64,000 bases of DNA from Diadema antillarum (GCF_040938485.1 NW_027271001.1:2728001-2792000), one strand, 5' to 3'; counted from the first letter of the stretch, positions 1 to 64,000 are shown. Notes: generated by a model from the sequence alone, not told the origin. Translations and numbers: made by a program.

Positions 1-429
1 CCCAACAATTCGTTGCAAGTCAATATCTGCGCAATGCAGGATTAAGACCAGGAGTTTAAGACGTTAAAAACTCATCTTTTGAATAATACTACTTAGATTT
101 GAGTTATGCATGTCATGACTATTATCTTGTAATGGGCAGTAGAGTATATCATTACTGTAGCTGCGCAATATAAATCGTCTGTTGAGAATGATAAGGGCGT
201 TACGTTGTCACTAAACCCATAGTGTTCGAGACAACTTAAAGCCCTTCTCATTCTCAAAAGAAGAAATGTCCTTTATTACTATCATCATCATTTATTGTTA
301 CAGTAGCTCTCCATTTTAACAATGATGAGAGTGATAGTCTGATGCCAATACCCCAGTCATATCAACATATCTATGGCAAACATCTATACAATCATTGGTG
401 TATTAACTTTGATATAAAAGCAAACATAC

Positions 430-735
430 TCTGTGCATATACTCTGGATAGAGTGTGATATACAGTCTGTTGACGCCATCCCACTTCACAAGGAATCCGC
501 TGCCCTCGACGAAGACAAACTTGGAAGAAGCTCTGCGTACGATCACCTCGCCATTCGAGTACGGGAGCAGAACCTCCTCACCGTTGACAAAGACGGCTCG
601 TTCCTGCTTCAGGTCAATCGGCGACGTACCGTTTACAATGACAGTGGCCGACTTGGTGCAGGTGACTGTTCGTGATGAGCGCATGTTGCACTCAACATTT
701 TCAGCTAGAACAGTCAGGTATTGCTCAACAAAGTC
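430..735 (-). CDS. SSPO: SSPO exon 14, vWD2 ([16 protein letters not shown]...[20 protein letters not shown])
   Basis: CATAG acceptor, AGA|GTATGT donor, phase 0-0. Confidence 0.9.
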
Positions 736-3700
736 CTATGGTGAGAGCAAGTTGAGAAAAAAGTTACAAAAGAACGTTCTTTTATCCCCTCTGAATATCT
801 AGGATTCTCCTAATTACCCTCATGCAAAAAACAAAACAAAACAACGAAATTTACTTCACCACATGCATTTTTCACAGTAACCATTATTATATCATGATAG
901 TGCATATCAATACAACATACTTCAAAATTAAAAAAACAACTTTACTCATTGCTTTTTGCTCAGTAGCATCCTGGACTACTGGATTGATATCAAGGCCAAA
1001 TACGTGTGGTCTATAAAAACATTGTCAATTTGCAATGATGGATTTGACATGCATACATTGTTCTTCAACTTGGTTGCAACGCAGCAATGGGTGAGGAAGG
1101 CATTCAACCTTTAAAATGATCACACTTCCATTCTGAGGTCTTAAAGATGTACTGCAAACTGAGAGAGACAATTTCTCAGCATGGTGTGTACCTCAACGAG
1201 AATGTAGCGACAGCCTCCCTGGAAGTTGTACTGCTTCTTGTCAAAGGTCAGGTAGTGTGGATCACCGACAGACTGACAGGTCGCCTGGCAGGGGGACTGG
1301 TCACAATCCCAAATCCCTCCAAGACATGTGCTGAAAATAACGTGATAAGCTTTCATTGTTTCTCAATGAGCACTTCATCAGATTTCTTTTCATTAATTGC
1401 TTTCTTGCTAACATGTTCACATTATTGGTATAAATGGAATGTTTGTTGTCAAAACTTTTATAGATGTATAACATTGAGAGCACAAGGTGCATTTGAGATA
1501 TACATATTGCAGTGTACCGAGTTTGAAGATGCTTATGGAATCAAATTAATAATCATTACAATAATTTTGGGATTACATATTGTTTTTCTTTGCATTAACA
1601 CGACAAAGTACACAATGTAATTAAGCGGTAAAATTATTAATTACCATGCTTATGAAGAATACAATATGATGGGTAGGAGATTCATAACTCTTACAAATCT
1701 TAAGACAGCATTGGATAAAATCAAATTTTGAGATGAACTTCTTTGGAAACTCATCGCAATTCAAGTTTGCATTTGTTAAATGTGACTGTTAATTGTTTCT
1801 TTATGGTAAGATTTATGTACATGCAAACATTTTGCAATGTACTCATATCTTCCTTGTAACTCGAAAAAGATTGTTATCAAAAGCATTAGATTTTTCAACT
1901 ATGAACGTTTCATTACACATGGATTTCTAAAAAATACTAACCAGAGGTTACACTTTGACCTGACTGTTCCTCCTGGTGGATACTTCTCCCGATTGTGCAC
2001 ACAGGGGCACTGGTCAGTGGTGATGCAGCGGCCATTGTCCAGGACAGTGCCTTCTGGACACTGGCAGCCGCTGACACAGTCCGCTGGGCAGTGTTTGGCC
2101 ATCTCCACTGGGTCCTGGGCTTCACAGGTTACAGGACACAGTGTGCTGCAGTCACTGTACTCCATAATGTCTGGACACTGCTTGGCTGGGATGGGAAGCA
2201 ATGCCAGGTTCAGAGTAGCAGGGTACTTAATTTTCATCTCATTTGCATAGAAAATTTCATTTGAATGAAGCAAGTACTGATGAGGTATCTTTGTATCAAT
2301 TACATTTATTGAGCTGATCAGAGTTCAGTTTCAAGAAATCAATATTGAAATTAATGGGAATTAATTACAATTTACATACAGTAAAACTTATTTGCATGAC
2401 AGTTTTGAAGGGAAACACACTAACTGCAGCTTAAAATGACTACCATTTACTGAACAAGTAGAGCATTCACTTCAGGGTCACACAGTGTTACTTTTAACAA
2501 TCCACAATAACAATGAATCTTTCCCTCCTTAGGTATATCTCTGAGGTGTACTACTGTAAGATTTTATACACCATGATGGTTAACATTATTCTTCAATCAT
2601 GCAAAATTTTGTGATGTTTGCAAGAGGGATATATGAAAACCATGTCATCAGCTAATGGTAAACTTTCCTCCTTGTGTCTGATTCAATCATACAGGTAATC
2701 ATCTTGACCAGTTGAAGACTACTGGTAGTCCCAATATACTCTGACAAGCATCTATCAGAAACATGTACTATAGCTATAATTTAAACCATCTTGTCCTCAA
2801 TGAGGTAACTTACGGCAGAAATCCTGTGTCCTCCAGTCTAGGACCACACTCTCCATGGCACACTGACGAGAGTAGGCATTGAGGGAGACACACAGGGCAT
2901 CCATCATCAGGTCATCTGACTCCCCAAACTGACACAGATCATACTCACAGCTCTTCACAAACACTGTCGGGTCATACTGTGTTTATGCAGTAAAGTAGGA
3001 AAAGAAAAATAAGCATTTATCAGGAAGTAGACACACAATATCTTGCATCACAGAGCCAACAAAATGTCCTTGCATGAGATTTATGGTTGTTGTTGGTTTT
3101 TTTTTTGCTTGTTTGTTTCTGTGGCTTGTCCGTTTATTATTTTTTTAGCTTTTTGTCCAGTCGAATTTGTAATAAACATAAACTTAAATAACCTGTTTGT
3201 TTTTTTAAGTAAACAAAACAAAAAAGTGATAAGAAACAGTGCAGCTTCAAATAATAATTCTTCATATCAAAGAATCTACCAAAGAACACTTTCGATGTTA
3301 TTTGTACTGTGAATTACTCAGCATTAAGCCAGACATCAGAAATCAGATCATACTTATAAAATTTTTTGGGACTGTTGTAAAAAACAACCATCTATAGGCC
3401 AATATCTGATGAGTCATTAAAGACCCGTCGCACCAATGTGGTATTTACTATATAATCACTCCTAAACACAATATCAGGAACCATTTTCAGTCACACTCTT
3501 TTTGGAGCTCAATCTACAGAGAAAGGTTGCATAAAATATACATCACTGGCATATAACTCACATCAGCATGACACTGTTGAAACTCGACAGCTTCATTGAG
3601 AACCTGACACAGACTCTTGGCGGTCGCAAGGCGAGTTGGATGAACGTCACAGGGGTGTGTATCAACAATCGCCTGGCATACCTTTCAAGATAGCAAGTGA

Positions 3701-6700
3701 TATTTTAACATATCAAAAAGCTGCTGCTCAGAAAATGTAATGGTTGAAACAAACTAACATTGTGATCCTGTTAACACCATAATAATATTATTTGATGGAA
3801 ATGCAGTCATTATGATCAAAGCCCCTGATATTTCTAACCAATGAATCAAACAGACAGATATTTTGTCTTCTTTACAACAATGTGCAATTTTGCAGGATCT
3901 GCAGAAATTGTGATTTCGAAAAAGACTACAGCTTTGAAATGAAAACATAGATCCTACTTGGAATATGCTAGAGTACGTAACAACAAGTTTAGTGTCTCCA
4001 GGGGAAAAAAAAGTGCTGGAAGACTGAACTGGACACTGCCTGCACAAGAACTGCAAAGAAAATACACAAATTCACACTTCTCCTTTCCATGGCACAACAT
4101 GTATTTTTGTACTGTTCATAGATTACCCAGTATTGTTGGTCATTCATTACCAGGCTTGAACCACAAAGGGTTGTTATCTCTGGCCCATTTTCCTGTGCAT
4201 ACATGAGACTAATAAAATTCACATGGTTTGCATTCTCTTCTTTCATGTAGAAGTGAAGTGGGGTTTGTTGCACGCAAACATGAATACCATAAACATTAAT
4301 GCTGTGTGTGCAGTGTTTGTTTTGGTTTAATCTTCCACAAAATGGTACCTGTCTTACCTCTCCTGGATATGGAACTTCCCAGGATGTTGCCAGCTGGGCA
4401 GGGTAGGAGGCATAGTCTCCACTTCTCATCATCCAGTCATCTGTTGTCATATACAAAGTGTGCAGAAAGGAGTTATGAATATCATTTCCACTTTTTAACA
4501 GTACATTATATATACTCGGCAAAATCATCCTCACAACTGAAAAAACAGCTATAATAATTGGAAAGGAGAGTTATTCATTGGTCTTGTCATGTCTTAGAGC
4601 ATGTTTTGTACTTACAGCTCATATATACAGGATACATGTATATTACATGTTTACAAAAATGTTTTCATTCAAAGCACTCCCACACCTACATTGTATTACA
4701 GATATGTAGTAGTGTGCTAATCTTTCATTGTGCTTGCTTTATACTTTGATGGGTATTGCAGATCTTTGTAGGCATTGTATATAGTTATGCAGTTACAAGT
4801 AAAATGCAGGAGATCACTGGACAGTGTAATTTCTATTGTCTTTTTTCCCCCCCTCCTATTCATGAAAGTACTTAATTTAGTACATATCCTAAAAAACTTG
4901 TTTGGGCTACTGCATTTGGCATTAAATGCAGTAAATAACTCCAGCTCGAATGGGACTGTAAACTTGTGGAGAATACAGGGATAATATCATCATACATGTC
5001 GCATGAAAAAAGGAGGTGCAATTTCTTTGACACATTAGCTACAAATGCAGCATTCTGTGTTTGAATTGAGTCAGGTTTGACCCATGTAAATAAACTGCAT
5101 TACCACCAAATTCATTACAAAAATAGAGAAGCACTCTGAGAGTGCAGACCTCCACCAGGCATGCAGATCATTTCCACCACTGATCTTGTTCTTCCATAGA
5201 GATTTCAGTGATTTCTACCAATACATACTTATAGCTTTGTGTGCCGAAAGTGGCCCGATTTCCCACTATAAAAGCCTTTGTTACATCATAAACCCTCAGC
5301 TGCACGGCGCGCCTCGCCCTAGAAGAAACCAAATGTAGAAACCAAAGATGCTTAAACTACAGCATGCACTCTAGTGCGCGCATGCAAACCTTAAATACGC
5401 ACAGCCTGAACTCCCAAGTTCATTGACCCTACATGCCAAAATATCAAAATCCTTCATAAATTCCCCCAAAATTCTTGGATCACTACCAAAATTTGATCAC
5501 CTGCTACTTGTATCATTCTAAACTTTTCCTGCAAGTTTCATCCAAATCCGTTAACTGCTTTTTGATTATTTCGCACAAGGACAAACACACAAACACAAAA
5601 ACCAACAGTAAAGGAAACTTAACCTCCTCCCTTGGCGGACGTAACAAATGATTCTCTGTAATCATATCTTGTTAACTGTTACAGATCTACATGCATATAA
5701 AGAGACATAGAACATACTCTCTGGATTGTCATCATACATTCCACAAAGGCCAATTGTGGACTCTTTCAGCTCAGCTAGCACAGTGACATACACCGTCATG
5801 TTGCTGTCCCATCGGGCCAGAACACCAAGGGTAGACTCCAGGAAAGTGAATTCTCCTGCCTTCTTCAGTGAGATGCCTGGAGGAAGAAAAAAAACAGAAT
5901 GAGAACTCATCCTTTAAAAGTTGTGCATTACTCTGGCCTCTGCAGTCTGAGGTATGTGCGGAAACATTTCGTCACTTAGTATGCCATCTCCTTCAAACTA
6001 TGAGATGATAAGTAGAGGTAGAGTAATCAATGTGGAGGTAAAAGCTGCTTATGAATACTTTCATCAATTTCAGACGCGAGTGAAGGCACATGCCAATTTA
6101 TGACTGCATCGACAAAATTTACCTATCAAACATAGATATACATTCACCCTTCAAAGACGTCATTCTATATTTTATAGGCACATGTGCATGAATACATCTG
6201 TATGTGTGGAGCTAACTGCACGCTAGGAGGCTGCAACTTTGCTCTGGGCAGATTTCGGATAAGACTGGAATATATACAGGGATGAAACTGGACAACTAGT
6301 TGACAGTAAGAGATAGTTTAGTACACAAGTGATTTATGCAGTTTGCAGTGACATTAAGCCGTTCCTTCAGAAATGCAGTCCCTAGCATTTGTCACAGGGT
6401 ATTAAAATGAGCACATGCATGAAGTAAACTTGCAACATGAGGGCCCTGTTGCATAAAAGTTCAGATCAAACACACATAAGTCAGAAAATCAAACACAAGT
6501 CTCTGAATAATCGGTTATGATTGGCTGATACCTGACTTATGTTTGATTGTATCTTTTTATACAACAGGGCCCTTGATTGCTGAAATAGGTGCTTGACAAA
6601 GGGCAAATTTACCATTTTCCATGAAAGGAAATGAGACCATTGGATTGTCATTGATGGAGACCATGTTCAGCTCTACTGTGATGACATCTAGCCCAAGGAT

Positions 6701-9700
6701 GAACTCCAGACTCTGTCATAAAAGAACATTATACAGCGAGGAAAAGAGAGCATAATGTCAAGACACATACAAAGACACAGAGACTGGGACATTCTTCATA
6801 CTTATTGACATACAGGTTCAGTTGGAGAGAGAACATTATTGTTCAATTCACATGATAATGTCTCCGTAAGTTGGTATGGACATCTTGAGCAGCATCTATT
6901 TGACACTCCATCTTCTCTGACTGAATTTACCTTTGGCTCATAATAAACACAGTATAATGCAGAGGAGAGGGCATACAATGATGCAACAAGGACTCATATA
7001 TTTCACATGATATGTAAATATAATAACCATCATGTCAGATGCATTTAAGTACTGTAATCACTTCAAAACACTACAAAAATATGCAATTTCACCCAAGTCC
7101 TGTCATCATTCAAAAATGCCCAAATGTCAGAATCTGTAAATGTCATTTACTAACCTTGGGGAAATAAGATCACAGATAAGAAGAAAATGCAAAGATGAAA
7201 GTTCACATGAAAAGGGTCATGAAGCTAATTCAAAAGCTGTTGTGTACACAGAGGCTCATAGCAACATACATACAGCCAGACCATTAGGAATTTCATTTTG
7301 CCCACATCTGATTAAACTTACCTTGAAGCATGTAGAAAGGACATCACAGTCCTTGTTCCGGATCGTCACTTGCCAGGTCCCATCCAGGGCTGCAGCCAAG
7401 GTGTAGGAACAGGTTCCAGAGAAGCTATAGAATGTCCCATCAAAGGTCATGAAATGATCACCACTCCAGGAGGCACACGTTGCTGATGTTCGTAGGGCAA
7501 GGGAGTTGTTCACTGCTGCAGCAACCTCAAGTTGATGCTGGTGTGGATCAGTAAATGACCATGTTGCCGGCGGCGGTTGGGTTGTAAAAAACTCTGGCTC
7601 ACCAACGTATGTAGGGTAGTCAGACTCCTCATCTTGGGAACCTCCTGCAGATGAGTGGAACAGTGAGATCCTGCTTGGTACAGACAGCTCTGATGCAAGG
7701 TTTATATCACTTTTTGAGGTGGATATGCCTGAAGTTGGTTTAGACTCTGTCAGTGGGGGGTTTGCAGTTGTGAACAATTCAGTGGGGACGACAAAGGGAG
7801 ACCACATGTCTATCAAAGACCGATAGGTATTTTGGTTGCCTTCAGACACTGACTCTTTTGGTTTAGAATGACTTCCAGGTGAAGAGACCTTTGAACTCTT
7901 TCCTGATGTGTTATTGCTCTTCTTAGCTGACTTTTCCTTAACAGAGCTAGCACTTGAAGACTTCTTGGAGTTAGATTTGCTTGCCTTGCTTGTTTTCTTG
8001 GAGTCATTTTTTCTTCCCTTGGAAGAAGAACCTTCAGATTCTTTAGACTCATTATTACTGGCATTAGCCGAGTCTTTACTATCCTTGGACTTGTCTGTAC
8101 CCTTTTCCTTTGAATCACGTTTTCTCCCTTTGGAAGAATTGTCACTCTCCCCAGATCTGTTCTTGTTAGATTCCTTAGACTTGCCCTTGCTAGATTCCTC
8201 GGAGTCATTCTTACTGCCTTTAGAAGAACTTTTACTTTCTTTAGTCTTGCCCTTACTTGATTCATTTGAGACCTTCCTCTCTTTGGAGGTTGAAACTTTT
8301 CTCTCCTTGGATTTGTCTTTGCTTGACTTCTTGGAGTCATTCTTCCTTTCCTTGGAAGAAGAACCTTGAGACTCCTTAGACTTGTTCTTGCTAGACTCCT
8401 TAGACTTATTCTCACTGCCTCTGGAGGATGAATCTTTATCTTCTTTGGACTTGCCCTTGCTAGATTCCTCCGAGTCACTCATATGACCTTTAGAAGATCC
8501 TTTACTTTCTGCAGACTTGTCTGTGTTCGATTGTTTTGAGTCAGTCTCCCTCTCTTTGGAGGATGAATCTTTACTCTCTTTGGATTTGTCCTTACTTGAT
8601 TCCTCTGAGTCATTCTTTCTCCCCTTGGAAGAAGAACCTTCAGATTCATCAGACTTGTTCTTGCTAGATTCCTTAGATTTATTTCTACTGTCTCTTGAAG
8701 TTGAGTCTTTGTCTTCTTTGGACTTGCCCTTGCTGGATTCCTTAGAGTCGTTCTCACTGCCTTTGGAAGAACTTTTACTTTCTTTAGTCTTATCTTTACT
8801 TGATTCCTTTGAGACCTTCCTCTCTTTTGAGGATGATACTTTTTTCTCCTTAGATTTGTCTTTGCTTGACTCCTTGGAGTTATTCTTTCTCCCCTTGGAA
8901 GAAGAACCTTCATACTCCTTAGACTTGTTCTTGCTAGATTCCTTAGATTCACTGTTACTGCCACTAGAAGAGCCTTTACTTTCCTTGGACTTGCCCTTGC
9001 TTGATTCCTTTGAGTCGCCCTTTCTCCCCTTGGAAGAAGAACCTTTAGACTCCTTAGACTTGTTCTTGCTAGATTCCTTAGACTTATTCTTACTACCTCT
9101 GGAGGATGAATCTTTATCTTCTTTGGACCTGACCTTGCTAGATTCCTTGGAGTCGTTCTCACTGCCTTTCGAAGAACTTTTACTTTCTTCAGTCTTATCT
9201 TTACTTGATTCCTTTGTGACTTTCCTTTCTTTTGAGGATGAAACTTTTTTCTCCTTAGATATGTCCTTGCTTGATTCCTTGGCATCATTCTTTCTCCCCT
9301 TGGAAGAAGAACCTTCAGACTCCCCAGACCCGTTCTTGCTAGATTCCTTAGACTTATTTCTACTGTCTCTTGAAGTTGAATCTTTATCTTCTTTGGACTT
9401 GCCCTTGCTAGATTCATCGGAGTCATTCATATGATCTTTAGAAGCCCCTTTACTTTCTTTGGACTTGTCTTTGCTTGATGCTTTTGAGTCATTCTCCAGC
9501 TCTTTGGAGGATGAAACTTTTTTCTCCTTGGATTTGTCCTTACTTGATTCCTTTGAGTCATTCTTTCTCCCCTTGGAAGAAGAACCTTCAGATTCCTTTA
9601 TGGACTTGTTCTTGCTAGATTCCTTAGACTGACTATTACTGCTGCTAGAAGAGCCTTTACTTTCCTTGGACTTGCCTTTGCTTTTTTCCTTTGAGTCATT

Positions 9701-12700
9701 CTTTTTCTCCTTGGAAGAAGAACCTTCAGACTCATTAGACTTGTCCCTACTAGATTCCTTAGACTTATTTTTACTGCCTCTGGAGGAAGAATCTTTATCT
9801 TCTTTGGACTTGCTCTTGCTTGGCTCCACAGAGTCATCTATGTAGCTTTCAGAAGGATCTTTTCTTTCTTTAGACTTGTCTTTGCTTGATGCTTTTGAGT
9901 CATTCTCCCGCTCTTTGGAGGATGAAACTTTACTCTTGTTGGATTTGTCCTTGCTTGATTCCTTGGAGTCATTCTTTCTCCCTTTGGAAGAAGAACCTTC
10001 AGACTCCCTTGACGTGTCCTTGTTAGATTCCTTAGAGATATTCTTACTGCCCTTGGATGAAGAACCTTTACCCTCCTTAGACTTGTTCTTGCTTGATTCC
10101 TTCGAGTCATTCTTTCTCCCTTTGGAAGATGAACCTCTATCCTCCTTAGAGCCTTCCTTATCATGAGAATTGCTTTTGCTATGTTTACTTTCATTTGAGT
10201 CAATGTTGCTCTCACTGCTTTTGCCTCGTTTTTCGATCACTGACATAAGATCTGAGCGTTCAGCATCTAGATTTAAACATACAAATCATGACAAACACAT
10301 GAAATTATTGAATGATTTAGAGTGATGTAATTCTTTGAATTTAAAGCGATCTCCTTTCAAAAGATGACATTTAAAGGCACCATCTTCACTACTTTTTTTT
10401 TCATTTTCAATGCAATATATTAGAATTACCCTGAGTGTAACCTTATTTATAGTGGCACTACAAAATCTACTTGTATCAGGGTATGATCTCAGTAAGTTGG
10501 TGTTGAGCAAATGCCAAATAAAGTAATAATAAAATATTCATTTTCTCATACAAAACATAGTATGATTGCCCACAATGATTTGAACAGAGAATCTATGCTT
10601 TATATAGCATTTGTAGCTGACCTCATAGTGAATCATCTTAAATAGAACTCCAATACATCTGTGGCTAGATATTTGTGCTGTTTCATTTCTGATGTATACA
10701 ATTTCTATAGGCTGACTGCATGATTGTCTCTCAAGAATGAAAATACACTAAAACTGAGCATTGATATGAAGTGCTAGTGTGAATGATAAAATGTCTAAAA
10801 TGCTGAATGTTTAACTATACGAAGACACTATCATTACATTTTGTAATAACATAATGAGCCATATGACATACAAAGCTCGAGGAGTGGTAACATCTATGCA
10901 TGAATAAAACCTTACATGCATGTGGGAGTCTGTGTATGTATTGAACTTTGGTTCAAAGATAATTTAAAGTAGCAATCATTAAAATAATATTCATACATCA
11001 TGTAATGTATAGAATTCTGCTTTAACTTGTTTCATACTGAATTCCAAAATTCCCATAGACTTAATACATGGGCCACCAGAGATTACCACCAGAGTCAACA
11101 ATTTTGAGATGAACACCATGGGAACTAACACTTAACAAAAAGCGGGAAGTATGCATATTGGGTTTATCATGACAAGTAAGCAGATGATTGAAAATGAAAT
11201 AAGAGGGTTCAAGAGGGAAAAATGGTTCAGAGAAATAAGAGGGCAAAGGGAAGAGAGAAAGAGGATGAGAAAGAGGGAGAAAGAGAGGGAGAGATATATG
11301 ACTGGACACAAAAAATAAAAAGAATGCCAGTTTAGGATACACAAGGAAAACAATTAGCACAGTGGGAAAAGTAATAGCAGTTAAGAACAAAATACATGAA
11401 ATAGAATATAGGAGGGTGAAATACACACAGACATTCTACATGTAACATAAAGGCTGAAACTAGAGAAGAAAGTAAACCTAGGGTATCAATATCTTAAAAA
11501 AACAAAAACAAAAGAGCAAAACAAAAAACAAAAGCACTGAACTGTCACAGTAAGACATCCAAGCTGTTGCAGATCTAATATTGACAGAGCTGCCACCTTT
11601 CTGCCTGTTTTTCATTCAAAGGTCTTCAGCCGTACTACTTAATTAAATTTTGGATACAGTACACACAGTGTTTACTTACTCAATGGCTGATGTGCAAATA
11701 TTGATAATTAGATTTTGGTAGTAATTATAGGTCAAGGTCATTTCTCCTGGTCCTGTCTATTCTGGTAAATTAAAGATTATTCTAAGCTAAGCTTTTGACC
11801 ACTGATTTAAACTCAACACAAAGGAGAGGCCAGGAGACATATTAGTTTATGTTGATACATGACTTTAATACCAAAATTGTTTCAATCAACCCTCAAGAAT
11901 GTACAGAAATGCAAACTCACAAGTCAGAAAATGCCAAGGACATGATGATGAATAATGTTTCTACAACTTACATTTAACTTTAAAATGGCAAAAAGAAACA
12001 ACTTTTTCTTTCCAGTCAAATTTAGTGTTCTTGCCCTGGAATCAGAATGTCTGTCATTGGAACAGGGGCAGCCAGTTTGTGTACAAGGACAATGTTATCT
12101 TGAGTTGGTGTTGCTTAAAGGGTTCAAGAATGGACAGGCAAGCTTTCCAGTATCAATTACTAAATCTGCATCAGTCATGAATGCCTTTAGTACTGACAGC
12201 TTGCTGGATGATCACCATAAAGACAAAAATATATAATTTGTGGATAGTATTTATTAGAGATTATTTACCTGTTTGTGTTTGGAAGCATCAGGCCTCTCAT
12301 TTGTTATGTCTATTCTCATAGATGTCTACTCTTAATAATCACATATTAGTTTCTTTCAGGAGAGGTATATTCTCCACTCAACGTTTAATTTCCTCATCAC
12401 TGTTTATCACATTACTGCTGTTTCAAAAACCTTTATATCCTTTTTTGATTTTGGTAATTGCTTACACTTAAACATGGAATATAAGTTTCTGAAGTAGTAG
12501 TCAAAAATCTAATCTAAAAATGTACATAATGCAAAGATCATTTGGCAGTGTAAAATCTGTTTCTCTTCTCAGGCACTACAATGATATGATAGAAAATAGG
12601 ACAGATGATATAGAAGTCACAAATACATTTATATTGGACATCAATCTACCCCAGTGATCCCTACACCATACAGAATCACTACATCACTGTGACGGTTGTT

Positions 12701-15700
12701 CCTGCATTGTCCTATATACAGGCTTAATATTCCATTTGTTTGCAAAGGAAAGTGATATGCTATCACAGACGTGTAAAAGAGGAAACTGCTCTGTGAAGCT
12801 CAAAGTGTTTATTTAAAAAAAAAAGGATGAATACAAAAGATGAAGATTGAAATCATGAAATTATGAATACCAAAATGGCAACAGAATGTAGAATGGTAGG
12901 TTAGTTATCCACAGCTGCCCTCTGCACCTACATGGCACACACCATACATGGTGTACACACCAAAATGATAGTTCTTGAATTACACTCTTAAAGTGCAATG
13001 TAATAATTTATGCTTAAGACATACTTCACCTAAATGGATCTGATTTACATCATTACCTCTGTTGACTATTTAAAGTGCAAATTTGATTACAAGTAAGGAA
13101 AATGGAAGGCACAGAAAAGCCTTCTAGGTAAAATATTCTGTTGTCCTACAGATTTAGCACAGAAGGTAATTACACAGCTGTTGTATCATTCCAAGTTGAG
13201 CTGTGAGAACTCTTATCAGCCTGCTATCTTCAGTGTTGACATGGCAACTCACCATCCTCATGGTGATCACCTTCCTGGCCTCCACTCCTCTTCTTGACAC
13301 TGAAGAGCTCTTCCTTCATGGCCCCAGAAAGCACATCTAAAAAATCACAGAAGTAAGAGGTGTAGGAACAGGTGACATTAATATGTGAACTCACATGCTT
13401 TCTTACATAACAAAACTCACACAAAACTGCACAAGTCAATTTCCAAGCAGATCTCAAAATGTGCATTCTGGGGCACCAATGTTAATTTCTGAATTTTTGT
13501 ATTTTCTGAGTTAATGGTCCTTCCTCTATACAAATTCAAAATTTGAAAGTACAAAGCTTAATGAAAGTACGAGATTTTGTTTGTTTGTTTGTTTATTTAT
13601 TTGTTTTTGCAGACACTATTTTTTTTTTCTATATGATGTTTTCTTCATTGCTAATGCAGGAGGCACACGAAAGCGTACATGATGAATCTACACAAACTCT
13701 TTCATAATAAAAACGGGAAATTCATTCTTGGCAGTGGTCATAGATACCTAATAAACAAAGTGGTCCTAATGAAAAGTGGGACCCATCTTCTAATAGGACC
13801 TACAATATTTGGGCCACTTTGCTTTGCTTTGTGTTCGGATATCTCAGCCAATTCAAAACCGATTTTCATCTCACAAACTTTTAAATCCTCTTCAAATTGT
13901 ATGCTCTTTGATATTTCATATTAAGTGGTTTCATCTCGCATGAATACAAAACCTGAATCCCCATCTCAACCAAAACTATACCATCCCTTTAATTCCATCC
14001 TTATGCCATTGCACGACATCTTGTCATCAGATCTTGACCTTCAGGACTAACCTTAAATTTGCTTGGTCCTAAAATGAGACCAGTAAAATGCTTCATCAGT
14101 TTGTGATTGTACTAAGCTTTGAGTGAAACTTAGTAATTCTTAATCTTTCCTCTAAATCTGTTATATATTTAAAATTTGACCATTCATCCTTAATTGCAAC
14201 TTATATAAAATATTGCCATATCATATAACTTTGTACATACGACTCAGCTTCATCAAAGAACATCATACACTGTAACTAAATTTGATGAAAATCTAAACAT
14301 TGTTTAATGGTCATGCCCATTACATATAAATTGTACACAGTTCTTCATTTCATGTTCTGTTGGGCTACATTCCTTGGGAAGTGATGAGCAGGCAATTTAC
14401 TACACATTTCACTAGGTAATCATTCAAAACATTACAAAACACTCTTTACATCTGCATTCACACTTCATCTAAAACTTTACATTAATTCAGTCACACTTTA
14501 CATGTGCACCCCATTTTCAAGATGCAAGCAGTCATTTGCACTCATTATTTATTAGTAGAGAAGACTAACAGTTTAATAGCTCTCCAAAACTCTAAGCTCC
14601 AAGACTAGTTTAAAGTAAATGATTGGGTTTAACTTCACCCACGAACACAGACTACTGACATTTTCAAATTAGAGTATGACTAAGAAGGATTCCTGCCATC
14701 TTGGCCAGAGCAATGCACTAAAAACTTTTGGCCCCTTCTCACCTGTAAAGTACTGGCATCTTGCCCCCTGGAATCCAGCTGGACAGGCACACTGCTCAGG
14801 GGCCACACATGTCCCACCATTAGCACAGCCCAAGGTACACACAGCTGGATTGATACATGAAATGTATATATGTAAATAAGGCAAGTATGTATACATTGCA
14901 AATGTACACACAACTAGAATTCAAAGATAATATGTATGTATGTATGTTTGTATGTATGTACAAAGTATGTATGTATGTGCATATGTATGTATATGTATGT
15001 ATGTATGGAAACACCCAGAGGATAAAAGTCTATCAGAAGAGTTGATGTCATGTATCTACCATACTGAAAACAAATCAACAGCATAGACTTTGCTTTTCTT
15101 CACAGATAACCAATTACTGTCACTTGAAACCAACCAGAACTTCATCAGAAAATGTATAATTTATGGAATCATGTCATCTCAAAACCTACTGCATGCAGGT
15201 TCTGAGACAGGTGTGACATTAATTTTGCTCCTGATTAAAAAAATAATAATAATAAAGGAATTACATGTTTCTATATGATTATTGAGAAAAACTTGGTCTT
15301 TTAAACCTCATACCAACAGTTGTTTATATATTTTCTATAAAAAAATGGTGAAATGAAGGGGAAAAAAACAAATCTTTATCTTAAAGGGACAATACGGTTT
15401 TGGTTGAGATGGGGAATTCAAATTTGAACTTTCTACGAGATAATCAGAAACCACTTATGAAATGTGAAAGAGCATACAATTCTAAGAGGAATTCAAAGTT
15501 TACTTGACAAAGATCCCTTTTGAAACGGCTGAGATATCCAAAAACAAAGAAAAAAAAGTTGTCCCAATAAAAGATGGGTTCCACCTTCTTAATAAGACCT
15601 CTTGGTTTTTGATATATCTCAGCCATTTCAAAACTGATTTTCATCAAATAAACTTTGAATTACTTTTCGAATCGTATGCTCTTTCCTACTTCATAAGAGG

Positions 15701-17690
15701 TTTACTCATTATCTCATAACAGAGTTGGAAACCTGAAACCCCATCTCAACCTAAACTATACCACCCCTTTCAGTGGTTCCTCAAAACATGCAGAGGTTTA
15801 CGCATTCAAGTGAGTGAGCAGATGTACCTTCATCACAGAGGGATCCCTGGTAACCCGAGCAGCACTCTACAGTTGGGACAATAGTCTCCTTCTGACCAGT
15901 CCTATTCACAGGGGGCAATGGACAATACATGATATCATTTCATGACTTTTTATCAAATACCAGCCACTGATTGGACAAGCATGATGATCATGTGATGATG
16001 AAACATCTGATATCAAATAATGGAACAATGATATCACAGTGCAATTGATGTAACACATACTTTAGTCCATGCAATGCTGAAAAAAAAAGATGATAAATTA
16101 GAAAAAAATCAAACAACCAGAGCCCCAGCAAGGTTAAAGATGTATAGCATTTCAATCATTCAAATGTGACATTCTGCAGACTCCCTCCCCCATCAGGTTA
16201 TATCAACTGGCGCTATTTACATCTACTCTATGATAATCCCAATAGGGTGTTCACTTCTAAAAACATTGTTGACTATGGAAAGAAAAACAATTTATAAGAC
16301 AATGAAAATCCAAAGCCTGGTAGAATGAACAAAAATATAATGTTATTTTTCAAATTTATGGGCATCTCCAAAGAGTCGGGGCCCTGCAACATAAAGTGAC
16401 CTGTAAGTAATCCTCTAATACTTCATTCCAGCCATTTATTTGGGCAGTGACGATTGATCAACAGTTTTCTGACACATATTTGATGATCTCTGTTCAAAAC
16501 ATCTAGTATTTGAGGAGGGGACATGCTGGATAAAGCTTACCGCATGACTGGACAGAGGGTCACCCCGTCCACTTCATATGGGGTTGTGTCCTTGTCCAGG
16601 ATCCAGCCCTCAGATTTGACCTTGGGGTCACGGAGGTCACTACAGGGTAGGAGGCTGCGCTCGGTCACTTCCTGCTGGACCTTCTTGGAGCCTTCACAGA
16701 ATCGTGACCTGGATAAAATATAGAATCCAGTATGGTTACCAGTCATTCCAGACAAGGCTCACTGGATGTCATGAGCTAATAATAACATAATACATACAAT
16801 TTCTATGGCGCCGTTTTCCACTCTGATTAAATGCTCAAGGCGCTTTACACCAAAGCAAAAAGACTGACAATATATGCACCATAAAAGAAGAAGATGAAAA
16901 AAAAGACATGAAAGTCTGTCTCCAAAACACACTGTGAAATAAACAGGATTTTACGTGGGAAAGATTGCTTCTTTTTTGTTTTCCTGGAGATATGTAATGA
17001 GACAATCATATGTTATCAAATTGCAAACATTTCACTACTCTCTGACATCGTTTAAAAAACAGCTATACTCAGGTGACTGTTTTAGCCAAAGTATTTATTG
17101 TGTAGAAGAATAAAAAAGAAAAAGCAGAATTTGAGGAGCACATATCTTTATCTCAATGTTCAATATGAAACATGTGAAGCCCTTGACTTTCAGCTCTTAT
17201 ACACAAATTCTTGATAGTTGGATTACATTTACACATCCCAAAGGTCTGGCTACAAGCAGTATACCAAGTTGACAGCTAATAATATGAAGAGATGTACTGT
17301 ATAAGCTGTTATGTTCATGTACAGATATTTTCACAAATGAGTTCATGGACATTTTCGCGAGATGCCGTTTCCATGCATTGACACTGAGGCTATGGTAAGT
17401 GCGCTATTACCCTTGCATGTGGCAACATTTTCGAGTGTTGTTAAATTCACAGTCCAACAGTGATTCGAGAAATTCGCAAAAATTATACCTTCCTGAAAAT
17501 AACAGCTACTACAGTATTTATCATAGTTACTGATATTCTGCTAAATTCAGAAGAACAGCATTGAACTGTGGAAATCACAAAATCAAAGTCATCCAAGAAC
17601 AGACACTTACTCTGCCTGAGCTTGTGGGTGACATCCTCCGAGTACCAGCATGGCGATGGCCACTGGTACACACCATTGCAGGAAGGACAT
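430..17690 (-). CDS. SSPO: SCO-spondin orthologue, 5' part (14 coding exons, about 1589 aa; gene continues beyond the left edge of the window)
   Basis: The exons 17611-17690, 16541-16708, 15828-15901, 14743-14844, 13253-13336, 7322-10266, 6613-6712, 5718-5876, 4358-4440, 3562-3681, 2814-2976, 1942-2185, 1192-1330 and 430-735 all have GT-AG boundaries and matching phases (4767 nt in total). The domain order is signal peptide-EMI-EGF-repeat-vWD-C8-TIL-vWC-like-vWD. The motifs [21 protein letters not shown]...LLPC...GWILD...LCP...[24 protein letters not shown] and VRRASS match my recollection of vertebrate SCO-spondin. Confidence 0.87.
1192..1330 (-). CDS. SSPO: SSPO exon 13, end of vWC-like segment and start of vWD2 ([10 protein letters not shown]...[29 protein letters not shown])
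   Basis: GDPHYxTFD vWD start motif, TTTTCAG acceptor, GAG|GTACAC donor. Confidence 0.92.
1942..2185 (-). CDS. SSPO: SSPO exon 12, TIL domain ([20 protein letters not shown]...[10 protein letters not shown]...[22 protein letters not shown])
   Basis: TIL Cys pattern, phase 1-2 GT-AG boundaries. Confidence 0.92.
2814..2976 (-). CDS. SSPO: SSPO exon 11, C8 domain ([15 protein letters not shown]...[27 protein letters not shown])
   Basis: The C8 signature C..L.AY...C......WR...C, donor C|GTAAGT. Confidence 0.9.
3562..3681 (-). CDS. SSPO: SSPO exon 10, start of C8 ([40 protein letters not shown])
   Basis: Phase 0-0, TTGAAAG acceptor, GAT|GTGAGT donor, C...L...F..CH pattern. Confidence 0.85.
4358..4440 (-). 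CDS. SSPO: SSPO exon 9, end of vWD1 ([28 protein letters not shown])
   Basis: ACAACAG acceptor, GAG|GTAAGA donor, resembling the FxxSW end-of-vWD motif. Confidence 0.82.
5121..5645 (+). mobile_element. Helentron-associated (HINE/DINE-1-like) non-autonomous element
   Basis: 5' hairpin GCACTCT-G-AGAGTGC, subterminal IR ACCTCCACCAGG / CCTTGGCGGACGT, and an ACAAAC microsatellite before the 3' end. The family assignment is an inference. Confidence 0.5.
5718..5876 (-). CDS. SSPO: SSPO exon 8, vWD1 (GISLKKAG...WDSNMTVYV...[14 protein letters not shown])
   Basis: The vWD GLCG motif, phase 1-1 GT-AG boundaries. Confidence 0.9.
6441..6573. mobile_element. PIF/Harbinger-like MITE
   Basis: TIR GGGCCCTGTTGCATAAAA / TTTTATACAACAGGGCCC, TGA on both flanks. 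A partial relative lies near 16379. Confidence 0.72.
6613..6712 (-). CDS. SSPO: SSPO exon 7, vWD1 ([33 protein letters not shown])
   Basis: TTTTATGACAG acceptor, G|GTAAAT donor, phase 0-1. Confidence 0.8.
7322..10266 (-). CDS. SSPO: SSPO exon 6, giant exon: Ser/Lys/Glu tandem repeat, Pro/Thr spacer and start of vWD1
   Basis: Stop-free ORF 7256..10246 that extends to an acceptor at AAATCTAG|AT (10266), with donor TTCAAG|GTAAGT at 7322. It ends with the vWD motif [27 protein letters not shown]. Confidence 0.88.
7840..10240 (-). repeat. Coding tandem repeat of about 32 units of 66-69 bp (22-23 aa; consensus [23 protein letters not shown]) with degenerate flanks
   Basis: Units were aligned by eye from the translated ORF 7256..10246. 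Confidence 0.9.
13253..13336 (-). CDS. SSPO: SSPO exon 5, short linker ([28 protein letters not shown])
   Basis: TTTTTTAG acceptor, G|GTGAGT donor, phase 1-1, open frame. There is no domain signature, so inclusion is inferred from the splice signals. Confidence 0.65.
13755..13988. mobile_element. Right half of the same Kolobok-like MITE family
   Basis: ATATCTCAGCC...CCCCATCTCAACCAAAACTATACCATCCCT|TTAA; the left end is missing. Confidence 0.7.
14743..14844 (-). CDS. SSPO: SSPO exon 4, EGF-like domain ([34 protein letters not shown])
   Basis: Six-Cys EGF pattern, phase 1-1, ATCCAG acceptor and G|GTGAGA donor. Confidence 0.88.
14933..15006. repeat. (TATG)n microsatellite
   Basis: Read directly. 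Confidence 0.9.
15385..15768. mobile_element. TTAA-flanked Kolobok-like MITE (384 bp)
   Basis: TTAA|AGGG...CCCT|TTCA ends and long internal inverted arms (GCTGAGATATC / ATATCTCAGCC). Confidence 0.8.
15828..15901 (-). CDS. SSPO: SSPO exon 3, end of the EMI domain ([24 protein letters not shown])
   Basis: GAATAG acceptor, G|GTACAT donor, CCxGY-G-xC EMI signature. Confidence 0.85.
16541..16708 (-). CDS. SSPO: SSPO exon 2, EMI domain N-terminal part ([22 protein letters not shown]...TLCPVMR)
   Basis: TTTTATCCAG acceptor, CG|GTAAGC donor, phase 2-2. Confidence 0.88.
16778..16850 (-). mobile_element. L2/CR1-type 3' tail of a LINE or SINE
   Basis: The minus strand reads GTAAAGCGCCTTGAGCAT...AACGGCGCCATAGAAAT...TTATTATT, the typical stem-loop plus (TTA)n tail. 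Confidence 0.55.
17295..17516. mobile_element. TACTGTA...TACAGTA MITE, about 220 bp
   Basis: Termini TACTGTATAAGCTG / CAGCTACTACAGTA with internal TTTTCGCG motifs. Confidence 0.7.
17611..17690 (-). CDS. SSPO: SSPO exon 1, signal peptide [26 protein letters not shown](E)
   Basis: ATG at 17690, a hydrophobic core, and donor GA|GTAAGT in phase 2 matching the next exon. The frame differs from the listed ORF 17483..17773. Confidence 0.8.
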
Positions 17691-17841
17691 TCTTCCAGTA
17701 CACTCGTCACTGGCACCTGCAACTTTTCTCTTCTAACAAATCTCATACAGTTTCTGGCAGTGTTTGTCTCCAATATACTCGGTGAAATACTTGCTCACAG
17801 TGACCACAGAAACTCCTCTTGTGTGCGGAGTTGTCTTCACA

Positions 17842-17879
17842 AATGATTGCAAGTTGCTCCTACACTGCTCTTTTATTAT
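17842..17879 (-). promoter_or_regulatory. Candidate SSPO core promoter (TATA-like ATAATAAAA about 30 nt upstream of an Inr-like TCATTT)
   Basis: Spacing and position 150-190 nt upstream of the ATG; motif match only. Confidence 0.25.
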
Positions 17880-19057
17880 CCAAAGGGTTGAATAATATCT
17901 CCAATTTGTGCCATTGTTCAAGCCGGATGTCAAAAACATTATTTACACACAAATTGATTAGCTTTGCCCTTTTCTGCATGTTCTGAATTCAATCAATTTT
18001 CAAGGCTCTTGGTGATTCTTAATTAGACTGACAGATTGTTGAATGGTGACAGCTGTAGTCAGAACTTGGTTTAAAGGAGTTTTGTGCAAACAACGTAATC
18101 ACTGCTGGCTGTGCTTTCGTAATGCGACATATGGTGTGATGTCAATTGTGACATTTCAGAAGCTGACTCTCAAAAGTTTGTTTCAAACATGAAAACAATG
18201 GGGTGTCAACAAATATGTTCAACTTATATCACAAGATTATATGATGCAGCAAATTGCATTAAATCAATGACCACACTAGCTCCTCCCAGGACATGTAACC
18301 ACAAACTTGCATAGCAAATATCAATTATTCAATATTTTCATTATCAGTTATTTAGTATAATTCATATTCATGACAATCTATCATTACCATCATTCTTTGA
18401 ATATTCTTTTTGTGCACTGTTTAATTAACTTAGTGGTTTGTCAGTCAGCTTATTCAATCAGAGTAATTTGGGGTTACAACTGCAATAGTAGTATACATCA
18501 TTTCCCACATTAGAAAACTTTAGGGCCAACCTCATTTCCTATTTCATCCTCTTGTAATATTTCAGCATTGAAAGAACGATGACAATAAATATACGGGTAT
18601 ACAAAATGGCACCTAGGGTGATGCAATTTTCAGTGAATGTCTTTATATCTATTCCAAATAAGTACATATTTTAGAGTTTCACACACGGTTCACCCTAGAA
18701 AGCTTTCTAGCAGGAAAGTGATGATATAATACTTCATTAATCAATTCTGATATATACTTTTGTCACAGTTTGCTAAATAATCACTTTGCTGCTTAAGCTT
18801 CTTTTGTGGTCTAAGTTCATATGATCACATCATCTTGTTTGAAAGATGCTAATAGGATATTGATAGCCATTCTACAAGTCCTTATGTATTTCTCTCACAA
18901 CAGCCACTTCCTAGCAGCTAGCTTTGACTTGGACAAAAAGTCTTTATACATTGTAGTGTGATACCCACAAAGAATGGTTAATTTCTATGTCAGTCTCAAA
19001 ACGTGTGCAAATTATCACATTATACCAGCAAAATATAAAATTCTGCAAGGATACTAA

Positions 19058-19063
19058 TTTATT
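19058..19063 (-). terminator. Candidate NSUN6 polyadenylation signal AATAAA
   Basis: An AATAAA on the minus strand about 167 nt downstream of the stop codon. Confidence 0.4.
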
Positions 19064-19229
19064 GTGAAAATTCTGCAGCCTTGTTCATTCATTTTTGTTC
19101 CATGATGATAGAGTTAAGCACTAATCACTTGGACATTATTTCTTGAAAATACACTGCCATACTCAAAAGGAAACTAACAAAATCAAAGGATTTTCAGACA
19201 GATGCCATTGCAAATGAAGAAGCACAAGG

Positions 19230-29591
<10,362 letters not shown>

Positions 29592-30014
29592 GGTGCGATG
29601 ACCAAACACGCGAGCATACATCGACAAACGCATAGCACTCACCTCCCTGGACTGTGCGATGCGTGTAGTGTGTGTGTTGTCGTCTGCATAAAACACCTTC
29701 GCCTAGTTTGTGCGAAAGCGTGCCTCTTTCACCGACCACGTATCATGTACCACACACACACACACAGTTGTAAACGGTTATCTGTGCTAGCCTTCATGTC
29801 GAAGAAATGTCTTGAACTTCTACTTTTGTGTGTATTAAAGATACTGTTTAAGACATTTCAATTTGCCTTCATTTTTCTGTTAAAAAAATAAAAAGGAGAG
29901 AGTAATCCCCCTTTTCACATATTCGACAATATAAGAGCAGATTGTTCTATGAATCTACAATTTTTCAAGTTCGTGTCTGAAAAGAGAATAGGCAATATGG
30001 GTGTCAACTTTTAT

Positions 30015-30066
30015 CCAATCATAACCCGTCGAGAAATTTTGGCGCGAAAAGCAAAATTGGCGCAGG
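30015..30066. promoter_or_regulatory. CCAAT box plus an overlapping double E2F site (TTTTGGCGCGAAAA, 30037-30050) upstream of NSUN6
   Basis: The reverse complement contains TTTCGCGCCAAA, the classic DHFR-type E2F element. A second TTGGCGC lies nearby. Confidence 0.4.
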
Positions 30067-30744
30067 AAGACCAATTGAAAGAGTGGCATGATATTTCATG
30101 TACGCAGAATCTGTGCTCACTCTAGTTTATACCATGTGCTGTGTGACGTGATAAGGCGATGTCATCACATCACAACTTTTTCATGCATAATATATTTGTT
30201 TGTATGTAGGCCTATGCGTGTATGCAGACCTATCATATAATACCATCTCTAGATCCGCATTAGCTGAAGTGGGAGTGATACCCCACCTCGTGATCTGTGC
30301 CCAGTAGTGTCCACAGTAAAAATATGGCATATTACATTATGACCACACGTGGTGTCAAACCTCTTTTCAAATTCATTGAGGAATGCTGGCATAAATCTAG
30401 CGATTAGTGGAAAATTATGATCATAAGGTACATTTCGACAGTGCAGCTAATAATAATATATATGCTACACTGTACTGCACTGCAATAGGAGAGTGAGAGT
30501 ATGTATCAACAGAGAAAATATATGTGATAATTATTCTCTGTTACAAAAATGCGGAAGACATTTACGAAAAAAAGGGGTATGATTTAGAATGATGAATGGA
30601 GGACATGATTGTTAGATGCACATTAATGGAGTTTGATAAAAAAAGAACGGTCAATCTGTTTATTGAATCCACATATATCTGAGATTATTTCCCCCTTAAG
30701 CAGCATAATGGACCATTTCTATCCCTCTTCCTGATATATAAAGG

Positions 30745-30960
30745 GACTACCGTGACACAGCGATGAAGACGGCAGATTCTCAATGGTGCAGGTCACTGGT
30801 TTGAATCCACTGATGGCAACGGTTGTACCTTATTCCGGGATCTTATTTTAAACAATAGTCTATACTCCTTCTGAGTGCAAGGGACTTAAACCGTTCGTCC
30901 AGTATAATAGCTTGCTCATAAGCATTTAAGTGCTTTCTTAATCATCATATATATACACAA
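30745..30960 (+). mobile_element. tRNA-derived SINE (degenerate)
   Basis: CCGTGACACAGCGATGAAGAC A-box region, GGTTTGAATCC B-box at 30798-30808, and a SINE-like tail. Confidence 0.5.
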
Positions 30961-31021
30961 GTAATCCAACCAAACAAGGAGACGCAAGCTCTGTCACTGT
31001 TATACTCCGTCCGAATCTCTT

Positions 31022-31258
31022 GCACTCTAAAAAAAGCATATAATAAATCCAACATTTTAGATTCTGTCACTCCTCGAACCTTTTGTAAATGTTAAATTTA
31101 ACACTCGAAATGTTGGATTAGCCGATTTTTTTTTTTTTTTTTTAGCTAAATGGTAAATCCAACATTCTGAGTGTCATGTTGAACATTTACACACGGTTCG
31201 AGGAGTGACGACATTTAGAATGTTGAATTTTACTAGCATTCCATTTTTTAGAATGTGC
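31022..31258. mobile_element. Foldback MITE with CACT ends (CACTA/EnSpm-like)
   Basis: GCACTCTAAAAAAA / TTTTTTAGAATGTGC ends and an internal IR GTCACTCCTCGAACC / GGTTCGAGGAGTGAC. Confidence 0.7.
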
Positions 31259-33470
31259 CCAATCGTCCGCGCATCCATAGTCAAAGTACACTTCGTGATT
31301 ATCGTAATTGTTTGTCTGAACAGACTGTGGCTAACGTCTGTGTTTGGCTTTGTGTGCTTCCACATAATTACTTTCATACTAGGATAAAGAGATCTGAATT
31401 GAATTGAATTAATCCCTCTTTTATTTCTCTTTTTTTCAGGACAACAACCGAATGAAACACATAACTGGATAAAAAGAATATAAAAATCATCAATATTCAA
31501 TTCGAAATAAATGAAGATAATCATACCATGGCAAATATTCGCTTTTATCGTCGTCATTATACAGTGTCAGATAAACTGCAAATCTTGGTAAGCTGCTTGG
31601 TTTAGTTTTATTTATGTTTTTTCTCTAAGTACTGTGACAACTTAACACAAAGTATGTAAAAATGTGAAAGATACAAATCAATATACGAATTGTAAATTTC
31701 ATAACAACACTGTCCCTGATAACATAATATCTATAGGGAAAATAGCGACATTGCTTTCCATGCAACTTTTTTTTTTCAAATAGAAACACTAAAATGTAAT
31801 GACAGTTGCACTTTTCAACATCTATTTTTATGCAGAAATACACGTTGAACCAACACCTTTCGGTGTTAAATGACCTCTTAATCCCTAATTCCAACATTCA
31901 TTCCTACCCAGCTCTCATTTTGACTGATTATCATTTCAAAAACCCTATTCGATTCAGTTCAATTCATTTTTTTCATTCTTCTTTTTCTAACAAGACATAA
32001 GACAGAATAAATCAGGAATTATATCATAAACGTGTATACATTCGACTTTGCAAAGGATAAATGATACAGATAAAGATATATGCATGCATTATACTGGCAA
32101 AAAAATACAGTCATGCTTCAGTTGAGAGAAAAAAAATGAGAGGTCCACTAAATAGCAATATTGTATATTGTGAACCGCTCAAAGAAAATCCTTATGAAAT
32201 ACCTATTTGCAAAATTAATACTGAGCACAAATATAATTTAAGCCAAGACGGAACAAAACAGGAGAAACACAACAACAACAATGACACGACTTGACAGAAT
32301 AGATGGAAAGAATGGAAGGAAAAAAAGAAAAAAGAGATCATTGTCTGAGCAAAAAAACAAAACAAAACAACAAAAAAAAACGATAACAAATCTTTGAAAC
32401 ATCATGTGGAATTCATGGAATACTTTGTAAGCTGGGTGCATGTAACGATAACAAGTGGGTTTTTTTTAGGATAAAAGTAAAGTATAACTACTTTAGTTAA
32501 TGAAATGTTCTAGACATTGGGTTCGTCATGTCTGCTTGATTTCCGGGCTAAAACGATTTTGGGTAATTCACGAGGTGATATAGTAACTATTATGTCGAAC
32601 GGCAAGTTTCTGTATATGTGAATACCGAGATTTCCGAGTCTAAGCGGTGCTCACTGATAATTTTCATGACTACATCAGAGCCACAATAGCTTAAGCATCA
32701 TGAACACTACTTGAAGAACACAGTCTTATAGATAGATCTTATTCATTAAGACTAAATTAAAAAGCATATAGATAGAAAAATGCTTTGGAAGTGACACCGC
32801 ACTTAATCAAAAGAAACACTCCTCACATTATCGTTTACAATTTACAAGGAGAATCTCTACAGTTCCGGCAACCGATGAATATCTACACTGTGGTAAGCAC
32901 AACTATAGTCGTCGATGGTGGCAGCATTGCCTTTTCCCCTCGCACATCTTGTGTATTTGTCATTTACTACTGCAATGTTGACAATCACGTGCTTCATTTG
33001 CTTGTTGTTACTTTCATCTTTGATATGCTGAATCTTCCAAATTTCTTCATGAAAAACGGAATTGAATTAGTTTAAAAAGTATATGTGTTCTTATTTCTTG
33101 CAACGATTTCTCTGTGAAATAATAAAATACAGGGTGATACAATACAATTTTTACAGCGCGAAATACCGATGATGTTCGTTATTCCATCTGAATCACATAA
33201 ATTCCGTGTACCGATTCGTTCGTCCGAAATAAAAAATTTGAGGAGTTATTCAAAAGGTTCGTTAAAAGGTTCGGACTGGCGAACCTTATTTCATGTTGGG
33301 ACCATTGAACCTTCGAAATATTGAAATGCCAACAGCAAAGAACATACCCAGTGATAATTTGTTTGCTTTTACTTGAACAGTAGGCTTATAATGAAATGTA
33401 CTTACCTCAAAACAAACAGCATTCAAGCATGTAGATATTAAAGTATCGTAATAAAGGTGTCACAATATAT

Positions 33471-33472
<2 letters not shown>

Positions 33473-33512
<40 letters not shown>
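33473..33512. repeat. (CA)n microsatellite
   Basis: Read directly. Confidence 0.95.
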
Positions 33513-33518
<6 letters not shown>

Positions 33519-33621
33519 CCTTTTTTATTTTTCAGTAATCTTTATTTGATTTGTGTAATTTCACTATAACAACATTCATCTTGAATGTGTAAACACAATG
33601 TACAAACAGCACACACAGACA

Positions 33622-33700
33622 CAAAACAAACAAAACAAAACAAAACAAAACAAACAAACAAACAAACAAACAAACAAACAAACAAGCTAACAAACAAACA
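33622..33700. repeat. (AAAAC)n/(AAAC)n microsatellite
   Basis: Read directly. Confidence 0.9.
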
Positions 33701-34328
33701 ACCTATAGAATTAAGTGGCCAGACAAAGTTTATGTGCCTGTATAATGCCATGGCATCGTTGTTACGGCAATTAGAATAAAAATCGAATCATTATGAATTC
33801 AATGAAAATCGCAGATCGTGCGACAGGATTTGTACGAAAGTTTCAGGTTAAGGTCAGATATCGATTGTAAGTGAATGTATGACTTGTTTTGGATAACATA
33901 TCATAATCCGATCATCTCCCTGATAAAGAAATAGTCTTATTATACATACAAGGGAGAGTTTCAACGTTATATGCTACGAGACAGATCTTGAAGATTACTC
34001 TAAAGATACTTGGAACATGTTTAGGCCTTTATGTTATAGGCCCACATATCTTCTCCTTAACGAGTTACATAACAACACAAATTGTAATCTTTATGGGGTG
34101 CTGGCAATATTCCGGAACTGTAGTTTAGAATAAAATGATTTTAAAATATTGAACGATAGACTTGTTTACTGTCACCACTTGCATATAATAGCGACATAAA
34201 ATCCAGTTTACATGCAGGGCTCTATAGATTGGTTTGATTCAGGGTATAAGAAAAGTTCCCTCTTGGATTTCGAGATTGAAAACTAACATGTTCATTCTCT
34301 TACAAGAATAAAAAAGATCTTTTGGAAA

Positions 34329-34329
<1 letters not shown>

Positions 34330-34364
<35 letters not shown>
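34330..34364. repeat. (TA)n microsatellite
   Basis: Read directly. Confidence 0.95.
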
Positions 34365-34367
<3 letters not shown>

Positions 34368-34375
34368 TATGTATA

Positions 34376-34626
34376 TATGAAGAGTTTGTTCGCAAAAACC
34401 GATAAGTCCATATTTGCCAAATGGAGATATTTGCGATTAAAGGTCAAGAAAAATAAAGAGAATAGTAAGAAAATTTTTGCTTCTTTTGACCATAACTTAA
34501 AAAATGTACCTTTATGTAGTGACCAATATATCATTTACAAGGTATTATTTTGTACCTTATGACAGAGACCGTACTTCAAAATCTTCAAAAATGGTCTTAT
34601 CGGTTTTTGCGAACAAACTCTTCATA
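34376..34626. mobile_element. MITE with perfect 31-bp TIRs inserted beside a (TA)n tract
   Basis: TATGAAGAGTTTGTTCGCAAAAACCGATAAG and its exact reverse complement at 34596-34626. Confidence 0.88.
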
Positions 34627-35929
34627 CATTTATAAATATTTTTTTAAAGCATAAGACAAAATCTCCATGCGTGAGAAACTATCATTGATGTGAGACCATA
34701 ATAATTGCTTCTGAGCATCGGAAGCATTTTTTTTTTTTCACTGCACGCGCATTAGACCTGGAGGATAGGAAATCATATAGGCGACATATCACCCCCAGAC
34801 GTGCTGTGTGTTTGCTATTGTAATCTAGGATATCGGTTTTGGCAAACCAACTATTTCAATATTGTTGACGATTAGATGGAGGGGGAATATCCTTTTTTAT
34901 TTGCCTAATCTAATGCTCTTCGTGGCTAAGAGAAGAGATAAAGGCAGAGGCATAACTCCCACATGATGCTTTCTGCCTTCTTATTTTGATGGCAGTGTTG
35001 TTTGTATAAATTCAGTTTGAGTATCACATAAAGCTTTCAGTGCTCCTGCTAAATAGTTCAGATGATCGACATTACTTTGCTCTTCAAAAGCACTAACTTG
35101 AATAACTGAAAATTGCTTTTGACTTTAGCCTCTGCTTGTGAAAGGCCTTTTTGTGGTACACAGTACTTTCCTTCGTTGTTTTTTTTCCGCAACCACCGAT
35201 TAGTAAAAAAGAAATGTAGCGATAAGGTAATTCACCATTCACTTTCTTTATATTTGGAGCTGATTTTATTTGACTTTTCTCTATCTATTTAAAGTTATTT
35301 ACCTATATTACCTATACAACATTTATATGTTAATGTCATGCTTGATTTCAAGCTTTATTTTTTACGCAGGTACAAATCATGACCATGCCCTTGTGTGCCT
35401 TTTGGTGAGTCATTGATCTTATAATACGTAACCATGTTATCCCGACTTTCTAAAAGATTTCTGTTCTTGTTCAAAATGAGCAGATTGAATGAACTCCCAT
35501 CAAAGCGGTAATAGACGCTTGAATATAGAGCAAGGGAACATTATTGATTTGAATATTAGTTTTTATAATGTTTTCACCAAACGAGGGCTTCCTACGTTAA
35601 TTTTTCTACCATTTTTTTCGTCTTATTTCATTCTATTCATTCGAGTTTGTTTAAACTTATTTTTTTTTTTCCACTAAAAAAACCACATTCATGTCATGCA
35701 AGCGAAGATATTGTCCTATGTATTAGGTGTCCAGCTACCAGCGCCCTCACGCAGTCTGATTTAGTTAGTGTTATTATTTCACGCGCGGCTGGGCAAGCCG
35801 GGTACCTCGCTAAAAGTCCCTTTAATTTTAACGTATCTGCTCGTATGTAGTGGTTTTTAGCCTTCTTTACCTCGAAGTAACTGTGTTGCGAGTGATCTCT
35901 TACAAACAAGAGTATTTCATGTACACATA

Positions 35930-36260
35930 AGGGACAGGCGACACTTTGGAAAGCCCGATCTCGTGTTCCCGACAACTTTTGGTAAGTTCTCGATATCATG
36001 TTCGATTACCGTCGCTGTTCTCGAGTGACAGCGAGTTTCCCACGGCCCCCTGGCCTGGCGGCGCAGAGGGCTGGCCTTGCTCGCTCGCTGACAGTTGCAT
36101 TTAGAGGAGTCGTTATAACACACGTTGCACGAGTGACGTGAGAGTAGCACGACGCTGCAACGACAACGTTCAAAGTTATTCCTTCTTTTACGCAGTTTTC
36201 CTCAGACTAGGTTGTTCTCCCGGTAGAGACCGTGTCTGTCTGTTCAGTCCCTAAGTTTGT
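35930..36260 (+). promoter_or_regulatory. CpG-rich, promoter-like segment
   Basis: Local GC and CpG enrichment (CCACGGCCCCCTGGCCTGGCGGCGCAG, GTGACGTG) against an AT-rich background. Confidence 0.35.
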
Positions 36261-38551
36261 CGACAGAGCTGTAATTTGTTGACTGGCATAGTCTAATCCA
36301 GTTTTACTTCTGATTAAGATTGGTGGGAGTGACGTTTTGGAGTGCTATTCAATTAGATCAAGGGACTTTTGATGCGTGAAACGCAATACAAATGTGTGGT
36401 GGGTGTTGTCAGTGGGGCGCAACATGGGGCCTCACTGTAGCTAGCTTGTTCATCATGAATATTTTACTGTTTATGAAATTGTATGACATTTAGAAGGAAA
36501 TACTAGTAAGAGATAGAAGTTCTAACCTGGGAGTGGTAGGCATTAAGATTGGTACAATTAGTATTATTGTTAAACAGGCACAACTGAATGATCAAGTGCT
36601 ATGAAGTAGGCCCCCACTACCAAGGCAATGGTAAGCACTGAAAGACAGATCACGTCTGGATTCTAAATGTATACTAGCACTACAAGTAGAACTCTCTAGG
36701 CAGTGTATCAGTACATGAGATAGCAGTGGGCTGTTGTAATGGGCTGTGTGCAAAGTGTGTCAAGGAATATGAATTCGACAAATAGGAATTCTAAATGAGC
36801 AGCATCAGATTTTTAGTATGAATTGATCTAAATGAATTGCGAATGTGATCATGATGTTGCAGTGCAGTATAACTTGCTCAAAGCAAGATCAAAGCCCTTT
36901 TGTGACCCCACAAAATTGTTAATTACGTTCAGTTCGATTAATGTATGCCACAGCCCCTAACTTTGTTTGCTACGAGTCACTTCTTGTTCATGAAGTCGTG
37001 CAGTACGATACACATGCAGGGGCTGTGCTAGGTCATATCAGAAAAGTCTGGCCTCACTTGCATAACTGGCACAGGCCATGCAACAGCAAAGATCACGGTG
37101 CCCTGTAATTGACCTTTCCAGAGCCTGGCTGTGAACTATCACATCGTAACAAGTCCAGTGCAGTGTATGGCATCTATAGGCATATAGCAGCATCCTGCTC
37201 AGCTCAGCGCTGCTCTATACTGCTGTTCAGTTTCTCTGCCTTTCTCTCTCTCTCTCTCCGTCTTTCTCTCACTCTCTACACTTCTCCTTCCTACTATCAT
37301 TCAGTCGGCATCTCCCAGTATCATATGCGTGTTTGCACTCATGTATTGGGAGTATGTATTGCATGTAGACAGCGTACACATGTCATATGACAGCAAACAT
37401 TGCATACATGTAGGTAAATACTGTAGAAGACTGTGTAGTAGCAGTTAGGGGAATGTGTCTTTATGCTCACTTTGCTGTTAGACATCAGAAGAGACCTCTT
37501 CTTCCTGAAATTCAAGGATTACAGTTGAAAAAAATGAAGATATTTCACTGTGTTATTATTGCAATAGGCCTATTTTGTTCACATCTTTGTGACATTTGGA
37601 GTGCTTTAAAATTGTTTTGATGTTCAGCAGTACTCAGTGCAGATAGTCACCTTTCTTCCCAAAAGGTAATGATATGTGGCTACTGGCAATAAACGTTGAC
37701 ATTTCTGCCAACATTTCCTTCACCAGCAACTCAGAAGAAAGTACAGAATTACTGGACAGGTATGTGAGAGGTACAGTAGTCAAGGTTACCGGGTTATTCA
37801 GTTTTTATCATCAGACATATCTCTTCCCATTGCATTTTGGAAATTGATTTATACAGTGTATTGAGCAACATGACTTTTAAAAAAAAGCATAAACCCATGA
37901 AATTTTAGTGCAGTGGTTAAGTATATGTATATAATTATGATTTGTTGAATGTTTGTAAACCTTCTGTAGCCCCTCATGCACAATTTGTTCATATCCATTA
38001 AAAAAATGAAATCATGTTAGTTGTGCCATGATTGCAAACTTTACACCACATATGTCAAATGATTGAAGTTTTATATTTCATAAAGAATGATAATGTCATC
38101 TTATTCCCTCTTATCCATACATTTAGTGGCATATCAAAGGGGATATGGCCTACCGCAAAGATTTTTTGTTTATTTATTATTTTTTTTGAATAGTAGTTTT
38201 GCAAACTTTTCACTTGGCTTGTCTATTCATGCCAAGGCTAGAAAAGGGATATCTTTCCTCCCTGAATTTACTATGCAGTCATTTAGATCACGTTGTAGAC
38301 AATGTGTATTTAGTTTGTAGCATGTGCAAAGCTCATTGGGTAGTGTGTGGTGCAAGTGTGCAAATGAACATAATTGTAAAAGTTCAGGATTCTGTTCTTA
38401 AACTTTGACCATTGCTGCTCACCTGTAAAATAAAGTCTATTATTGCTTCATCAGAATGGTGCAGTTTATGTACAACTGTACTATGTGTTTTAGATATACA
38501 GCTTGAATCGATGGTTTGACAAGTAAAAAATATTGTATTACAATTGATATC

Positions 38552-38623
38552 ATGTCTAATGGCTCTGAAGACCTTGACCATGAGTGCCCCAGGGCTTGGC
38601 CTCCTGTTGAGCTATTCACAGAG
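38552..38623 (+). CDS. Possible alternative first coding exon (MSNGSEDLDHECPRAWPPVELFTE)
   Basis: ATG, 24 open codons and a GAG|GTGAGG phase-0 donor, the same phase as the 46286 exon. Confidence 0.3.
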
Positions 38624-39401
38624 GTGAGGTCTTGTGTTTGTTTTGTTTTGTTTTTAGACTGTATGTGGGTGGATGAGGGGTTGAAGAATAATTTGGAATT
38701 CTGGGGTTGGGGGATAGAATGTGGTACTGATGAGAGAGATTTCTATGAGTGTAGTTTATGCTGGTTTACAGTATGTACCAGTTATTAGTAACTACATAGA
38801 GAGTGTGTGCATAAAGTTTCTCTCATAGTGCAATATACCAATACATATGATATCTAGAGTATGATGTCAGGCTGTGTGAGAAAGGACATTATTAACCAGT
38901 TGCAGACTACAATGTAGTCTTGAGTATACTGGAGCAGGTGTCTATGGGAAATGTGTGTGATTATAGCAAATCAGCCCATCCTCAATGGGTTAAGCCTGGC
39001 TAAGGAGGCTAAGGTAGGCTAAGGAGGCTAAGGTAGGCAATAGATGCAAATGTCCCTTGGGCATACTGTATTTGTCTTGTATACATTCATTCAGCCAACA
39101 GTACTCGTTACTCTGTTTATCCACATCCCAAGGGTTTACTGTTGCACCAGTAAATGGCATTCTTTTGTGATGTACAATGTACTCCCAGGTGTACATGTAT
39201 ACCTAGTATGATGCCGAGATTTGGCCAGTTTTGTTCCAATTCTGGTTCTACTGTGGGGCTTTCACATAGGAAATTTCAGTTTGCAATGGACTTTGCACAG
39301 TAGAATAGTCAACTGCTGAAGGATGTGATAGTTAACCAGTTACAGTACTAGGGGTAGATGTGAATTAATGTTACACCACTGAGACGTTGCATCAATTGTG
39401 T

Positions 39402-39615
39402 TACTGTATAAGTGGCTTCTTTCGCGTACAGAAACTTTCGCGGTTTCCATCGGTGCGGACTTTTTCGCGTGTGTTTAAATTCGCGGTCGGTAATGATAGC
39501 ATTGTACAAGCGACGAGTTCAAAACATTTTCGCGTGATGTTAAATTCGCGGTTCAACCTCAAAGCGCGAAAAGCGCGAAAATAAAACCACCGCGAAAGAA
39601 ACCACTTTTACAGTA
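39402..39615. mobile_element. TACTGTA...TACAGTA MITE
   Basis: Termini TACTGTATAAGTGG / CCACTTTTACAGTA; many TTCGCG motifs. Confidence 0.82.
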
Positions 39616-40485
39616 TGCAGACATTAAACACTGTAGGGTTACTATAGTATTGTAATATTTAATATTTCAAACATGACTGAATTTTGTAACATCTTAAAAG
39701 TAAATTCAAAGTATGGCAGCTATCATTTTCTGACACTACCTTTAGACCAATTCTCTGCTGTGATAGTTTCAGGAATATGAAATGTCTCAAATCCTGAGTG
39801 GCGAACAAGTGATTTTTGTGTTTTCAGTATGAAAGCTTGACTTCATTCATCAGTCTTTGTAAGGCTGGAAACCCTTGGCAGGTCTCAGACAAGAGCTTGG
39901 GTTGTCATGGATACAGCTCTGGGAAGGAAGTCTGCTTGGATTTTGTGTGTATTGATAAACTTCTGTAATGTACACACACACACCTACATGTGTGTGTGTG
40001 TGTGTGTACTTAAGATTCTGTAGGTGACAGGGAGCTTCATAGCATAAATTACATCAAATTTTGGAGCAATTAGATGTTATTTTCATATGATACTACTGGT
40101 ACTACTTGATTAAGGCATAAAACCCCCAAATATCACAACCTATGTCAACAAGTGTTGGATTAGAAAAAAAGAAAAACAGCCAGCAACAGTAAAGTTGTTC
40201 AAGCATCAAACAAAATATTCCTGTCATCATAGGAATGTGAAACCCCTTAATGCTGTACAACTGTGTAGACACAGAACCCAGAGAAGGGCGCATACTTGTA
40301 TACTGTTCAATGCCTTCTTTGATTTGGTTGTTAAAAATTTACTAAAGTTCTAAAAGACTCTGCCAACTGTGGTAAAACTGGGCGTGGCAAACCTCACAGC
40401 TATGATGAACATGCTTTTCTTTTTAGAGGACTTTGATATTTTGCACAGATTTTCTACATTTGACAAAACACAAGGTGATTTTTAA

Positions 40486-40868
40486 AGGGATGGTACAGTA
40501 TTGGTGGAGATGAGAATTGGGCTTTTAACTTTCTGCGAGATGCCAAGAAAACACTTATGAAATAGTACAGAGCATAACATTTTAAGAGGAATCCAAAGTT
40601 TATTAAATGAAAATTGGGTTTGGAATAACCGAAACATCCAAAAACAAAGTAAAACAAAGTGATCGTAATAAAGTGTGGGTCCCACAATTTATAAGAATCG
40701 CTCTGTTTTGGATATCTCAGCCATTTCAAAACCAATTTTCATCAAGTAAACGTTGAATTACTCGTAGAATTACATGCTCTTTCATATTTTGATATAATGT
40801 TTCTCATTATCTCAACTGAAAATGTTGGAAACCTGAAATCAGGTCTCAACCAAAACTATACGATCCCT
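40486..40868. mobile_element. TTAA-flanked Kolobok-like MITE (383 bp)
   Basis: TTAA|AGGGATGGTACAG...CTATACGATCCCT|TTAA; same family as 15385. Confidence 0.82.
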
Positions 40869-40897
40869 TTAACCGAAAAAGGTTTTATTCATTATAT

Positions 40898-40899
<2 letters not shown>

Positions 40900-40972
<73 letters not shown>
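40900..40972. repeat. (CA)n microsatellite
   Basis: Read directly. Confidence 0.95.
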
Positions 40973-40976
<4 letters not shown>

Positions 40977-43900
40977 TATTGTACATTACAATTCTCTTTT
41001 CCTCTTTCTATTAAGGTACATAAACATAAAGATAGATAAAAGAGAGCTAGAGAGAGAGTGAGACAGACAGAGACAGACAGAATCTGTCTGTGTGAATAAG
41101 GAAATCCTTTGGGGGGCTCAGAAGACCTGGAGGAATTTCCCAAAGTGTGAATCAATACTGCCACAAAAGCAAATCCGGACCAGGCCTTTGTGGGGTAATC
41201 CTCTGAAGTATTGACCTATTTGCCCGGTATCCATTCATGCAGTGGAAGTGGTTGGCCAGTGATTGAGGGCAGGGTCTCCTCTTGTCCCAGGCACTGTTAC
41301 CTGGGAGGGGTGGGGCGGGGACGTCTCACTGACCCTTTGTAGGTGTGGGGGACCGTCACTTTTCAAGAAGTAGGTCTGCTTCGCCAGTCAACATTTTGAC
41401 AAACTTTGACGCCATTGAATATTCGAAAAGGAAATATTTCTGCTGAAAAAAAAGGACAATCATATTGCACTGTGCTATTAACTCCTTGCACAATGCTTGG
41501 CAAGCAGACTAATCAATATTCTTACCTGTGAGTATTGGTTTCTTTTCACACTTTGCAAACTTGTCTTGTTTTATCAAATGGAATCCGTTGGTGACAGTAC
41601 TACTATTGGTACTCAAAATAGACGTTCACAAGTACAGTACCTCTTAAAGTATAGGATGGGGGCAGGGAAATAACAAATTCACTTTTCCTAGCGAAAGTAA
41701 AATGCATGCAATAGTACTTTTCTACACAGTGCATGGAATGCCAATGGCAGTTTACAAAAGTTTCATGCCACAAAAAAGGCCATCGGCTCCCATTAGCAAA
41801 AGATTCATGCCGTGAATATTTTGGCTTTACAGTACATATATGTACAAGTAGGTACTACAATGGTTTGTTAGACCTTCACTAGTAAACAAACTTACATTTT
41901 AACAACTTTTAAAGAATCAGATCTCTGTTTTCACATCACATTACCTGTGTTTTGGGCGCTTAAAAATAAACAGACTAAATAACTAAAGTCTTGCATTGCT
42001 AGATTTAGGGAAATGAAGAAGGATTTTTGACTTTCGGATATGGATCTGAAAATATCTAGTGTTAAATATTCCTCCATTTCACCACTACTGCAACTTCACC
42101 TTTGAAAGGAGATACAGACACATGATACCCATCACCATGCACTGGTTTAGAGGCTAGTGACAAAAGTTTGAAACTTCTGTACCGAACCCTCACAAGTTTG
42201 TGGACATTCCAGTGTATGGGCAGCACCTCCCACAAGTGACCAAAGGCCTTCCTTGTGCAAAACTTGTGAGGTAATGATGAGAAGCAGAGAAGGCAGAGAG
42301 ATATATATGCAATGTGGTTTTGCAGAACTTTGCTATCATTGGCAGCTATATGAGAAACCATCAATATTGAACAGACTCACAGTAAATAAGCCTCTCTGAG
42401 TGTAATAGTACATGACCCCAGAGTGATGCATGACATATGACCACACATATGTACACCATTGTTTCTGGTGAGAGCCTAAAGGGCATTAACACCATTTACA
42501 TCCAGTTGAGTGAGTGTTCTTCAGCTTTTCAATTGAGCATGTCAAACGTTGTGTTATCCATTCAAACGAATTCACTATATTGCACATTGGGTGGGGGTGG
42601 GGGGGGGGGGGGAGGGTGGGTAGGCTTGTGAATGTAACACACACCGATCAGCCGCTTGTTTCAATCTATTCTGAAGTCATTATACTTGTTCTGACTGATC
42701 AATTCTGAAAGGCAATTTATTGCTACAGTCTGTACGAGCTCACTATCTCATGATGTTCTAAGCCAAAGACAAGAGGAAATGATGAGACATTGAGACTGTT
42801 CCAGTAAGACAGAAGAGATGTAAACAAAGTAGATAAGATGCATACACAGGTTCACTGCTCTTGCTTGGAAAAAACACAACCACTTTCCCCATGTTTGAGG
42901 AGATCTGAAGAAGATTTAAGACTTTAGAGAAATTGTCAGTGTTTGTTTTCATATGTATTGGATACAGGGTGAGGTAGTATACTTATTTTCACTGCAAGTG
43001 AAATTCCATTGTGTCGAAATAACTGCATATTAAGTAGGTGTTCTTACTCATGGTATGTATATCACCCACAGGCCATTTTCATATCAACATGTGAATCAGA
43101 ACTTCAGACTTTGCCCGTCAAACACAATAGAGAAAATATGTGTCTCATTATCGCTCATTGTGTCCCGGGAATGAAAAGTAGCTTCTGTAGACTTAATAGG
43201 GACCCTTTGTCAGGTGGTATCTTTGATGAGCCACCAGTAATTGCTCGTCAAACAACCGTTTATCGTTCACAGGTTTCAAAAGTTCATATAGCCCCCTTTC
43301 CTCTCCTCTGGAGGGGAGTGTGTGAATAATGTGACCAATTTTTTTTGATTTGCTTTGAATCAAAGAAACAAAGATAAAATACATCCTATGATTGTTTTTG
43401 TTTTTGTTTTTGGTTGTGTGTGTATGTGTGTGTGTGTGTGGGGGGGGGGCTGGTTTGTCTTTTTCTTGTATGTGTGTGTCTGTGGGTGTGTGTATTTGTG
43501 TGCTCAAGGTAAATATAGCAGAATATTCAAAAGAAGTGTAGATCCAAATAAAGCGCAGTTGGCATGAGAGTTCTGTGTCTTCCTTGGAAGAGCTTTTAGA
43601 AGTGAGATATTGGACTTTTACTGCATTATAGTGTGGTATGAAAACACAAAGTGTAGGTTGAAAGTCATTCCCTGTCCTGTGTTTTTTGAACCAGAAGAGT
43701 GTGCATTTTGCTTTAAATAGGAAATTGGGAAGTAGTTATGCTTTTCAGCACAATTTTACTTGATGCTGATGAGTATTCGACAAGCAATGATTACCTGTGG
43801 TACTAATGTGTCTGTCAGTGCCGTCACATGTTAAACATGTTCTGCGATATTGTATGCTGCACAGCTGCGAGCTCCCCACTCCCTTGTTCTTACGCCGTCT

Positions 43901-45233
43901 TTTAAAACCCGTTGAGGATGGGCTGAAACATGCATTTCCCATAGACACCTGCCCAAGTGTGCTCGGGACTCGTCTTCAGCGGGTTAATCCGCATGCAGAA
44001 AAGCGTGCTCAGTCTAACAGCACAGCGAGGCAATGAAAGAGAAGTGAAACATCAATAAGTGCTTTATACATTTCCCTCGATCTGTCGGTCTGAAAGGGGG
44101 TGTTATGAAGTGCTGGAGCTGGCAGACAGGCCAAGTTCACTTGACTCCACACTCGAGAGGCAGATGGCTGGAGGAAGAAATATGCATTCAGAGTCCTGCA
44201 GTAGTGCTGCACAGTTGCCTACTTTTGGTTTGATTCTGTACCCGAGATAGAACTGGCAGAAATGTGCAGGTACCACATCTGGTATGGTGAAGTAAAGCTG
44301 GTGATTAATGGGGATTATGTCAGTCCGTTACCATGCTTTCACCATGCCAGCACTTTAATACTCATGGTGCTTGCCAATCTGGCAATCAATCATATGGATG
44401 GATGTGAAAAACTTTGCTTCAAACCACATGACTTGCTGCAATCCTCCCACTCATACTTGTACAAGTCATGCTTGCATAGGCTCTCCAGTTGTAATTGCAA
44501 AAAAATAAATAAACACCTACAGCATAGGATCTGACATTGATAAACTGAAAGAAGGGCCTACATGTCATTTGCTGCTGTTCATTAAATGAAGAAAGTGCTT
44601 AGAGGATTTATGAGCGAAAATTCTCAGGACATTTTATAATACTTTTCTTCGTAATGGGTGTGACTTGGATTAATAGCTCTGGTTTGACTGAGAGTTGCTT
44701 CCTGCTACATCTTAGGAAGAATATATGATTCTATTAGGAATGATATATAGGAAAGTGCACCATATCCTGGGACATTTTGGAAGCACATTCATGCATGTTT
44801 TAATGTTTACATTTAGAAATTTGAAGCCAGAGGGAAATAGATGTATGACATGACAATTAAATGGAGAAAAAAGAGCCTACCTAACAACAATGACAAATCA
44901 GTTATACCTCCTGCTGAAATGGAATGTTTTTGATTTATTACTGAAATGAATTTCATGTCAATGTGAGCTAATATACAGATATCCCTATGATTTTAGAAAA
45001 TATGTGGTAGCTAAGCAAATTTTTCAAAATGTATGTTCTGAAATGCGGTTGTTTCCCTTCCAACTGCACGTCCCAACCCAGCCTCAATATTTCATGGCAG
45101 ACCTCAACTATTAGAAAAACCTGATGCAGTCACACTTTTCTACGAGGGTACATTTTAACAGCAAACTCATGTTATGGCACCTGATACGGGTTTGCATGTG
45201 CTTGCAGGTTTTGAAGCAGCCATCAGAATACAA

Positions 45234-45235
<2 letters not shown>

Positions 45236-45266
<31 letters not shown>
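45236..45266. repeat. Poly(C) run, 31 nt
   Basis: Read directly. Confidence 0.9.
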
Positions 45267-45267
<1 letters not shown>

Positions 45268-45599
45268 AAAAGACGGTAGAGCTGCATTCATTTTTTTTTT
45301 CTGTGTTTGCCTTATCCAGAAAATGATACAGTATAAAGCGAGTGAGACCGGTGATCGTTAGCTAGTCATATAAAAGCCCCAATTTATTTTTCACGTGTCT
45401 TCCCTATAGCAAGAAGTAGAAAAAAAAAAGAATCAATGTAGGTGCTTGAGTGTGAGTGAAGCTACACGTATTCTCCTGCCTCATGCCCAATATGGCAGAC
45501 TGAGACAATAACCAAGCAAAAGTAAACAAACAGGCCTGACCAGAAAAAAAAAAAGGAAAATGCAAATGGAAATTCTCCCTGTTAAGAGGTCTTTGCTGC

Positions 45600-45860
45600 C
45601 CTCACAGGGCAGCTGGAGGGGGTGGCTAGATTTTGTGAGAAGGTGAAGTAAAGGAGGGCTGGCCCAGCAAAGAAACGAGAATGACTTGATGTTCCCAGTC
45701 TGCGGCATGACTCGCGCATTTTGATTGGCTCGTTTAGAGCAGGAGTCCCAGAGTGCAAGTGACAAGTGAGTAATGATCGGTAATTTTTCGGAGTCTCTGC
45801 CTCGCGACTTGCGTGCCTGGCACATGTTGCTCTGTAATGCTGCTAATTTTCCGGAACTGC
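45600..45860 (+). promoter_or_regulatory. Promoter-like segment with an inverted CCAAT box (ATTGG 45724-45728) upstream of the 46286 exon
   Basis: GC/CpG-enriched and located about 500 bp upstream of the ATG exon. Confidence 0.35.
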
Positions 45861-46285
45861 TGCAAGAAATGTGCAAGGAGACATGGCAGTATCATCGCTC
45901 ATGCTTACATATGTCTAAACTTCAACAACTTTTTTTTCCTCTTGTAGTTGTTGAAAACATTAGCACGTGTTCATATTTGTATGTATTTTCTTCGCTCCTG
46001 CAGATCACCCCACACCAACGGATTTATTGGATTATACTAATCTGGATCATTTTGCTGGGTGGTGCTTGGATATATTGAGGTCAGTGTGGATTGCAGAACA
46101 TGTGTAATGCATGCAAGAGATTCGCCTTGATTGGAGAGGGGCAACCGTGAAGACAACACATACACCATACACTGTCAGTATTATTCGGATCTTGCGGATC
46201 AACGTCGGTACAAGACCTATCAAATCCAGACACGGACACTCTTGAAACATTTTGCAGAGGAGGTTCGATTCCGCAATAGAGAGCC

Positions 46286-46570
46286 ATGAGTAACCAGCCA
46301 CCTCAGCAACCCCACCCTCACCAACACCCACACTCACCCCATGCCCCACCCCCTACCAGCTCCCCTGCACCTGATGGTGTGGGGAAACCCCCTCCAGGTG
46401 TAGGGGGAGGTGGTAGTGGTGGCGGTGGTGGCAGCGGTGGGGGTGGGATGGGGGAGCCCCTGTCGCCACCGGACATGGCAAGACATAATGGTGGTGCATT
46501 GTCCCCAGACAGGGGCCCACTGCCGACAGGGGAACATGGGTACGACCCAGACCGAGCCAGGAAATTGGAG
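46286..46570 (+). CDS. First coding exon of an unidentified gene (Pro/His/Gly-rich N-terminus MSNQPPQQPHPHQHPH...YDPDRARKLE)
   Basis: GCCATG start with an in-frame TAG 9 nt upstream, GC-rich coding-like composition in an AT-rich background, and a strong GAG|GTAAGA phase-0 donor. No domain was recognised. Confidence 0.65.
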
Positions 46571-47858
46571 GTAAGACTGTTTAACCCATTGAACACTAGC
46601 TTTATGCGGTGGTGTAATAAACCTTTGGCTGTAGTACCTCCCATGGAAAGTGGTTGCCATATTTGCTGTCATAGCTTGTCAGAAATTATACACTGCGTGG
46701 TCCAAAACTATTTCTTAGGTATTCATAAATGGTGATATGATGAGGTATATAAATTGTGATGTGCAAATATAAGTTAAGAATTATGAGTTGTGAAAATTTA
46801 TGTCAAGTTTCAGTTCTCTTATTTTTATTTTTGTTTTTTTGGTGGGGTTGAATTTGTCATGTTCAATCTTAAAATGGACAAGAAGTGATAGCTGAATATT
46901 AACATTCACACTGGTGACATTAACCTTTCTGTTTGTATTTGAACTCATATAATGTTACTGTTTTACAATCAAATTTATGCAATAGTTTGGTTTTGATGTA
47001 AAGACAGATTCCTTTCATTATCCCAAAATGTTATTTGAGCTATGAAAGGGACACTTCGTACAAATGGGCCAGCATTTCTTGGTGCGGGTAAGTTCTTGTA
47101 TAATTTGTGATATAACCATTGCAGTGTTTCTCACAGTAAGCACCTGTATGGATTAGCTTGCTCACTAAAGAGCCAATGCCATGTGACGGATCAGCTCGTA
47201 ACCGCTCCGTGACATGTGGTGCAAAAAAAAAAAATGTTTTAGTGCCCCGCATGCTTTGGGAATTCATGTGCCGCAGATTGACGACGTTTGCAGCGTGTGG
47301 CTGCAGTCGTCTCCCTGTGTCATGATCGTGTGGGAGAGTGTGTCTGGTGAGGCAGGCGTGCCCAGGTCTAGCACACTTAGCACCGTCTGTGCCCAATGAC
47401 TGGTGGTCTGGCGTGCAGCGCAGGACTGTCACGTTGTAATCCAATCAACGGGTGAATTTGATTAATGACCTTCTGATGGCCATGTCCACATTAGGACAGT
47501 CTCAACAAGAGGCGCAGATAATTGTTTATTTGGTATGGGATACATGCAGGCATCTACTGTATACCATACTTACGTGCGGCCTTAGGGAGTACGACTTTCG
47601 TTAACTTTTTCAATACCGGTACTTCTCACACTTTCCTTGAAGAGTTGTTGACGTTGTAGGTGAATGCAAACTTTGATATAGAACTTTGCTGACACAAGTT
47701 GTGTGCAATAAAACTCGAGTACATGGTATGAAGATTATAGTGTACTTAAAAAACAAAACAAAACACACACACACTCAACCCAACACTCTAAATAATTGGA
47801 AAACAAGTCTATTTTCATTTTCTTTGTTGCACTGTGTCCCTGTGAATTTTGTATATGT

Positions 47859-47860
<2 letters not shown>

Positions 47861-47905
<45 letters not shown>
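47861..47905. repeat. (CA)n microsatellite
   Basis: Read directly. Confidence 0.95.
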
Positions 47906-47906
<1 letters not shown>

Positions 47907-48184
47907 TGTATGTCTAATAGTTTGTTTATACACAAGAAAGAAGTAAAAAGAAAGAGAGCAAAACGTGAAGCTGACTTGGTAGGACTTGAAGACTTTACAA
48001 GTAGAGCTAAAAAATGGCCCGGACCCATTTGGAAATGAAAGTAAAAGAAATTTATGTAATGAATTAAAATTCTTTTTTTTTTTAAATTTTAAAGTAGATG
48101 ATGATGAGATGATGTGTCAGATTTTGAATAATGATGCATTAAATGGTATGTATCTGCAATATATAATTATATGCTTTTGGAACT

Positions 48185-48680
48185 CAGTCAAACCTGTCTA
48201 TAGCAGCTACTCAAGGGAGACGAAAAGAATGGCCGTTATAGACAGGTGGCCACTATAGACAGGTTGTCCGACATTTTGTGTGTATTGCACACATGAACAT
48301 ACGTGTATTATCGTTGTGTATACATGCACACACATCTTTACATTATATACACATGTTCCATGCATTGATCGAGTTGTCGCACAGTAGCGTGTGTACAGCA
48401 AGTGAGCTGCACGCCTGAATGACAGTTGACTGCAGCAGTGGCAATCACTGTACTGCTAGCCACAAAAGCAGAAAGACATGCTAAATTATCAGCTTCCCTA
48501 TGGCCCGTACGGGTCTGTGGCCACTATGGACAGGTTATAATCTACCACGGGAAACAAAATTGGTGGCTGCTGGGTTAGACAGGTGTTCGCTATGCACGGG
48601 GTCTTTAAGGTGGCTTTTCTCTCAGGGATTTTTCAGTGGCCGCATACAGCAGGTGGCCACTATTACTTTAAGGCAGGCAT
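48185..48680. mobile_element. pogo/Tigger-like MITE remnant
   Basis: Left end CAGTCAAACCTGTCTATAGC and repeated GGCCACTAT(A/G)GACAGG motifs; the right TIR is degraded. Confidence 0.55.
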
Positions 48681-51237
48681 GCAATATAAATATAAACTGT
48701 ACATGTATACAATATCAAATGGGTGCCACCTCCATTCTATGAAATTTAAGATAAAAGAGCTGTGGCAGAATAAACAAAGTTTTGCACTGTTTTTGCATGT
48801 AAGTATGCATGGATTTGTCATTTTTGACACACTTGCATTATAAACCGAGGTTGTTATTGGTCAAGGATGACTTGGAATCTGTAGATCTCCTGTATTTTCT
48901 AAACTTCAGAATGCTTTTTGTGGTTTTTTTTTTTCACCTTATCTATGGTTTATCCATAAATTTCATTTATCATATTTTGTAATGTTGACATATGTACGTA
49001 CATGTATATCTTATGTAAAAAAATAGCATTTACAAGTTTTGTTGGAGATGGGAAAATGAATGAATGAATGAACAAATCGGTTGATAACTATCAGAATGAA
49101 GCAGACTAAGAAGTACTGGACATAGCATTTCCATTACTCTGTGTTAAAGCTGCTTTTGTGCAAAAATGCACAAATGGATGGAAGCAAATGTGCAGAAACT
49201 TTTGAAATGCTTAGACTTGTCTGAAAAGTATGTAATCACTCAAAAAGTCATTTTTAAATGTTGAAGCGTTTGTACAGTGTTTGTACATTATATTGCATAC
49301 ACTACATGTGTGCATCATTCAACAGCCTGAGTAATGATATGCAATATGATCACACATAACTTAAAGTTTATGCCACTTGAAAGTCATACAGGTTATGAAG
49401 ATATGATCAATACTTGGATATCTCAAAATCACAAGATAACACGAAGATGATATTAATTGCGTGAGTGAGTGCAATGAAAAGCTTGTTGCAGTTAAACTTA
49501 ACTAAAGTCATATGACATGACCATGTTCAGTTTCATGTAACTTGTTCATGTAACTTTTTCTGATGTTGTGTTCGCACAATTTTACAGAAAGAAAAAGTAA
49601 TTACATTAAAAAAAGAAAGAAAGACAGAAAGAGAGATTTTGACAAACCATGCAGTGGATGATGTGCTACTATAGCATCGCAGTACCGGGTACATAATAAT
49701 GTACAACTGTACCGGGATATCTGAATCCTACAATCCTTTTTAAGTTCTATGCTACATGTACTCTTGTACATTGGATGTATGTAAATGAAAGATGTGCTAC
49801 TAAAGTGTAGAAAGCAGTGACAATGTCAGTGTGTAGTGGAGACTGGACAGTGTCTTCATCCCATGTACTGTATTGTGCAGCCTCGAGGAGAGAAATTAGC
49901 CGGCACACTGCCCTCTTGTTGCCGCTGAACTCTGACATTTTGCACAGTTGCCCTGGTTCTGTGGTCGATGACTGACTCTCATCAATGACAGGTTATGGGT
50001 TCAAGGCCGATGAAATGATAAGAGACAACGCAGGAGGGAATCGAGGGCTGCAAAGCTTTACTTCATGAGATTTTGAGGTGCCTTCTTTTGCAGACAAGTT
50101 AAGAAAGAAGGGTTGGTCAGAAGAAATCTAATTTACCATAATTGATGATGAGCCAGTGACTACCCTGATGATTAGATCAAGTGCAGATTCTTTCTTCATG
50201 TGCACTAGAAACAGCTGCTGAAGTCTTGCCGGTGGTGCCTTTAACAGTGCACGCAAAAAGGGGTCATTTTTTTAAAGAGTTTGCTCAGGAAGCAAAGAAC
50301 TTTGTATGAAAAGTGTTCATGAAAAATTAAGGGCATCCTGACTCCAGGTTTGAGTTTACTTTGACTTTGGGAAAGATAGAGTACACATTCACCTACATAG
50401 TTTGAGGCATCTACTACTGCAGATGTACAGAGGAAGAATTTATGTATCTCCTTTACAATGTTATCATTGTTGTATCATCTGTGACTCTTGTGCATTGTCA
50501 TATAAAGGATATAATTGTTTTTGAATTTTTATCTGAAATCACATGAATTTATAATGACTATTAATTTTGAAGCAAATGGGGGAATTGTGTGGCATATGTA
50601 TCACCTCATCTATAATGTAGATTTGCATGTTTATGTATGACTGCCACTGATACTAATATTCTGTGGAAATGTGTGAACTTTTGTAACTTTTGTAATCTGA
50701 AATTATCAGAGTTAACATGATTATGGAGTAAATCTTTAGTTGATAGTGTTTGAATCATGCTGCCATAGTGAGAGTATTTTTTGTTTAAAGGGTCATCTTT
50801 TTGAGGGCTACACACACATGGTGTCTCCGCAGAGCTTTCTCCCTCATTTACTTCACCATGCAAACCTTCAAGCAACACATATTTTTGTTTTGTTTTGCTT
50901 TGTTTTGTTTTAACATCAATTAAACCTGTGTTCTTGTAAAGAGCTATTCGATAGAAGAGGTACAATATTACCCAGATATATATATTATATATTATAATAT
51001 TATAATATTACCCTGAGCACCCATTCAACCTGCTTGCTTTATGCAGGGAGTACATGTACACTGTGTTGTTTGTGGCTTTGAGATGGAGGCAAGTCAGAAG
51101 TTGCTCATACAGTAGGAGTACAAAAGAATGAACATAAAGTGATTTTAAGCAGTAGAAGCCACAAATATTGCCAGGAGTTGTTACTTCATGATAGAGGCAA
51201 AGTTTGTTTGCCATGGCTGTAATTCTTTTTGCTGTTC

Positions 51238-51452
51238 AACTGTAAAACCAGAAATATTTGCATCACAAAACTCCTGTGAATTGGTGCTGACGGCCTTTTT
51301 TGCGGCATGAAATTTTTGAGAATTGCCACTGGCATGCAGTGCTGATTGTGTAGGCAAAACCTTCGCATGCATATGTATCACTTTTGTGAATCCTGGCTCC
51401 CCGTAAAATTTGTGAAAGTTTCATGCTTGCAAAAATTTCGGGTTTTACAGTA
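51238..51452. mobile_element. CTGTA...TACAG MITE
   Basis: CTGTAAAACCAGAAATATTT / AAAATTTCGGGTTTTACAG inverted ends. Confidence 0.7.
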
Positions 51453-54400
51453 CTCCAGCTGTGTGTTCATGTCTCATTGGTACAAAATGTAGTTTGTTGA
51501 AGTTGGAAGGAAACTTGTACACATTATTTGAGGATTAGCTATACGTTTTTTTTACCTTGTATTTATCTCTATTTTACGTAAAAGGATAGATAAACAAGAG
51601 GTGCTTTTTATGAAAAGTAGAATAGGTCATTGATTCAATATTTTTTTTTTTTTAAATTTCAACTTTGTACAATATACAGTTTAACATGTACAATATGTAC
51701 CATGGTGTCCCTTGCTTCTGGGCAACTGCAAAGTTTTATTCCTGTTTAGTAGGTGTCATTTTCATGAGATTCTATGCTCAACCACTACATTTGTATCATA
51801 AAATGGTGAATATTGGATATTTGATTGTCAGTATAAATTGAATTTGACAATACAGCTAGTTTGACAGGAGGTGGCATTATTAACCTGCAACTATCATCCC
51901 ATCATGTGCCACGCTGATGGTGAGACAAATCTTCCAGTGCCGCGCCGTGTTTGTCTGCAAATAAGTCCCATCGGCAAATTGTTGTATGTTTGATCAGGCC
52001 AATGATACGAGTTTGGAATTGACTATGATGGGTTGATTTCTCCTGAGGTACATTCACATCTCAAACAGATCTTGGGGGTGGGTGTGTAGTCTTGCTGACA
52101 GACCCACGTGTGGACTCCACACCCCATCTCATGTACCTATTTAATGTAGGAGATGCACCAGGACAGTGCCCAAAAAAGCCTTCAATAATAGCTGCATGTA
52201 AATGCTAATAGTCTTTTCAATCTTTTGTTTGATTGTATAGGAACATCATGTGTGATGTAATCATGATATATAAAGAATTCTTGAAATGTGTCTGGTGATG
52301 GAGACTACAGTGATGAAGAACAGTCACTTTTACAGACAACACCCCCAGGTGACTTTGATTAGAATGAAATTTTCAAAAGACTCCACGGAGAACAGAGGGT
52401 TGTCTGCATTGTGTGAATAGATCGCACATCACATAAAGAAATTTTGTAATTGATTAGGGACCTGGGAGAGGGTGACATTTTACTGCAATCTTCTTTTCGG
52501 AAATTGATGGACTGAGGAAACATACTTGACAGGATACATGCTGCTTTATGAGTGGCTGTCAGTGCAGAATGTGCAATACCGTATTCATTTGCTTTTGTTT
52601 GAAACATGTGCATTATATCAAAATTTCTCTGTGTTTTGTGACTGTGGGAAAGTGGAATGAGGGGTCAAATCCAATTTGCTGCATATTTTTTAATTCTTAA
52701 TTTTATTTTTTTATTTCTTAATTTTTTTTTTTGAAGACAGCATTTGTTAATCTGGGACATTTGCTGTTTGGAATGAAATGCTCTCTTGCAGCCAACTTGG
52801 AAGTGAAATGATACAAGATTTGATCATATGCTCAGTGGTTTTTACCATATATTCACTGTCATTTATTTATCTATATATTTTATATGTATGTAATTATTTA
52901 TTTATTTATTTGTTCATTCATTTCTTTCTTTTCTTTTGAGGGGGGAGGGGAGAGACATACAGACTTCAGTGGAATGTGATTGTGAGAAATCATTAAAAAG
53001 TTAAATTGTATTTGTCTATGTACATGTATATTCAGATTGGTGTTGCCGATGTGTGTGGCTAAAACCATTTTTTTTTTTTTTGCCACTGTGATTTTAATGT
53101 GTGGAGCAACATTGCTATGGCTTGAGTAATCCATCATGCTTTATCCTAGCATCTACTTCATTGCAAGTTCTAGAAGACCTTGCTGCCCCAAAGTTAAGAT
53201 GAATCACTCTTGACGTAAAAACTTGAATGTGATTGGATGGATTCGCAACTTGGCATTATGCATTCGGCAGGCAAATTATCCGAGACATATTGTGCAGAAA
53301 AGTTGTCCACCAATGTCCTTGTGAGGCAAATATAGTCCATTGTGAGTTTTCACATAAATGTCGTTTGGGGCCACGTCTATATACTGTACTTTATTGTGGG
53401 GCTTCAAGGAAGTCCATATTTGATATCCTTTGCTCCCATGTCATGCAAGGTAGTGCTCAGTGTATCCTTAATCATCGGCCCCATCACTTTAAGCAAGATA
53501 GAACTAAACATTTGTAAATTCTGACAGCTTGTGTAGTTTGCTCGTGGGCAAATTCTATTTACACTCATGCAACTTACAATGCCGCACACTTGTTAAGTTT
53601 TCTGCAACAAATGGAATATTCGTAAACTGAATAGTAATAGACATAGACTGAAGGAGAATTTCTTGTGTTTCAACCAAACAAGAATAATTCGTCACCATCC
53701 CCAAGGCAATTAGGATGGGGCAATAATGTCATCACCTAAGAACTTTCCTGTGTGAAGAAAGATGTCATGAAATCAAGTTTGTGTGGTTGATTCCAATTGC
53801 CTTTTGATCTCATCAGTATCTTTATGCAATCCTGCAGTGATTTGATGTGACTTTTAAGAAAAAAAAATCATGTAAAATAGGAAATGTAGTGGATATTGAT
53901 ATGTGCACTGCAGGTCAAGGAAAAGCTTCTTGACAACAACACTATCACCTCATTGTATAGATCTGGAAATCATGTGATTGTGACCGTATCATGAATTACA
54001 TTGAACATTAACATTCTGCAACTTTTTTAATGTTTTGTTTGATCTTATTGGAACTTTACTAATTCTGTTTGTTACAGTCAACTACTTGTACTTTACTTCA
54101 GACTCTCTCCAGAGAGAGGGTCCTTCCCCTTCTTTTGCTGCAAGTGTAACATGTGCTTTGTCAAGGTTGTATTATCAGAAACAAAAATAACCAAAGCATT
54201 TATTGATCTATGTTTTTCTCCACTGAATACTGAAGTTGAAATGAGTTAGCCTCATTCAAAAGCTGTGTTGTGTATTTTGTCCCTTTTCTAATTCCACCGA
54301 ATAAAACAAGACTCAGTAAACTGTCGATACAACAATTTATACTCTCAAGTTTATACACTACATGAAGAGCTTCACTATAAATGGGGGAAGGGGTACTAAG

Positions 54401-55119
54401 TTTGGTAACATTCAACTATTTACCTCCTTCAGTTTAAGCTTGTTTTCCCTAGTTTTCAACTAGAAAAAGAAATAAAAAATCAGGCTGGACCACAGGCCTG
54501 GGAGAGGTGTCTACAGATTTGATTACACGAAGGAGCCAGGCTTTCAGACAAAGTGGCAATTGTGTCAGTGCGTTGCATCCGCGTGCTCCACTTTGAAAGA
54601 TTTACAGAGTGCACGCTTTATCTGTCACAACAGTTAAGTAGGTGTATGCTTGCCCCCTTTTCTGTCATGAGATGAATTTCATACATAATGGTGCAGAATC
54701 TGTGTGTAAATCTTGTTTTTCCACTGATCCTTGGCTTACAATTGTGGGTGATATTAGTCATGTATTATAAACAATTTTTCCAATTTTACCCTTACATCAG
54801 ACATTGTAATGTACTATTTAAATATGTTAACAAGGGAATATCCCATTTGTTGTAGAAATTTGTTCCAATTCAGTCAATTTGTTAAGACATAAATGTATTG
54901 TATGTGACCTGCTAAAATCCTGAACATTAAATCTTTAGCATTAGGATTTTTTCAACAGTGAATTGTCCAGATTCTATGTTTTCCATTGATTCACAGTTTG
55001 TCTTACTTTATTCCCCCATAGAATTTACCTCAGAACTGAAGAAAACCAGCCACCAGATGTAAGCAGTTTAGAGAAAACAGACTTTGCAGATAAAATACAG
55101 TCAAGTATGCAGAAGCTTA

Positions 55120-55566
55120 TACCCCTAGAGTTCAGTCACTCATGCATTTTTGGCCAGCTCCTGGCCCGTGCTAATTTGGCCCGCACCAAGCAGTAAAAAT
55201 TGCATTCAGTAACTATAGCAGAGCCGTGCTACTCTTACGATGACCCATTCACAAACTCCGCCACGTAAGGGATAACTACCTTGGTATCTGAACGCGCGCT
55301 CTGGCAGAAGGCACGGCCAGGTAACTGTGACCTTTGACTGTGCAAGGAATTTTGGCCCGAGCCTGGCGCTGCTATCGTTCATGAACTCTTCAATTGGCAC
55401 CAGGTCCGAGCATGGCCTGCGCCTGGTACTAGCTTCAGCAGCGCCAAAATAGCCCGCTCTTGGCGCGGGCCACTTTGGGCCACTTTGGCCCGACCCATTC
55501 ATAAACTAAAAATTTTACAACTTAGCTCGGGCCTGGTCTGAGCCAGAGGAGTTACTGAAAGGAGTA
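55120..55566. mobile_element. GGCCC-rich non-autonomous DNA element
   Basis: Ends TACCCCT..TTCAGTCACTC / GAGTTACTGAA.AGGAGTA, with many internal (T)TGGCCCG motifs. Confidence 0.6.
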
Positions 55567-55814
55567 TGAGATACTCCAACAGAATAGATATCACCAAATT
55601 GACAGTTTTAAGAAAAAACATACCCCAAACTTGCATTCCAAAACATTCATATACTTTGACATATGAGATGGAAGGTTGTTGAGCGCCAAACTTTTGATTT
55701 TGAAGTGAACCTTAAAGTTTGTATAGTTCTCACCTGCTGTAGATCACCTCATTTGTTCTTTTTCTGGGCTTTAAGGTTTGTAACTTTGTAAGTATAATGT
55801 CCTCAGTTTTCAAC

Positions 55815-55884
55815 AGCAACAGTAGCAGCAGCAACAACAACAACAACAATAATAACAGCAATAACAACAACAACAGCAACAATA
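55815..55884. repeat. (CAA/CAG/TAA)n trinucleotide tract
   Basis: Read directly. Confidence 0.85.
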
Positions 55885-56823
55885 ACGTCACAAAACCAGC
55901 TTAATTGTCAATGTTTCAATTCACAAATTACAGAAATAAATACATGTCTGAGTTAAGATTGGTGGTCTTTGGCAAATTGAATGCATTATGAGTAAGTTCC
56001 CAGAAGAAAATCCATGAATTTTCAATGCATGTAGTTAAACTTGCCTATCACATGCCATCTGATTTACTGTCTATTGCAGTGTAGGCCTACATTAGATACG
56101 ATTGTATCTAGGCCCTGTCCTTCCTTGTGCTCTGTGGATACTCCCTGTGTAACAATCCCAATACTGGGCCTCTTCTGCCGTGACCTTGATTCTTCAAAAG
56201 GGAAAGAGCCAACTTGGACTAATTCCAATAATTCTCTTTTGCCCTGAAATGTGTGCACCTCAGATTGCAGGTTCAACAGCGGCAAATGTGTTGATATTGC
56301 CACTGCAGGTAGAGATACCAAAAAGTTTGCTCGGCATCAGAAAAGATTAAACGTGTACAGTGTTTGATAAGAATTGCAGCATTCTAAATGTGGACTTCTT
56401 TTACTGTGTGCCATTTTACAAACATTTACTCATGGGCATTCTGTCATGAGGGTCAATGTTATATCTGCATGTGCTTATCTGTAAAAAGGCTGATCCTCTC
56501 AAATTGTCCTTCAACAAGTCCCTTATTTGCTCACACAGAAGGCCTACTGCATGAAAAAATCTGGCATACATCCACTGTAGGCCTACATAGTAAGGTTACT
56601 TGGTTACTTGAATGATCATAAATGCCTGTTTCCTTCACACAAGTTTTCTATATAGCAGACATTTTCTTCCCTTGTCCTTGCTTGCAGTATAACTGGTGTT
56701 TTTTCAGAAATTAAGAAAATTCAGCTATGGACATTGAATATCACATGTAGGGAGAATTGCTTACAAGTACAGCTGTAATAAGTGCGCAGTAAGCCAAAAA
56801 CATGTATTAGCATGGAAGCTTAA

Positions 56824-57782
56824 AGGAAAAGTTCACCTTAGTATATGTGTGGATTGAGTGAATGCAGCAATATTTCTAGAACACATCAGTGAAAGTTTCA
56901 GGAAAATTGGACAATCTGATCAAAAGTTGTGAACTTTTAAGGTTTCAGTGCTGCCATTGCTATTGAGAAGACTACTACAGTTTGTGATGTCACATGCATG
57001 AATGATGTAAAGAAAATGTAAATAGAAAGCCACAAAGTTATTCTTTTTGTTGAAAAGTACACATTCCCTAGACTTGCTACTGATGTACAGTGTATGTTAT
57101 AGGGTTCATTCCCCTGCCTTCTGAAAGAGGTACAGTTGTAAGTCAAGTGCTCTTTTATTATGCGAGAAAAACGAAAATATGTTGAATTCTTTTTATGTTC
57201 TCTCTAAGGTCTCGTAAAGGGACTGTACAGTAGTGGTTGAGGTGGGGATTCATGTTTTGAACATTCCTAAGTGAGATAATGAGAAACCTCTTATGAAATA
57301 TGAAAGAGCATGTGATTTTAAGAAGGATTCAACGTTTATTTGATGAAAATTGGTTTTCAAATGGCTGAGATATCCCCCAAAATAATAATAATAAAAGGCG
57401 ACATACCCCACCTTTATTAGGATCTCTTTGTTTCACCTTGTTTTTGGATATCTCGGCCATTTCAAAACCGATATTCATCAAATAAACTTTTGATACACCT
57501 TAGAATTGCATGCTCTTTGACATCTCATAGAGTGGTTTCTGAATATCTCGCAAAATGTTAAAAGCTAAATCCTTACCCCGACCAGAACTGTACACACCCT
57601 TTAATATCGTTCCAGGCATATGACATCACAAACTGTAGTAGTCTTCTCACCCAGCAATGGTGGCACTGAAATCTTAAAAGTTCATAGCTTTGGAACAGAT
57701 TGTCTAATATTCCTCAAACTTTCACTGATGTGTTCTACTAATATTGCTGCATTCACTCAATCCAAGAAGGAGAACTTCTCCT
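56824..57782. mobile_element. Larger TTAA-flanked Kolobok-like element with inverted arms of about 175 bp
   Basis: TTAA|AGGAAAAGTTC...GAACTTCTCCT|TTAA; the arms share GGATTGAGTGAATGCAGCAATATT and GAGAAGACTACTACAGTTTGTGATGTCA. Confidence 0.82.
57218..57600. mobile_element. Kolobok-like MITE (383 bp) nested in a larger element
   Basis: GTAA|AGGGACTGTACAG...CTGTACACACCCT|TTAA; same family as 15385 and 40486. Confidence 0.82.
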
Positions 57783-58815
57783 TTAAATGTGCTGCAAAAG
57801 GCAGCTTGTTGAAACTAACCTTGGAGCCTATTTATTAGGATGAGAAAATGAGAAGGCATATTGGTAAAAGTTCCTCAAATCTTGCTCAGAAGTTGAGAAA
57901 GTGCCTCATCAAAACTTGCCAAGTTGCCTTGTTGTCTCTACATGGTGTCCAGGCGAGATTTGAGGAGTTGCAGTCTTGCCTTGTTATCATGAACAAAGCA
58001 CCTGTATGAGTTTTATCTTCTCAAATACTCTACTTAAACAATAGGGCATCTCTAGGCGAGTTTCAGCATAACTCTCTTTCTCAAGTCGTTGTCCTAAAGT
58101 GCCTATATAAGTGCGGACAGGTCACCTTCCTGTCTGAAAGAAGGGTTCCAGGTAAGTTTCAACAAGTTGCCTTCTTGCTGCAACTTCTAGCTTTCATATG
58201 TGGGTAATTTGACAGATTTAGCAAACTGCCTAAAACAGACTAGTTTCTTGAAATGTTGATTGGGTTCATGACAGATTTCAAGCCCTATGCCAAATAATGA
58301 CATTTATAATTTTACAAACTTTTGCAGTTAGATGTCTGTTTCGCTGCCATATTAAAATCTGGCCCTGAAAACAAACATTTTGACTCTTGGCTGGGGACAC
58401 TTCAGGCATATTATAGGTCAGATGTTCTCTATTGTAATGACATAAAAATTGAAACTTTAAACTCGTTATCTCATAGTTCTGACATTGACACTGTGTCATT
58501 ATTATCAATGAAAAGATCAATGAAGATCATAATAGTCATATTCTTCCTCTGTATGCATGAAAGACAACCAATCACATTGAATATAAACAGCATGGAAACC
58601 TTCAGAGACAATATCCACAGTAGAACAATGGCACAATTGTCCTTCGAACTCATCAGAAAGACACATTTTTAAAGTTATGTCCCTCCTTTTGTGAAGCCTG
58701 CCAGCTACCAGTATCGGTTTCATGCTCCGACAAGTCAGAATGTGGAGTGTCATCTTTGCGTGGAACTATGAAGTTCACCTTTCGCTGGAAGTAGGTCTTT
58801 GCCAATTGGGAATTG

Positions 58816-58892
58816 TTGTTGTTGTTGTTGTCTCTCTCTCTCTCTCTCCCCTCCCTCTCTCTCTCTCTTCTTCTTTTTCTCTTTCTCTCTCA
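58816..58892. repeat. (TTG)n followed by a (CT)n pyrimidine tract
   Basis: Read directly. Confidence 0.85.
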
Positions 58893-60814
58893 CTTTGTAC
58901 CAGAAGGTGGAACAAATAATTGTCAATCTGCCAGTGCTGTTAAGTGAGGTACAATATTCCATTACGCTGCAGCTTGTGCTGCCAACTGTGCATGGAGCTT
59001 TGAGTTCACAGTATACCTACAATACATCCCAGCTGCTATGCCAAGACAGTCGACTGTCTACGACTTTGACTCCCGATATGATATAAAGACCTAGCCGAAA
59101 GTCAAGTAGAATTTCATTAGGCCTGCCTTATGGGGCTGCCTGTGTAGACACAACAGATTCCAGTCAGAGATAAAGGCACTATGATTCATACTGCATAATC
59201 CCTCCACATTGACCTTCTGATTTCAGGCCTAAATCCTCCCCCCTGCTTAAGTTTTTGGGGATGTCAAAAGTTTCAGGGTCTAAAACGGCACGTTCTTAGA
59301 TATCTCTGCTCAGATGATATGGGCATATTGACTGTGCACACTCCAATAGGACTGTGTGTTTGTGTGTCTGAAGTCATGTTCAGCTGTATACATGTAGGTC
59401 ACTATATAGTGAGATACATAGCTACACTGTGTAGTCCATAAGAGAGCAATGTGTTGAGTCACATGTCATTATTTTCTTTGAAGTGTGCAACTTTTATTCT
59501 TTCATTATGCATTAACACTTTTAACAATCATTTTACTTATTAAAACTTTTTTTCCATGCTGCCTAGCATGAATGGAATGGTAAGGCATTGAAGTGTAAAA
59601 TATTCAAATGTGTACGACATCTTAATGCAATTATTTTCTAGATGATTGCGAATCATTAAAGAGATTTTTTTTTTTTTTTTTTTTTTTAGTATTGAAGAAT
59701 TTTCTTAAAATCCAATGTGGCAAATCAAACAACTTAAGCTCTCAGTTTATCAAAGGCTAATGTAAGACTGGATTTCAACAACTATGCACAAGAGAAGTGG
59801 AATAGGTAAAAGAGCAGGTACATTGTACAACAAAAGGTATCACAACAGAAGAACATCCAAGAATTTGAAAATCTGGGTACAATGACCTGTTGAACAAGCT
59901 TTTCACTTTTATTCTTTTATTTCCATTCAATTTAGCTAATTGTATTTCCATAAATAGATTGTGACTCCCCTGACTGATAACAATGAATTCTGCAAGGTAC
60001 GGTCTGCATTCCACATTCAACAAGGGTGAAAATGCACAGGCTCAGAAGAAGGAAAGTTTGTTGGCCTGCAGATTGCCATGTGACTAACAGTCATGAATAT
60101 AAATGTAATAATGATTTAGAGTGTATTTCACGTGGGAATGTGTTTTACAAAAGCAATACTCTGGAACTTTGTGAAACGGTTGATAAGCTCTGTATATGCA
60201 GGATTTGAAGGTGAACTTGATAAAAGCGTTCATGACTCGTATTTGTGTACACGTTGCTGTAGATGCTTATTTTGATAGCTACGTGTAATTAGGTGATGGG
60301 ATATGTGTATTTGTGTGATGGGATGTATTATATATTAGTGGGAGGACGTAGGAAGTTTGGAGATCTATTATTAGAAAGACGCCGACTGGGTCATTGGAAT
60401 GAATACAACAAAGCTCAATTGCTGGGAGAGCAATGTAGAACATACATGGTATTAAATGTGATAGGAAAATATTGTTATGATATGGGGGGTCAGTGTACAA
60501 TGTAGGTCAAACATTACAATAATAGACTTTTTTTTCTGTATGTGCCTTTTCTAGTTGAAGATGGGTGGAAAAAGCAATGACAAAAACATCCTGAAACCCC
60601 ACATATCTTCAGCAGGGAACACATCTGTGCATTTGTGATAATACATTTTTGTAGAGGGAGCTTGAAATTAATGATGTACATATTAAAGTTCTATGCTAGC
60701 TAGGTGTAGGGCTTAGCCAGGTACAGTGTATGTTAGAAAAAGAACTCTGTATTTTCATGTTGAAATACCATTTCGCTAAAACTACCCCTTCCCCTCCCCT
60801 CTCCCAGATCTTAA

Positions 60815-61174
60815 AGGCGTAATTTACCATTTACAAATGAAAAAAAAACCCAGCATTAGTGCTTTAAAATAGTTCTAAGATGTGAGTTAGGGACAGAAAC
60901 AACCACTGTAAAATATTGAATATGTATTATCGATGTTAAGTATTGTTAAATATACAAAATGTGAGCAATAGTTATAATAGAGATGTTTCCAGACTAAACC
61001 GTCTACAGTTAATTGTTTATTAAGAAAAATACTGATATCTCCTTATATTTTAGGCTTTATTGCGAAAATCTTATGTGGTAGGATGTTTTGTGATACACCA
61101 GACCTACACATATGCATCAAATGTGATATCTTGAAAATTTTTAAAATCACTGCTCCCAAAGGTAAACTAGACCT
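60815..61174. mobile_element. TTAA-flanked Kolobok-like MITE (second family)
   Basis: TTAA|AGGCGTAATTTACCATTT...AAAGGTAAACTAGACCT|TTAA. Confidence 0.65.
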
Positions 61175-61257
61175 TTAAAGAGTTATTCATGGTCAATGAA
61201 TGTACTTTATTAAACCAGTATTCTCAAGAGGGCATTTTCTATGGCGTGGTAGGAGGT

Positions 61258-61260
<3 letters not shown>

Positions 61261-61298
<38 letters not shown>
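61261..61298. repeat. (GT)n microsatellite
   Basis: Read directly. Confidence 0.95.
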
Positions 61299-61301
<3 letters not shown>

Positions 61302-64000
61302 GGGGGGGGGTATTTTGGTAAGGAAACCTTATCAGCTGTGACTGCATATACCAAAGGCCCATGTGATTTTACCACTGATCATGAATTTCTTGGTTTGGTG
61401 GGGGTGGGGGGGGGGGGGGGGGTGGAGTGGGGTGGGGGCGGGGCAGAGAATCTTACCAGCTCAGACTACTGAAGACCCACTTACTGATGGTCTCGGACAA
61501 TAAGGAGGTCCAAGTGACAGAAGAAGGAGACAAATCAGCGGCATGATGTCTGAGTCATGCCAAGAAAATGAAGTTTAAATGCAGCATTGTCGTTTTTCAT
61601 TCCCTTTAATACTGAGTGCTTGTCTCCAGTGGAGTTTGAAAGCAAGTTCAGTTGTGACCGCAAGAAATAATTTTACTTCTCAAATTTGATTAGCAGTTCT
61701 GATCAATGGAAAAATCCTTTCAACAAAGTTTTGTACAATCCTATGTAAAAAACCTGTAATGCACAAGAAATTTTGTATAGAAGTCATATAAAAAATGCAT
61801 AGCATTCTATAGCAAATTGCGATGCGATACCAGGAAAATTAGGTTCCCTGGACTATCGCCTATTGCCTTCTGTAGATACATTTCCACATTTCAAGGACTT
61901 CTGAGCACATATTTGTTGCTAACAGAACATTATACTGCCAGTGAAATTAATGAATATGTGATATTAAAGATCAATTTTTAATAATTAAGCCATATACATG
62001 TTTACGGCCAATGGAGGAATGCCAATTTGACTTAATCATATAATTTACAGAGTGAAGAAAATACACTGAGCAAGATGCCACTGAACAGTTCTGGGAATGT
62101 CTAAGCTGCATTTATATTATTTATGTTTTGTTTGTTTGTTGTTTAATTAGCAGAGTAGGTAGCAGCCCTGGAATATGAGAACTTTATGAAATTTGTCCTC
62201 ATATCATCTTTTAATAATGCATTCTTATTGACTTTGTTTTAAATCACATACGTACATGTACATGTACATTGTATGCAGATGCGCCGCCCTTTATTCACCT
62301 TTTGAAAGATATGATTTCATAGCCTTGCCAGGTGGATCAAGAATTTTCCAACTCCCACTACTTTGATCTTGAGACTAATCTGACATGTCAGGGAAACTTA
62401 GGCAGACTCTTTGATCTGTTGCGTGAGTCATACCTTGTTTGAATTTGTCTACATAGTCACTTAATAGTCAGGTGGATGCCTCAGGGCTCTAGCATTTAAA
62501 GGGAAACACCACTCTAAGTGTAAGGATACTATTTTGTTTAGGAAGAAGGAAAAGCAAGTGGGACTGCTTCAATTCCATTAGAAATTGATTTATGATAAAG
62601 TTTTTAAGGTTAAAACTTCACATGATTTTAACACCTCAGTGATATCACTCTTTGTGACATGCTCAAATTAGATCAAATTATTGTGTCATTCCTTCACAAG
62701 TCTGCCATAAGTTTGTCCAGGAAAATGTACACATCAATGATTTGGGGGGCAATAATTTAGCAGTTGTGATCACCAATCCATGGAGAAGTCATCACACTTC
62801 AAGCCAAAGCCATGTCTATTCTGGAATGGCTTTGAGCAAAGGATGTATTAAAGCATTAATTGTAACAGTGTGTGGAGTATAGCTCTTTAGAAGACTTTTG
62901 TGGGCATAACCTCTCCACCCACTATAATCAGATGCAGCAAAGATGTCATCGCTGGAAAAACCTTCAGATGGTGTCATGCACAAAAATGTCATATATACTC
63001 AAGATAATCATGTTTGTTGTTGATAATTCAGTATCTACAAGTATAACCAACCCCTTGAAAGTTGTCTCTATTAGGTATTATGACACTATGAGGATTTGAA
63101 GCGAACACAACTTAATCCTTTTGATTTCATACCCCCCAAAAAAGAAGCAAATATGTGCACTACCATAGGAGAATTCTAAATTTAAAGGCACATGTGCTAC
63201 ATGTATGAAGGGGCTTTAAATCAGATTACATTTTGAGTGGAATAGTCCAGTAAGCTAGTGTATGACTTGTCAATGTACACCTGTGTTAGAAAAGGAAAGA
63301 TTTCAAGCCCGAACTTCGTTCATGTGACTTACCCTCATACCCTCCCCCCCCCCCCCACGCCCGTAGTGATCTACTTATTCTTTTGTCCCATTGTACACAT
63401 GACATGTATAAATGTCACCCACACTTTTTGTTCATATGTGCTAGACTGAGCACTGTATTAAGGTGCAAAGTTTCTCTTGGTTTGTCAACAACAATCAACA
63501 CTTCCTGTATGGGCCATATGCTTCTATAAAGTGTCTTTGTTGTTGTTATTGTTGTCAGAAAGGGGCAATCAGTGAGATGTGTATGTACACTGTAGTTTAT
63601 ACACTAGCTTGCTACACTGTAGTGTAGTCTCAGGAAAATTTTTGTTTTAAAGGTAACCAAATCATAGCAATGAAGTTTGCTTGTACATGATTAGACAAGC
63701 CATTGAATGTCATCTAGATGGCTCTTGTGAAGTGCTACAATATTCATCACAATAACAGAGTAATGGAGTGCATGTTGCAAGACTGTTGGTTTCAGCAGAG
63801 GTGGCGTGAATGAGAGTTATTAGTGTCATTCACACAGACAAAATAGCGGGATGTCAATCACGATCACAATATTGAGATTTTTTTTGCCTGTTCAAATGGA
63901 CAGAGATATGCTAATCGCTGATCATGATAATTTGTCAACCAAACTGCACATGCCTGAAATCTTCGGAAATCGTGACACTTGCCCTTGTGTTCCTGCACTG

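What the first reader, a model, noticed from the sequence alone, without database searches (positions are those of the whole stretch)
7322..10266. SCO-spondin with an ~800-aa Ser/Lys/Glu polyampholyte inserted between EMI/EGF and vWD1
Seen: one 2945-bp exon encodes about 800 aa of Cys-free, nearly hydrophobe-free S/K/E/D/G/N sequence, then a Pro/Thr spacer, then the start of vWD1 in the same exon. The repeat therefore cannot be skipped without losing vWD1 unless an internal acceptor is used. Known: vertebrate SCO-spondin builds the Reissner fibre and, as I recall it, has only a short linker at this position. Inference: a lineage-specific secreted, intrinsically disordered, charge-patterned domain grafted onto a self-polymerising vWD/TIL scaffold. 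This could be a coacervate, gel, adhesive or mineral-binding matrix protein rather than a classical Reissner-fibre component.
Basis: partly seen in the sequence, partly recalled or inferred. Interest (0 to 1): 0.75.

Follow-up and report, generated by a model that had tools for sequence, protein, structure and literature searches.

The report
Charged repeat inside urchin SCO-spondin
A sea-urchin relative of SCO-spondin (the protein that builds the vertebrate Reissner fibre) carries a protein-coding block of about 800 serine-, lysine- and glutamate-rich residues just before its first polymerising domain. The purple urchin has a shorter, different repeat at the same spot, while sea star, acorn worm, amphioxus and vertebrates have none, so it is an urchin-lineage add-on whose function is untested.

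Summary
Minus-strand exon 7322-10266 has AG/GT borders and enters in phase 1. It encodes 981 codons: a 799-aa Cys-free S/K/E/D/G/N tandem repeat, a 119-aa Pro/Thr-rich spacer, and the first 52 aa of a VWD domain.

The repeat is coding. It has 0 stops against about 53 expected, clear codon periodicity, and a median dN/dS between repeat units of 0.34.

I rebuilt the 5' end as signal peptide, EMI (two exons), EGF, a small exon, then this exon. VWD1-C8-TIL-VWD2 follow downstream. Their best non-echinoderm matches are vertebrate SCO-spondins at colinear positions. The LDLa, TSR and CTCK parts that define SCO-spondin lie outside the window.

The insert is lineage-specific but not unique to this species:
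- The S. purpuratus orthologue (split by NCBI into three models, one named "hemocytin-like") has the same exon with a younger 18-aa repeat, 197 aa in total.
- The homologous Asterias exon has only about 80 codons.
- The EMI-to-VWD1 distance is 48-109 aa elsewhere, about 380 aa in S. purpuratus and 994 aa here.

Each unit carries one N-x-S sequon and S-K-E motifs. The charges are well mixed, not in blocks.

No RNA run was listed, so splicing and expression are unverified. A phase-compatible internal acceptor exists at 7644. The coacervate, adhesive and mineral roles remain speculation.

The parts
17611..17690 (-). Exon 1: ATG plus a 26-aa signal peptide ending ...AQA. The exon ends in phase 2.
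   Evidence: Read from the sequence. It is colinear with a weak match at the start of the S. purpuratus locus.
16541..16708 (-). Exon 2: N-terminal half of the EMI-like domain (Cys1-Cys3 and a GW-L-D motif).
   Evidence: aligns with Asterias, amphioxus, acorn-worm and vertebrate SSPO EMI regions. BLASTP to the Asterias SCO-spondin-like protein gives E 2.8e-4.
15828..15901 (-). Exon 3: C-terminal half of EMI, with the CC-x-G-Y-x-G-x-x-C motif.
   Evidence: It is 83% identical to the S. purpuratus exon.
14743..14844 (-). Exon 4: EGF-like module, phase 1-1.
   Evidence: Pfam EGF_2 at E 4.8e-6. Sequence read.
13253..13336 (-). Exon 5: 84-nt linker exon, phase 1-1, with a conserved ...LFS-x-x-KRSG motif.
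   Evidence: It is 83% identical to S. purpuratus. The Asterias equivalent is at L002 11909-11971.
7322..10266 (-). Exon 6, the finding: 2945 nt, phase 1 in and phase 0 out, 981 codons.
10232..10266 (-). Lead-in of exon 6 containing the conserved M-x-(V)-I-E-K-R-G-K motif.
   Evidence: Matches the S. purpuratus ...LMMIEKRGK motif.
7835..10231 (-). Ser/Lys/Glu tandem repeat, 799 aa. The basic unit is 23 aa (69 nt) and the super-units are about 45, 91 and 135 aa. It holds 37 N-x-S/T sequons and 61 S-x-E motifs, and the unmodified net charge is +81.
7478..7834 (-). Non-repetitive Pro/Thr/Ser-rich spacer, 119 aa. Its last third is conserved with S. purpuratus (TTQPPP..., NNSL-x-LRTSATC).
   Evidence: 67% identity over 97 aa, including the VWD start.
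7322..7477 (-). First 52 aa of VWD1. The sequence here is GDHF, not the self-cleaving GDPH.
   Evidence: Pfam VWD profile positions 1-47. All 223 HMMER hits fall on residues 884-981.
7644..7646 (-). Candidate internal 3' splice site: cag|G with 75% pyrimidines upstream, phase-compatible with the donors at 13253 and 14743. Using it would skip the whole repeat. A weaker site lies at 7482.
   Evidence: Crude scan only. Its use is untested.
6613..6712 (-). Exon 7: continuation of VWD1.
   Evidence: It is 76% identical to S. purpuratus.
406..5913 (-). Further exons of the same gene. Bounds given are open-frame fragments, not exact exons: VWD1 in 5665-5913 and 3992-4570; C8 in 3517-3684 and 2800-2982; TIL in 1902-2324; VWD2 (with GDPH) in 1144-1362 and 406-735. 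The gene runs off the window at position 1.
   Evidence: Pfam hits. Colinear best hits to vertebrate SSPO.

Best explanation
Exon 6 is a genuine coding exon of a sea-urchin SCO-spondin-family gene. The gene is a secreted protein with signal peptide, EMI, EGF, then VWD-C8-TIL assemblies.

In the echinoid lineage, the 5' part of an ancestrally short exon (about 80 codons in a sea star) was expanded by tandem duplication of a Ser/Lys/Glu-rich seed. It now spans 362 codons in S. purpuratus and 981 codons here. The product is an intrinsically disordered, very hydrophilic segment of about 800 aa. It tethers the EMI-EGF head to the first D assembly.

Inferred mechanism: as the segment passes through the secretory pathway it is decorated. 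Each unit carries one N-glycan sequon and has S-K-E sites that fit the Golgi casein-kinase (Fam20C) consensus. It would then act as a swollen, hydrated polyelectrolyte spacer or brush. In role it resembles a mucin domain but is chemically different. It would change the spacing, solubility and ligand binding of the polymer, rather than form a folded module.

Shown here: exon structure, coding constraint, lineage distribution, motif enrichment. Inferred: disorder, glycosylation and phosphorylation, spacer function.
For: Coding:
- 0 stops in 799 codons against about 53 expected.
- Third codon positions are near-uniform while positions 1 and 2 are extremely skewed, and all six Ser codons are used.
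- Pairwise dN/dS between 91-aa super-units is 0.15-0.62 (median 0.34) at dS 0.2-0.9.

Gene model:
- All seven 5' exons have consensus splice sites and matching phases.
- The same exons, in the same order and phases, occur in S. purpuratus and Asterias.

Family:
- Pfam finds VWD, C8, TIL and EGF.
- The six Cys of EMI align with vertebrate SSPO.
- VWD1, TIL1 and VWD2 exons hit vertebrate SSPO at colinear positions, at 46-60% identity.
- Amphioxus and acorn-worm proteins with the same EMI-EGF-VWD head are named SCO-spondin-like, and the amphioxus one carries LDLa x8 and TSP1.

Lineage-specific expansion:
- A HMMER search of 1.84 billion representatives found no match to the repeat itself.
- Exon 6 is about 245 nt in Asterias, 1088 nt in S. 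purpuratus and 2945 nt here.
- The EMI-to-VWD1 distance is 48-109 aa elsewhere, against about 380 and 994 aa in the two urchins.

Decoration:
- N-x-S/T count is 37 against 16.9 +/- 3.2 in shuffles (maximum 28).
- S-x-E count is 61 against 30 +/- 4.2.
- The unrelated S. purpuratus unit also keeps one N-K-S sequon and two S-K-E motifs per unit.

Swollen coil:
- Fraction of charged residues 0.47, kappa about 0.10, below shuffled sequences.

Background: vertebrate SSPO is a secreted glycoprotein, and echinoderm radial glia secrete material recognised by anti-SSPO sera (PMC10570448, PMC5543218).
Against: - There is no transcript or peptide evidence for this species. No RNA run was listed, so read laying could not be used.
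- A phase-compatible internal acceptor at 7644 could remove the repeat in some or all isoforms.
- Glycosylation, phosphorylation and disorder are predicted from sequence only.
- Sequence-composition constraints could depress dN/dS somewhat in such a low-complexity region.
- The LDLa, TSR and CTCK parts that define SCO-spondin are outside the window. Echinoderms may have several SSPO-like paralogues, so strict orthology is not proven.
- The comparison database was enriched for SSPO.
- The S. purpuratus model that contains its repeat is a computational prediction.
Confidence: 0.6

Rival explanations
1. The repeat is encoded but absent from the mature functional protein. Either it is usually spliced out through an internal acceptor, or it is removed together with the EMI-EGF head as a pro-segment by a convertase acting at the conserved dibasic motifs (K-K-R in exon 5, I-E-K-R at the start of exon 6).
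For: A cag|G site at 7644 has 75% upstream pyrimidines and the right phase. All upstream exons are phase 1-1, so several skipping paths keep the frame. The NCBI Asterias model already skips the phase 1-1 EGF exon that is present in the genome. The K-R motifs are conserved between two urchins, and one of them in Asterias.
Against: Purifying selection, with dS up to 0.9 among units and not one stop or frameshift, shows the repeat is translated and matters. The S. purpuratus gene model includes its repeat as CDS. The K-R sites lack the Arg at P4 of a classical furin site. A cleaved pro-segment could still be functional.
Confidence: 0.2
2. The domain is a heavily phosphorylated Ser/Lys polyampholyte that drives coacervation, adhesion or Ca2+/mineral binding. 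It would turn the protein into a glue or skeletal-matrix component rather than a neural Reissner-substance homologue.
For: There are 61 S-x-E and 50 S-x-S motifs. With phosphorylation the charge would switch from +81 to strongly negative locally, next to Lys, which recalls phosvitin and sandcastle-worm cement (my own knowledge). SCO-spondin-like proteins occur in limpet adhesive mucus (PMC7333891, abstract and title only).
Against: No expression or proteomic data exist. Charges are finely interleaved (kappa about 0.10), which disfavours block-driven self-coacervation. The domain lacks DOPA-type Tyr, Gly-rich or Asp-rich mineral motifs. The S. purpuratus version is His/Arg/Pro-rich and only 197 aa, so no single chemistry is conserved beyond S-K-E and the sequon.
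Confidence: 0.15
3. The stretch is not protein-coding at all. It would be a purine-rich satellite inside an intron, or an assembly artefact, that happens to be open.
For: The coding strand is A/G-rich. A second frame has only 4 stops, so open frames are easier to obtain here than in average DNA.
Against: Frame 0 has 0 stops against 32-plus in every shuffle. There is strong three-base periodicity and dN/dS well below 1. The indels between units all preserve the frame. There is no N run. The same exon with its own repeat exists in S. purpuratus. Another note of this scan reports a like insert on another piece of the genome (s1-229812, unchecked).
Confidence: 0.03

Closest known systems
Vertebrate SCO-spondin (SSPO), e.g. 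the teleost, gar, Xenopus and coelacanth proteins fetched here (P0055, P0227, P0252, P0247)
   Same: Signal peptide; six-Cys EMI with CC-x-G-W/Y-x-G-x-x-C; then VWD1-C8-TIL-VWD2 in the same order. The exon-level best hits fall at colinear positions.
   Different: Vertebrates have 83-89 aa with six Cys between EMI and VWD1 and no Ser/Lys/Glu repeat. The LDLa, TSR, FA58C and CTCK parts could not be compared because they lie off the window.
S. purpuratus XP_030845697.1 'hemocytin-like' (P0001) with its two flanking models (114 aa and 6845 aa)
   Same: Orthologous locus with identical exon order and phases. It is 69-79% identical in VWD1 and has the same I-E-K-R-G-K lead-in. It carries a Ser/Lys/Glu-rich tandem repeat in the same exon, with one sequon and S-K-E motifs per unit.
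   Different: The unit is 18 aa (with a His/Arg/Pro tail), in 10.5 nearly identical copies, 197 aa in total. It is therefore a young array. The array here has about 34 diverged 23-aa units. The gene is annotated as three separate genes under a different family name.
Asterias amurensis, Glandiceps talaboti and Branchiostoma SCO-spondin-like proteins (P0015, P0028, P0027)
   Same: The same EMI-(EGF)-linker-VWD1 head. In the Asterias locus, which was the only one of the three fetched, the homologous exon starts with the same split Asp codon (G|AT).
   Different: The linker is only 48-57 aa. The Asterias exon has about 80 codons and no repeat.
PTS (mucin) domains of gel-forming mucins
   Same: A long, single-exon, fast-evolving tandem-repeat, disordered and probably glycosylated segment within a VWD-C8-TIL polymer. 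Lang et al. 2016 (PMC4948705) note that invertebrate mucin-like proteins are closest to SCO-spondins.
   Different: The composition is Ser/Lys/Glu with little Pro or Thr (1.6% and 3.5% over the whole exon, the Pro/Thr-rich spacer included). The position is N-terminal to D1 instead of central. The predicted glycans are N-linked (one sequon per unit) rather than dense O-GalNAc on Thr.
Secreted Ser-rich phosphoprotein domains (vitellogenin phosvitin, sandcastle-worm Pc3); from my own knowledge
   Same: Very Ser-rich, Cys-free, with S-x-E / S-x-S kinase motifs. Phosvitin also lies in a protein that carries a VWD domain.
   Different: No sequence relation was found. Ser is 30% rather than over 50%, Lys is 21%, and phosphorylation is untested.

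Membership tests
SCO-spondin (SSPO) | Secreted protein with an N-terminal EMI domain ahead of the first VWD | tested here: met
   A signal peptide is encoded at 17690-17611. Exons 2 and 3 supply six Cys and the CC-x-G-Y-x-G-x-x-C motif, aligned with vertebrate, amphioxus, acorn-worm and sea-star SSPO heads. Pfam gave no EMI hit at the thresholds used, either for the two exon peptides (E up to 1 and 0.1) or for teleost and amphioxus SSPO (E up to 0.01), so this rests on alignment.
SCO-spondin (SSPO) | N-terminal VWD-C8-TIL assemblies colinear with SSPO D1-D2 | tested here: met
   Pfam finds VWD, C8, TIL, VWD in order. Best non-echinoderm hits are vertebrate SSPO at residues about 282-337, 463-547 and 551-698. 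The database used was enriched for SSPO.
SCO-spondin (SSPO) | LDL-receptor class A repeats after the D assemblies | not testable with these tools
   The gene leaves the window at position 1. The S. purpuratus 6845-aa and Asterias 5716-aa downstream models could not be fetched. Amphioxus P0027, which has the same head, has LDLa x8.
SCO-spondin (SSPO) | Many thrombospondin type-1 repeats alternating with TIL, and a C-terminal cystine knot | not testable with these tools
   Outside the window.
SCO-spondin (SSPO) | One-to-one orthology shown by a tree or reciprocal best hits | tested here: inconclusive
   Only exon-by-exon BLAST against 273 fetched proteins was done. Paralogues in echinoderms are not excluded.
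Gel-forming mucin | Central Pro/Thr/Ser-rich (PTS) O-glycosylation domain | tested here: not met
   Over the whole exon Pro is 1.6%, Thr 3.5% and Lys 21%, and that figure includes the Pro/Thr-rich spacer. The repeat lies before D1. Whether a PTS domain exists further downstream is unknown (note s1-229997, unchecked).
Hemocytin / hemolectin (the NCBI name of the S. purpuratus fragment) | VWD/TIL protein with discoidin (FA58C) domains, known in arthropods as a clotting factor | not testable with these tools
   The name is an automatic one. Discoidin domains, if any, would lie off the window. The arthropod and priapulid 'hemocytin-like' heads shown carry no CC-x-G-W/Y-x-G-x-x-C EMI motif (read by eye, not run through the pattern).
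Fam20C-type secreted phosphoprotein | Clusters of S-x-E / S-x-pS in a secretory-pathway protein, and actual phosphorylation | tested here: inconclusive
   The motif is enriched two-fold over shuffles (61 against 30 +/- 4.2). Phosphorylation itself cannot be tested here.

The most novel reading that the evidence does not exclude
Echinoids have twice independently inflated a Ser/Lys/Glu seed in the head of their SCO-spondin homologue. This produced a modifiable (N-glycan plus phospho-Ser) polyelectrolyte domain of 200-800 aa, with strong length differences between lineages and perhaps between haplotypes. The domain would give the radial-glia 'Reissner substance' of urchins a new material property, such as Ca2+-dependent gelation, phase separation or adhesion, that sea stars, hemichordates and chordates lack.
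Probability: 0.12. Interest if true: 0.7.

Novelty: new variant of a known kind. Interest (0 to 1): 0.42.

Why it matters
SCO-spondin is central to the argument that echinoderm radial glia are homologous to chordate radial glia, and its function in echinoderms is stated to be unknown (PMC10570448).

This work has three consequences:
- The urchin gene is mis-split in public annotation, into three models with one called "hemocytin-like".
- The urchin gene carries a large, selected, lineage-specific disordered domain that no antibody or orthology study has taken into account.
- The repeat gives a clean handle, in the form of a unique probe or epitope, to ask where the urchin protein is made and what it does.

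The domain is also nearly invisible to trypsin-based proteomics, because it has a Lys every 4-5 residues. That may explain why it has gone unnoticed. In itself, gain of a low-complexity repeat in a giant matrix protein is a common kind of event.

Tried and rejected
- Whole-exon HMMER search of 1.84 billion representatives: 223 hits, all confined to residues 884-981. Nothing matched the repeat.
- Word-index searches with the whole exon and with the S. purpuratus fragment: nothing beyond the query itself. The low-complexity words filled the candidate list, and the length window (540-1717 aa and 284-903 aa) excludes full-length orthologues. These blanks are therefore weak.
- Search with a long teleost SSPO as query, to reach the 6845-aa urchin model: the 120 rows shown were all vertebrate SSPO, zonadhesin and FCGBP. 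The urchin protein was not retrieved.
- ESM Atlas by features: best score 0.76, below any useful level.
- Pfam on candidate 5' fragments: no EMI hit. The scan of teleost and amphioxus SSPO (E up to 0.01) listed none either, so Pfam is not a usable test for this EMI.
- Paper search for the S. purpuratus accession: no paper.
- Rejected idea: a non-coding satellite (see rivals).
- Rejected idea: a block-patterned polyampholyte (kappa below shuffled).
- Rejected idea: glycosaminoglycan attachment. There are only 4 S-G dipeptides and none has an acidic residue one or two places before it.
- Correction: my first approximate coordinates for exons 2-4 were wrong by 2-6 nt (one search returned no AG). 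They were corrected by re-reading.

Full report
**1. Observation**

On the minus strand an open frame runs from 10285 to 7259. Read from 10264, the exon gives 981 codons without a stop.
- Residues 12-810 are a tandem repeat. Tandem Repeats Finder reports a 69-nt unit x29 with higher-order periods of 273 and 405 nt.
- Anchors of the G-S-S-S-K-G-R-K type recur every 45-46 or 90-91 residues.
- Composition is S 30%, K 21%, E 10%, D 7%, G 6%, N 6%. There is no Cys and only 23 of 799 residues are V/L/I/M/F/W/Y.
- Residues 811-929 are a non-repetitive Pro/Thr/Ser-rich spacer.
- Residues 930-974 match positions 1-47 of Pfam VWD.

**2. Is the repeat coding?**

The coding strand is purine-rich, and a second frame has only four stops, so an open frame alone is weak evidence. 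Four other results settle the question.
- Frame 0 has 0 stops, where shuffles give 53 on average and never fewer than 32.
- Codon positions 1 and 2 are extremely skewed (2% C at position 1, 2.6% T at position 2). Position 3 is almost uniform, and all six Ser codons are used.
- Six 91-aa super-units, compared pairwise, give dN/dS 0.15-0.62 (median 0.34) at dS 0.2-0.9.
- All length differences between units keep the frame.

The array is therefore old, translated, and under purifying selection on its protein sequence.

**3. Gene model**

Reading the sequence upstream, I find these minus-strand exons:
- Exon 1, 17690-17611: ATG and a 26-aa signal peptide.
- Exon 2, 16708-16541, and exon 3, 15901-15828: the two halves of a six-Cys EMI-like domain.
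- Exon 4, 14844-14743: EGF (Pfam EGF_2).
- Exon 5, 13336-13253: a small linker exon.
- Exon 6: the finding.
- Exon 7, 6712-6613.

Every junction has AG/GT, and the phases fit (2-2, 2-1, 1-1, 1-1, 1-0). Downstream open-frame fragments carry the rest of VWD1, C8, TIL and the start of VWD2. The gene then leaves the window.

Every search was done exon by exon.

**4. Family**

- Per-exon alignment places the six Cys and the CC-x-G-Y-x-G-x-x-C motif of exons 2 and 3 on the EMI of vertebrate SCO-spondins and of sea-star, acorn-worm, amphioxus and bivalve SCO-spondin-like proteins.
These rank ahead of the FCGBP, zonadhesin, mucin-like and hemocytin-like proteins also in that set. The set was enriched for SCO-spondins, so this supports the assignment without proving it.
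- Amphioxus P0027 shares the EMI-EGF-VWD head and carries LDLa x8 and TSP1.
- The LDLa, TSR and CTCK parts that define SCO-spondin (PMC4948705) are outside this window and could not be tested.

I file the gene as SCO-spondin family by its N-terminal architecture, with full membership open.

**5. Relatives of the insert**

A HMMER search of the whole exon against 1.84 billion representative proteins gave 223 hits. All of them lie on residues 884-981, and none on the repeat.

The best hit is S. purpuratus XP_030845697.1, "hemocytin-like": 69% identity, 516 aa. That protein begins with M-I-E-K-R-G-K, matching M-S-V-I-E-K-R-G-K here. It continues with a different tandem repeat before a Pro-rich spacer and VWD1.

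I fetched its locus, with these results:
- All seven exons are colinear with the same phases.
- Exon 6 there is 1088 nt (362 codons). It has 10.5 almost identical 54-nt units of the S-K-E-N-K-S-G-S-K-E-S-P-R-H-H-S-H-G type, 197 aa in total.
- NCBI split the gene into three models of 114, 516 and 6845 aa.

In the sea star Asterias amurensis, the homologous exon starts with the same split Asp codon. It has only about 80 codons: a 28-aa spacer plus the VWD1 start. An EGF exon exists in that genome, but the model skips it.

The distance from the last EMI Cys to the first VWD1 Cys is as follows (taxon names):

| Taxon | Distance (aa) |
|---|---|
| Five vertebrates | 83-89 |
| Amphioxus | 57 |
| Acorn worm Glandiceps | 48 |
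| Bivalve | 109 |
| Asterias (model) | 49 |
| S. purpuratus | about 380 |
| This window | 994 |

The insert is therefore an echinoid-lineage expansion inside an ancestrally short exon. It was inflated separately in the two urchins. The array here is old and diverged; the S. purpuratus array is young and homogeneous.

**6. What the two arrays share**

Beyond Ser/Lys/Glu richness, each unit in both species keeps one N-glycosylation sequon (N-D-S here, N-K-S in S. purpuratus) and S-K-E motifs. Counts here, against shuffles:

| Motif | Observed | Shuffles |
|---|---|---|
| N-x-S/T | 37 | 16.9 +/- 3.2 (max 28) |
| S-x-E | 61 | 30 +/- 4.2 (max 48) |
| S-K-E | 47 | 7.4 |

- The unmodified net charge is +81 and the fraction of charged residues is 0.47.
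- Charge patterning is kappa about 0.10, lower than shuffled sequences (0.153 +/- 0.017). Opposite charges are finely interleaved rather than blocked.
- By the usual rules for polyampholytes (my own knowledge), this predicts an expanded, solvated coil. It argues against block-driven self-coacervation unless phosphorylation changes the charge map.

**7. Most likely mechanism**

- Shown: a secreted SCO-spondin-family protein whose EMI-EGF head is separated from its first D assembly by about 920 residues of selected, low-complexity sequence.
- Inferred: the segment is disordered, is N-glycosylated about once per unit, and is possibly phosphorylated at S-x-E. It would act as a hydrated polyelectrolyte tether or brush that alters packing, solubility or ligand capture of the polymer.

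Rivals:
- The repeat is skipped through an internal acceptor (cag|G at 7644, phase-compatible), or removed with the head at conserved K-R motifs.
- It is non-coding. This one is close to refuted.

**8. Limits**

- No RNA run was listed, so splicing and expression in this species are untested.
- The identification of the genome as Diadema antillarum comes from other notes of this scan. I did not verify it. The best hit to S. purpuratus only shows that the genome is an echinoid.
- A like insert is noted on another piece of this genome (s1-229812). Published D. antillarum assemblies are haplotype-resolved or oversized (PMC13511894; bioRxiv 10.64898/2026.05.24.727502, abstracts only), so that piece may be the other haplotype. 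I could not check this.

**9. Verdict**

This is a real, coding, echinoid-specific repeat expansion in the head of an SCO-spondin-family gene. It is a new variant of a known kind. It is moderately interesting, mainly as a handle on the unknown role of SCO-spondin in echinoderms and as a correction to public annotation.

Noticed in passing
L001 (S. purpuratus, GCA_000002235.4 AAGJ06000019.1) 2118-24421: Public annotation splits one gene into three models: 114 aa (signal peptide plus EMI), 516 aa 'hemocytin-like', and 6845 aa. The Asterias amurensis orthologue is likewise split into 370 aa and 5716 aa, and its model skips an EGF exon that is present at L002 11272-11358.
   Followed up: partly
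window 1144-1362 (minus strand) versus 7322-7477: VWD2 carries the G-D-P-H motif known as an acid-labile self-cleavage site in some mucins and FCGBP. VWD1 has G-D-H-F instead.
   Followed up: no
window 13253-13336 and 10232-10266 (minus strand): Two dibasic motifs (…S-V-K-K-R-S-G and …V-I-E-K-R-G-K) are conserved with S. purpuratus, and one of them with Asterias (…V-E-K-R-S-A). They may be convertase sites flanking the start of the repeat.
   Followed up: partly
window 20900-25800 (minus strand): The upstream neighbour is a multi-exon NOL1/NOP2/Sun-type RNA cytosine methyltransferase gene. Four fragments hit Pfam Methyltr_RsmB-F, and it lies in the same orientation as the SCO-spondin-like gene.
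   Followed up: partly
window 27770-28483 (plus strand): A 237-aa open frame with the zinc-binding tail of a reverse transcriptase (Pfam zf-RVT, E 1e-9). This is a retroelement fragment.
   Followed up: partly
window 46286-46735 (plus strand): A 149-aa ATG-initiated frame rich in Pro, His, Gln and a Gly run, in the most GC-rich part of the window (44%). It has no Pfam hit. It could be the first exon of a regulatory protein.
   Followed up: no
P0023, P0024 (Logan contigs, unknown organism): Two proteins called on short public-run assemblies read straight across the exon 6/7 junction (…S-T-C-R-K|Q-I-E-F…), so they look transcript-derived. They have a short Thr/Ser/Pro spacer and no Ser/Lys/Glu repeat before VWD1.
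   Followed up: no
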